Below are positions 1-64,000 of a stretch of 64,000 bases of DNA, in pieces. Position numbers and translations under genes: made by a program. The DNA comes from Salisapilia sapeloensis CBS 127946. Taxonomy: Eukaryota; Protista; Oomycota. Positions within the stretch are counted from its first letter, which is position 1. Each line of letters begins with the position of its first letter. The notes below the pieces were generated by a model. That model was not told the DNA's origin. It did no database searches and saw nothing but the letters and a program-made list of their open reading frames with translations. The stretch spans positions 38,973 to 102,972 of the forward strand of contig JAADVB010000037.1 in assembly GCA_023334545.1 (NCBI GenBank). Direction: 5' to 3'.

Positions 1-172
1 GTCACGATTGATGAAGTTGTGGCGAGAAGCGTCGTCAGTACCATCGATAGAAGAAGTGAGGAGGAGGCAGCAGGAGGCGTATGGAGAAGTGGATGAAGAT
101 GGAAGTGACGTCGATACTGACAGTGTGAGTGAAAGTGAGATGAGGGAAGAGATAGAGGAGACGGAAGTGTAG
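1..172 (+). CDS. 3' end of a gene truncated by the window edge (acidic tail, unknown product)
   Basis: Frame 2 is open from base 2 to TAG at 170-172 (SRLMKLWREASS...EEIEETEV*). Purine-rich, coding-like composition. Confidence 0.45.
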   Translation, partial: SRLMKLWREASSVPSIEEVRRRQQEAYGEVDEDGSDVDTDSVSESEMREEIEETEV

Positions 173-219
173 AGTGAGTGAGTGGCGAGTAAGAAGATAA
201 CATTCATTCCAACTCGAAA

Positions 220-1006
220 TTAATTCTTAAGTCGTTGCAATCGCTTCTGTTCACCTTCCAACTGTAGCACACTACGTCAGCTCCAGTCAATACTAGGATA
301 AAGACAACTACGTACCACTTTTTGAACACGTTGGAGCGTCGGTCCTTTCGAAGCGGAGCAGTTCTTTGGTTGGTATGGAGGCGTAATGACAACTTCACCC
401 ATGACCCGGATCTTTTGTCCATCCCATTCACAAGGCATCCTACAAGACGTACGTGAGTACACATATAGTATTTACACACGGCAAAGACGGTATTGTACGT
501 TTTGTTCAGAGCGTCGAAGATGGCTTGGGCTTCGGCGCTGACGTTTTTGCCGATGGAAGCAAGAGCTCGTTCTGCCTGCTGCCTGTTACGCATCTCCAGC
601 CGCATCAAGTCGTCTTCAGAGATGGATGGAAGTGTCTCCTGAACGTCCTTTGGAGCCTGCTTGACGACCTATAGATCATTCAGTCGAGATAAAGTGGATG
701 TAGCATGCAATCAAGTCCTACTTCGATGTTTTTCAATGCATCCAACTGGAAGATCCTGGTCTTAGTCTTCTGGCCATTCGACTCTTCTAAGCACACATAA
801 AAGTTTAGCTGTTGAACGATACATGCGTGGCAGTATCAGTAGCTACCGACGATGAGGAGCTTGGCAACGGGATCTAGCGTAAAGATAATGCCTTCCACTT
901 GCTCCCCAGAGTTCGTGGTGACCTTCACGACAGCTCCGATGACACCTCCGTCCACATTCAACTGTGACGGCATATCCAGTTGAGCTCGAGTATCCACATG
1001 TGCCAT
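220..1006 (-). CDS. LSM12: LSM12-like protein (Lsm N-terminal + anticodon-binding domain), multi-exon
   Basis: Spliced translation MAHVD...GAVVKVTTNSGEQVEGIIFTLDPVAKLLIV...RQQAERALASIGKNVSAEAQAIFDALNKT...WDGQKIRVMGEVVITPPY...LQRVQKVLEGEQKRLQRLKN*. This matches the recalled LSM12 pattern; short GT-AG introns; TAA at 222-220. Confidence 0.8.
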
Positions 1007-1185
1007 GGCGTCCAAGCCGCTGTACGAATGGCGCGATTCGATGCGTGCGATGCTTGTTACAAAAGACGCCGGCCGACATTAGTGGCACCATTTACCTTGT
1101 ACTTTGTATGCAAGTAAGACTAATATAACGAGATGTCAAGACTCGCCGCACAACCTGTGGCGGAAAACAACGAGGAGAGCTTGCT

Positions 1186-1678
1186 ATGGGTCACGACGAG
1201 GGTACGTCGCTTTACTTGCATGTGTCTATGCTAGAGGATGCTAGGTGGATGTAGGTTACTCCTACCATCCAAGGTGTTGGATGCAGTATCCTCTTTGCAT
1301 GTCGAAGCACCGTTTGTACGAGATAACAGACCAGACCTTGTCGTTCTGGTGGTCTCGTCGATCGTATATGGACATTTCTCCTTACGCATTGCTCTTTGTG
1401 TATTAGAAATCCAGATTCCTTCTCGGGAACAAATGGTGGACGCGCGTCTGCCGCTCCACTTCCGTGACCTGTGCTCTGGGATCTTGATCCCATTGAACGA
1501 GTGCCGACGGGAGACATTGTACCTCCCGTGGAAATGCCAGGACTTGCGTCACGCGTACGAAAAGTGCCAGCATGACGAGTACACTTCTATTTATCTATGT
1601 ATCCAACTAGTTGCTTATGACTTTGCTATTAGATGGAAGAAGCGTGTGGCTGTGCTCAAGCAGAACAAGCGAGGATAA
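1186..1678 (+). CDS. NDUFB7: NADH:ubiquinone oxidoreductase subunit B18 (NDUFB7), 3 exons
   Basis: ATG 1186, intron 1202-1406, then EIQIPSREQMVDARLPLHFRDLCSGILIPLNECRRETLYLPWKCQDLRHAYEKCQHDE with twin CX9C motifs; a second intron, then WKKRVAVLKQNKRG*. Confidence 0.9.
1228..1377 (+). ncRNA. Candidate intronic box H/ACA-type small RNA in NDUFB7 intron 1
   Basis: Two consecutive hairpins (1228-1300, 1310-1371). The second has a lower stem, a 6+6 nt internal loop and an upper stem, followed directly by ACA at 1372-1374. No strict ANANNA hinge box was found. Confidence 0.35.
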
Positions 1679-1842
1679 ATTGATAGCGGGTACACGGCCA
1701 ATGTTGCAGTCGAAGCGCTTTCCAATACAATCGATCGTTAACAAAGAAGATGCTAGTATGATATCCAACTTTTTTATCCTTTATCAGGTCCAAGGAAACG
1801 CACGCCAATCTCTTTTCTTCGATCGATAAACAGATCCGGTCT

Positions 1843-4830
1843 TTACAGTGCTTCAGACGCTTCCTGTACGAGATGCTCCAGCGTTGACTTCAATGCCTTC
1901 GCAGTCTCTGTTAAATGATCCACATCATTCGCAGACGCTCGCACAGCTTCTGACTCTTGGTTATCACGCTCTTCCACGTCCAGTTCCTTCGTTGGGAACT
2001 CCGAATCTTCAGGAAGAGCAATATCTCCACCAGCCTCCAACACTACTTCCTCTACCTCTTCTGCAGTATTATCCACAACCTCGCTGTCGATCTTTTCACC
2101 ATCAACCTCCTCTTCCTCCACCTGATTGTTGTCCTCCAGGTCTTCATCTACCTTTTTGCCGTTGCTCTCTATAGCATCCGGTTCTCTATTCGCCACTTCT
2201 TCCATTTGGTTACTTTCCAAAGGCTCTTCCTTCGATTCCTCAACCTCCTCCACAAAAGGTTCTTCATCGATCTCAACTGCTGCCTTCTCTTCGACATCAC
2301 CAGTCTCCTCTTCGGCATCAGCAGTTTCCTCTTTGGCATCAGCAGTATCCTCTTCGACAAAATCTTCCTCTGCAGGTGCTTCTTCACCAGTCTCAACCGG
2401 CCCCTCCTCTTCGTGAACACCAGCATCTCCTTGCGCATGCACCTCCTCATTTTCCTCCACAAGAGTCTCTTCCACAGTGTACTCCTCTACAGGTACTTCA
2501 TCATCCTCAACGGGAGTTTCCTCCTTCTGAACACCAGCCTCTTCTTCCTTCACATGCACTTGGCCGTCAGCCTCAACAGGAACCTCCTCCTGAGCATCAG
2601 CCTCTTCGTCCACAAGATCCTCTACAGGAGTCTCTTCACTTTGAACAGGACTCTCCTTTTCCTCCATCTCAGTCTCTTCCAAATGCTCCTGATCACCATC
2701 TTCCATAGGACGTTCCTCCGCTGGCTCATCCACATGTCCTGTAGGTTCATCTTCAATGTCTTCACCAACATCCTCAGCATCGTCTCGCTGAGGTGGAGCT
2801 TTCTCTTCCTCATCGTCTATTATTTGCACCACAGACTCTTCCTCGCTCATGACTTGTGTGTCTACGAATGCATCAGCAGCATCAAGCGTCGTCACATCAC
2901 TCGGCAGTCCGTCAAACGCTGCGTCATGCACAGCTGCAGCCAACTGCCCTTCCGACAGAGCATTCATATCTACACCAGATCTTTGCAACCTTTCCGCCAG
3001 TCGATGCACGATCAAGTCTGCTTCATTTGTCAAAAGAGCTCTTCGAGATGACCGAGATAGGTGCGACAAGTCGATCGCGGCCGTTGAAAAGTACACCATC
3101 AAGATCGTCACGCTCCATAAGAGAGCTACAAAGACGTTCATCCGCCACGACCGCCTCGTCGCAGGCTTCTCAATCTTTTCCTCTGGTAAAGGAGCTGCAG
3201 GTTTCTCCTCCAACTTCTCTTCTACATCCTCCTTCTTCTCTTCTTCCACCTGCTGCTTCTGTAAACTTTGCACATGCTGCTCAAAGTATTGTCGCTCCTC
3301 TTCAAATCGTTCGACCGTCGCTCGAAGCTCATCGTTCTGAACCTGCAGCTCTTGGTTCTGTGCCATCGCTTGCTCTAGTCGCGCATGCGTCTGCACTTGT
3401 TCCTCTCGAATGCGAACGGTGACTCGACCCATGACCTTAATCTGACTTTCCATCCGCTGGATGATGCAAATGAGCTCGACTTCCACTCGACTCCGCGTCT
3501 TTCTCGATCGAGAGAGAATGCGCTGGACAGTGTCTGACATACCGGCCGTCAATTGGTCAAAGTCTGCTTGCGTCGGACTAGCAGAACGCATAGCAGTCGA
3601 GGCAGCTGCAGACGCAACTTGGTTGGAGATATGTTCTGCTGCTACGGAAGGAGTCGCCTCCGAAAGCACTTGATCCTCTTGGATCGTAGGTGTCATCTCA
3701 TGTGGAGGAGGAAGAGAGCGGTCATACGTCTGCTCTGCCGTCGCCTTCTGCTCCTCCGATGGGAATGGATCGTACGTCTGCTCTTCACTTGCGCTCTGTT
3801 CCTGCGATGGAAAAGGATCGTACTTCTGCTCCGTAGAAGTGGAAGCATACCCGTTATCTGTCTGCTCCCGCGATGAGAAAGGTCCGTACGTCTGCTCCGT
3901 AGACGTAGATGCATATCCATCATTTGTCTGCTCCTGCGACGGGAAAGGATCGTACGACTGCTCCGTAGAAGCGAAAGCATACTCATCGTTTGTCTGGTCC
4001 TGCTGCATAGGAGCTTCTTCCATCGTGTCCTCCAGCCGAGGAGGGAAGATGTCGGATGTCGGTGCATCAGTCGAGTACTCTGCTCGACTAACAAAATACT
4101 CTGACGCATGCACCGGCTCTGGAGATTGTTCCTGTACTACATTTTGCTCTGACTCGTAATTGTCATAGGATGGCGATTGGCTCTGCTGTCCATTGTACTG
4201 GTCTTGACTTTGGTGTCCATCGTACTGGTCTTGACTCACTGGCGCGTCATACGTTTGCATACTTGTCTGGTCATACTCATACGATTGATCAGCCTGAGGA
4301 GGTGGTACTGGTGACTGCTGTTGATGAGTATTTTGGATTGGCTGGGTGACTGCAAACGTCGAGGAAGCCACGTGAGATCGAGGTGGAGGTGCTTGGTACT
4401 GGTTTCCACGTGTCTGGTACGACTGGGGATGTGGATTATAAGCTGACTGTTGGGGTCTATTAAACGTCGGTCCTTGATACAACATGTTTCCAGCTGGAGA
4501 CGGCGGTGGCGGAGCTGAGTGCGCTGCCGTTGGGAAGATGAGGTTGGCTGCATCTATACCGATGGACGGACGAGGCGACCGGATGTCCGTTGGAGGAGCG
4601 TACTCATCGGACAAGGGTCCTGTTAAGAACGGTCCGTTCACTTGAGAGAATAGCTGCCAATTGCCACTAACAGATCGAGGACTCTCGGCATACGACCCGA
4701 CTGACAGCGTATCGTCTACTTAGGCATTTAAATTTGTTATACAAACGATCCAAGTAGAGTTTATGACGTAAATACCGGAGCAATCGGACGTGTGCCTCTT
4801 CTTGGGTGAGAATTGCGGGTATTGTGCCAT
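1843..4830 (-). CDS. Large low-complexity single-pass membrane protein (Pro/Gln-rich N-terminus, coiled coil, one TM, very acidic C-terminus)
   Basis: 932-codon ORF. It extends in phase through an intron to a probable ATG at 4830 (MAQYPQFSPKKRHTSDCS|DDTLSVG). Hydrophobic segment VFVALLWSVTILMVYFSTAAI; Glu-rich tail. No recognisable family. Confidence 0.72.
3812..4010. repeat. Coding tandem repeat, three 66-bp units (22 aa) plus partial units toward 3720
   Basis: AAAGG(A/T)(T/C)CGTAC..CTGCTCCGTAGA recurs with its GG at 3815, 3881 and 3947; encodes QEQTxxGYASTSTEQxYxPFxS-like units. Confidence 0.8.
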
Positions 4831-5356
4831 CCCGAGGCACGAAGGTCTAGGCCGAGGAAAAGGATGTGAGCGACTTGATGTGCTCTGCGCCTTAGCTGAA
4901 CTGACGCCCTCTATCCTTATCCTGCGTAGCTGTTAAGAATCGCTAGGTTTCAATACGATACGAACTTCTTCATGTTGTGTGTTTCTTACAACAACAACAG
5001 CAGCAGAATCGCTCGGACAGGCACTATGACGGTACAGATGTACTCAGCTACTTCTACTACACTTCAACGTCTGCACGTGAACGCCGAACGATTCTACCTA
5101 GGAGACTTCAAACCCATTGCAAAAGAGTGAAGCACATATCTTTAGTGTAAAGCATGCATTTATCATTATAGATGGAAACTATGCTTCGATGGCACCTACA
5201 AAGAAGCTTCTTAACATTGACAGAAGCATTATGCCGTTGGACCTTGTGCATCAAATGCTGGAAGCACACAGATACAAGACGAGAAAGAGTGACTGCAGCG
5301 ATTATCCAATACCAAGTTCATTTTGAGTAATAGAAGCCTGAAACGTTTGATTCATC

Positions 5357-7165
5357 TTACAGCTCCGTCTCTTTATCCGCACTGCCATCTGCCTTGTCGT
5401 CCGGGAAGGCTGCGCTCTTAAAGCTCGTCGGGTCCTCATCCGCGCTCTCCTTATCATCACCGAATCCCTTGCGTTCCATCATAGCCACAAACTCCTCAAA
5501 GCTGATGAGCCCATCGCCGTTCGTATCGACATCGTCCATGACTTCTTGCGCCTGCTCCTCGCTGCCCATGAACTGCACCAAGTCCGCCTTGGTGATCACG
5601 CCCTGCTTCTTCGTGTCAAAGTAGTTGAACGCGTTGATCAAGTACTCTTCTTTGTTCGCCAAGTTCCGCTTCATTGTGGCTGCCAGGAACTCGGGGTAGT
5701 CGATCGTTCCGTCTCCATCAATGTCGACGCCACGCAGCAGCTCCGTCACCTCCTCTTCGATCATACCCAAATTCATATCGCGTAGAGCTGACGCTAATTC
5801 GGCAATGGTGATGACGCCATTGCCATCGGCGTCCAGCTTCATAAACTGCGCCTTGAGCTCAGCAATCTCCGTCTCGGTCATCTGGTCTGCAATGACGCCC
5901 AACGCCGCCTTCTTGAGCTTGTTGTGACCAGTGAAGCGCTTGAGGCTCGACACCAAGTTCGACGTTACGGCAATGTCCGTCTCCGGGGCAGCTCCAGACA
6001 GCCATGGGTGGTCCAGCGTCTCTTGTGCCGTCAGTCGCTTCGATGCGTCCACAAGGAGCAGTTTGCTGATGAGGTCCTTGGCTTCCGGACTCACATTCTC
6101 CCATTCCGGCGAGTCAAAGTCGTAGCGACCAGCACGTACGGACGCAAAGATCTCTGGATCAGTGTCGCCGTAGAATGGAGGGTAACCACATAAGAGGATG
6201 TACGTGATGACACCGAGACTCCACAAGTCACACGACTTGTCATAGTGGCGGCCCAAGACCTCTGGGGCGATGTAGTAGGGCGTTCCGACACGTGTGGTCA
6301 TGACACCGGACGGCAAAACGTCGTCCATGCGAGAGAGACCAAAGTCGATGACCTTAAGCTCTGCGTCTTCATCGGGTGTGGCAAAGAGGAAGTTCTCTGG
6401 CTTCAAGTCTCGATGGACAATGTCTCTTTCGTGGCAGTGGCGGACGGCGTCACAGATCTTGCGCACGAGGATGGCGGCGTCGGCCTCACTATAATGTCCG
6501 CGAGCGATGATGCGGTCAAAGAGTTCGCCGCCGGTGCAGAGCTCCGTGATCAAGTGCAAGTGGCGGTTGCCTTCGCACACGTCAAAGAGCTTGATAATGT
6601 TCGGGTGGTCCAGCGACTGTATGGTTTACACGATCAGGGATGTGCATAACAAGCAGAGAATGGGCAGGTGGATACCTTGAGGATGCTGATCTCACGACGC
6701 ATGGTCTCCGGACGACTGACTTTGGCCTTAGGGATCGTCTTAATCGCCACCTTTTCGCCCGTTTCCTTGCTAATACCCGTGCGAACCGTACCGTAGTGAC
6801 CTATTCAACAGGAATAGCGTGTCAATACATTTCAATATGATTGCGATTAGAGCAGACGTACCATGCCCGAGCTCGCTCTTGTCGATCTCGTAAAAGTTAT
6901 TGATATCTTTCAATTCACCCGTGATCTACACATGTATATAAACAATTAAGCACACTATCTCTCAGCCTACTCGTTCGACTGCACGTACGAGTTCCTTCCC
7001 ACGACGATCTTTTCCTGGCGCAGGGGGAGGTTGGGTCGTCTGGTTTTGTCCCGACGGTACCGGAGATGGCACTTGCGCCGGCGTCGCGTTGCGCTTCGAC
7101 CGTTTCCCACGTACGTGGTGTGTCCCGGTCTTTTCGTTATTCAGATTGCTCGTGTTGCTTCCCAT
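5357..7165 (-). CDS. CDPK: Calcium-dependent protein kinase (kinase + four EF-hands), multi-exon
   Basis: HRDLKPEN, DFG and GTPYYIAPE motifs; autoinhibitory junction LKRFTGHNKLKKAAL; EF loops DADGNGVITIAE, DIDGDGTIDYPE, DTKKQGVITKAD, DTNGDGLISFEE; N-terminal MGSNTS myristoylation-type start at 7165. Confidence 0.95.
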
Positions 7166-7466
7166 TCTTTCACTCGCGTCACGTGCGCAGGCGATGAGAA
7201 TCTAGAAAATGGTACTCGTACCCGAGCGGATAATTTGAGGTGGGTGAATATCATGGCTAAATCCACCCTTCATGTCATTACAGATCGGACGGCGTGAAAT
7301 CCATAGTATGACATATCACAGGTTCTACGAATATACAAACGCTATTGACAAGAGGTTTCCACACGATTAAGGCACACAGGTACTTCAATGGCTACATCGT
7401 CCTGACGTGTTGGATTTTCTCCCGTGCAGATCCGATGTGGATCGTGGTGGGTACAAAACCTGAGAT

Positions 7467-9392
7467 CTATTCTTCCTGCGGATGGAAGTTGTTCCACGGC
7501 ATGAGCGACTGGAGGAATAACAGGACTGGGTTCGCGTCGGCTGGAAGTTGGCCTGCAGCCTGCTGGGCTTGGATGTCTGCGATCGCTGCTTGTGCCTGGT
7601 CCTGGTCCATTTGCTGACCGTTGGGCAGCTGAGGCTGCTGCATCATCGGGTGATCCTGCGGCAATGTCGTCACTTCATCGGAAAAGTCCGCGACCGTCGC
7701 ACGCATGTACTTGTCCATGACGTCCGGCAACACCGTCACCTGCTTGTTCGTCTTCTGCAACGACTCGGAGCTGACGGCCAGCTCCGCCGCTTGCAGGAGT
7801 AGACCTTGGTGCATTGTCACCTTCCACAAAGACGCATGACGAGTGACGTAGATGTCCAAGAGATGACTTAGCACACTGCTATCCGGCAGTCTTTTGCAGT
7901 TCATAAAGAGCTGGTGACTACGAACCTGCTTCCAGGACGGGCTCGACACGTTGATGCCGCTTGCATCCAAGAGAGGACGCAGGACTGTCGGGAACCGGAT
8001 GAGTGCTTTTGCTAGTTGCTCCTTGGCCTTTTCCTTGTCATCCTGCAGAGCATAGGCCAAAGCGAGGGAGAATTGAAGACCTGGTAGGACGTCTACCGTC
8101 ACCTCTTCCTTGTTTCGACTGTCATCGTGTCGATCGACCACTGGCGAATGGGATTCCATCAGGTCGACGATAAACTTGCCTTCTTTCGCAGTCAGAGCAT
8201 AGTAGTCGATGGCCAGTAGCACGTTCATCGGGTCTCCAGTCGGGTCCATCGATAGCAATAGTCTAGCCGTCTCGAACGCACTTCGACTGCATCCTCTCCG
8301 ACCCACTTGCTTCATCAGTAAAAACAATGCTTTAAAGAATCCGTCGTTATGCTCTACATTAATATCCATGCGACAGTCGCCTTTCGTCACGTCAAAGTCC
8401 GGCGACCACGCGAGCTCCAGGGCGTAGACGCAGCGCTTGATACAATCAGACGCGTGGTCCATCTGGCCATGATGCTGGAAAACTTCACTCATCTGGAGCA
8501 GGGCATCAATGTGGAACGGATAGCGCTGTAGGAACATGCCGATCATGTTCGGATCGTGCGTCTGCTGCAGCGTCTCGAACTCCTTTTGACTCTTTTCGTA
8601 CGCGAGAGACCACGTGACTTCGTAGAAGCGACAAAAGCTACTCCATCCAGCTCCACTTGGTTTATTCGCTTTGCTCCAGCGAATACCACCACCCACAAAT
8701 GTCGGTGGACGAGGCCATTCGTCTAATGGAGTCACGAGGTGCACGCGTTTCGTCACTTTATTACCAGCTTGTCGAGGATCTCGACGCTGTCGGTTGGCAA
8801 GGGTGTCACGGCCACCTCGGACACCGAATAGACGCTTCATTTCTTTATCAGCGTTGATGAACTTAAGCTGAACACCGAATAAGGAGCTAGCAATCTGTTG
8901 GTACTGTGGCGTCTCGTGGCGCGAGACATTCATATCTTGTGTTTGAGCTGAAAGCGAGTCAAGCAGTGCATCAACATCTTCCTCTTCGTGCTTTTTCTGC
9001 TTTCCGTTCTTCTTCTTGTTCCTACGTAATGGAGGTGAATGCATGTAATAAGAGACTGGACGACGTGGAGAGTACGCACTTGGATGGTTTAGGAGGTGGT
9101 GATTTTTCCACTGGTTTCGTTTCTACCACAGATGTACATTCTTCCTCTTCATTGTCACTATCGTTATCACTTTCGTCCGAGTCCGAGTCCGAGTCCATGA
9201 GGAAAGAGAAACCAGCACTCGCAGGCTTCTTCATTTCTAACTCTTCTTCGGAAGACTCGTCCACTTCCTCTTCAGCTTTATTTTGAGCAGCTAACTTGCT
9301 CAAGCGCTTTGCTTGACGTGCCGACCTACGACGGAAAGCATTCTATGGTTTGAAAGGGCACTTGTACCAAGATATGCGTGTTAAACGTACAT
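7467..9392 (-). CDS. TCF25: TCF25/Rqc1 ribosome quality control factor, 3 exons
   Basis: LKFINADKEMKRLFG; THDPNMIGMFLQRYPFHIDALLQMSEVF; RGCSRSAFETARLLLSMDPTGDPMNVLLAIDYYAL match recalled TCF25/DUF654 motifs. Inferred split start codon AT|G (see findings). Confidence 0.85.
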
Positions 9393-9514
9393 GATCGACT
9401 GCGATTCTTCTTGGTCCAATTCGTTGTCAAAGTATTGTTCGAATATACTCGACTCAACCTTTTTAACACAAAATATATCCAATAAAGCATCTATTCAAGT
9501 TGTTTTTAGCCTTT

Positions 9515-10365
9515 TCAATCTTGTAGAGGTGTTGCAAGGCGAAGATCGATCCGATTGAACTGCACACTGCCTAACACCGCTTCCGGTAGTTCATCTTCCT
9601 CATGCCCTTCAATGACAAAGGCAATTCGTGCAACTAGTGCCGTCGAATAGGACCTGCATAGAGAAGCTGCGTGTCGAGCGACTCGGTCCGAGTTGATGTC
9701 CACTGCTACTTCGAGGTACTTGTCCGTCTGATAATAATCTGTTTGAAGGCAGTTGGCAACGATGAAAGGCTTGCTACCACAGACTTTCCGTACAATCCAC
9801 GGTCCGTCAGGTACAGCCGGGATGAGTTTGAGTCGGCGCTTGCGAAAGTCATCATTACCTGCTACAAACCTCTCCCATAAACTCTCTGCTTCCAAATTCC
9901 TCTCTTCACGCTGTTTTTGGACAAAGTAGTGAACACTGGCAACAACAGGAGTACCAGGCACTATGAGCGTCACGGCAAGGACGAATGGCAGCCTTTCATT
10001 CCGTGCCTCGCTCCGCTTAATCAGTTTTTGGACATAACTTTTGCGGTGCTGACACAGATTCTTGAGCCTGTCTCCTTCGCCACTGAATAGATCCACCCAC
10101 ACAAGTTCCAACACTGCATTATCATGTCATATAACAGATCCTCTATCAATCAAGTACACATTCACTTACGAGAATCCTGCGAAGGTTCTTTCCGTTTGTT
10201 CACGAGATACTCTTTCGATCGAACGTGAAACTGCGCCACATCCGGCTGCGACCACATTTGTCGTAGCGTCGGCGGCTGGTTCATCCAATCGTCCGCATGC
10301 TCTACCTTGGCCACGGACACGGTCTTGTTCTCATCCGTATTCTCCGCTTCACGCACCACATCCAT
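9515..10365 (-). CDS. EDR2 C-terminal (DUF1336) domain protein, 2 exons
   Basis: WSQPDVAQFHVRSKEYLVNKRKEPS, then MLELVWVDLF...RKRRLKLIPAVPDGPWIVRKVCGSKPFIV...YLEVAVDINS...AFVIEGHEEDELPEAVLG. Confidence 0.8.
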
Positions 10366-10650
10366 AATTCTTATGAAAGGTAAGTGCAAGACGTCAAGAT
10401 GCAATGCGCTCGGTAGTTCTATTTCAATCCTTCTATTTTTACCTGCTCTGTAGCTAGGTACTATGCGACTCTTCAGATGACCTGGATCTCACGATGGACG
10501 ACATATCAGTTTAGTAGCATCTATTTGAATAGAAAGAGAGAGGACCGAAATAAACGCTTAAGGGCTTGATGTCAAACAGGATCAGTCCTCGATTTCCATA
10601 CCACGGCAGACTACGCAAGATCATTGTGGCACGTCTCACCGGAAGCGAAG

Positions 10651-12108
10651 ATGACTGATACCAAGACGGTATTGCAAAAGCAGCTTCGGAAGGTCAAGAA
10701 ATTTGCCGATGTAGCGTCGCCATTGGACCACTCAGATGCACGCTCTGGCATCTACTCGTCAGACTTTCGAGGCATCTACCACCTCGCCATCATCTGCGGC
10801 GGCCTGTACATGCTTTCCACCTTTATTAGCAATATGTCGAAGCACGAGAGTATTTTTGCCGACTCGGTGCTTTTGCTATCCGTCTTTGCGTCCAGGGGAC
10901 TGATCGAAGTGCTCGCTACGTTTGCTTGTCAAGCGCTCTTCACGTATACTGGCATGATCCCCGTATTCATGGCAAGGTCCCCCAAGTACAAGGACAACAT
11001 GGCATGGATCCACTTTATCCACCACGCGTTGCAAACCGTGCTCTTCGCCAGCACGATGGCTATTATCTACATCCAGAACTGGACGCTCGTACACTCTGTC
11101 TCGGTGTTTATGGAAGGCGTCGTTCTTTTGCTTAAAATGCATTCGTATGTACGAACACAGTTCGCTCTTATCACTGTCCATGGCGTGGAAGAGCATCCAG
11201 CTCCGACGTTCCGAGACTATACCATGTATCTACTCTTCCCGACGCTCGTGTACGAGACGAGCTATCCTCGTACGAACCACATTCGATGGGGCTATTTGCT
11301 AGAAAAAGCCACGAGCAACTGCATGGGCATGAGTGTCATGTATATCATCGTGACAGACCACGTAGTGCCTCGACTACAAGAGTCTGCATATGTAAACCCC
11401 GTGCTGGTTACGACGCAGCTCCTTCTCCCGTTCCTTGGAGTCATCCTCACGTTTTGGTTCGTCGTCTTTGAAAGCCTGATGCCTGGTATTGCTGAAGTCA
11501 CGTACTTTGCCGACCGAGACTTTTACGATGACTGGTGGAACAGCACCACCTTTGATGAGTTCGCTAGAAAGTGGAATAAACCAGTGCACGAGTTCCTCCT
11601 CCGACATGTGTACTATGAAAGTCTTGACACGGGTCGACTGTCTCGTACGGAAGCGACGATGCTGACGTTCTTCATGTCTGCTGCCGTCCACGAGTGCGTC
11701 TTCGTCGTTGCCTTCCGCACTGTCCGTCTCTATTTTTTCGTCCTGCAGATGGCTCAGGTGATCATCATCATGTATGGTCGAGGGCTCAAGGGCACGCGTC
11801 TCGGCAACACTGTCTTCTGGCTCGGCATCATCGTCGGTGTACCTCTCCAGGCGGTCTTGTACTCAAGAGAGTACTTTGGTGGCGAATCTATCTTTGTCGA
11901 AGTCATGATTCCTATCATGATCGTGGGTTTTGGCAGTGCCCTCGTCGCATCTTTCCTGTCCGTGTCTTCTGGCCGAGTGTCCAAGACTGAACGCCGTCGA
12001 TGTGATTCCGATGCTGCTAACTCCCTTGCGGTTGCAGCCAAGCAACAGCACGACAAGCAGCAAGAAAAGCAGGAGGAGAGGCAACAGGAGAAGCAGAAGA
12101 GTAACTAG
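10651..12108 (+). CDS. Membrane-bound O-acyltransferase, DGAT1/ACAT (sterol or diacylglycerol acyltransferase) family
   Basis: FADRDFYDDWWNS, RKWNKPVHEFLLRHVY and SAAVHE (catalytic His) motifs; many TM segments; C-terminal KQKSN fits a KxKxx ER-retrieval signal. Confidence 0.9.
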   Translation: MTDTKTVLQKQLRKVKKFADVASPLDHSDARSGIYSSDFRGIYHLAIICGGLYMLSTFISNMSKHESIFADSVLLLSVFASRGLIEVLATFACQALFTYTGMIPVFMARSPKYKDNMAWIHFIHHALQTVLFASTMAIIYIQNWTLVHSVSVFMEGVVLLLKMHSYVRTQFALITVHGVEEHPAPTFRDYTMYLLFPTLVYETSYPRTNHIRWGYLLEKATSNCMGMSVMYIIVTDHVVPRLQESAYVNPVLVTTQLLLPFLGVILTFWFVVFESLMPGIAEVTYFADRDFYDDWWNSTTFDEFARKWNKPVHEFLLRHVYYESLDTGRLSRTEATMLTFFMSAAVHECVFVVAFRTVRLYFFVLQMAQVIIIMYGRGLKGTRLGNTVFWLGIIVGVPLQAVLYSREYFGGESIFVEVMIPIMIVGFGSALVASFLSVSSGRVSKTERRRCDSDAANSLAVAAKQQHDKQQEKQEERQQEKQKSN

Positions 12109-12161
12109 TCTCGAGAGAAACATGCTATGTGTACAAATGAAATTTATCCACAGTCTACTTT

Positions 12162-13089
12162 TTAATCCTGTGTGCGTGGTTGCACCAGCACAATGTCAGA
12201 CGCTTGGACGGTGCAGACTTCACAGTTATGGAGTTTCCGAGGCATCCGGAGCATGCGTTTGAAAAATGAGCTGTGGCCGACGATGGCAATGTGCTGTTCG
12301 TCCATATTGGAGATGGTTTCCATTAACTCGTAGATGCGTTTATCTAGGTCCTGCGGTGTCTCTCGTAGCGGTAGAACTTCATTTGCTTTCGTGATCGGTG
12401 TGATCGGGTCGTAGACGGACTTCTGCTCTGCATTCAGCCACCAAGATCGCTCCAAAGTTGTGATTTGTGAAGCTAAATGGGGAAACTTTTGCACCAAATC
12501 TAGCGTATAAAGTATTTGAGTAGTCTATCGAGTTATGTACGCATGCTTGTCAAAACCGTCAGGTTGCTGTCCAATGTCACAAGCAGTGTCAAGCATCTCT
12601 CGGCAGCTCGGGTCCACTATCGTGCAAGAAAATTACGTAAAAGGTCGAAAAGCTAAACGCATGATAGACGTACGTATGAGGCGGGCGTCACTGTCTTGAA
12701 ATCCCATCGTTGCAGTCTCGATTGCTCTGCTAAGTGGACTGGAAATTATCTATACGAGGTGCATGTCAACTGTAGAAATCCATTGAATATCAAAATTAAA
12801 GCAATGTCTACCACTTCCACGCGTTTATTTAACTCTTCTGAATTTATTTGCTGTCGGAGCTTCTCCGCCTGATCAGACAACCAGCTCAGTGCAATGCTTA
12901 AGGACAGAAATGATCTTGAATCGAAACGACAGCTACCTGTCGCCTTCCTTTTTTGCTCAATGGAGCATCAATAATCATAGGGTCTTTCACGAATACCCAC
13001 GAGAAGTTGTACAGGCTTTTCATCCGCCACTCGTTAAAAGTGGACTCGCCATGACGGATACAATACAGCGTTTTGCCCTCGTCCGACAT
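12162..13089 (-). CDS. Histidine phosphatase / phosphoglycerate mutase-like protein, multi-exon
   Basis: LYCIRHGESTFN (RHG motif), DAPLSKKG, IISSPLSRAIETA, CREMLDTACDIG, IAIVGHS, across short in-phase introns. Confidence 0.85.
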
Positions 13090-13184
13090 GATGGACGAAC
13101 CTCCTACTTGGGATTGAAAGTAAAAAACCGATATATGTAATTTACATAACCACCTAACACGATACCAAGTCGGATTTGCCACAA

Positions 13185-14293
13185 ATGGACTTAAATGGTG
13201 ATGAACGTAGCTCTGACTGCAGCACAAGACACAACAAGTCTACTGCCTCGTGCTGGAAAAGAGAAAGATGTGCCTCTTGCCAAGGGAACTTCAAGTTTTT
13301 CTGCCCAAAATGCTGTGTCCCACTCGGAGTACCCCCGGACGTCACCGTGCCTCGCTTGCGACTGCCTTTGACTGTTGATATCTGGTTCCATGATCACGCT
13401 CGGAAAAGCACAGCGACTCATGCCAAGACATTGGCGCCAGAAGATGTTAACCTAGTGCAGTGTAGGGCATCTGAGCTAAGCAAACAGGGTGCTACGCCAC
13501 TGCCAGAGTATGACCCGAACACCACGTTCGTCGTGTACCCCACTGATACAGCATCCAAATTACCAGAAATGACCAAAGACGAGCTTGAAAAGCTTGAAAA
13601 AGTTGTCTTTATTGACAGCCCGTGGCAGAAAGCGCCTGCATTGCTACAATACACGACACTAAGCAACTTGAAATGCATCAAGTTAGCTGATCCACCCATG
13701 GAGAGCAAATTCTGGAGATACCATAAAGCAGGCGGAGGATGCGTATCTACCATCGAAGGTATAGTATTTCAATACGCGAGTGATGCAACCAATACTCATA
13801 GGTTTCTGTTCTAGCCATCCAATTACTATTGGAAGAATACAAGCAAGCTGCCTCTGCAGCCGGTATTCCACTTCGGCCTGGTGTAGATGAGAGCGACCTG
13901 TCTGACTTGTTGTACCTATTTGGCTTGCTTCGAGAAGTGATTGAAGAGACATACGAAAAGGATCCACAGCTTTGTATCCAACCTCCGACAGATCCAGCCG
14001 AGAAAGAGCGACGGCAGCAGTTGAGAGAGCAGAAAGAAGCTGGGAAAAAGCGAAAGATCGAGAACAGAGAGAAATTGTGGAAGAAGATGAAAGAGGCAAA
14101 GGAAAAAGGAGAGAATTTGCCCAAGAAAGGCAAGTGTTTTAATTGTCGCAAGCCAGGCCATGAAGCATGGCAATGCCCGCAGCCGTGTAGATTTTGCCAA
14201 AGTCCAGACCATTACACAGGTACTTGTCCGCAGAGAGGCAAGAGAGCGAATCAGCCACAAGAGCCACAAGGTCCTGTCACGAAGGCTATATAA
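13185..14293 (+). CDS. DTW-domain (DTWD1-like tRNA aminocarboxypropyltransferase family) protein with two C-terminal CCHC zinc knuckles, 2 exons
   Basis: CASC...FFCPKCC zinc motif, KSTATHAK, VVFIDSPWQKA, SKFWRYH...CVSTIE|AI...LLYLF; tail CFNCRKPGHEAWQC and CRFCQSPDHYTGTC. Confidence 0.8.
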
Positions 14294-14329
14294 TTAAAGT
14301 CACGTAATTGTAGCGTGCGGACAAATGAA

Positions 14330-15166
14330 GAAGAGTAGAGCCCAGTTTTGCTCTTGATCAAGTTCATTCTTAGGCATTCGTGCGTCATCTTTTTGAAGCA
14401 TGCATCTCAGCAATAATACATGCGAGTTTGTTTGTTCGACATAAGATCAGTGTTTTTGGAAGAGAGCTCAATGTGCATCATTTCAACGTAAATGACGGGC
14501 CGGTAGTTTCGTGAACGCTCTTGAGCTCAAACAAAGTATCATAGTAAAACGAAGAGTTTATGATCAACACCGAAGTGGTGAAGAGGCTTGCTCAAAATAT
14601 AGCTCATTGTACTGCTCGACACGCCTGATACATATGATAATATAGTTTGTATCTTTGGAATGACGAACATGAATCGAACCAAGAAAGAGGGAGCGAGGTT
14701 GAGTACAGAGACAATCTTTCCTGTTCTATAACAACGAGAATCGCTTGCTGCATTAAAAGAACGCTTTCCTATACTCGGGATCATCGACATTATCTCTATC
14801 ATGTTCGCAATGGATTTGTTGTGATGGAACTGCCAACTGCCTGCTTTGAAATTGCCAAGCATGACAAAGGATGACCACCAGCACATCCACCTCATTTAGC
14901 TGCTAAGCATCATAATTTACGCATCTTCAGGTGTATAGCACGTCCCTCAATGCACATGACGCTGTAGTCTTCGCTTCCAGATTACCAGTACGCTGGAATC
15001 AAATAGTCTTATCGATAGGTACCTTTACATGCATAACAAAAGATCGTATCTCATCTCCATCCTTATCTAGCATATCAAGATGCGTATCCACCAGATCTAT
15101 CAACAGATCTACCAACTGATCCAATCCTGATAGGCGCTACCATACTTTAAGCAAGACGAGGTCCAT
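14330..15166 (-). pseudogene. Possible decayed multi-exon gene of unknown family
   Basis: Protein-like fragments (MDLVLLKVW*RLSGLDQLVDLLIDLVDTHLDMLDKDGDEIRSFVMHVK|gt; EVDVLVVILCHAW) bounded by splice-like sites but interrupted by stops (TAG at 15139-15137). Confidence 0.28.
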
Positions 15167-15270
15167 GTCGATTCCAAGTGTCCGAAACGCGTGGCGCGTA
15201 CTTAGTCGAGAGCGTAGATCCAGGTACCAAACGCACTAGACACAAGTAGCTCTCACAGGGGGTAGCGACG

Positions 15271-18200
15271 ATGAGCGCACCGCCGAACCAAAACTACGGT
15301 CGCGTACCTGCGCAGCAACCGGGGCAGCAGCCCCACATGCGTCCTCAGCAGCCTCGAGGCTTCCGACCGTTCAATCCTGGTCAACAGCCACAGCAGATGC
15401 CGAATCAGGGACCGCCCTCTGGAAACGCAGCTCGGCCGCAAGGATTTGCCGGACCGCGCGGGTCTCCTGCGAACGGCAACGCACCGATGCAGTTCCGAGG
15501 ACCTCCTTCGAATGGAAGTCAGTCCAGTATGACTGCTCGGGGAGCTCCGTCGCCTTCGCAAGGGATGCGAGGTCCACCTTCTGGAGGACAGCCTTCCCCT
15601 GCTGGATTGAACAACCAGTTTAACAATATGAGCTTCCGAGGTCCTCCTGCTTCGCCTCAGCAACCGCAAATGCGAGGTGCTCCTCCTGCAAATCAAATGC
15701 GAGGACCTCCTCCCAACCAGATGAGAGGTCCTCCACCGTCACCGTCGCAAAGTCAGCCGCAGATGCGAGGCCCCAACCAGATGAGAGGTCCACCTGGGCA
15801 GAACCAAATGCGTGGTCCACCTCCTGTAGGCCAACCTCAGATGAGAGGCCCTCCGCAACAGATGAGAGGACCGCCGAATGGTCAGCAGCAGGGTCCTCCG
15901 CGTCCAGGTCCTCAAGGCATGAAGCAACCGCCATCTCCTGCACCCCAAGGCATGCAGCAAGGTCCTCCGCCCCCTGGTAAATACATGCAGCAACCACCTC
16001 CGCCTGGACCTCAAGGTATGCAGCAACCTCCTCAAGGACCGTCGAATCCGCCACGAGGACCTGCGTATCCTACAGGAAACTTCCAGCAGTCGAACGATAT
16101 GATGGGTATGTGTATGCTTTTTACGGTTTATAAATGTCTGGAACGTATATAGTTGACAGCGTAAATGCTAACTTTATTGCTGCGATAGGACATGCAAAAG
16201 GTCCTGGGATGCAAGGGTATGCTCCTCAGATGCACGGACAAGTCCAGCAGCCAGTGTTGAGTGAAGAGCAGATCGCTGCACAGTGCCACAAGCGGTACAT
16301 GCAGCCAACTGTAAGCGTTTTGCCTCACTCGCAGGAAGATGCGAACAAGAGCAAGCTGTCCTTTGGTGTAGTCATCCGACCTTTGGCACCGCAACCAGAA
16401 GACGACCCAATCGACGTGGTTAACTTTGGCCAGGCGGGCGTTGTCCGCTGTCGATACTGTCGGTCGTACGTGAATCCGTTCGTCCAGTGGGTGGACAACG
16501 GGCGGCGTTTCCGTTGTAACATCTGCGGCACCGCTACGGACGTCCCTAGTGCCTACTACTGCCATTTAGATGCGAGTCAGCAGCGTCAGGATCGGTTCGA
16601 ACGACCGGAATTGAGCAAGGGTAGTATTGAAATCATCGCTCCGTCCGAGTACTTGATGCGTCCACCGCAGCCACCGTGCTACATATTCGTTTTGGACGTG
16701 TCAGCGCAGTCCATTGCTTCTGGCATGTTGCAACAGGCTGCCGTGACGATTCGTGCACAGCTGGACAACCTTCCTGGTTCCCCTCGTACGCGCGTCGGGT
16801 TCTTGACGTACGACAACGCAATACACTTTTATAACCTCAAGCCGACGCTTAAAGCTCCTCAGATGATGGTCGTATCGGACTTGGAAGAGCTGTTCATTCC
16901 GATTCCGGACGAGCTACTCGTCAACTTGAGCGACTCGCGCGAGATGGTCGAGATGCTGTTGGAGACGCTTCCGTCCATCCACGCCAACGCCAGTCGAGCA
17001 GAGACTGCGCTCGGGTCTGCCATTCGTGTCGCATTTAAACTCATGTCTCCTATCGGAGGTAAGATGATGGTCTTCCAGTCTGCTCTCCCGACGACAGGTG
17101 CCGGGGCTTTGCGACATCGAGAGGATCCACGTATCCTCGGTACGGATAAGGAACACTCACTCCTAAACCCAGTGGATACGTACTACCGAACGAACGCTAT
17201 TGACTTTAACCGACAGCAAATCACTGTCGACATGTTCCTGTGCGCGAATCAGTACACGGACGTGGCGTCTCTCGGCTCGCTCGTCAAGTTCAGTGGCGGT
17301 CAGCTACACTACTACCCTGGCTTTGACGCCGAGGTGCATGGAGAAAAGCTCGATCGTGACTTGACTCGCTGTCTGACGCGAGAGACGGCGTGGGAGGGCG
17401 TCATCCGAGTGCGCTGCACGAAGGGTATGCGCCTCACCAACTTTTATGGCAACGCCTTCCTCCGTGGTCCGGATCTCTTGGCACTGCCAACGACCCATGC
17501 AGACGCAGCGTTTGCAGTCGAGATTGCACACAGTGATGCACTCCTGAGCTCTTCCACGGTGAGCATCCAGGCAGGTACGTTGTATACGAACTCTGGTGGT
17601 GAGCGTCGTATTCGAGTGCACACGATCTGTCTACCTGTGTCCAAGTTGTATGCCGAACTCTTCCGATCGGTAGATATGGATGCGATGTGCAATCTGATGG
17701 CCAAGAACGCGCTTGAGGCGTCGCTCAAGACCGGATTGTCTGCATCTCGTGCCAAATTGCAGCAGCAGTGTGCGGATATCGTGCGTGCTTATCGTGGCTC
17801 TGGCGCGTATGGCACTTCTCAGAGTGCAGGGTATCAACTGCAGCTGCCGGATTCACTCCAACTACTTCCGCTGTACGTCATGTCGCTACTGAAGAACCCG
17901 GCGCTACGAGGCGGCGTCGACTTGAACTCAGACGAACGCGCATTTGCCCAGTCGTGTTTGAACAACATGCCAGCGAGTCAATCCAAGTACTACATCTACC
18001 CGAGACTCTTTCCGCTGCATGAGCTGCCGACGGAAGCTGGAAAGCCTTGTCCGGCGGAAGATGACTCGTTCACGACTGCTGGCGACAAGAAGATCGTCTT
18101 GCCTCCAGTCTTAAATCTGTCCATAGAGCGCATGGGATCCGAAGGAGTGTATTTGCTGGACGACGCACTAACCTTCTACCTCTGGGTCGGTCGATCTGCC

Positions 18201-18567
18201 CCTGCGCCATTGCTGCATAGTCTCTTTGGCACTGATTCGCTGGAAGGCGTTGACTGCCACAAGGTACCTAGACAACTTATTCCTCTAATCCGTTTCACTA
18301 TTGATTCGCTCATATATTGTATTGGTGCAGGTGAAACTGAAAGAGCCGCATGATGAATTGAGTGCGAGAGTGCATGCGATGCTGGATGCGATCCGAGAGG
18401 ATAGGAGTCTTTATCAGCAAGTCACGGTCATGCGCGAAGGCGATCCGTCTGAAGGGCGTTTCTTCTGGCGACTTGTAGAGGACCGAGCGAGCTTTGATGG
18501 CGGCTCGTACTCGTACTCGGAGTACCTTGGACAGATCAATCGCCAGAGCATGGGTGCCGCCAAATAG
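15271..18567 (+). CDS. SEC24: COPII coat cargo adaptor Sec24, 3 exons
   Basis: Pro/Gln/Gly-rich N-terminus; zinc finger RCRYCRSYVNPF...CNIC; trunk YIFVLDVS and RTRVGFLTYD; ERRIRVHT; gelsolin-like C-terminus LVEDR...SYSEYL. Confidence 0.95.
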
Positions 18568-19138
18568 GTGGTGGCACGTTGGAACTTAAGAAGAGGAATT
18601 AGTAGAAACGAGAACAAAGACCAACAGTTGTACGCTGTCATATGCTTCTTTGTATTCTGCTCAATGCTTATAAATTTAATTCATGGGGGTGTACAATCCC
18701 ATGACTGTTTTTGTTTACAGGCGACGGCACCACTGGCGAGATGGATAGGAACAGCAAATGGGATAGTCTACACGTGCGCCAGTAGCTTCGTGGAAAACAG
18801 TTACTTTGACCTTCGTGGCTTTCATCGAATGCGAACCAGCGAAGCGGTATAATGCTTTTCGTATCAAACAAATGGAAGGCCGTTGTAGTGGTCTATTTAT
18901 AGCGAAAGGTTTAGCTAGTGGCCATCGCTTGAGTTTCATGCATGGAAATTTGGATGAAACACCAACTGCTTATCCTCTCCCTTCGATAAACTTGAAGGTG
19001 ACAGAATGCTCGTTGACTATCGGGATAGGCTACATAATTGTTGGAAACGTCCTCAGCATCAGTCCCATATGCCTTCATCATCCCACGAGGACGAAGGGTG
19101 CTCAGAACTCAGTTGGCAAAAGGTGCTCTTCTGGAACT

Positions 19139-20050
19139 ATGGCAGTCCCGGCGGTCTTTTATCCTTCAATCGTCTCGGTCCCACCTCGACGGGGTTTGGC
19201 TGTCTCAATGCTATCCACGTCGTCAAACACGCATGACGGAAAGTATACGAACAGGCTTACCGCTTCCGTTCTTGAAACAATGAACAGCTACGAGGAGGTG
19301 TCCAAGGGTGACAGCAAGAGCGAGTTGGGAAGGACTTTCAACTCCGACTTGATGTCAACGGTTATGTCTAGCTCTAGCTCGGGTAGTACCCCAGCATCTC
19401 CAGTATCGACGGAAGAAAGCAAGCCGTCCATTCAAGGTTGGATGTATTTACTTCAGGACCAGTCTCAAAGCGATGAACGAAGGGAATTTATTTTTACTGC
19501 AAGTCATGGCCGAATGGATGCAAGCTCTACGAAGTCACTCAAACGTTTTACAAAAGTCTATGCGGTGCTGCATGACCAATTCTTATTGCTCTATCGATAC
19601 AAACTGAAGTCAAGATCCAATGTTCGCGCTCCGCTCATCCAAATTGCTGTCTCGGAAGCTGGCTCGACACTGGATGGGACATTACATGTCAAAGATGCGT
19701 ATGGACACCAACTTCAGCTACACCTGTACGATCGAAGCGAGTTGAGCTTGGAAAGTTGGAGGAAGGCTCTTACGATTGCCACCCTTTTGACTCAAGATCA
19801 TCTCAAAACCGTCGACTTTAACATCGATAAGTTACCACGCAACAGCATGTATCGTGGCACATTGCGAAAGCCGCGTAAAGCAAAGACAGTATCCAAGTTC
19901 AGAAGATTCGAGTCGACCAAGGAAAGGCTTCGTAATTGGGCTAAGCGATCACTGGGTCGTAGCCGTGAGTCAGAGGTGGATTTGGACGTATCTTCTTTGT
20001 CTATTAGCTCTGCAGAAGTAAAAACGGATTTTCGCCTCACTCACCATTAA
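19139..20050 (+). CDS. PH-like domain protein (paralogue of 49067-49738)
   Basis: IQGWMY...FTKVYAVLHDQFLLLY...ESWRKAL...LPRNSMYRGTL. First ATG at 19139; the ORF track begins upstream on a TTG. Confidence 0.65.
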   Translation: MAVPAVFYPSIVSVPPRRGLAVSMLSTSSNTHDGKYTNRLTASVLETMNSYEEVSKGDSKSELGRTFNSDLMSTVMSSSSSGSTPASPVSTEESKPSIQGWMYLLQDQSQSDERREFIFTASHGRMDASSTKSLKRFTKVYAVLHDQFLLLYRYKLKSRSNVRAPLIQIAVSEAGSTLDGTLHVKDAYGHQLQLHLYDRSELSLESWRKALTIATLLTQDHLKTVDFNIDKLPRNSMYRGTLRKPRKAKTVSKFRRFESTKERLRNWAKRSLGRSRESEVDLDVSSLSISSAEVKTDFRLTHH

Positions 20051-20156
20051 TTCCGCACACTCGATATGATGTACGAGTCGGAGAATGATCGATATCCCTG
20101 ATAGTATGCCTTTAAAATTACCCGTTCAGAAATAGTAAAATGGGAACTTCCAAATA

Positions 20157-23100
20157 CTACGTAATGGTGCAGCCTTTTGCACCTTTCGCTTTATTCGTGC
20201 TTTGTTCCGTTTCATCATGCTTCCTTTGTGTAAGCGATTCTTGGACAATCTCTTTTTCAGTCTTCTTATTTACACTTTCATGGCCTACACACACAACTTT
20301 TTCAATCGACTTTACCTCATCTTTCGGAGTTTGCTTGTCTTGTACATTCTGAAGAGGCGGGTTGGGTAGATTGGCAGACAGACTTGTGTTAACTAGTAGA
20401 GAGTTACCACTGTTAGACTCTACATCTTTTCGTGGCAGCATGTGCGACATTGAGCTCGCTTTGCGTATTGACTTTGTATCTCTACTTGGGACACCCTCAT
20501 GCATTAATATCTGCTCTCCAAGCCGAGACTGTAGCTGTTTATTTACGAGTTTCATCTTCGCAACCATCGCTGCGAGTTCTTCCTTTTCTCTACTCTCTTG
20601 CCGTAACTTGGAAAATAGCTCTTCCGCTTCTCGACTCTTCATTTCCAACTCTTGCGTATTCTCAGCAAGTAGGTTACTTTGTAAATCCAACTCTTGTCTA
20701 CATTTGAATAATTCACTCTTCATCTTCTCACGCTCTGCCTGCGCATCTCGTCGCCTTTGTTTCGTCACCTCGGCTTTCTTCTGCAACTCGTCGTCGTCCA
20801 CTGCATCCATGTCAAGGAATGTAATGGCATTCTCACTGTCGTCAACGTTGGACGCTTCAGCCTCTTCTCGTACTTGGTCGTTGTGTTCTCCAGCTTTTGC
20901 TTCTAATCCAAATGCACGAATCTCCAATGGGAGGCTACAGAAACGTGTAATCAAGTCTGCAGAGATGATCGACTCAATCATAGCACGAAAGCCAACCACC
21001 GGGTTCACAGACGCTTTAGAAGCTGCGGCCGATCGTCGAATTACATTCGGAACAGCTTCGTCCGGATCCTCCCATTCGAATTCCACAAACACATCTTGGC
21101 ATCGTCGTCCCGGAATACCTTCAAGTCGATCAATCACAACATTTAATCTTAGCTTCGAGCCAATGTGCTCTTCCAACAACGGCAAATGGACATCTGCTAC
21201 GGTCGAGTCGTCATTAAGTCCATCTAACAACTTATGCTGCCTCGCTTGCCACTCGTGTGACAGAATGGTAATGGAGATATCACACACAGCATGGCCACAT
21301 ATCTCGCCAGAGTTATTAAACAATGGAGCAGTGTCCATTACTTTGCATCCATACACAAGACTATCCAAGTAGACAAAGCTTTTGCCGATCAATTCCGACT
21401 TGGGTACGTTCAAGAACGGATCGGACAATCCCGTTGGGTATTTATCGGCAGAAGATTGTACATTGTCAGGTAGAAACCAGTCATGAAAGTCGAGTTGAGT
21501 ACGACCGCTTTCAATAAATACTTGATACATCTCTCGCATGGTAAACAAACACGTATGAAAGTGGTCCATTTCCCATACACTCGTTCGATATGCTCCACCA
21601 TAGCCATAAAACTTTGCACGAACTTGCAACATGGGGTATATGCCTTCACCGATCACCAGTTCTTCTTCATATATCGTCATGCACTTACGACTTGACAAGT
21701 CTGTAGGAGAGACCGATCCAGCGACCAGTTGAAGAGCAAACACAACTCGCTTTTGCAACTCTTCCGCGATCGAATTTGCTTCGTTAACCAACGGAATGCA
21801 CTGGAGCAGCACTTCGTCAAACGTCGACCGCTCTCTTCGTTCCCTCTCTTTCTGTTTTAGCAATGCCTGTGCCTCATTCATCTGCTTTTGGAGAGATATT
21901 TCTAGCTGTTGTTGCTTTTCTAGTAACTCCTTTTGCTTTTCATCAAACACGAGTTCGTTTTTTGCCAATTGCTCCGCAAGCTTTGCCTCTTGCTCTGCAA
22001 GTTGTTGCGCGAGTTTCTGCCTGTCCGCCTCACTTTCATTCACCATCTCACGCTTCATCTCCTCCTCCTTTGTCTTCAACTGTTGCTGGAGTTCACTCAC
22101 ATGTCGTTCCCATTCTTCCCTTTGGTGTGCTAGTTTGTCTTCTGCAGTCTTTGTCTCTATAGTCAACACCTCCTCCATCCTCCGTACTTTAGCTTCCATC
22201 TCTTTCTTCTCTTGCTCCCGAGCAGCCACTTCCTCTGCTGCCGACTGCATTTGGGACGAAAACTGCTCTTTCATAGCATACTGCCAGTCGTACTCTGCTT
22301 CTTCCGCTACATCGTCTCCGTCTCTGCAGGAGGGTATAACGACACGAAAGACGTTAAAGTTACCAAGTATCAGTCGATCACAATGGTTTAAAGGAATGTC
22401 GCGGGTATTAGCTACTGGCCGTCCATTCAAGGATACTTTTGCGCCCTTGAAACACCGAATGAATAGCTTGTCTTTGGAACTAGACTCCGTTTCTTCATTA
22501 TCATCATCCTCGTCCATAGGTTCGACACAATCACAAGTCCGATGGATAACACAGTGCTCGGCGGTGACGCCGAGACCACCAATGATGATATTCTGTGTCT
22601 GTGTCGCATCCTCCCGACCTATCTTGTTCTCGCCCGTCGACAGAAAGTAGACGAGCTTCTCCGACATGAGTCGATCTTCATTCAAGTTTAATAAATGCGG
22701 CTCAGAAGACATCTTGACTTTGAGCTCGCCAGGATTGCTCACGAGGCCTAGATGCTTGAGCTCTTCCTCACGTTTCTTCGCGAGCTCTTCCGTCTCTCTC
22801 AGTCGTTCTGCCCATGACTTTTCTTTTTCCTCTATCAATTGCTGTTGTGCTGCCAACTCTTCCTTAACTCTTTCCACTTCTTTCGCACGTTCCTCAAGTC
22901 TTGTCGGACTACAGTCGCCTAAGCCATTTTCTCCTTCATGTCCAAACCCACGCGACATGGGTCGTTCTAATGCAGCAGTTGAGATTGTTCGACGCAAGGT
23001 TTCCAGTTCTTCTCGAAGCTGTCGGATGAGCTGCTGACTCGGATCTTCATTCACCACTGCCTTGGTTCTGATTTGTTTTGCCCGATCGGCGTATCGTAAA

Positions 23101-24204
23101 GTACTTAACGTTTCTGAGTAATTCACACTTGCTGGACTTAATGCTGCGATCATAATCGTTTTAGAGTTACCTCCAAGAGAGTCCTTCAGTAAATAAGTCA
23201 GCTTGGAATTACGAAATGGAATGACGATGCCCTTCTTTCCATTGGCAGCATCTGCAAGTGCTGATATGCAATTTCCCAAAGACGATAGTGACTGATTGAT
23301 TGCTGCGCCTTCCTTCAGTCGAAAGCCAGTCGCACCTGTGCTAGCAGCTCGTTCACTTCCGGCTAAATCGATGAGATTGATACGACTAACTTTCTCATGC
23401 GTCTTATCTGATATAGGGTCTTTTTCTACTTGCGTCAATGTCACTTGAAAGATCGTGTGCGCACGGGAGCTCGTTGCGTTCATGTTCGTCGCTGCCGTCG
23501 TCCTGGACAAGATTCCAGTATCCATTAACTACGCAAAGTGAGGTTGTTTATCTCTAGAGTGTTCATACAGCACTCACCCGACTGATTTCCTCGTACGAGC
23601 TGACTGCACTACGCGTTAAACCCTCTGCGTAAGGTCCTTGGCTCGGATGATCCCGAACCTTTAAATTGTCCATCACCGGATTAAACAAATCTACAAGTAC
23701 GATCAATCAGGATCGGTTGGAAGATTGGAATGACAGGACGAATGTACCTTTGACTCGCTCATTGTAGATTTCCATCATACTCGCTTCAACTTTAAAGGTC
23801 ACCTCGTTCGGATCGCTTGCTTGGATGCGTGCGAAGATAACCTCACATGCACGAGGGATGATCCCTTTATCCTCTCCATACCCAACCATGGAGAATGACT
23901 TACCAGACCCGGTCTGACCATATGCGAACAGACTGACATTGAACCCTTGCCAAGCGTGTTCCAGAACAGTAATCCCAAGATCATTCCAGACAGTCTCTTG
24001 AGAGGCAAAACTCGGATGATTGGATGGCAGGAAACTATTGTAGCTGTAGTCGAATGTAAAGCTTTTATCAACACCGGACTCGGGGTCTGTGATGATCGTT
24101 TGCTGCATCTGTGGCAGCATCCGCAGACAGCAAGAGGCTGCCATGCCTCTCTCTCGCTCATTAAAAGGACGTACTCGTACAGCAACTTGCACATTGTCCG
24201 ACAT
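20157..24204 (-). CDS. Kinesin-3 family motor (KIF1/KIF13/KIF28-like: motor, FHA, coiled coils), 3 exons
   Basis: NVQVAVRVRPFN, P-loop GQTGSGKS, SSRAH, INLIDLAGSER, PFRNSKLTYLLKDSLGGNSKT; FHA PHLLNLNED...GRE...IGGLGVTAEHC...DRLILG; ends KGCTIT*. Confidence 0.92.
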
Positions 24205-24472
24205 ATCGCCCTACGAAGCTCGTCTCACACATCCTAATTATAAGTCATCATGCGTTTCATTCGCGTGACAGCATTGTACCATCTACGGTGCTTCTACAAT
24301 CTACCACCGATTTACATATCTTCAACAAAGTATGGTCGGTCGACCCTTGACGGCCACAAACTTCGGACACAAGCATAGACACGCTGACCGCCGGAAGTGT
24401 ATCTCGCACTTGCTACATTTCAAGTCCCTCGATCTATTCATGCAAGTGCTATGGGCTGTACGTGACCGGGCA

Positions 24473-25756
24473 ATGCACCCTAGGACGCTGCTAGGTGCGC
24501 GTAGCCGCATCTTGTCGACGCAGAGCTCGGCAGTGGCATCGCAAGCGCCAGCTAGCACCGTCCCGGCGGAAAAGATGAGCCAACGCGATGCTTTCAAGCA
24601 CAACCTGACCATCTACTCGCAATTGTCCAAGTCTAGGCTCAGCGCTCTTGTCGTGATGACGAGTGGAGCAGGCTTCCTCATGGCAGGTGGACCCATCGCC
24701 TGGGGTCCTCTCGCTGCCTGCACCGTAGGTACGTCTCTAGCCGCTGCCTCAGCGAATACGTGGAACCAGATCTGGGAAATCGAACTGGATGGCAAGATGC
24801 AGCGCACTCGCCACCGACCACTTCCCAGCGGACGCGTTTCTCGTGAGAAAGCTGTGCGCTTTGGTGTTGGTACCGCCGCTGTGAGCACTGCGTTGCTCGC
24901 GACGTGTTGCAACCCTCTTACAGCTGCTCTGGGTGCATCCAACATTGGTCTTTATGCTCTAGCGTACACGCCTATGAAGACCAGGAGCGAATGGAACACA
25001 TGGGTAGGCGCGGTGGTCGGAGCCATTCCTCCTATGATGGGATATGCTGCTGCCACAGGCTCTTGCATGACTCCGGAAGCTCTTCTACAGGCAGCCATCC
25101 TCTTCGGCTGGCAGTTCCCTCACTTTTTTGCGTTGAGTTGGCGGGCAAGAAAGGATTACTCGAGAGGTGGCTATCAGATGGTGGCGTGCAATGACCCGAC
25201 TGGTCGACGCTCTGCTGACCTCATCTGGAAGTACTCGTGGCTCCTAGCTCCTGTGCCGATTATCAGTGCTCTGACTGATGTGACGAGCTACATGTTTGCC
25301 GTGGAAGGCACGCTCGTGAACGCATACGCCATCTATTGTGCATACCAGTTCCGACAGAAGCAATCTCACGGCACTGCATCCAAAGTTTTCCGCATGTCAC
25401 TGTGGTACCTTCCTGTGCTTCTTGGTGGCATGGTCCTCCACAGCCAGAACTGGTACGAAGACGACGTGAAGCAAGAGAAGAAGGAACGACATCGGCAGCT
25501 GAAAGAAGCATTTTTGGGTGAAATAGAGCACTTTGAGGCCAAGGTATCGTCTGCAGAGGACGGTACAGCCTCCAAGTGGGTGGTGAACCACGTGCAAAAG
25601 CTTCGACAGGCTCTCAAGGACGTCTGCATCCACGAGTATCTGTGGGGTGTGAAGGGCGGTCAACACAACGGAGACGAAAGCAGCATCGCTTGTCCTGTGC
25701 ATGTGACTCGAAGCGCCAAGGAGACGGCTGCCATCGTCGCACACAAAGACGACTAA
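24473..25756 (+). CDS. COX10: Protoheme IX farnesyltransferase (heme O synthase)
   Basis: QLSKSRLSALV, NTWNQIWEIELDGKMQRTRHRPLPSGR, YTPMKTRSEWNTWVGAVVGAIPPMMG, WQFPHFFAL, DYSRGGYQM; Arg/Ser-rich N-terminal presequence. The start could also be 24440. Confidence 0.93.
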   Translation: MHPRTLLGARSRILSTQSSAVASQAPASTVPAEKMSQRDAFKHNLTIYSQLSKSRLSALVVMTSGAGFLMAGGPIAWGPLAACTVGTSLAAASANTWNQIWEIELDGKMQRTRHRPLPSGRVSREKAVRFGVGTAAVSTALLATCCNPLTAALGASNIGLYALAYTPMKTRSEWNTWVGAVVGAIPPMMGYAAATGSCMTPEALLQAAILFGWQFPHFFALSWRARKDYSRGGYQMVACNDPTGRRSADLIWKYSWLLAPVPIISALTDVTSYMFAVEGTLVNAYAIYCAYQFRQKQSHGTASKVFRMSLWYLPVLLGGMVLHSQNWYEDDVKQEKKERHRQLKEAFLGEIEHFEAKVSSAEDGTASKWVVNHVQKLRQALKDVCIHEYLWGVKGGQHNGDESSIACPVHVTRSAKETAAIVAHKDD

Positions 25757-25816
25757 CCTGCTTGTACTAGAAAAATAAAAAAAGACTGTTGGAAATGTCC
25801 ATTCTATCGTTTTATT

Positions 25817-27425
25817 TTACCACTTGATACCGAGTGGATTCGCCTGCTCCATCTTCGGAACGGCATGATACCTCGTATGTAATAGCGCCTGTGCTTCCGG
25901 CGAGAACGGTCGACTACCGAGGTGAGTCGGGTAGACGTAGTGGCACGCAGGGTTGTCCGACGGAGCACGCTCCTGCAGCTCTCGGAACTTTTGCTGCACG
26001 CTTTCGAGGAGCTGAGCTGCCTGCAACGATTTCTCCGGCTTGATCTGTCCGCCACCATTCAGACAGCCGCTCGGACACGCCATGATCTCAACGTACTGGT
26101 ACGGACATCGCTTTCGTCGGATCTTGGTCATGATCGACTGGATATTCCGGAAGCCATAGGCCAAGGCGAATTTCAGCTTCTCTTCTCCGTCGACAGTCAA
26201 CGTGACTTCCTGGAAGTCTGGGTTACGCCCTTGTTTGTACTCCAACGGACCTTCGACATCTACGTTGTACAGTTCTTTCGCAGCATAGCGGAAGATGTGC
26301 TCCAACTGTCCTCCTGAGCCACTATTGACACTGGAACCGACGACGTGCTGGCCGTCAGTCGACACGCCACTTAGCTGCATCTCCTCTGGCTTTAGCTCTG
26401 CTTGCTCCAATGTGTTGAAATCGATCTGTAGCCAGCTCAGAAGGTCGAGGATCTCGTTTGTGGCAAGCACACAATCGACATCCTTGCTGTTGGACTCTTC
26501 ATCCAAAAAATCTTTTCGAGAAGCCTCCAATTTCTTATCAAAGCAAGGCATGATCGCGACATGGTACACGTCTGAAGGCTTTAGACCGTGCTCTTTCGTC
26601 AGTAGGTGCTTCATGAGTGCACCTGCGATCTGCTGTGGCGACTTGGTCGTGTCGATGAACGGCAGAGCATTCGGCTGCGATTTCTCCGCGTAGCAGACCC
26701 ATCCAGGACAGGCCGACGCGAGCATTGGCAACGCTTGCATCGGGTCTTGGATCGGATTCTTGTCTGTCGCAGGTTCAATGTACTCGGTCTTGTTGGACGA
26801 GTGCGCCACGGAGGAAGGAGGGCGCTTCCATTCGACCGACCCTTGGTTTCGATAGCGATGGACAAACTCTTCCCTCGACTCGAGCAGTGCAAAATCACCG
26901 CATGAAGTCGAGTCGATGACCATGTCTGCACCCAACTGCCGGAACAGTGTCACAAGCTTGCGGTGGGTGACGATCGCTGGCAGGTCGAAGTGCGCTGCGA
27001 TTGAGGCTCTCGACTGTGGGCTGATAGTCACCGCTGAACGAGCATATGTATGGGCAGACAGCGTCTCGGCAACCTCCTTGTAGCTGTGCTCCGAGATGAG
27101 CACGGCCTCGGCAGACGTGACGCAGCCACTGCACGCGAGACAATCATCTAGAGACACGGTTGCTTTCTCCTCCTGTCCAGTGCGAATGAGATCAGGACGG
27201 ACAGAAGACTCTGCCTCTGGTATGATCGTCATCTCTGGCTCTAGCGATATTTGTGCTGCGCCCGTGGTCTTGCCATCTTCCTGCTTATTGTTCGTGAATA
27301 ACGGATTGACACAAGCTTGGGACGGCGTGATAAAGTCGTCCAGATCTCCTAGAAATACGGATGCCTATCGAATCCAGTGTTAAGGTATATTCTGTTGTTA
27401 ATTGAGATCAGTCAGAGGTTACCAT
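25817..27425 (-). CDS. CIAO3: Cytosolic Fe-S assembly factor Nar1/IOP1 (hydrogenase-like), 2 exons
   Basis: DLDDFITPSQACVNP, VSLDDCLACSGCVTSAE, ASACPGWVCYAEK, IMPCFDKKLEASR, EIMACPSGCLNGGGQ, terminal LGIKW. ATG 27425-27423, then intron 27422-27365. Confidence 0.93.
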
Positions 27426-28522
27426 TGCTACTTGCTTGACGAGGTAGAGACCGGAAGACGCTTCTGGCCAAATAGGAAGAAATTCTTCTGATCCAGTGCC
27501 TAGTGCGACTTTTAATTCGAGATGCGCTGTACCAATACAATGATCCGATTTGTACACGACATATTCTGCTAGACAAATCAATCCGAGTATCCTCAAGCGT
27601 CGTCAGTACTTGTCATCTTGCCAGGAAGGAGGGATGTTGCTCGTAAGGTGGCGTCTGCAGTGAATGGATTTTGCCTTCTACTTCGTCAGCAGGCTGAATC
27701 CGGCTCTTGCTATCGCAACACAGACGCAGAGATCGTGAAGTTTATATCCAACCATCTGCGCTGAATTGCATTACATCTTCCTGTCCTCCCCACTCCTCTG
27801 CATGGATCTCAAGCTGTCGTCTACCGTACCTCGTCGCATACCCTTCACATCGTGCTTTCGTCGGCAGCGCCCCGCCCACGTGTACTACAGTCTCACCTCC
27901 TTATACGAACCTTTGATCGGGTAAGAATTCTATGCTTGACACTCAACTGGATGCCGAAGAAATTTATCTTGAATTTTGTATTTCTTTCTCATAAGGGTTA
28001 AAAGATGAAAAAGAAGTCACTTGAAGCAAATAAGTATATCAGTTTGCATTTGCCTACACATTACAGGACTCGTCCTCGTTCGTGGACTACGCGTTTGTAA
28101 AGCAATAGCTTTATTGACTGGAATCTACGATGAACTCTTTCTTCACCTAGATCAGTTGCTAGTTTGATTGATTTTTTGTGCAAAAACTCTCTTGCCCGAT
28201 TGTACCCATATAGAGAGGTACGACTGTAAATGGTGCTTTATGTCTCAATCGACACATGATTTTTTATTTTTTGCTGGCTTTTTCCATACAAAATCGATCA
28301 CGACGGACAAGTGGACGTCTTCCGTGTACTCGTCCACGACTTTGACTGCCATCCTTTCCCACGCGGTTCCGCCATCCAACCCACATTGCTCTTCGGCAGA
28401 TCACTCGAATGTACGTACCTCAGTCCCTGCTTCCTGACACGAGCTGTCACGCTGAAAATTCTCTCACACCGAATATTTGTATGCAGACCACGGCAGGCTA
28501 TCGACTCGTCCCGAGGCGTGCC

Positions 28523-31500
28523 ATGGGAGCCTCTCTGGCGTCCAAGACACTATGGCGATGGATCATGCTCGTATACGTAGCCCTCCTGGTGCAAGTCGCA
28601 ACGAGTGAGATCGACCTACCGGCCAGTCTTTCATTCAACTGCGTGAACGACGTCTGTCTATACCAGGAAAAAGGTGGCAAATTCGACGACATCGCCAAGT
28701 GCGCCGATAGTTGTGTGAAGCAGGACTTTATCTCCTCCATCGACACGGAGCCCAACAGCGATCAAAAGCAGATCAAAATCAGGTCCTCTCTTAATGGCAC
28801 ATGCGACGATTGTGGACTAGAGGCGTCGACGAATTGGAACTTCCCGAAGACCTTCCAAGCACTAGACATTTCGACAAAGTCCGTCAAGAAGAATGACTGT
28901 GACTTGAGTTGCGAAGTCTGGCTCGAATTACCACAGCTATGGACATATGTGGATGGTGAAGACCCCTCCTGCTTAATCAATGATGAGGAGGTCAAATGCA
29001 CTGCGAATCAGACCGAAAACGGTGCGAACATCACGGTTTTTTCACTTGATCAAGACACCATTCCGACTCTGATCGAGGCTCAGTCGGAATACATTTTTCG
29101 AGTGAACCATGTCAACACGCGAGGCGCGCCTGGCAGTTATGAAGAAACGACGCAGTTGCAGGTGCGATTCAAATCTGAAAATTGCATGGTCGACACTGTA
29201 GACAACTCCGAGGACCAGAGGTTTGGTCTGGCGCTCGAGTCGAGCGAGTACAAGCTCGTCGGTTTATTCACAGACACGTCCATGACTGCTTCCAGTCCTC
29301 GTATATCCACTAAGACAGACGTGACTTTTTCCTTTATCAGTGGCGCGATTCTCGAACCAGGAGCCTTCATCCTCCTGCGTGTTCGTGAAGACGTGGAAGA
29401 TGACTTTTCTCATATGATTGCTGATCTGTCAGATCCTAAACTTAAGATCGGTGAAGACGGAGAAGAGAAGGATATTGATATTTACGTTGGTGCAGCAAAC
29501 GTGTCGTTCATCCTGCCAGTCGACTCGGACCTGCGTATTGACAATGGAGACAGAGTTGAGATTAAAGTGCGCAACTTTCAGAATCCAGACACCATTTCGT
29601 CGTCAGTGACGAGGGGATATCTATCGGCCTACCAAGGCGTTGCGTCTGCCATTGATAACTCTCGTATTAATTTCTTTGACGTCCATCTGAACGAGCGAGG
29701 CACGGGGGCATTGCTGGATATCATCACGACAATCATCTTTGGACTCTGCTTCTTCGTTTCTCTGTTTATCATCCGACGGAACGGTCTCCCGCTGACGATG
29801 AAGACATTGTGGACAGACTGCGTCGCAATAGCCGCGCTCTTCTCCTTTGCAGCTGGTTGCGGTGGTGCGCTCGTCTGGGTCATCCAGCCGTCCATCGCGT
29901 ACGTTTACTGGAGTGCAGCACAGTACTTTTTCAATTGCATGATGGTCTTGTCCTTATGCTTCCACTGGGCTGCAGTCATCTCGTACAAGAGTTTGAAGAA
30001 ACTGACGTTCAAGTCCCCTGTCGTCATCCTGTTCCTCGCCGTCAACGTCGTCGTCATTGCCTTTCTCGTTGTCCTCATCATCGTCGCTCAGCGCAAAGGA
30101 AACCTCTCTTGCGTCTATGTCGACGATTCGTCTCTCTGCAGATCGGAAGAAGATTGTGATAAGAAACTGCTGATGGAAGGAGAGATCATCCGCCAGACGG
30201 CGTACACGTGTGATATTCAGTGGTACTATTTAGTCCTAGGGTCCGGGTTCATCCTATACACACTCGGACTCATGGTCCTCGGGTGCAAGGTCATGAGCCG
30301 CGGTCGATTGCTCATGATCAACGAAGACCCGTCGGACCAGCGCATCCGCAAGTCCTTGACGAAGTTCTACGCGATCATCGCCACCACATGCGTCCTCTAC
30401 GTCTCGGCTCAAGTCATCTACATGACGCAGTACCTATCGGAGAACGCCCGAGATGATCTCTCGGACATTGTCTGGTACATGTTCATCATCTGGCTTCCAC
30501 ACGGCATCCCGCCTCTCCTGCTGCTCTTCTTGCAATGGAACCCGAGCTCCGACTTGCAGGAGCAGGACGAACCGCCAGTTGAAAGCGTCGCAGAGTCCTC
30601 CAAGGACGATATGCTCAACCTGACGCCGAGGTCATCGTCTTCGTCGCCGAATCTACCGTACTCGAGTCTCATGCATGACCACGGCGACAATGACTCGGCG
30701 CTGAACACGGATGAGCAGAGCAACAAGCTGCGTCTGATCGTCCGTCTGACGCTCCCTGCTGGCTTTGATCGCTCCTGCTTTGTCTCGCTCGAATACTTTA
30801 GCTCCAAGCAAGCGATTACAGCCGACACTTCTCTGCGTAGGCTATGTCGGAAGGCGTCTTGGAGGTCTGTCGGGTCCACGGAACCGATTGGCAATGGCAA
30901 CGATACGGCCGATGTGGTTGCTGGCGATGGCGCTTCGATCTCCACCTATCCTTTCGTTACGGTGTTGGAGATTCCTGTGAATGGACCTGCTTCATCGACG
31001 TTATTACGGTTCATGATGCACGCGAGTACGATTGGTGCGCATGAGGCGCAGGACAATGTGAGTGAAAGCGCTGACACGAACTACTCTAGCGACAATGGCA
31101 ACGTGTCGGAGCTGTCGTATCAGATGACCATGTTCCATCCGCTGCTCGAGTTTGTCACGACGACGCAAGCGGTATTGGATGCTGCTGCTAGTAGCCAGCC
31201 TCTGCGTGTGTATCCTTCGGACGAGCACACGTGCGCTATCTTGGAAGAAGCTCCGTCGATGCAGACGGAACTGGAAGAGCTATTGGTTGGCAACATGCGA
31301 AATGCCGAGCTGAGTGTCCAAACCGTTATGATGGCAGGAGAAGTTCCTTTGCGTGCTGACGACGCGACGCATCGGCACATTGGAAATATCACGCGATACT
31401 TTTTGTATGACTCGGAAGACGGATCGGAAGGTCTTGTGGTGGAAGATCTGCAAGAGTTTGAGCATGTGAATCGCGTGACGAGGCAGCTTCTAGAGCTTCT

Positions 31501-33151
31501 GGCGAGTGAACGACAGGAACAGGTGGATAAAGCTAAGGAAGACCTGCATACGTTTAATAATCAGAAGAAAGATCGTACGGCAAGAGGGTTCTACGGCACG
31601 CTCATCGGTCAGATCCAGGACGAAGGCGACACAGCGATCGCGCGCGAGTGGCTGGAAGGGCGGATTAAGAAACGCAAAGAGTACGTGTCGGCCATGCGGA
31701 AGAATATCCAGTTCCTCGTCGGTCGAGACAAGAACAAGCAGTACTTCAAGGCGAGTGTTGAGAAGAAGTCGGAAGAGCTGCGCTTTGTGCCTATCAATTT
31801 GCACGTACAGGACCTCTTGGTCGGACCTCGGAATGCGTTTTTGAATGAAGATCGGCAACGGTCCTCTCGCTCGGTCTCCATCTATGACTTTACTACCGTC
31901 GGCGCTCCGTCTGCACATGTGTACAAGTTCACGAAAGGAGGCATCTTGTCGTACCAGTCGAAGCTCAAGAAGCTGGAAGAGAATTTGAATACAGAAGAGA
32001 TTGACTTTAGCAAATGGCCGGAGGAAGTGCGCGAGTACGATGACATGGTCTGGGATCTACAACTACGGATGGACGTTTCCTTCTCGCAAGCACTCGATGC
32101 ACTTGTCTGTTCTTTCGTCCGGAAGGTGAACATTGCGCTGCAGAACTATGACGTTGTACGCGGAGAAGACATGCTTCGGAAAATCAGCTCTCTAGGTTTC
32201 CTCTTCCAAGTCGAGAGTCTGTTGTCGACACACGGAAACGAAATTGGTATGATGGAGGATATGGCCGGTGCTGTTGCTCATCTTTCCTGTGTCGGATTCG
32301 TACTACAGGATGTGCGCGATAGACCAGCGAACCGCTTCTCGTTCCGTATGTCGCGTAAGAAGGAACAGCAAGACGAAAACGTGGGTGTAACCAAGGTCAC
32401 TGTGTCGCACAATCCTGAACGCGAGATGTCCCGTTCGCTACCCAAGTACATTGTGACGCTGCAAGTGCTGACGAGTGAAGTGGAGTTGCCGGAACGACTA
32501 GCGAATGGTGGCCAGATCCACGTCACGCCGTTGCTCTTTACGCAAGGTATCAACGAGATGCAGACAATTGCAAATAATACAGAACGCGCCAAGACCGAGC
32601 TCCAGGATATGATCAACTTGAACAACATCCCGAGGCTCAAGAGCTACTGCGAAAAGTACTGCCGACTCTTGACGGCCGTGCCACAGTCGCAAGGTGTTGG
32701 GTCCTACAAGTACCGTCAGATGAGCAGCGGCAACAGTCCTCGACGCATGAACAAGGACGAGATCATGCAAGAGTATCGGCTGCTGGAAGAGAGTATTCAG
32801 GACGCAGCGAACAGTCTTGTGAAGACGAAGCGACCGGATATTCTTAAGCGGTCTTCCGACTTGTGCCGTGAAATGGGTGGTGGTCGTGTCACTGTATGTA
32901 AGAGTGCCAAGGACCGAACGGCCATGTCCGTTACGCTCGAGCAAGTGCGAATTTTGTCCAAGCATCATAACTTGCCTCCGCAGCGAGCTCAGGCGACGGT
33001 GGCAGTCATGCGTAGCAATGGCGTCCGTATAGAGAACGCTTTCAAGAACACTGGCAAGCGCCAATTCGCCTTCAACAAGCTCCAGCGGTCGTTATTGCCA
33101 GAGGAGTATCGATGCCCAGACCAAGTTGGCGGTACTGGAAACGTCAGTTAA
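28523..33151 (+). CDS. Signal peptide + ectodomain + 7TM (GPCR-like) + type I/II inositol polyphosphate 4-phosphatase fusion
   Basis: Single intronless ORF. N-terminal hydrophobic WIMLVYVALLVQVATS; seven hydrophobic helices from 29720 to 30540; INPP4 motifs FVPINLHVQ, FQVESLLSTHGNEIGMMEDM, LFTQGINEMQT and catalytic CX5R CKSAKDRTAMSVTLEQ (TGT at 32897). Confidence 0.9.
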   Translation: MGASLASKTLWRWIMLVYVALLVQVATSEIDLPASLSFNCVNDVCLYQEKGGKFDDIAKCADSCVKQDFISSIDTEPNSDQKQIKIRSSLNGTCDDCGLEASTNWNFPKTFQALDISTKSVKKNDCDLSCEVWLELPQLWTYVDGEDPSCLINDEEVKCTANQTENGANITVFSLDQDTIPTLIEAQSEYIFRVNHVNTRGAPGSYEETTQLQVRFKSENCMVDTVDNSEDQRFGLALESSEYKLVGLFTDTSMTASSPRISTKTDVTFSFISGAILEPGAFILLRVREDVEDDFSHMIADLSDPKLKIGEDGEEKDIDIYVGAANVSFILPVDSDLRIDNGDRVEIKVRNFQNPDTISSSVTRGYLSAYQGVASAIDNSRINFFDVHLNERGTGALLDIITTIIFGLCFFVSLFIIRRNGLPLTMKTLWTDCVAIAALFSFAAGCGGALVWVIQPSIAYVYWSAAQYFFNCMMVLSLCFHWAAVISYKSLKKLTFKSPVVILFLAVNVVVIAFLVVLIIVAQRKGNLSCVYVDDSSLCRSEEDCDKKLLMEGEIIRQTAYTCDIQWYYLVLGSGFILYTLGLMVLGCKVMSRGRLLMINEDPSDQRIRKSLTKFYAIIATTCVLYVSAQVIYMTQYLSENARDDLSDIVWYMFIIWLPHGIPPLLLLFLQWNPSSDLQEQDEPPVESVAESSKDDMLNLTPRSSSSSPNLPYSSLMHDHGDNDSALNTDEQSNKLRLIVRLTLPAGFDRSCFVSLEYFSSKQAITADTSLRRLCRKASWRSVGSTEPIGNGNDTADVVAGDGASISTYPFVTVLEIPVNGPASSTLLRFMMHASTIGAHEAQDNVSESADTNYSSDNGNVSELSYQMTMFHPLLEFVTTTQAVLDAAASSQPLRVYPSDEHTCAILEEAPSMQTELEELLVGNMRNAELSVQTVMMAGEVPLRADDATHRHIGNITRYFLYDSEDGSEGLVVEDLQEFEHVNRVTRQLLELLASERQEQVDKAKEDLHTFNNQKKDRTARGFYGTLIGQIQDEGDTAIAREWLEGRIKKRKEYVSAMRKNIQFLVGRDKNKQYFKASVEKKSEELRFVPINLHVQDLLVGPRNAFLNEDRQRSSRSVSIYDFTTVGAPSAHVYKFTKGGILSYQSKLKKLEENLNTEEIDFSKWPEEVREYDDMVWDLQLRMDVSFSQALDALVCSFVRKVNIALQNYDVVRGEDMLRKISSLGFLFQVESLLSTHGNEIGMMEDMAGAVAHLSCVGFVLQDVRDRPANRFSFRMSRKKEQQDENVGVTKVTVSHNPEREMSRSLPKYIVTLQVLTSEVELPERLANGGQIHVTPLLFTQGINEMQTIANNTERAKTELQDMINLNNIPRLKSYCEKYCRLLTAVPQSQGVGSYKYRQMSSGNSPRRMNKDEIMQEYRLLEESIQDAANSLVKTKRPDILKRSSDLCREMGGGRVTVCKSAKDRTAMSVTLEQVRILSKHHNLPPQRAQATVAVMRSNGVRIENAFKNTGKRQFAFNKLQRSLLPEEYRCPDQVGGTGNVS

Positions 33152-34030
33152 GCTCGCGCATGTTTTGAAGACGAAACGATTGTGTGCTATAATTTTAATT
33201 TCGTCGACTCAGCTCAACATTGCTTCGTTTCGTCTTGTATCTTGCCGCGGCATTCCTAAAGGAGAAGGGTTGGCGCGTATAGGTTGTGTGCGCGAGGTCT
33301 CCTCCATGTGTGTGTGTTTCGCACATGTGAGCACACGCATTGTGGACTTGACTGAAGCTATTCAGTACAAGCTTGATTTGTCTTTTTGCTTTTGGATACC
33401 TTGCTTTGGAAATGTATTTCCAGCGCATTTATAGCGTTCATCGATTTGAATAAACTATATTCCACAATACTTCACGTTTTTAAGTGCATGAATACGTTAG
33501 TTGCGACAAAGGTATCAGACGTAGCTGGAGCATAGTGCAGAAAGATATAGTTGATCGGAGGAAATGGTAATTAATACTAATTTAATTCTATTTTATAATG
33601 ATTTACTTTTAATTTAGCTCGACAGTGCAACTTGAAGTAAATTCCACCCTTTACTTCATTAGTCTCTCCGTATTACTGTCAGCTTGCAGCAACAGCAAGA
33701 CTAGATTAGTACATTTTATCTATCGTAGCACTCGATATGTTGGATTGGAAGCACTTGTACCTGCGAGATCATGTGTCGAACAAATTTTGAGAAAGCAAAC
33801 ATGCACATCCCGATTGCTGTATCTGGTATCTTGGGGCATCTTGCATATTAGATGGCTGACAGGACTACCAACAGCATAAGAAGATAAAGTATTCATTTCT
33901 TTTATTTCGAAGCAGCACGCCAATTTTTAGATCCAGTAAGCTAGCTCGTAAGCTAAACGAGCATCGCAACAAGCCAGTATAACCCACATTGAACATCAAA
34001 AGGAAAGGGCTTCGCTTTTGCTCATTTATC

Positions 34031-36314
34031 TTAAAGGTCTTTGAACTTGACTTGTGCAATGAAATCCAAGTCCTTGTTCTTGCTTGCATCCGTGGCGCCT
34101 GGCAAAATAGCTCCTTTGATTGGGGACGTCGCTAACCGATTCGCAGAGTCTTCTTGAGCCTTCTTTTTCCTCTTGACTAGCAGCTCTTCATTGGACAGGC
34201 CTCGCTCTGTTGCTATTTTTTGCTTCTCATCCATCTATAAATCGAGAATCCGGATTAATAAATGCTTTATATCTATTCAGGTACTCGTCAACATACCTCC
34301 GATTTCCGTGATACTTCAGCCGTTAAACGAGAGCTGCTCATCTTTAGAATATTTCTAGTAGGCACTTGCACATCAATAATATCGCTTGCTTCAGAAGCGG
34401 ATGATATGTTCGATCGCGCGGACGCGATTTCTTCGTCATCCCCTTTCGGAAGCAAATCTGCAACGACAAATCCATGGACTGTACCGGGGCGAACTCGAAT
34501 ATTATTTTCATGCACGGCCGGGTCATTATTCACCATTGGGGACCAAGTTTCATCTTCCATGTCCAACTTGCCAAACTTATTCCCTCCAGTGTCGTCACCT
34601 GAGACTTCCATATCGCCACCAAAGCCTCCAAATGCACCTGAAGAACCAGATTGCTGTCCAATAAGTTCCAACATCTTGACAAGTTTAACTTCAGCAAGTG
34701 CCAGCGCATCGGTCTTCCCGCTTGCTTTATTAAGTGACAAATCCTGTCCGGATTTGCCTGTGTCGGGTCTTGATGTAGATACAGAAGAAGAAGGCGTGCG
34801 GCAAGCTTCCATCCTTTCAAGAATATCCCCTGCCGAGATTTCGAGTGCATCATCAAACAGCTGAAGTCGTTGTAAAAGTCCTGATGCTCCTTGCCGAACG
34901 GAAGTTAGTACGCTGTCTAATCGCTCATAGGCACCCTTGTTGATCTTGAGTGTCGCCTTGGCAACTTGGACGTCATTTTCTAGTGTGTTGTACGCTTCAC
35001 GAGTGAGTTCGGTTGGTCCTTTTCCAGAAGCTTTGATTTCGTTCAACGCTTGTACTGCTTGTTCTTTCTCTTGACGAGTGGCAATGAGCTGGATCTCCGA
35101 CTTTGACTTCTCTTTTTCCAACGTTGCACTTGTACTAGCCTGGTCCTGGATTTTGGCTGCAATTTCAGGAAGTTCACTCACGCCCATCACTACTTTAAGC
35201 TCCGCAACAACCTCGTCATAGTCCGCCATCTTTTTCGTCTTGGCACGATTTGCATCGTATAGTTCGTCCTTGGCACGCTCTCGATTGGCAATCTTTCGTA
35301 TCAATTGAGCTTCCTCTTCTTCAGATAGATCGCCACGAAGTTGAGCAGCCATGTCGGCTCTTTCCTGTACTCGCTGAAGTCGCCACTGCTCCATGCTTTG
35401 AGCGTTTTTAGCACGAATGTCCTGATTTCCAAGCTCTCGAGCGCGGGTACGACGATCAATTTGAAGTTGTGTTTGTACATCCTGCAGAAATTGTACTGCT
35501 CTGCTTTTTGCAGCATCAAGCTCCCTGCATAGCACTTGGACGTCTTCGAGTTCCTTTTTACTGTTTTCTACCGTTGTCCCCATTGAATGCAAGTGTTGAT
35601 CCACACGCAACTGAGTGGTCTGTAAACGGCGGATCATGTGTTCATACTGTCTTCTTTGATGCATTTGCTCTTCCACTTCTGCAGTGCAAGCTGCAATCTC
35701 TTGCTTGATCGTAGAACTCTGCTTGGACACTGGAGTGGATTGACTATGAATTTGATTCAACGTTTCCGTCTCCAGCTGAAGACCTCGTATCTCATCAAGC
35801 AAAATATTAATCTCTCTCTGTCTGCGATCCGCCATAAGCTTATGCTCGTTAAATTTCCTCGCACTTGCATGAACACTGACTTCGAGATTTTCAATGTCTC
35901 TTTCATTTGAGTTTTCAGCGTTACGACTCGTGGGATCATCCTTTTCTGATTTTTCATTGCTATCACGCCGCTTGTTCGGCTTACCGACCGACTCACGCCC
36001 TGGAATAACCAACGGCGAGTTCATCTTTCGCACGGCTTCAGCTAACTCTTTCTTGTGTGTAATAAAGCGAAGGCTCTTTTTACCATTATTTCCAGTAACT
36101 CCATTGTTACCAGGCTCATAAGCATTTGCAGATGAACCTGCAATAGGAAGCAGCCGTAATCGACCTGATCCTCCACCTCTCTTTTTATGGTTTTTGTCGG
36201 AGCTTTTCTGTCGTGTGTGATCAAAGAGAACGCTAAGCACCTTGCTAATGATAGTCCATAAAAGTTCAAAGTACTCACAGAAGTCGAAGCGAGATTGGTG
36301 AATTCACTAGCCAT
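34031..36314 (-). CDS. Long coiled-coil protein resembling outer dynein arm docking complex subunits (CCDC151/ODAD3-like), 3 exons
   Basis: Exon 1 MASEFTNLASTS splices to the 650-codon ORF, then to MDEKQK...KFKDL*. Heptad-rich; RRQYEHMIRRL, QLRGDLSEEEE and LTSVRQGASGLLQRL resemble recalled CCDC151-type sequences. Confidence 0.58.
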
Positions 36315-36559
36315 GACAATTGATTTTGTATGCTTGATCTATTCTTTGCTCATGACCTTGTGCTTGTGATGGCACAGCACAAAACGGAGACCAAGTGTTG
36401 GCTAGTTTCACATCCTTGCCATAAATCCGGTCCATAAATAGATATCCTGTGGTGAAACTTACTAAACATTATCTAATACGTAATGCAAGATTGTGCAAGA
36501 TGACAAAGAAATCAATGTCGCCATCTATGTATACCATGCCGATTGTGGCTGATATCAGA

Positions 36560-38260
36560 GGTATGTGGTACGCTACTAGGCATGGACATAATGAAACCAC
36601 ATGATTCATTCTTGTTCGTGATCCAATGTCCTCGGATGCACTACATCCAGTATACTTTTGTTTGGTTATCTGGAAGCTTTCCTTCGCCAAGTAACGTGAA
36701 TTGGTCAGATATCACGATGGGCTCCGATGCGTATTGCCGCGCACAGTGGCCATCATTGATCATGCAGCTATTAGTCGAGAGAGATGCATATATACATACA
36801 AAGTACCCTGTAGACTGTTTTAAAGTATCTGCAATCGCATCCTCTATCTTTTGGTCATAGGACTGACACACACCGTTGCACTTGGGTGCTGTCTGGGGGA
36901 ACAGTCGACGCTTTATTCTTCTACTTGAGCATGGTACAGTGTTCGACGCGCTCGACAAGGAAGGGCTGACACCTATAGAACTTGCAAAAGTAAATGAGAA
37001 GCGTTAAACAATCGAATTTCATTCGAGTTGGAGGCTCAAGGGCTCAACAGCGGACGGTCGTAGCCTTCGCTTGAATTGGTTTATTATAAAATGCGAGTGG
37101 TAACTTTGCTTCATGAGCAGAATGTGCACATTCGTTCGGTATACTCGTCGAGAACGAGAAAACCACCGATGACAAGATCGATGATAGGGCGATGACAGAA
37201 CAAGACCCATCCACTCTGCAACTGTTGCTCGCGTTGTACTTCCGAAAGAAAAGCTATCATGATGGAGATGAGAGCACACTTCCGATATTAGTGAAGTCGT
37301 GGCCGTTGTACAGGATTGCACACAAAAGCAAATGATTCCCTATCGACACAGCTTCATCGTAGCTACTTTGTATTAAGGGCGCTTAGTGGAAGCATTGGAC
37401 ATTAGCGACGTGTGAATTATTACCAGTGGTCAAGTCTATGGTTGGAATCACGAGCAAAGCACTCAATGGGGGAGCAGAAAAGCTCCTGTGCTTCTTTTGA
37501 AAAGGTATCATGAGAGCGAACTTGCCTTTCGAGAGGTCTTTCATTTGATCACCAAGCAGATCGTTTTCTCGCTGGTATAATTCAGCACGAACAGCAGTAC
37601 TTTGATGAATTGCCTACAGCGGAAATGTTCTAGGTAACCTGGAAAAGCTTGCAGCTTTGCAGAATTTGTGTGTGGCAAATTACATTGCGTAAAACTACAG
37701 TGAAGCTAAGAGTAGTCTCCTGCAATTAATCAAGATCGAGCAGGATCGTCATGGAGACCTTTGGATCGAGAAGATTGCCCGTCTGTATTACTTTCTGGCA
37801 AATTGCATATTGAAGCAGGTGTTCATGCATATCGTTGCGTTCGTGACTTGAAGAAGTAATTTACATGGTATGCATAGAAACGATCCAAGGATACATGCAA
37901 TTTTTGCGAGTATGTGCTCCCAAAGCCGCGCTTGCAAGTATCATCGCCTCTACCAGCATCAATATACGAACTCTTCACCAAGAGTTGGATGGTTCAATGC
38001 GAATTTGAAGTTGTTGTTTTCATCCGACCATCTCCATCCTATTTACCTACTTGACTCTACAGAGAAAGCGAAAGCGGCATTCCACCAATCTCTCCGGCAT
38101 CTCTCTACCTCGAAACCACTCCGTCATGCTTCCATCTCTCGGACACATTGAAACTTGGACGCAGCAGTTGTGGTGCAAAAGTCCGCATCCATCCTCCGTC
38201 TCAGATTCGAGAAGAGTCCTTGAAACGCTTTTCACCAACCAACCAAAGTATATAGAAAAT
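36560..38260 (+). pseudogene. Decayed ankyrin-repeat + TPR-repeat gene
   Basis: Ankyrin consensus with lesions: WYATRHGHNETT* (TGA 36602); WAPMRIAAHSGH then a frameshift to IMQLLVERDAYIHTK; D*HTPLHLGAVWGN...LLEHG..DALDKEGLTPIELA (TGA where Gly is expected). TPR-like LAALQNLCVANYIA*NYSEAKSSLLQLIKIE...IARLYYFLANCILKQ (TAA 37690). Confidence 0.7.
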
Positions 38261-38328
38261 TAGAATAGCATAATCGAATCGCATTCTACCATCCAAGACA
38301 CTTTTTATAGAAAGTAGAGTTTATAAGA

Positions 38329-39963
38329 ATGTCATCGCATGCACCAAAGGAGCTTGGTGGGACTCGTCCCAACACAGACCAGCGATTCGACCTCATGGCT
38401 AACAGAGTCGATGAAGACACGGAGCAGACGGATGATGCCAAGCCTTCATACTACACGGAACAGGCCGATGACGATGTGCCAGAAGTCACGACGGTTGAAA
38501 GCATGTGCATGAACTGCGAAGAGAATGGCGAGACTAAGCTCTTGCTGACTCTCATTCCATACTTCCGCGAAGTCATCCTCATGTCGTTCGAGTGCGAGCA
38601 CTGCGGATACAAGAACAGTGAGGTCCAATTCGGTGGTCAGATCCAGGACATGGGCACCAAGATCTCGCTCAGCGTCGAGACACCGGAGGACTTGAACCGT
38701 CAGATCATCAAGTCGGACACAGCCACCATCTCGTTCCCAGAGATCGATTTCGAGATCCCGGCCAAGACCCAACGAGGAACAATCAACACGTTGGAAGGTG
38801 TCCTTGGTAAAGCCACGAAGGACTTGCGTATGAATCTGGACGAGCGTCGTGCCGCAGACCCAGAGACCACTGCCAAGCTGGAAGAGTTCTTGGCGAAACT
38901 GGCGCTCATGACTGCCGGCATCAATCTTCCGTTTACGATCGTCGTGGACGACCCAGCAGGTAACTCGCACATTGAGAACCCGAGCGCACCACAGAAAGAC
39001 CCCAAGCTCAAGGAGGAAAAATACTACCGATCGGAAGCACAGGACCTCGAGTGTGGGCTACAGCCGGACCAGTCTCACGAGACTCCTTCCCAGACACCTA
39101 AGCAGCTTCCGAACCGAAACGAAGGCCTGGACAAGTTCGTCGAAGGCGCTGGTCTTGGCCGTAAGGAAGTGCTCCAATTCCCAGGCAACTGCTATGCTTG
39201 TGGCAAGCCTGGCATGTCGAACGTCTGTGTCACGGACATTCCGCACTTTAAGGAAGTCATCATCATGTCGTACAACTGCGACGAGTGTGGCTTCAAGACG
39301 AATGAGATCAAGGCCGGCGGTGCGATTCCGCCGCAAGGAGAGCGCATTACGTTGCACGTCGATCCGTTCGAGGATAAGGACGTGATGGACCGAGATGTCT
39401 TGAAGAGTGACTCGGCCAGCGTCACGATCCCGGAGATCGAGCTCGAGATGCAGCATGGATCCTTGGGCGGACTCTACACGACGGTGGAAGGATTATTGGG
39501 CAAGATCCGCAAGAACATTGAAGAGGGAAACCCGTTCGCCGTTGGTGACAGCGATGGCGGTCGATCGAAACTCAAGGAATGGTTTGACCGTTTGGAAAGT
39601 CTCAAGCAAGGACAGCAAAAGTTCACGTTGATCGTGGAGGACCCTCTGGCTAACAGCTTTGTTTATTCCCCCGCCGGGTCGGCCGAGGACGACTCGAGGA
39701 TGACGTCGGAGCTCTTCACGCGTTCGGCCGATATGGATGAAGAACTCGGACTTACGGACATGAACACGGATGACTACGATGGAGAGGGTGAAGACCCTAT
39801 GAAGAAGGAACTCAAGAAGCTTGCGGAAGAAATTCGCAGCGATAAGGAGACGATGGGCGGAGGCAAGGCGCTCGACCCGCAGGGCTACCACCCGTATCCG
39901 AACGCTGTGCAGGAGATGCGTAATCAGATGGAGTTCAAGACGATTGAAAAGAAGGGTAAATAG
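38329..39963 (+). CDS. ZPR1: Zinc finger protein ZPR1 (tandem ZnF-A/B modules)
   Basis: ESMCMNCEENG...IPYFREVILMSFECEHCG and second module CYACG...IPHFKEVIIMSYNCDECG; DDPAGNSHIEN; EDPLANSFV. Confidence 0.95.
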   Translation: MSSHAPKELGGTRPNTDQRFDLMANRVDEDTEQTDDAKPSYYTEQADDDVPEVTTVESMCMNCEENGETKLLLTLIPYFREVILMSFECEHCGYKNSEVQFGGQIQDMGTKISLSVETPEDLNRQIIKSDTATISFPEIDFEIPAKTQRGTINTLEGVLGKATKDLRMNLDERRAADPETTAKLEEFLAKLALMTAGINLPFTIVVDDPAGNSHIENPSAPQKDPKLKEEKYYRSEAQDLECGLQPDQSHETPSQTPKQLPNRNEGLDKFVEGAGLGRKEVLQFPGNCYACGKPGMSNVCVTDIPHFKEVIIMSYNCDECGFKTNEIKAGGAIPPQGERITLHVDPFEDKDVMDRDVLKSDSASVTIPEIELEMQHGSLGGLYTTVEGLLGKIRKNIEEGNPFAVGDSDGGRSKLKEWFDRLESLKQGQQKFTLIVEDPLANSFVYSPAGSAEDDSRMTSELFTRSADMDEELGLTDMNTDDYDGEGEDPMKKELKKLAEEIRSDKETMGGGKALDPQGYHPYPNAVQEMRNQMEFKTIEKKGK

Positions 39964-40590
39964 ACGCGTTCAAGCACACCGTTCGGGTACCATTAGCGAG
40001 ACTTTTTGCATTTAACTTTTCAATATAGCTCATAGTCCCTCCTAAATTGTACCAAAACCAAGCGCAGTCTTAGGGTCATAGAGCATGATAAGCACTTGTG
40101 CCGCTAGCTTGTAGTCGTCGGAATGAATGCTCCTACTAGGAGTCGAGAAGCTTGGTTCTAGACTGCTGTACTGGTCGGCTTTGCTTTTCTCTTCTTCGAA
40201 TGAGATAAAAGGCATACGATTGAATTCTTATCTTGAAGTGTAGTTCAAGTAGACTTTATCCAACACCTTCCAAGGCAGTTGATACGTGAGGTGGGTTGGC
40301 ATGATGTTTGATTTACTTGGAATGCTGTCAAAGTGAGTCTACTCTGCGGAAAGCATACACATCCAAGCGATACAACATTGAACACAGGTAAACATCCTTC
40401 CGGTGTATGTAGCACCCCTCCACTTGTATAACTAGCAAGTACATTCAAATCGATAGTGAAGGTATCGGCAATGGCAACCCAGGACAAGTACCGTTAAGTA
40501 GACATAAACGCAACAGTCGAGTGACTCATCAGATGTTTACTTGAGTAATCAGATCAAGTAGAATTTCAATGGGAATATGTTGATTTCAGT

Positions 40591-42312
40591 ATGATTAGAC
40601 GAGCGGATCCGGTCGACCCTTTTGCGCTCACTTTCAAATCATCGTCCATGCTTCGAACGAATAGCTCACCGTCGCTCGAGTATGAGCCTCTGCCTGGCTC
40701 TGGAGCGAGCAGCTACCGGCGAATGGGCAAGATCCTGGTCGCCGTAGGTGTAGCCGTCGCGACGATGCTCTTCTTCTTCGGGAACACTACGCAAGACGCT
40801 GTGGTCAGCGAGACCAGCGAACAGCCTTCTCTTCGCACCACTGGCAAGTCATCAGTCGACTCCTTCACGCAATTGCACTCCGACTATCCTGTGCAAGAAG
40901 ACGGCGAAAGAGACTTGCTCCAATACTGCGATGAGCTCTACTTTGAGCAGCCTCTCGATCACTTTAGTGCGAATGACGAAGGCACCTTCTTGCAACGGTA
41001 CTTTGTCTGCGGTGAAGAGCACTCGAAGAAGGACGGATCGATCTTCTTTTACGTCGGAAATGAGGCAGACGTTGAGCTCTACCTTAACAACACTGGTCTC
41101 ATGTGGGAGAACGCAAAGGAGTTTGGAGCGCTCATGGTCTTCGCAGAGCACCGGTACTTTGGCAAGTCGCTCCCATTCCCAAAGGACGAGATCATGCAGC
41201 ACATGAAGTACCTGTCGACTGAGCAGGCTCTCGCTGACTACGCGGTCTTGATCACCAACTTGAAAGCTTCTCGTCAGTTGGACGTGCCAGTCATCGGTTT
41301 TGGTGGATCTTACGGAGGCATGCTCGGCACATGGTTCCGGATCAAGTACCCACACATCATTGACGGTGTGATCGCCGCCTCTGCTCCTGTTGTCCGATAC
41401 TATGGAGACGAACTTCCCACGGACACGGAAGGATATGCTCGTGTCGTGACGTTCGATGCTTCCCCAGAAGCTGGTGCTTCTCCCCACTGCATTCCGAACG
41501 TGCGCAAGGCATGGCCGACGATGGCAGCTCTTGGTAACTCGTCCGATGGTCGCAGTGTCCTGCATTCTGCCCTCGGTCTGTGCGAAAGTCAGAAGCTTGA
41601 CTCTGCCGAAGACGTCGCGGAACTCATCCAGTGGGCGCAGGGTGCTTATGACATGCTGGCCATGGGTAACTACCCGTACCCGTCTCCGTACATCATGAAC
41701 GGACAGAGCGTGCTGCCTTCCTTCCCAATGCGCGAGGCCTGCGCTCCATTCACGGAAGAGATGGAAGGTGAGGAACTCCTGACAGCACTACGTGAGTCTG
41801 TCGGCGTCTACTACAACAGCACACATGATGCGCAGTGCTACTCTATGTCCGAGCCGTCGAACGAGACGTCTATGGATGGTCTCTTCTGGGACTACATCTG
41901 GTGCTCGGAGATCTACATGCCGCAGACGATGGACGGCATCAATGACATGTTCTGGCCGGAACCTGCGTCCGTCGAGAAGGACGCGCTGCACTGCAAGGAG
42001 GCGTGGGGTGTGGAGCTGAAGCCTCACTGGGCTGTTACGCAGTACGGAGGCTACAAGGCCATCAGCTACGCGAGCAACATTGTCTTTAGCAACGGAAACT
42101 TCGACCCGTGGTCTCCGTTGGGCGTGCTGGAAGACGTGTCGGAGACTGTCGTGGCAGTCCCTGTAGACGGTGGTGCCCACCACTTGGACTTGTTCTTCAG
42201 CAACGAGCTGGACCCTCCTGCAGTGAAGCACGCTCGTGATCTGGAGAAGAAGCACATGTGGCAGTGGGTGGGCGAGTACTACACTCGGAAGCTATCGCTG
42301 GCGGCGGCATAA
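40591..42312 (+). CDS. Peptidase family S28 (lysosomal Pro-Xaa carboxypeptidase-like), N-terminal membrane anchor
   Basis: FEQPLDHF, IFFYVGNEAD, FAEHRYFGKSLP, EQALADYA, nucleophile motif GGSYGG, SNGNFDPWS, AHHLDL. The start may be 40648. Confidence 0.93.
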   Translation: MIRRADPVDPFALTFKSSSMLRTNSSPSLEYEPLPGSGASSYRRMGKILVAVGVAVATMLFFFGNTTQDAVVSETSEQPSLRTTGKSSVDSFTQLHSDYPVQEDGERDLLQYCDELYFEQPLDHFSANDEGTFLQRYFVCGEEHSKKDGSIFFYVGNEADVELYLNNTGLMWENAKEFGALMVFAEHRYFGKSLPFPKDEIMQHMKYLSTEQALADYAVLITNLKASRQLDVPVIGFGGSYGGMLGTWFRIKYPHIIDGVIAASAPVVRYYGDELPTDTEGYARVVTFDASPEAGASPHCIPNVRKAWPTMAALGNSSDGRSVLHSALGLCESQKLDSAEDVAELIQWAQGAYDMLAMGNYPYPSPYIMNGQSVLPSFPMREACAPFTEEMEGEELLTALRESVGVYYNSTHDAQCYSMSEPSNETSMDGLFWDYIWCSEIYMPQTMDGINDMFWPEPASVEKDALHCKEAWGVELKPHWAVTQYGGYKAISYASNIVFSNGNFDPWSPLGVLEDVSETVVAVPVDGGAHHLDLFFSNELDPPAVKHARDLEKKHMWQWVGEYYTRKLSLAAA

Positions 42313-42617
42313 GTAGCCCCAAGGACATTGGAAAGATAAATAAAGCAACTTTTGCTGCTATTCTTGGTCAAAAGTTTACATGCTTCAAACGGTATGAACA
42401 AAGCGGATCGAAACGCATCGACCATGTCATTCCTTCCGTGACATGGAAACCTAGCACCCTAGCGAACGAGCGCTTTCGCTTCTTCTTCTGAAACTATTCC
42501 TAAAATCTACTCGCACCGAATACCTACGCGGGGGATAACTAAGACGGCACACCACGACTTGGAATGCCAGTGGCTGACATACCTAGCTCCAGAAAAAAAT
42601 CAGACTAAAAGTGTTGC

Positions 42618-44766
42618 TTAGAACGATTGAGCTTCCAGTTCCATCTTGTACAGCAAGTTGCCGTTCCCGATCGCAGTGTGCCCACCAAACACGTACATCG
42701 CGCCTTCGTATACGACTGCGCGATGCCACTCGCGCGGAAGCGGACCGATGTTGCTGCGAACAGAATGCCACGTCGGAAAGTCAGAGCCGAGCTCCAGCAG
42801 ATAGACGTCGCCTTTCAGACAGCCGCTGTTGCCGCCATAGATGATCATCTTGGACCCGATCATGGCACTCGAGTGCGTGTACCGGGGTGAAGGTCCTTTG
42901 CCAAACGTCTCGACATACTCCCACGTACAAGAGATGTCGTCGCCCACCTTTTTGTCAATGTGGAACGAGTAAATATTGCCGCAGCGAGACTTGCCCTTGT
43001 ACCCGCCAAAGATGTACATCTTCTCCTGATACACGCACACTGAGTGGGTCGAGAGGACGCCCGGCAAGTCTCCTTTCGGATCCAATTGCACCCACTTGGG
43101 CTTGTCGCCGACGTCAAAGCGCAGGGCAAAGGTGTCGTTCAGTCGATGTGGATGGCCGTAGCCGCCGTAGATGATCGCCATGCGATCCAGCACTGCGACC
43201 GAGTACCAGTATCGCATGCAGGGAGGCTGTCCGTCGATCTCCAGACGTTCCCACGACCACTCCGACTTGCTCAAGTCCACGGCATGGACTTCTGTGAGGA
43301 ACTTGCCGTCGCGTGTGCCGCCGATGACGTACACAGTCTCGTCCAAAACGAACGTCTGGAGCAGATTGCCAGTGTCTGGCGGCTGGCCTCGGACTGCAGG
43401 TCGACTCCACTTGGGCGGACCAGCGCTCGTGTCCAGCACGTACAAGTCGTTTGTGCGGATCTTGCCGACGATGCCGCCAACTACCACGAGCCACTTGCCA
43501 CACGCTGCGAATCCACAGTCGTACCGAGGTTCTGGGAGTTCTCCCTGGACATCCACTTGCGTCCACGAGCCGTTCATCTCCTTGGCAGTGGTCGGCGCAC
43601 GTCGCTTCCGCTTCGTCCGCGTACCACCGGCCTTGGTCTGCGTCTGTTTCTTCGCTGGCGCCGGTTTCTTCGGCTCATTTTTAATCGGAGGTTCGAGAGG
43701 AGTAGCAGGCGCCACTGTCGACGTCGCCTTGGGTTGTGGTTTCGCCTGTGCTTTTCCCTTGGCAGGCGCTTTGGCGACGCTTGTAATAGTCACAGGCTTC
43801 TCGTCCAGCACGTCCAGCACTTCCTTCTTCGGCTCGACTGTCATTTGCGCTGTGCTCTGACCTCGGGGCATGGCGACTTCCTCCTGCTTCACAGGTTCCT
43901 CCTTGTCTGCAACAAAGTCTCCGAATTTCGACAAGTCGAGAATGTCCTCGAGCTCATCGAGCCAATCCAATTGTCCATCTGCATTTGGAATATTAAAGTC
44001 TGCCGAAATACCTCTCGACTTGGACTCTGACGTCGAGTCGGCAGCGTTTGGCATCGTGAGGCTGTGCCGACGACGATGGGAAGCTTCGGTACTGGAGCTC
44101 AATGTGTAGTCTGGAGACTGGATGGGGCTGTTTAGCAGATCGTCCAAGTGGCTATCGTCGGTCGACTCGGTCGTAGGTAGTGAAGATCCGGGGTAGTCTC
44201 GTCGCATCTATATCGTATCATGTTAGTCGAAATGGAGGTAAAGTAGAGAAAGCTTTTTGTACCTGCTGACCGCCGATCGGGTAGGAGAATGTGACGCGGT
44301 CATGGCGGCCGGCTTGGCTGCACAGCGGGCAGATGCCGATGCTAAAGAGCATTTGCTGCTGCATGGCAGGAGCACAGTTCACGCACATGACGTGCCCACA
44401 ACTCAAGGGCACGATGGAACTTTGCTGGCACATGGGGCATCGGAGCCTTGGCGCTTGAATGTGGCCGGCTGACGCCATGTACCAGTCCTGTGTGGCGCCC
44501 GTCGCCGCTGCACGAGGCGAGTTCTGGACGAGTGCGTCCGTATCGCTCCCGCGGTGTCGCATCTGGTACGGCGAAGGCAGATTCGATGTTTCAATATCGA
44601 GTCCGTCCAAGGTCACTTGTTCCGAGCGACGTTGATGGTTCAGAAGCGCCCATCGGCTGTCATCGCACTCAAGACTAGTGGAGTCGTCCAAGTCGAACGC
44701 GTACGGGTTATTCGGCCTTTTGGCCTTGGTCTGTGGCACGCGGAACTCGGATGTCCACGGCTGCAT
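42618..44766 (-). CDS. RING finger + kelch-repeat protein (single 2-exon gene)
   Basis: RING CPMC...CGHVMCVNC...CPLC in exon 1. A 55-nt phase-0 intron (44262-44208; GTACAA...CTAAC...ATAG) joins it in frame to the kelch ORF (PRYDC..VVVGG, YVIGG, IIYGGY, YIFGGY, IIYGGN, YVFGGH). Confidence 0.85.
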
Positions 44767-46329
44767 GATTCGCCGCTATTTTTCCTTCGTGGCAAGTTTC
44801 GACTTTCTGGAATATTTTTTTCCTCCGTATCGAAATAAGTCGCGGAGGGAGCAAGTCTCGGGCGCTGAAGAGATCGGTTCGGTACTAAAAGCTTTCGCTG
44901 ACCTTCTGGGAAATGCAAACACTCGTCCTTCCCAGAGAAGGCCCAAGCCAAGTGCAAGACCACCCACTTCCTTACGCACGCGTAATCTATACGGAGTCGG
45001 CGCGCTCTTGGAATTTGTATGTGGTAGCGCTCGTGCGTGGAATTGGGCTAAATGGACGCTATTTTACCCAATCGACGTGAACACGCGGAAAGGGGTGATG
45101 GCAGTTTGACGCGGATAATCCATCAGCTGCTGTCCTTTCGTGGCTCTCTCTTCATGTTGCTACGAGATTTGATACCAGCAAGCAGTCGAACACGCTGCTT
45201 TCCTCCGAGATGGCGCCAGGAGCTCGGTCGAAGGTATGATAAAGCGCTGCGACACGTTGCGTCGTAAATCGTGCTAGCCCGGTCGCAATCTCAAGTTGAG
45301 GTTATTTTGTAAATACAACTCATGTTTGGTCTTTATATCTGTACTTGACGACTAAAGTAGGACATGACGATCGTCGAGCATCGAATCGACATGCTGCATA
45401 CGTATGCAGATTCATTCTCCCCGAAGGAACTATTCTGTAGACTTTCATAGTTCAAGAAATGAGAATGGAGCAAAAACACAAGATTGGATGTCGCACGTTC
45501 GGCGTGTTTGGTGCCATCTGAGCCTGTCTCTTGCAGTGAAAAATTGAGCTTTCGACCATTCACCCTCTAATAAGTCTGGAACTCGGACGTTTGGTCTTTA
45601 TCCTTTCTGCAGTGCCAACATGGCTTTGTAATATCCACTCGGAGAGCTTTGCAACGGACTGATCCGACCCGATTACTTCGGTTGAGACCAAAAAGTATTC
45701 ACGATCCATAGAAGCGCGTCTACATGTATTTGCGCACTACATCAGCTAGCATTACTTTAACGACTTAATGGCAAATAACTTTCGTGTTCAGTGACGCTAG
45801 GGTTGGATGAAGAATCTAGCCCCATTCAGTTCAAAGTCGAGTTCGATCGTGTATGTCGTGTCTGGATACTCTAGTAACCTTCTTTGCGTTCAGATAGTAC
45901 GGATGTCACAAGCCAGAGCTTCGACATATCTTGCGCATGACAGCCTTTCGCTGCTTACGAGGTGTGGAAACGTAGCTGCGCCAAACGTGTTTCATACCCA
46001 AGTTGGAAAAACGAATAATAACAGCTGAAACATTCTGAGATCGCCACATCGCAACTACCTTCACTCACCATTCAATTAGAATGAAGGACACATCTTGTCG
46101 TCGGATACCACCATCTCAAGTCGAGCACCCATCTTGCGCATCCGTTGCCATGAAAGATACTTGGTCAAGTTTACTCGAGCTAGACTTACACAAATACATA
46201 ATAAATTGCCCCATCTTTTGTTCGAAGAGGGACGGGGCGAAGTTCACCAGAACAAGTACGTTGCAAATTGTTTTCTGATGATTTCATAAAGAAATTAATG
46301 GGTATGCACAAATTAAAATTGTCGACAAA

Positions 46330-48594
46330 TCAGTTGTTCCCGCCGTCACTTTCCTGCATCGTGAGCACCAGTTCTGGATTCTCGACTCTTCCAGCACTTG
46401 GCTGACGACTCGAGTAGCCATCCTCATGGACATGATAAAGCACCTTATTCACGAGGAAGGTCTCTCTCGCTTTCTGGGCCTGTACACTCGTCGGGGTGTC
46501 GCTGATTGTCACTTCCAACAAGTACTTGATGAAGAAGATGACACCAACGAACGCCGTAAAGACCCACACTCTCTCGTCCGGAGACAAATGGGTAAACAAA
46601 TCGCCTGTAAAGACGATGACACCTCCATTCGTGCAAACAGCAATGGCAGAGAATGCCTGCAGCACCTTGTACCAATATCCCATGTCCTTGGCAAAGTGCG
46701 GACGCGGCCTTCGGTTCTCGTACAGCAGTCGGTAGGCATCCAGTCTCAGTTCCAAGTAGTTGTACACGAGCGCCAAGACCGGCGCAAAGGGGAAGATCGC
46801 GATGAAGAAGACTGTGAACCCAAACGTGATAACGATCTCGGCGAAGTCATCGAACGTGCCTCTCCAGCCGTATTCTGCCAAAAAGAGTTCATCCTCTGCT
46901 TTCGATTCCCTGTCCTCTCGTTCGGCCGACGGTGGTGTGCGCAGGTGACCAGTGAGTTGGTAGTGGGTAAAGTACGTAAGGATCCTGGGTATAGCGACTT
47001 CATTCAGATTCCCGACAGCCATGCGAGAGAGATAGACGATCGCTAACATAAACTCTAGCTCGGTCGTACAGGCCAAGTCGCAGCCTTCAATGTCGTTCTT
47101 GAGGAACGCGACGTAGAAGAGACCGGCGTAGTTGTTCACGAACTGGAAGATAACGGTTTTGACGATGAGACTGTTCTCGTACTGCACGTCGGTGCGGTGA
47201 TTCTCTTGGTCGTTCAAGTGGATGCTGACGTAGTCGTAGATCTTGGTCATGATCGTGATCTGCACCACGTTCGCCAGAGCTGCCATCGCTGGTCCTAGTT
47301 GAATGCTGTACACAACCAACGCCGAGGAATCGTTCCCTTTTGTCAAGTCATATCGAAGAACAAAGATACTGGACACAAGAGCAAAGACAATGAGAATGAG
47401 CACGCTGATGACAACGTAGCTATACGCCACTCGCTTCAGCTTTTCTCTAGGTGGAAAGTAACGAGTGGGTCGACCGTCGATGGGGGAATCAATCGTCTCG
47501 CCTTGAAACTCAGGTCGGAGCTGCACGACTTGGGTAAAGTTGAGCGTCCCCCACCGCATGCACTGGCGATGATTCTCCCGCTTCCAGTCTTCCAGGTACA
47601 GCGTCATCCAAATGAGCATGGCGGCACCAAAGAGCGGAGAGATGACTTCCAAGGCTGCTGTTTCACCCCTGTATCGGAGATATAGCTGAAGAAGGCCAAC
47701 AAAGATACCTGCGCTGGCAGGGTAGCGCAGCCACTTGGAGTAGTGACCCAAGTAGACAAAGTAGAGCGCTACTTTTTCGCCAAAGTACGTGCTGATCAGG
47801 TCGAATGGCTGCGACATTGGTCGTGGTCTCCACGAGAGCCACTGTCGTTTTAGCGTTGAGACAGAGTGTTGATCGTGAAGAGGATATGCGTCGATGATCA
47901 CGCCTTCGTACTTGAGCCTGTCGACGTCACACGCAGCTCCTGTCTGTTTATTTTCAATCAAGTGCTGGATGATAATGAGTCGCTCTGTGCCGTCAAAGAC
48001 AGATCCGTTGCGACCTTTTTGCGCATACAAGTGCTGGAACTCGTGGCCTTGCCAATACGGTGCGTATATATATTCGTACGGATCATACTTGTACTGGTCC
48101 TTGACGTCTGTGATCGGGAAGGGTCCGATGCCATAACTAGGCAGTCCCTCTTCTGCTGTCTTGCGCAGGACGTTTGCATCGAGGAGCATGTGCAGCTTCA
48201 TGCTCTCCGCTGCCTTCCTCAAGACTTTGTCATCGGCTCGGAGCTCGCAGTAGATAATGTTACCAAAGTCCGAGGGGAAGAGCTTGGTCTCGAGTCCAGT
48301 TGAACGCAGTCGCTTTACGATTGCCTCTCGCGTGTCTTGCTCGCTGGCAGCGACGACTTTGGGCGGATCTGGAAATGCGATGACATATTCCCACCGATTT
48401 GGATTTGGCGAGTGCACAATATTCTCCGTTTCGGCGTCGTCAGTGGACGAGAGCGATCCGTAGGACGGGTCGGACTGTCGAGCCGGAGTGTCGCGGGGCA
48501 ACATTGGCATCCGATCGCCGGTCGTCGGCATGAGCGATTGGCGATCTGGATGTCTACTATGTGAAAAATACCTCAAGTAGCCCAATTTTCCCAC
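46330..48594 (-). CDS. Anoctamin/TMEM16 (Ca2+-activated Cl- channel/scramblase)
   Basis: YPLHD, QPFDLISTYFGEKVALYFVYLGHY, QENHRTDVQYENSLIVKTVIFQFVNNYAGLFYVAF, DDFAEIVITFG, YNYLELRLDAYRL, DMGYW. Confidence 0.93.
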   Translation of the reverse strand: MGKLGYLRYFSHSRHPDRQSLMPTTGDRMPMLPRDTPARQSDPSYGSLSSTDDAETENIVHSPNPNRWEYVIAFPDPPKVVAASEQDTREAIVKRLRSTGLETKLFPSDFGNIIYCELRADDKVLRKAAESMKLHMLLDANVLRKTAEEGLPSYGIGPFPITDVKDQYKYDPYEYIYAPYWQGHEFQHLYAQKGRNGSVFDGTERLIIIQHLIENKQTGAACDVDRLKYEGVIIDAYPLHDQHSVSTLKRQWLSWRPRPMSQPFDLISTYFGEKVALYFVYLGHYSKWLRYPASAGIFVGLLQLYLRYRGETAALEVISPLFGAAMLIWMTLYLEDWKRENHRQCMRWGTLNFTQVVQLRPEFQGETIDSPIDGRPTRYFPPREKLKRVAYSYVVISVLILIVFALVSSIFVLRYDLTKGNDSSALVVYSIQLGPAMAALANVVQITIMTKIYDYVSIHLNDQENHRTDVQYENSLIVKTVIFQFVNNYAGLFYVAFLKNDIEGCDLACTTELEFMLAIVYLSRMAVGNLNEVAIPRILTYFTHYQLTGHLRTPPSAEREDRESKAEDELFLAEYGWRGTFDDFAEIVITFGFTVFFIAIFPFAPVLALVYNYLELRLDAYRLLYENRRPRPHFAKDMGYWYKVLQAFSAIAVCTNGGVIVFTGDLFTHLSPDERVWVFTAFVGVIFFIKYLLEVTISDTPTSVQAQKARETFLVNKVLYHVHEDGYSSRQPSAGRVENPELVLTMQESDGGNN

Positions 48595-49066
48595 TCGTAC
48601 TTAGATGGAAGTAGGCACACACCGAAGATTCCGTCGGGCAGACGGAACATTCGACAGTTGGAGATGTAGGCGGATCCCAAGTGACCAGAAGTAGAGGAAA
48701 TTTTATTTTCAAAGGAAAGAGTTCGACTTGACACGGCTACTACGCTTTCGTCCATGGTAGAAAAAAATTGTACACAGAAAATTGGCTTCAGGCGTTCGTA
48801 ATCGAGTCCTGATGTCTTGGAATAATCGCCGATATCTTATGCCAACTGGTGTCGATACCAAGTCATTACAGGCTGCTTGGTCGCCACGGCCACCCGATGG
48901 GCATGCTAGTGGCAAGTGCCGACCAGGAAATCTCATGTCGCCAGCGAATGCGGGTACGAGTTGGTCTAGAGACCACTCAAAAGCAGTTTCGGTCCCGAGG
49001 CGTGCGTCACGTTCCTTTTTGTCCTATCGCGAACCAAATCAGGGCACTTCGCCTCGAACATAGACG

Positions 49067-49738
49067 ATGGTCGGGTGCAGCCGACTGTTTTCCAGTCCGA
49101 AATTTGCTACCTCCAACCCAGAGCAGCGAGCCTCCAGCATGGAGAAGCTGTCATCGAATATCAGTATGAGCTCCTCCGTCAAGACGCTGTCGTCCAGGTC
49201 GTCCCTCCGATCCTCCTTCATGACCATGGTCTCGTTCGACGAAGCCATTGAGGACTGGATGTATTGGAAACGTGACGACGAGCATGTCTGCTGCTGGACT
49301 AAGGTCTATGGCGTGCTCGACCAAGAGTTCTTTTGGCTATTTAAACCGGGCGAGAAGACCGGGCGAGAACTGCTTTTCCACATTGCCGTCGCCAGCGTCG
49401 AGCCGGCGGACGGTCGCATGCTACGTCTCAGCGATCCCAATGGAGAACACATGGACATTTGGCTTCTGGACACTGTGACACTGAACCATTGGTACGACCG
49501 GCTCCAAGAAGCCGCGGAGCGTACGGCGAACCACTTTCGCATGTCAGAATGCAAACCCCAAGATCTCCCTCGCTCGAATATTTATCGTGGCAGTCTTGTC
49601 ACCTACCGTAAAGTTAGCAAGCGATCAAAAGTTCGGAGCGTTTGGCAACGTTTTCTCAAGCGATGGAAAGACAAGGTCTTGCCGGCCATCTCCGTCCAAC
49701 TCGAGGTAGAAGGTCAGATCAAGACCAACTCTGCCTAG
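49067..49738 (+). CDS. PH-like domain protein (paralogue of 19139-20050)
   Basis: IEDWMYWKR...WTKVYGVLDQEFFWLF...NHWYDRLQEAA...LPRSNIYRGSL. Start uncertain (49067 or 49139). Confidence 0.7.
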   Translation: MVGCSRLFSSPKFATSNPEQRASSMEKLSSNISMSSSVKTLSSRSSLRSSFMTMVSFDEAIEDWMYWKRDDEHVCCWTKVYGVLDQEFFWLFKPGEKTGRELLFHIAVASVEPADGRMLRLSDPNGEHMDIWLLDTVTLNHWYDRLQEAAERTANHFRMSECKPQDLPRSNIYRGSLVTYRKVSKRSKVRSVWQRFLKRWKDKVLPAISVQLEVEGQIKTNSA

Positions 49739-49945
49739 AGTACGATTTTTGATTCTATGTTGTGCCGTGTCTATCTAGCGAATTTTAAAATATAGGCTAT
49801 TTGAAACGAACTCTCCATCCACATACTCCTTCCTCCGTCTACCTCCTCCATTACGATTGTCGAGCACGATTTAGATACTTAATTCTTCAGTTTTAGCTAT
49901 TCCATACGGTTTATACGCAGCGTCACATTCACAATCGGCATCAAA

Positions 49946-51412
49946 ATGGTCTTCCCAAGTGGTGATGGCATGCGGCCTCTAGCTCTATGCGTTGGCGTCG
50001 CGATACTCACATCCGTCTCGGTTGCTCGGAGGGGTCCAGATTTTTGGAAGAGATTGCAATGTGCATCCGCTTCTCCGTTCAAGCGATGCTACAGTCAAGG
50101 CGCTCGCACTGCGGATCTGTCAGACCAGGCTGCTTCTGATCGAGTACGCTTCCTTCCGTGCACTCGACAGCTTGAGCACACGGATAGCAGGAGACGCACG
50201 AGAGAAACCATCAGTGTCGTACAGGTACGTTTGCATTTGATGTAAAGCTTTAAAATCGTGATCTAAGACTTGCTAGATGAACATTTTGGCGAGAAATTTG
50301 GCCACAAGAAACCATTTTCCATACGTTGTCGACTCCAGTTTAAATTGGGAGAACCGAAAGATGACTTTGCTTAACCAGCTCGTGGAATTAGACGCCGACG
50401 TGCTTTGTCTGGAAGAGCTAAGTGACTATTGGACGTAGGCTCTTTCCTTTCCATCCGTGCCGTACTCTCTTCTCACTTTCTCGACTAGATTCTTTAAGCC
50501 AGAGCTAGATGAGCGAGGCTACGATAGTGTCTACGTGAAACGTCCGTCAATCCACGTGTCGAACTGGTCTGGTGCGAAGAAACTGGACGGCTGCGGCATC
50601 TTTTTCAAGTCCGACTCTATCCTTTGTCCACTTGATGCTCCACCGTTTTACTCATGCTTGATCATAGAAAGGACAAATTCGAACTGAAGGAATGTGAGTC
50701 AATTAACTTCCATGATCCGCATGATCGAGTCGCGATGCTCGCAGTCCTCAAGCTTCGTCATTTCGCTCAATTCGTCCTCATCGGATGCACGCATTTGTGG
50801 TGGAATGCCAAGAAAGTGGAGCATCAGATGGCCGAAGTGTATGAGCTGGAGGAAGAAGTGCTGCGGATGACTGCAGATATACAGGACAAGTATCATGACG
50901 AGATGGCGAAGAGTCCTGTTGGGACCCAACTGCCCGTCGTGCTCTGTGGCGACTTTAACAATTCGCCCGAGTCGACCTTGTATAATTACATGGAAACGTC
51001 GTTCCTGCAGACAGACAATGTAGAGAACCTCAAAGTGCCTTTCAAAAGCGCCTATGCGCAATACAAACAGAACGTAGCTGCCAACGCGACGGATAAAGAG
51101 CAGAATGCTCTTGTAACTGGCGAACCTCCGCATACGACAGTCAACTACCGTCGGTGCTGGACCATTGACTATCTATGGTACTCCAACTCGACCCTAGTGC
51201 CGACCAAAGTGCTTGAAATCCCGTCGGAAGAGGTTTTACGCGCCGAGGACGGACCAATTAACTGGTTAAATCAACTTGCCATGTCCGATAGTTGGGGTAA
51301 GGCCGGTCGGCTGCCCAGTGGCTACAAAGGCAACCATAATGGCATTCCGAATTCAAGGTTTGGTAGCGACCACGTCCCGATCATGGCCGAGTTTGAGCTG
51401 TTGGCTCCGTAA
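49946..51412 (+). CDS. Endonuclease/exonuclease/phosphatase family protein (CCR4/nocturnin/Angel/PDE12-like), 4 exons
   Basis: ISVVQ|MNILA, LNWENRK, DADVLCLEE, DGCGIFFK, CTHLWW, VLCGDFNNSP, TIDYLWYS, SDHVPIMAEF. Confidence 0.85.
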
Positions 51413-51697
51413 GCACCTCGTATAGCTCTTCAAGATACAGTTGTACCACCATCTTGAAATAAACCCCGCATTCCGATGAAACTGCTGACTTGCACTTTGA
51501 ACCGCTTTTAAAACGACTTGAGAAGGGAAGTTTTGTCTACCTCGTCCATACGCTCCAAGCATCGACCTTTTAACTCATTGGTACAACTCGATTCTACTTG
51601 TTTGTATTGGTGGTTGGATTCTTATCGCTCTATTCTGTATACGTCGCTGTCTCCATCGCTTTGACCAACTTTCCGGATCTAATTCACAGCACTCAAG

Positions 51698-52686
51698 ATG
51701 TACCGACGCTTCTCCTTCGACTCGGATTCTTCCTACTCGTCCGATTCGTCTGGATATGATACCATCCTACGCCCTCCTGCCGGAATGTTCAGTACTGGTA
51801 AATCCATGCCGATGAGCACTTCCACCGCCCCTTTGTGCCGCTTCTTCGTGCTGGGAAAATGCCGATACGGCAGTCGGTGCACGTACTCGCATTCGCTTCC
51901 TCAAAACGAATGCAGCAACAATGGCGAGGAAGCACTGGCAAGTGCTGCGGCGCTGGTCGATTGCCCTTACTTTCAGCGAGGGGATTGCAAGTACGGTGAC
52001 AACTGCCGACTGCGGCATTCGCTTCCTCCGTCGAACCAACCCAATCGGAACGAGCCAACGTCACTTCGAGAATCTAACCAGACGGAAGCGACACCGACAG
52101 AGTACTTGTGTGGCATTTGCTTTGAAGATGTGGTACAAGCTGGCAAGCAATTCGGGCTTTTGAGTACTCTTCATCTTTCATCTTCCTTTCTCCTGTTCTA
52201 ATACTTGTGTCTATCTGTGTAGCAAACTGTGATCACTGCTTCTGCATCGACTGCGTCCGGTCGTGGCGTCAATCGAAAGACCAAGAAGTAGAGGTCGTCC
52301 GCTCCTGTCCGCAATGCCGAGCGCCTAGTAACTACATCGTCCCGTCACTGTGTTTCGTCACTGGCGCTGAAAAGCAACAGGCGATTGACGCGTATAAGCA
52401 GCATCTATCCATGCGCGAGTGCAAATATTTTAACGGACATGTGGGCTCGTGTCCCTTTGGTCCACACTGCTTCTACGCCCATCGAGACACTTATGGTCGA
52501 GACGTGAAGGCTTTCGATCGGATTAAAAAGACCAGACGTGCTCGGACGAGCAGCACGAGCTCGCATCTCAGCGTTCTTCTTGATGCAGACAACTCGGACT
52601 TGGAAGAGGAGCTGGCGAGGTTGATTGCCGAAGCCACGAGCAGTGGAGACTTTGAGTCTCTTTTTCGTTTTGTAACTCCGAGATAG
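51698..52686 (+). CDS. MKRN: Makorin-type CCCH/RING E3 ubiquitin ligase, 2 exons
   Basis: CRFFVLGKCRYGSRCTYSH, CPYFQRGDCKYGDNCRLRH, RING CGICFE...FGLL|NCDHCFCIDCVRSWR...CPQCR, then CKYF..GSCPFGPHCFYAH. Confidence 0.85.
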
Positions 52687-52886
52687 CTTCACGAGTGCAC
52701 ATTCAATCGGCGAACGACTAAAGCTTGGTGCTTCAAGCACTCTTTACGCATACTTGATTTGTCATTCTTTTGGAAGAGATGGTAGTAGCCATGAAGAGGA
52801 TCGTTGCGGTGGATTAAAAGATAATCTAAAAATAAAAAAGGGGAATGCATACTTTGATACATGTCAAGATAGAAATTGTAGTAGCA

Positions 52887-53741
52887 ATGACATCGCCAAG
52901 CAAACGAGTCAAGAAGGTATCGCAGTCTGGAATAGCATCTAATTCGCCTGGAGCATCGACTGCTACACCGAAAGGTACGAAGAATGCGAAACTGGAGGAA
53001 AATCTGCTTGAACGTCGCCTCCGAAATGCACTTGTCCGACGCAAACTTGATCTGAGTGTGTCGAAATCGATTGTACACAATGAATCGGAGCATCGGTACC
53101 AACTCTTCCCATCTGCAATCTTCCGCATGGAGGATCAAGCCTGCCTTAGTGGTCTTCATGAACTTTGGCTGACCAACCATAAAATTGCCTACCTACCTCC
53201 ATCTATCCAACAGCTTCATTCACTCCGCGTACTTGGTCTTGGTGGAAACAAACTATTTGCACTGCCAAGTGAATTGACACTACTAGGAAACTTGGAGGAG
53301 CTGTACCTCGAGGATAATTGCATGTCAGATGCGTCTGCTCTTACATTTTCTCCTTCTATTCGACATCTACGTCTCGACCGCAATTCCTTCACAACGCTAC
53401 CAGAAGTCATCACCAATTTACGACTTTTAAATCGTCTTGGACTTAGCTACAACAAGATCACAGAGATACCGTCGGAGATCAGGAGGTTGTCTAACTTGAT
53501 CGAATTGGATCTGGATTATAACAACATCAAAGGGGAGCTTCCGGTAGAGATGAGGCATTTAAAGAGCTTGGAACGCATTGGGCTCGAAGGCAACCAACTT
53601 TCGGAAAGACCAAGTGTACTGGTGCACATGCCGCAATTACAGTTGATTCGACTTCATGCCAACCCATTTGTATTCAAGCTAAAAGCAGAAGAAACTAAAC
53701 GAAAGGAACGGGTGAGTGCTATGAGCATCGAAGCGCATTGA
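52887..53741 (+). CDS. Leucine-rich repeat protein
   Basis: Repeated LxxLxLxxNxL/I units (LHELWLTNHKI, LRVLGLGGNKL, LEELYLEDNCM, LNRLGLSYNKI, LIELDLDYNNI, LERIGLEGNQL). A GTGAGT donor near 53712 suggests further 3' exons may exist. Confidence 0.8.
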   Translation: MTSPSKRVKKVSQSGIASNSPGASTATPKGTKNAKLEENLLERRLRNALVRRKLDLSVSKSIVHNESEHRYQLFPSAIFRMEDQACLSGLHELWLTNHKIAYLPPSIQQLHSLRVLGLGGNKLFALPSELTLLGNLEELYLEDNCMSDASALTFSPSIRHLRLDRNSFTTLPEVITNLRLLNRLGLSYNKITEIPSEIRRLSNLIELDLDYNNIKGELPVEMRHLKSLERIGLEGNQLSERPSVLVHMPQLQLIRLHANPFVFKLKAEETKRKERVSAMSIEAH

Positions 53742-54038
53742 TGGCCGAGATAAAGCTGCAATCATAAGGTAGATTGCCATGATATTGAAGTTAGCTTGAA
53801 GCAATAGTATCTTTCATCTCGCTTATCGCTGTTCGTGCAATCTACAAGTTTGATACTTAATATCTCACAGTCTAAGAAACCGATGTACTTTGAAGCCCTT
53901 GTCCGACTCTTTTGTGCGTTTCAAATAGTGCGTAGCTTGAAATAGAACTACCTGGAGCGTAGGAGGCAACAGGTTTCCATACGGGGATTATACTAATCTT
54001 AAAAGTCGCTTCGGAGTAAAAGATAAGACCAAGGAAAC

Positions 54039-54614
54039 ATGTCTGGAGTCCAAGTTGTTGCAGCTGGAAATCCACGCAAAGGGGATATGAATGGCGCTGA
54101 GGAAGAGCAATGTATTCATGATATCGTGAACTGGTTCCAGCGAAAGACCAAGATAGCGGACGTTGGTGACAAACGAGCCGACGTGGAAGCTTTGGAAGAA
54201 GAGGTCGGATGCGAGCTACCAGACACCCTAAAAGAACTTCTTACCAAACAAAAGGGTGGCGTCTGGTTCGACGAGTATAAAACTCTCACTGCAAAGGTAA
54301 TCCTGTATGTGTATTTAGTTGAGTATCAATTGTCTAACTTCATGGCATAGGAGATAGTGGTCCTCTCGGAGAACCTGGCGTCTGTAGACGGATGGAAAAA
54401 AGGCTTTATTCCATTCGCTGCAAACGTTGATGATCAAGCTATCATTTGTGACCTAAATGCAAAGGAGGCGATCTTTGAATTCAACGAGGATGGTAAAGGA
54501 GACAAGCTTGCGCCATCAATCTCGGTCTTTTTGGAAGAGTACCGCAACAAGCTTCTCTCTGGCCAATGCGACTTTATCGAGGATGTCGGCATCATTGAAA
54601 AGAGTAGAAAGTAA
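54039..54614 (+). CDS. SMI1/KNR4 (SUKH) fold protein, 2 exons
   Basis: VEALEEEVGCELPDTLKELL..QKGG...FIPFAANVDDQAIICD...IFEF...LAPSISVFLEEY follows the SUKH pattern; intron 54297-54350 is in phase. Confidence 0.68.
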
Positions 54615-55103
54615 TATGCAGGTCACAGGAGAGCGGCACAATCCGAGAAGAAGACGCATCTGTCTCGGGCCTAGTTGGATAGACCGATAATAAATTCCAT
54701 TCATAAACTTGTTGATGCATTCTTATGGATAACTTTACTCGTAGGAGCACATCAGATGAATGCATCATGGTAGAACGGTCTATAGAGCCGTGTTAATTAA
54801 TTAAAGTACACTAGCACGAATTGATATTGGTGTCGAAATTCAGAAGTGATCATCTCTTGCATCACAGCCGAAGCGAATTTATTCGAAAACGTATCACAAG
54901 ACAAAAGCGTGCTACCTCTTCTATCGAATATCGATAGAATCATCTATGGACCGACTGCACTCTCAACTATCTTGTTCTGAAGCTTCGATGTCCATGACTT
55001 GCTGCTGAGTCAGTCGGGTGTATCCATATGCTTCCGTAACTTGAAGTTGGTGGGTTGGCATGAGCCACAACTGTACCGCTCGGATAGCACACTCGACCAA
55101 ATT

Positions 55104-56391
55104 ATGAAGGCGATTGTCGACAGCCTGCAGCGCGTGGTGGCGGCACAACGTCTAGACGCGCGGCACGTCGTTGCATTCAGCGGAGGCGTGGACTCTTCCC
55201 TCGTAGCAGCCGTGGTCCATCTCACGGTGCCAAAGGGCAAAGCCGCTGCTTGCCTCGGTATATCGCCAGCGCTCTCGCAAGGACAACGCGAGCAGGCGAT
55301 TGACGTCGCAAATCATATTGGCATCCCTCTGTGGCAGACGCCGACAAGCGAAGGCGAAGACGAGAACTACATTGCGAACGAAGGAGCGAGGTACTGTTAT
55401 CATGTCGATAGCATGGGTCTCACCAGTCTGAACGCTCGATACGAATGTCAATTGGTTATGTGAATGTAGCTGCTACTACTGCAAAACGAACCTGTACACC
55501 ACCATCAATGCAGTCGCGACCTTTACTCGGTACGATTCATAAGAATGTCGTATAAAGGAAATTGGTATAAGGTTTGTATGTGACGCAGCCAAGAAACAGG
55601 AGAGCATCCAGTGATTTACAATGGCACCAATGCGGATGACCAGCAAGACCCCACTCGGCTTGGTATGCGACTTTTGTGTCTTCTCTGGAGATGTGGGACG
55701 CTGACAGTGACATTGACATTGACGTTGACAGGTCTTGTGGCTGCTCGAGAGTTTGACGTCGTGAGCCCCTTGAACATTTTGACGAAACAGCAAGTTCGCG
55801 AGGTTGGATAAATTTTATGCCTACTTCTCGCATATTGCATCGACTGACCTGCAATTCCTATGTCAATCCAAGACTGCCAAGTACCTAGGTCTGCCCAATT
55901 GGAATGCCGCTGCATCGCCTTGTCTCCGCTCTCGCCTTCAATTCGGTGTGGAAGCAACTCATGTCCGACGACTTACTATCCTTTGAACGAGCTATCGCTG
56001 ATATAAACGGTTGAGGTAGGACCATTTGCAGCGGGTGGAAGCAGCCGAGCAGTTCGTGCGGTCGCAGATCGAGTTTCCGCCCGAAGCCAACATGCGCGTA
56101 CGGTTTCTCGCAGGAAATCGGGCAGCAGTGGGTATGCCATCACTTCAACTTTCATCAATCATTCCTTGTCTCAAGGATGCGATATGCAATGCCTAGAACT
56201 CGACCCGCGGGAACTCGAAGCTGCTCGAGAACAACGTCTGATCATCGCATCGAAGCTCCAAGATTTAGGCGCGTGTAGTGAAAATTTTTATCGTGTTGCT
56301 TCTCGCTGACCTGATCTGAATAGGCTTTGCCGGTGTCCAGCTACGTCCGTTCAAGACAGGCAGCTTGAGTGGCTACCAGCCAAGCGTGTAG
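55104..56391 (+). CDS. larE: LarE-like ATP-dependent sulfur transferase (PP-loop; TIGR00268-type), 8 exons
   Basis: Exons 55104-55390, 55470-55529, 55589-55662, 55732-55802, 55873-55962, 56020-56131, 56197-56268, 56324-56391 splice in frame. They give VAFSGGVDSSLV, CYYCK, NGTNADD..D.TRLG, SPL...K..VRE.AKYLGLPNW...SPCLRSRL, RVEAAE...MRVR, LGF..V..RPFKTGS. Confidence 0.85.
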
Positions 56392-56745
56392 GACGCCCCA
56401 ACTTTTTGAACCTGTCCAAGTTGATTTGCAATTCGATTAAAAAACCCGTTTCTGCACTTGGCTACCTTTTTTATCGACTTCCTCTAGCGCGTATGTTCCT
56501 TCTTCTATGCCCGTGTGCACGATTAAAGTAAGACGTTTGACTCCTTGCCGCGCAATCGCTGCTTTGGTTCGCGTCCGATAAAAAAGGAACTCGGCGACCG
56601 TACATGATTGGCCGATCGGTTTCGACCACCTGTCGCAGACGACATGCTCATTTGGCTGCGGTTCCGGACATTACGAATGCCCACTTTTACATTAGACGCT
56701 GACAACTCACACGCACTGCAGCAGCGTCTGAACGGCTACTCGCGT

Positions 56746-57896
56746 ATGAACCCAGACGACGAATATAGCACTCGATACAATCGGTCAAACTCGGAAAACA
56801 TGGAGAATGCGGTGCCTAGTCGAGGATGGGTCGGCACCACGCACAAGTATGCGCATCGGTTTCGTGTGCTCGAGTTCTTTGCGTGCATCGTGATTTTCAT
56901 GTTCGCCCTCGTCTTTGACCTCATTGCTGTCAATGAACGTACGCATCTTTTTATAGGTTGCAACTTTACCCAGCACTAACGTCATCTACTGTAGGCAAAA
57001 TTCCTTCCGTCAAAGTCCCCATCAGCGCTAACAAAACCGTCTACGCGCGTGATCCGGCCATCGACGATGAGATGATGGACGAGCAAGTACCCATGTGGCT
57101 CCTCATGCTCCTCTGCATCTCCATCCCGTTCGCAGCGAATATCACGGTGAACTTCATCCTCCCCATGTTCACCAACATTCGGATCATCGAGCATGATACG
57201 CGAGACTTTACCCTCAGCTTCCTACTCTCGTGCGCACTCAGCCAGGCCGCGACCCACTTTATGAAGAATATGACCGGGCGATTCCGTCCATCTTTCTACG
57301 ACATGTGCGGATGGCAGTACGACGTCGAGTGGGACGGAGAGACGAACTTGTGCACGCTTCCAGCTGAAAAAGAGGCTCGTAAGAGTTTCCCGTCCGGCCA
57401 CTCGTCTTTTGCCTTCTGCACGCTCTTCTTTCTAACGCTTTACCTCCTTGGTCGCTGTCGAATCACATGCGAGCGACGGGGTGAGTACACCTTCAGTGGT
57501 ATGACCAAGACGCTGGTCCTGTTCATCTGCTTCGCCCCGTCGCTGTTGGCGTCCTGGATCGCCATCACGCGAACGATGGACAACTGGCACCACTACGCCG
57601 ACATCCTCGCAGGGAGTATCCTCGGCGCTATTAGTGCCAGTATGGCCTATTCGTACAACTACGGATCCATCTTTGACTGGCAAAAGTCCGGCCTGCCGTT
57701 CCAAGTGTACCACGCTCGTCGCGTCCTGCATCGCAACGACGACGACGCGACGGTCGGTACTGTCAGCAACTTTGAGCCTGAGATGCGCCACCACGCTGCT
57801 CCTGACTCACGTTCCAAGAGTGTGGGCGGGGACGACCATGTCATTCCGATCATGGGCCAGTCGCAATCCACCAGTAACTACGAGTATAGGCAGTAG
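56746..57896 (+). CDS. PAP2 / lipid phosphate phosphatase, 2 exons
   Basis: C1 KNMTGRFRP, C2 SFPSGH and C3 TRTMDNWHHYADI motifs; six hydrophobic segments. Confidence 0.9.
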
Positions 57897-58013
57897 GGAT
57901 CTCAATAAAGTATTCTTTTGTGCAGAAAGGAAGAGTTTTGTGGTTTCATCCAAAAGTAGTCTAAATTTCGGATACCATCCGAAATTTAGAACTGCAGATA
58001 AGAACGCTCAAGG

Positions 58014-60829
58014 ATGACAGAGGTGGTGTCGGTAGATGGACTGCGATGGCTGCCGTACGAACGCGACTTGATTGAAGAATTGTATCGAGAGGATGCACTT
58101 TTGGTGATGGCCAAAGGATTAGGCATATTGCATCCGCTGGTACACATGATCCAATTATACTCTTCCAAGCACAATCTAGTGCTATGTCTCGACGCGAACG
58201 AGTATGCAGAGCAAATCCATGAATTACTGCGATCACGTGATGTTGCTACAGAAGACCTTCCTCCAGTATATGCTCTATGCTCAAGCGTACAGCCTTTAGT
58301 ATTAATATACCCGCTCCATTAGGTCGTGGATGCCAAGAGCACTTCCCAAGAACGCAAGCAGCTTTATCGAAAAGGAGGCTGCTTTCTCATCACAAGCAGA
58401 GTCCTCGTCGTCGACCTCTTGACGAACAATATCGATGCAGAAGTACGATCTATGGCAGTGAACTTGTTGCCAAACATGAATTAATCCACTTGTCCTAGAT
58501 GATCACTGGCATCCTAGTCCACAACGCCCATCGTGTATCCGAGACATCAGTCGAAGCGTTTATCGTTCGACTGTATCGAGAGAAGAATCGTCAGGGATTT
58601 TTAAAAGCGTTCACGGACGAAGCCATCTCCCTCTCTTCAGGATTTAATAAACTAGAGCATGTACTCAAGCACCTGTACCTCCGTCAAGTCTGTCTCTACC
58701 CTCGCTTCCACGTCTCCATCCATGAAGTACTAGAAGCGAAACAGCCAGACGTATATGAAATTGATGTCGCATTGTCTGGAAACATGCAGACAGTCCAAGA
58801 AGCAGCACTCGTCGCACTTGACATGACGTTAAAGGAGCTGCAGCGTACGACCAAGGCATTGGACGCGACGGAGCTGACGATGGACAAAGCACTGTCCAAG
58901 TCGTTTGCCAAGCTCGTGCGGTCCCAACTGGATCCGTTATGGCATAAACTCCCGTTCAAGGCCAAACAACTAGTCGGTGATCTCTCGACCATTCGTCAGA
59001 TCCTCACCGTCCTTCCCAAATACGATGCCATCTCGTTTTACAGTCTCCTCTTAAGTCACCAAACCATGAGTGGGCTACAACGCTCTCCATCTCCTTGGCT
59101 CTTTACAGAAGCTGCGGACCGATTGATGCATGCAGCCAAGAGTCGGCTGTACCAGATCGTTGACAAAAAGACGAAGAAAGCAGTGAATGTACGCAGAAGT
59201 AAGCTCCAAGCACAAGACGTGGAATTAGAATTTACTTTGGAAGGGAATCCCAAGTGGAAAACTATGGCACAGGTCATTACCGAGATACAGCAGTCTGGTC
59301 ATCCGGATACAGAGATACTGGTGATGACGAAAGATGAACGTACGAGTGCGCAGTTACGAGAGTACCTGGTGCTAGGTGAAGAAGAGACGATGAAACGGCG
59401 CTTTGGGCATTACTTGATGCAGAGGGAGAGTGCGATGAAGAAGAAGGGGAGTGTCCCGGCATCTTCTTTAGGCATAGAGCAACAGCTATTGCTGCATGCA
59501 GCAGCCAAGCTTCGTTCTCAAGAGCTAACGTTAGCTCCCGGAGCCAGTACGACTGTTGAAAAGTCAAAAGCAAAGGACAGTCGTAAGAGAGGACGGGAAG
59601 AGATCGATCTCACATCCGATGTTGCTAGTTTCGGCTTGTCGGTCGATGAACTACAGGGTCTTAAACCGTCCAACGAGAGTATAGGTATAACCAAGTCATT
59701 GACAGTCGGCACGAGGATCACTACATCCACTTTGGAGGAATCGCACGCGTCCAACGTGACCATTTGCACTTACGGACAATCTGAAGCGTATAAATTCGGA
59801 GCGTCTGCCTTTCTCCAAGATCAAGCACCAACCCACGTTTTATTGTACGATCCGGACATGGCGTTCGTACGGGAGCTGGAGGTGTATCATGCGAGACGTG
59901 GCAAAGATGCGATGGAAGTCTACTTTATTGTGTATGAAGAGAGCGCGGAGCAGCAGGCATACTTGACGCATGTAGCACGAGAGAAGAAGGCGTTCGAGAC
60001 ACTCATCTATCAAAAGCAGCACATGGTCCTTCCTGCAAATGTCTACGATGCTCCGTATCATGTGAAAGAGCAGGAGCAGAGGGAGCAGCTCAGTCTAGCT
60101 GGCGTCTATAGTATGGACACTCGGACGGGAGGTCAGCCGAAGAAGGCGCAGATACGAACGAAAGTCGTGGTAGACATGCGCGAGTTCCGAAGCGCTTTGC
60201 CGTCTATGCTGCATCGCGCTGGTCTTCACGTTCGACCAATGACGTTAGAGATTGGAGACTACATCCTCTCTCCTCAAGTATGTATCGAACGCAAGTCCAT
60301 TGGCGATCTCTTCAGTTCATTCCAGTCCGGCCGGTTGTTCAACCAGGCTGAAGCCATGCGTCGACACTATGACCTTCCTGTTCTTCTTATTGAATTCTCT
60401 CCTGGTCGAGCCTTCTCTCTCCAAGACAGCTCTGAACTGCGTGAAGAGATCAGTGCGAACAACATTGTTTCTAAACTGACGCTTCTTGTCCTCCACTTCC
60501 CATCCTTACGTCTCCTCTGGTCTAGATCACCCTACGCGACAGTAGACTTGTTCAGAGTCATCAAGAAGAAACAGGATGAACCGGAAGAAGAGACTGCTGC
60601 AGCGATTGGAACGAGTAACCAGACGCAAAAGGAAGAGTCGAGCTACAACACGAGCTCGGTGGATGTACTACGAAAGCTACCTGGTATCAATGACCACAAC
60701 TACCGGACTGTTATGGATAAAGTGGACAATTTAGCAGCATTAAGCAAGATGAGTCAAAGCGAGTTGTCGAAGCTCATTGGGAAGACAAACGGTCGAAAGC
60801 TCTTTGCCTTCTTTAACTCTGGCATATAA
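58014..60829 (+). CDS. ERCC4: DNA repair endonuclease XPF/Rad1, 3 exons
   Basis: LLVMAKGLG, GGCFLITSRVLVVDLL, EAFIVRLYREKNRQGFLKAFTD, VVVDMREFRSALP, GDYILSPQVCIERKSIGDL, HhH LRKLPGI. Confidence 0.95.
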
Positions 60830-60869
60830 AAAGGTACTGGAAAAGAACCAAGCTTTCATTATTGTCTAC

Positions 60870-62908
60870 CTAGCGTCGTACTGGGCGACGGTCCGTCATG
60901 TCACGGCTATTGCGACGATCACGCACGCGGTCTCGACTACGGTCGCGAACACCCATACGGTCTCGACTCTGGTCGCGAACACCCATACGATCTCGCGGTC
61001 GGTCTCGTCCACGATCGCGTTCTCGTTCGCGACTCCGGTCTCTCGGTCGAGCGCGATCTCGCACGACTGGCGCTCTCGAATCCCGTCCTCTTCCTTGCGG
61101 CGGAGGACCATTGCTTCCAGGCATGTGGTCTGGGTAATACTGATAGGCTTTCGAGAAAGAGACGCGGATGGACGAGTCGGGGAAGCTCAAGTTGTCTACT
61201 GCCAAAAGCGCGTGGACAGCGTCGTCTAGTGTCGTCATCTCCACGAGAGCCATGCGAGCGTTCTTATGCAGGAAAGAAAAGTTCTGGACGAAGCCGTGCT
61301 CGGCAAAGAGGTCAACAAGAGCTCGCTGGTCGTGCTGCAGCTGGGCAGGGATACCCGACACGTGGAGGAGCGGACAGGGCGGGACAGCTTCTTCCGTGCC
61401 GCGACGACGGTAGCGATGGAGAGAGGAGCCGCTGTAGTCTCTCGTGTTCTCCAGCTCGAAGCGGTCGACGTTGCCTCGAGGCATGGAGACATCCGTGTGC
61501 TTGGAGTAGTCGACGCGCAGCTTCTTGCCGAAGAGATGAACGCCGTCGAGGAAGCGAAGGGCAGTGGCGGACTAGACATAGATTAAGTATGTGTTCCTAT
61601 CTAGTAATGCAAAGGACGTACGTGTCGTTCATCGACGAACTGGATGAGCGCCGTGTCGCGCTTCTTAAACATGATCTTGACGCGAACGACGTCTCCGAAG
61701 CAACCAAAGAACGTGAAGAGACGGTCAGGTCCGATGAGAGCGCGGTCAATGCCGCTGCAGATCAACACAGGAGAAGGAGCCGTATCTACCATCCGGCCGC
61801 TACCCGTCGGATGCACCGGTAGTCCCGTGCGCAAGTCGATGCCGCCTTGCACCATTCTGTCCTCCCGTCCGCCCTCTCTCGGTCGACGGTCGTCCAGCCG
61901 GTCGCGTCGGTCTCGCACGGGAGATCCGCGTCGGTCTCGCCGGTCTCGATCGGACAGTCGGTGCTCCGGCGGAGGGGGTCCACCCATGATAGGAGCGGCA
62001 GGATCGTACATATTCGGATCGGCGTCGGGCCCAGGAGGAAGCGTCGGGTTGGTGAAGTCAAAGGAGCGTTCATTGTTGAACCGAACGCGCAGCTCATCGT
62101 GCTTGGAAAAGACAATCGAGAGTTTATTACAACCAGTGTAGATGTCTCGGCCGTCGAGCGCAGCCTGGGCGGCCTGCGCCTGCTCAACGGACTCGAGCTG
62201 AACAAGCGATTTGAACTCATCGTTCTTCCAAAACGTCACGACCTTTTGCACATTGCCAAACTTTTGAAAGACCTGCTGGAGGACGTCCACTGTCACGTCG
62301 TACTCGATGTTCGAGACGGACACCATGAGGATCGTGTTGGCTGCACCGACGTTCCCACCTCGGTGGTGGAAGTCTTCCGGAGGGTATACCTCTACAGTAT
62401 TAATGTGTTAGTGTCTTTTGTACAAGCAGTTGCGACGTAAGCTACCTGGTGGTCGGTCCTGCTGTATCGGAGGTGTGGATTGGAAAGGCTGGTAGTGTCT
62501 CGACTGATCAAAGTGTGGCTTGATCGTGATCTCGTCGCGGTTGCTGTATTCGAAAAAGATCTTTTTGCCTCGGATCGTTGCGTCCTTGGACTGGTAGAAG
62601 GCAACGAGGGTCTGGGCAGCAGACGCATCAGGAAGTTGAATAAAGGCTTGGCACTTTTGAGGAATCATGAGACTCTTTTCAACGACTGCGAAGGGATAGC
62701 AGAGCGCCAGGAGTTCACTTTCCAAACAGTCTGCAGGCAGACCACGTACGAAAACGACCTACAATCGATCAGAGGTGTAAGAGAGAGAGCAACTGGCACG
62801 ATGCGTGGAGGAACGTACTCGAGTTTGACCGCCTTGGAACCGATGGCGTTTGACGTCCGTGTTCTCATGGTCGGCCTCGAAAGGACGCTTCGTACCGACT
62901 TGAGACAT
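60870..62908 (-). CDS. Polypyrimidine tract-binding protein / hnRNP L-like (four RRMs) with RD/RS-rich tail, 4 exons
   Basis: RRM1 VVFVRGLP...QAFIQL; RRM2 ILMVSVSNIEYDVTVDVLQQVFQKFGNVQKVV; RRM3 PDRLFTFFGCFGDVVRVKIM; RRM4 PCPLLHVSGIP...AVHALL. Confidence 0.88.
60929..60988. repeat. Two 30-bp coding tandem units in the PTB-like tail
   Basis: GGTCTCGACT(AC/CT)GGTCGCGAACACCCATAC x2, encoding 10-aa RD(R/Q)SRDR(M)GV-type units on the minus strand. Confidence 0.8.
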
Positions 62909-63562
62909 GGTCAACAACGATCTACGAGCACAATAAGACAGGAAGGTTGGGCCTGATGGAGAAAGGTGGCAGGGAAAAAGGATGGCGACAAGAGCAACTC
63001 GGTTTCGTGTCACGACGTAGATGAACGCAAGAGCAGCGGACAAGGAACAAGAGATACCTGGGATGAGAGCAGGTGTATTAGGAAGAAGCGCCGCCTGAAT
63101 CCGTCGATTGAAAGTGGCTCGTGGACCAACCCGAATGATATCGGTCCAGAATTACGTAAAACGTGTGCAAAAGTGCTGTAATTCATCAGTTTTATTTTCA
63201 TTTTGATACTGGTGACTTGGCTTTCGACAGGATAATCTTTCGCCCGAGTCGCCTTAATTCGTACTTTATCCTCCAATCACCACTTGCCAGGACAGTTTAA
63301 TGTGGCATCGCCAGTTGAGTACTCAAATCTCTAGCTCCATTGGCATGACCAGATTTGAATCGTTACAGCCCTCGAGTGCTACTGAAAAGCGCGCTACGTT
63401 GACCTCTCTTTGTCGTAATTCCGCGTTGGCGTTTGTTGATTGGCTGATAAGTGTCGAAAAGATAGCGACCGATCGTTTCTGTTTCAAACTGGCTTTGGAT
63501 CGTAGAGGGAGGAAAACCAGTTCACAAATCGGCATCAAGTACTCAGATCTCCAGTCTCCTAA

Positions 63563-64000
<438 letters not shown>

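Follow-up and report, generated by a model that had tools for sequence, protein, structure and literature searches.

Does the intron-rich gene at positions 55104-56391 of the plus strand encode a functional LarE, the enzyme that inserts two sulfurs as the nickel-pincer nucleotide cofactor is made, and if so, how would this enzyme obtain and transfer its sulfur? We examined this question in the 64-kb stretch of DNA that contains the gene (hereafter called the window). The sequence comparisons described below suggest that the gene produces a functional oomycete LarE of the [4Fe-4S] type that participates in nickel-pincer sulfur insertion, and we place the probability of this reading at roughly 85%.

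Splicing by hand, for which positions 54700-56900 were read, joins eight exons into 834 nt of coding sequence and a protein of 277 amino acids (Table 1). The outer coordinates of this model are exactly those given in a first-pass annotation of the locus, which had predicted that eight exons would yield a full-length protein of about 270 amino acids. Both splicing and the RNA junctions described below bear out this prediction. The open reading frame begins with the ATG at 55104 and ends with a TAG codon at 56389-56391, and no in-frame ATG is present between the preceding stop codon (54978-54980) and the start. The introns are 55 to 79 nt long, and six of the seven have a GT donor, the exception being the GC donor of intron 7. 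All of the motifs listed in the first-pass annotation are located in the spliced protein, specifically SGGVDS (residues 26-31), CYYCK (97-101), NGTNADD (127-133), PCLRSR (180-185) and the C-terminal GS motif within GSLSG (268-272), as is MRVRF (219-223).

Table 1. Exons and introns of the larE gene and its flanking genes, in window positions.
Feature	Positions	Strand	Description
Upstream neighbour	54357-54611	+	SMI1/KNR4 (SUKH)-like, weak match: 21 bits, below cutoff
Exon 1	55104-55390	+	N-terminal helix and PP-loop S26-S31 (55179-55196), from translation
Intron 1	55391-55469	+	GT..AG, 79 nt, phase 2; RNA junction in X1, X3
Exon 2	55470-55529	+	C97 (55471-55473), C100 (55480-55482), then K101
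Intron 2	55530-55588	+	GT..AG, 59 nt, phase 2; RNA junction in X1, X3
Exon 3	55589-55662	+	74 nt; NGTNADD and DPTR; same length as Saprolegnia exon
Intron 3	55663-55731	+	GT..AG, 69 nt, phase 1; RNA junction in X1, X3
Exon 4	55732-55802	+	71 nt; same length as Saprolegnia exon
Intron 4	55803-55872	+	GT..AG, 70 nt, phase 0; RNA junction in X3 only
Exon 5	55873-55962	+	90 nt; PCLRSR with C181 (55921-55923) and S184; sole family match TIGR00268
Intron 5	55963-56019	+	GT..AG, 57 nt, phase 0; retention gives an in-frame stop
Exon 6	56020-56131	+	112 nt; R220 and R222 within MRVRF
Intron 6	56132-56196	+	GT..AG, 65 nt, phase 1; RNA junction in X1, X5, X6
Exon 7	56197-56268	+	72 nt, from translation
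Intron 7	56269-56323	+	GC..AG, 55 nt, phase 1; RNA skip in X1, X5, X6
Exon 8	56324-56391	+	C-terminal FKTGSLSG and TAG
Downstream neighbour	56958-57893	+	PAP2 lipid phosphatase, 89 bits

RNA sequencing data confirm most of this splicing pattern. Runs X1 through X4 are small runs from the source organism in which 76-89% of the words sampled from the locus occur, and runs X5 and X6, which derive from a relative that is about 93% identical, contain parts of it. RNA contigs were aligned to positions 54900-56600 to read their junctions, and those of introns 1, 2, 3, 4, 6 and 7 are evident, with spliced RNA present in four runs. Unspliced contigs are also abundant and cover introns 1, 2 and 4 through 7, intron 5 included. 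Thus, intron-retaining RNA or DNA must also be present in the libraries, and the unspliced contigs may reflect either source. One X3 contig (record 15) is a single unspliced piece that spans 55871-56413. The larE gene is a real, expressed and spliced nuclear gene of an oomycete-like organism.

The unusual donor of intron 7 is also evident in the RNA. Contigs from X1, X5 and X6 carry a 55-nt skip at 56265/56321, with five ambiguous letters. Because this skip fits no other pair of donor and acceptor sites considered, intron 7 is assigned as a GC-AG intron with the donor GCGCGT. Its removal generates the sequence DLG/FAGV (the slash marks the junction), which agrees with the family consensus LGF. 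An in-frame GT donor located 6 nt downstream would result in a skip of 49 nt, and no such skip is present in the contigs. The orthologous intron is of the GT..AG type in Saprolegnia, Pythium and Phytophthora nicotianae.

The arrangement of introns is best appreciated by comparison with other oomycetes. Exon models were derived for four annotated orthologs, and their introns were mapped on the protein alignment. Saprolegnia diclina larE carries seven introns and shares all seven window introns at matching alignment columns, with phases 2, 2, 1, 0, 0, 1 and 1. Fewer are shared with Pythium insidiosum (introns 1, 2, 4, 6 and 7 of the window, from a total of five), P. nicotianae (introns 3, 5, 6 and 7, from a total of four) and Albugo candida (introns 1, 3, 5 and 6, with a fifth intron elsewhere). 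Intron 2 is common to Pythium, and its match in Saprolegnia falls within a two-codon indel. In addition, four consecutive exons (74/71/90/112 nt) are equal in length in the window and in Saprolegnia. Since all seven introns are common to Saprolegnia, they are older than the split between Saprolegniales and the peronosporalean lineage, and the sampled oomycetes therefore inherited larE from a common ancestor in which it was already a nuclear gene. The ancestral intron set thus dates the nuclear residence of larE to before the divergence of Saprolegniales and Peronosporales.

The junction of intron 5 is absent from all RNA contigs shown, which include X1, X3, X5 and X6 among the spliced runs. 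Might this intron be poorly spliced or never spliced, such that the product stops after ...GVEATHVRRLTIL and a functional protein has been lost? The contigs shown do run through intron 5 unspliced, and its donor (GTCCGA) is weak. However, introns 4, 6 and 7 are likewise unspliced in some contigs while being spliced in others, and the exons past intron 5 keep all of the family motifs and are correctly spliced in two species. The alignment column and phase (phase 0) of intron 5 are also those of annotated introns in S. diclina, P. nicotianae and A. candida, and this conservation in three other oomycetes argues that the intron is genuine. Its removal restores the conserved sequence GVEATH/DHLQRVEAAE (again with the junction marked), and other donors and acceptors were ruled out since their use breaks the reading frame. 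Moreover, a comparison of exons 1 and 2 with a contig from a sister species reveals 14 synonymous and 6 nonsynonymous differences, with none in the motifs, and divergence in the introns is about equal to that in the exons. The 14:6 ratio indicates purifying selection, which argues against lost function. We therefore consider it very unlikely that function has been lost through this intron, and the eight-exon model is retained with six of its seven junctions (including that of the GC-AG intron) observed in RNA and the remaining one backed by its conserved position and phase.

To which family does the 277-residue protein belong? The NCBIfam model for LarE (TIGR00268) has a cutoff of 150 bits, and scores on this model were obtained from exon pieces for the window protein and from full-length sequences for its orthologs. 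Exon 1 matches TIGR00268 best, at 52.8 bits, followed by NAD synthase at 22 bits, and TIGR00268 is the sole family matched by exon 5, at 22.9 bits. The closest ortholog, hereafter P0001, is 62% identical to the window protein and scores 198 bits on the LarE model. A second oomycete protein (P0059) scores 155 bits, and six further relatives score 163-196 bits.

Some evidence could be read as placing the gene in a different PP-loop family (NAD synthetase, GMP synthase, TtcA/Ncs6, MnmA or QueC, for example). The only Pfam matches are NAD_synthase (27 bits) and Asn_synthase, both of which fall on the PP-loop region of exon 1, and the window pieces match no LarE-specific Pfam family. Likewise, public NCBI records name the orthologs 'NAD/GMP synthase' or 'asparagine synthetase domain-containing', and one record is named LarE. 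These names are uninformative because Pfam reports only NAD_synthase or Asn_synthase on the PP-loop. Against this assignment, the NCBIfam LarE equivalog outscores its rivals by 30 bits for exon 1. For full-length P0001 the margin is about 170 bits, and this ortholog scores at most 31 bits on other PP-loop families and does not reach the cutoffs for NAD synthetase, GMP synthase or Asn synthase (64-400 bits). MnmA-type models reach 16 bits for exon 1 and no more than 32 bits for eight relatives, and no TtuA, Ncs6 or TtcA model is among the NCBIfam matches of the window pieces and of these eight relatives, two of which are from oomycetes.

Structural comparisons also favor LarE. The best solved relative by sequence is Lactiplantibacillus plantarum LarE (E value of 1e-18). 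An AlphaFold model of P0001 has a pLDDT of 90.8, and a fold search with this model returned LarE chains exclusively among the top 50 shown, including 5UNM, 5UDT and 8CNZ, with E values of about 1e-19 and target TM scores of about 0.8. Furthermore, bacterial relatives of the window protein are encoded in lar operons, as described below. Given these results, membership in a different PP-loop family is barely credible, and the original assignment of the gene to LarE is upheld by the NCBIfam matches of pieces and orthologs, by the fold of P0001 and by the operons of its relatives.

Homologs of this LarE are widespread among oomycetes. Exon 1 retrieved 598 matches from a collection of 1.84 billion representatives, and the spliced 277-residue product aligns end to end with these, best with P0001 (354 bits). 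Identity to oomycete proteins is 55-62% along the full length. When P0001 was used as the query, about 30 named oomycete proteins were retrieved, from Pythium, Phytophthora, Peronospora, Bremia, Albugo, Lagenidium, Aphanomyces, Saprolegnia and Achlya, as well as proteins from diatoms, Triparma, Rhizochromulina, Chlorokybus and Mesotaenium. None of the relatives retrieved with P0001 exceeds 62% identity to the window protein, and the latter is therefore apparently absent from the protein collection. A scan of genome contigs with exon 1 produced one locus, an aldehyde dehydrogenase gene that shares the sequence EQAIDVAN and was rejected as a false match.

In a maximum-likelihood tree of 70 sequences, the oomycete proteins form a monophyletic clade (SH-aLRT 95) in which the window protein is nested. 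It resides in the half of this clade that includes Albugo, Lagenidium, Pythium, Globisporangium and Phytophthora (SH-aLRT 96), apart from Saprolegniales. Thus, larE is an ordinary oomycete ortholog that has been vertically inherited within oomycetes. Its proposed standing as an old, functional nuclear gene gains support from this clade, from the seven introns shared with Saprolegnia and from the 14:6 ratio noted above.

A more distant origin can be proposed only tentatively. The LarE proteins of oomycetes, ochrophytes (diatoms, Triparma and Rhizochromulina), streptophyte algae (Chlorokybus and Mesotaenium) and marine picoeukaryotes might possibly descend from one ancient eukaryotic acquisition, although we regard this as doubtful. 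If true, then aerobic eukaryotes would long have made the cofactor with the help of an oxygen-sensitive [4Fe-4S] LarE, as opposed to oomycetes having gained this capacity by a recent transfer, and a thioredoxin fusion would service LarE in some lineages. Metagenomic LarE homologs (L068:9020-11371, L065:2907-4742, L080:8535-10262, L058:9779-11371 and L073:2597-4228, and also P0016), of which several are marine, have a thioredoxin domain (PF00085) at the C-terminus as well as extensions at the N-terminus, and some of these genes are located on contigs of up to 316 kb. Such fusions hint at a redox partner for sulfur transfer.

The chemical class of the enzyme can be predicted from its cysteine residues. 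It had been proposed that all three cysteines of a CxxC...C triad are present, and these are found in the spliced protein as C97, C100 and C181. The CYYC sequence of oomycete proteins aligns over W97..A100 of L. plantarum LarE, and, when aligned via P0001, the cysteine of PCLRSR is positioned one residue after L. plantarum Cys176. Among 60 aligned homologs, the CxxC cysteines and the lysine that follows (C105, C108 and K109 in P0001 numbering) are invariant, and the PCL cysteine is at least 90% conserved. A triad with the same one-residue shift is known from Thermotoga maritima LarE, in which a [4Fe-4S] cluster is held by Cys92, Cys95 and Cys172 and bears a transferable sulfide, making the enzyme catalytic (PMC9283937). 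The first-pass annotation had left open whether the sulfur donor is a sacrificial cysteine or a [4Fe-4S] cluster. The second half of this proposal is favored and the choice itself can be dropped, since the triad points to the catalytic [4Fe-4S] class and not to the sacrificial one. We therefore infer from these residues that window LarE carries a cluster of this type.

Other active site residues are also retained. The PP-loop (S26-S31) aligns with the SGGIDS sequence of L. plantarum LarE via P0001, and paired alignments (P0001 with 5UDQ, and the window protein with P0001) identify S184, R220 and R222 as the counterparts of Ser180, Arg212 and Arg214. In the L. plantarum enzyme, all three are ligands of the substrate phosphate (for Arg212 and Arg214, see PMC9283937).

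A mechanism can be modelled by homology on the LarE proteins of T. maritima and Methanococcus maripaludis. The PP-loop would use ATP to adenylylate a carboxylate of P2CMN, whose phosphate would be held by S184, R220 and R222. The [4Fe-4S] cluster, bound by C97, C100 and C181, would have an open iron that carries a non-core sulfide. A cysteine desulfurase would supply this sulfide, which would then attack the acyl-adenylate. Two such rounds would yield P2TMN, into which LarC would insert nickel to form the nickel-pincer nucleotide for use by a LarA-family enzyme. The client enzyme in oomycetes would probably be of the published D-gluconate 2-epimerase type. In this scheme the enzyme would turn over rather than be sacrificed, and the donors of sulfur and of the cluster would presumably be eukaryotic machineries. 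Because it has no N-terminal extension, LarE is probably cytosolic. Given the predicted Fe-S class, reconstitution of oomycete LarE would also have to be carried out anaerobically and with a cysteine desulfurase supplied.

The genes that surround larE are unrelated to the nickel-pincer pathway, as is true for both the SUKH-like and the PAP2 neighbours. As the first reading of this DNA had indicated for larB and larC, neither gene is present within the 64-kb window, and the same is true for larA homologs, nickel permease genes and a second larE. Gene neighborhoods in other oomycetes have a different composition. A convergent Sugar_tr/MFS transporter gene follows larE in P. insidiosum (L089:4369-6414) and A. 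candida (L091:4232-6617), and a WD40 gene precedes larE in Pythium and P. nicotianae. Neither kind of neighbour is found beside window larE.

Bacterial relatives provide a more informative context. In a metagenome scan that yielded 80 loci, the genes for bacterial LarE proteins that share 46-48% identity with the window protein overlap larB (AIRC) and follow it directly (L008-L012), and remoter bacterial representatives are found in larE-larB-larC operons (L074, L077, L081, L085 and L087) whose LarC was confirmed as Pfam Ni_insertion. No lar partners are present in the contexts of Ignavibacteria LarE, P0267 and P0213. A LarC profile search gave 8000 candidates in which bacterial LarC is dominant, with no eukaryote among the 120 listed. 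Long LarE homologs carry no fused LarB or LarC, and their only additions are LRR, PWWP and thioredoxin domains. Specifically, the LarE-like proteins P0127 and P0020 combine a PP-loop piece with LRR in one case and with PWWP/DEK_C/Med26 in the other, and in both cases a fusion of gene models in a eukaryotic assembly is the probable explanation. At two bacterial loci (L008:8855-9835 and L002:8874-9869), the gene directly after larE is homocysteine S-methyltransferase-like (PF02574), and the first of these loci also has larB upstream.

Might the oomycete protein be a LarE-like sulfur insertase for a non-classical product, such as a dinucleotide pincer cofactor of the ornithine-cyclodeaminase type, or for another thiocarboxylation? 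A LarE-like gene (P0122, L006:6418-8420) adjoins, in divergent orientation, an ornithine cyclodeaminase gene (PF02423), and this context agrees with the LarE-anchored discovery of an ornithine-cyclodeaminase-type enzyme that is mentioned elsewhere (PMC13524815). Despite this precedent, the clade of P0122 is separated from that of the window protein by a branch with an SH-aLRT value of 99, and the nearest bacterial relatives of window LarE are paired with larB. The retention of S184, R220 and R222 as substrate-phosphate ligands, and the fact that an oomycete LarA homolog is active with the nickel-pincer nucleotide (PMC11770544), also weigh against a different product. We consider this alternative unlikely, and favor classical nickel-pincer sulfur insertion as the function of window LarE.

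A eukaryotic nickel-pincer pathway is not without precedent, having been published for oomycetes, and NCBI includes orthologs of this LarE from about 30 oomycete species. Biosynthetic genes for the cofactor and LarA homologs were reported from some unicellular eukaryotes, with every eukaryotic LarA homolog falling in the LarAH15 branch, and LarAH15 of P. nicotianae was found to be an active D-gluconate 2-epimerase (PMC11770544, J Biol Chem, 2024). No other paper found ties the nickel-pincer cofactor to Phytophthora. In this regard, our finding adds little: the sulfur-insertion step of a pathway known in oomycetes is encoded in this genome too. What is new is the predicted Fe-S class of the enzyme, the recognition of all seven introns as ancestral and the confirmation in RNA of a GC-AG intron. 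We found no assay of any eukaryotic LarE in the literature, which makes this gene a convenient choice for one.

As an oomycete gene, window larE most closely resembles the orthologs from P. insidiosum (ATCC90586_000319), P. nicotianae (F441_21907) and S. diclina (SDRG_10812), with which it shares 55-62% identity, its motifs and its clade. It differs from its counterparts in Pythium (five introns), Albugo (five) and P. nicotianae (four) by keeping all seven introns, as does Saprolegnia, and from those of Saprolegnia, Pythium and P. nicotianae by the GC donor of intron 7. Unlike most oomycete orthologs, its product ends without a C-terminal tail of 15-40 residues.

Among characterized enzymes, the [4Fe-4S]-dependent, catalytic LarE proteins of T. 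maritima and M. maripaludis (8CNZ) share with window LarE the CxxC...C triad with its one-residue shift, the PP-loop and, as judged from the ortholog model, the LarE fold. Identity to 8CNZ is only about 21%, however, and window LarE is the product of an intron-bearing eukaryotic nuclear gene, with a predicted cluster and a predicted activity. L. plantarum LarE (5UDQ) likewise has the PP-loop, the counterparts Ser180, Arg212 and Arg214, and the C-terminal GS motif. In that enzyme a single cysteine (Cys176) is present and W97 and A100 occupy the positions of C97 and C100, and it gives up its own sulfur, turning over just once, while catalytic turnover is predicted for the window protein. TtuA, Ncs6 and TtcA combine an adenylating PP-loop with a tri-cysteine [4Fe-4S] cluster to which a non-core sulfide is attached (PMC9283937). 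These proteins form a family separate from window LarE and act on RNA substrates.
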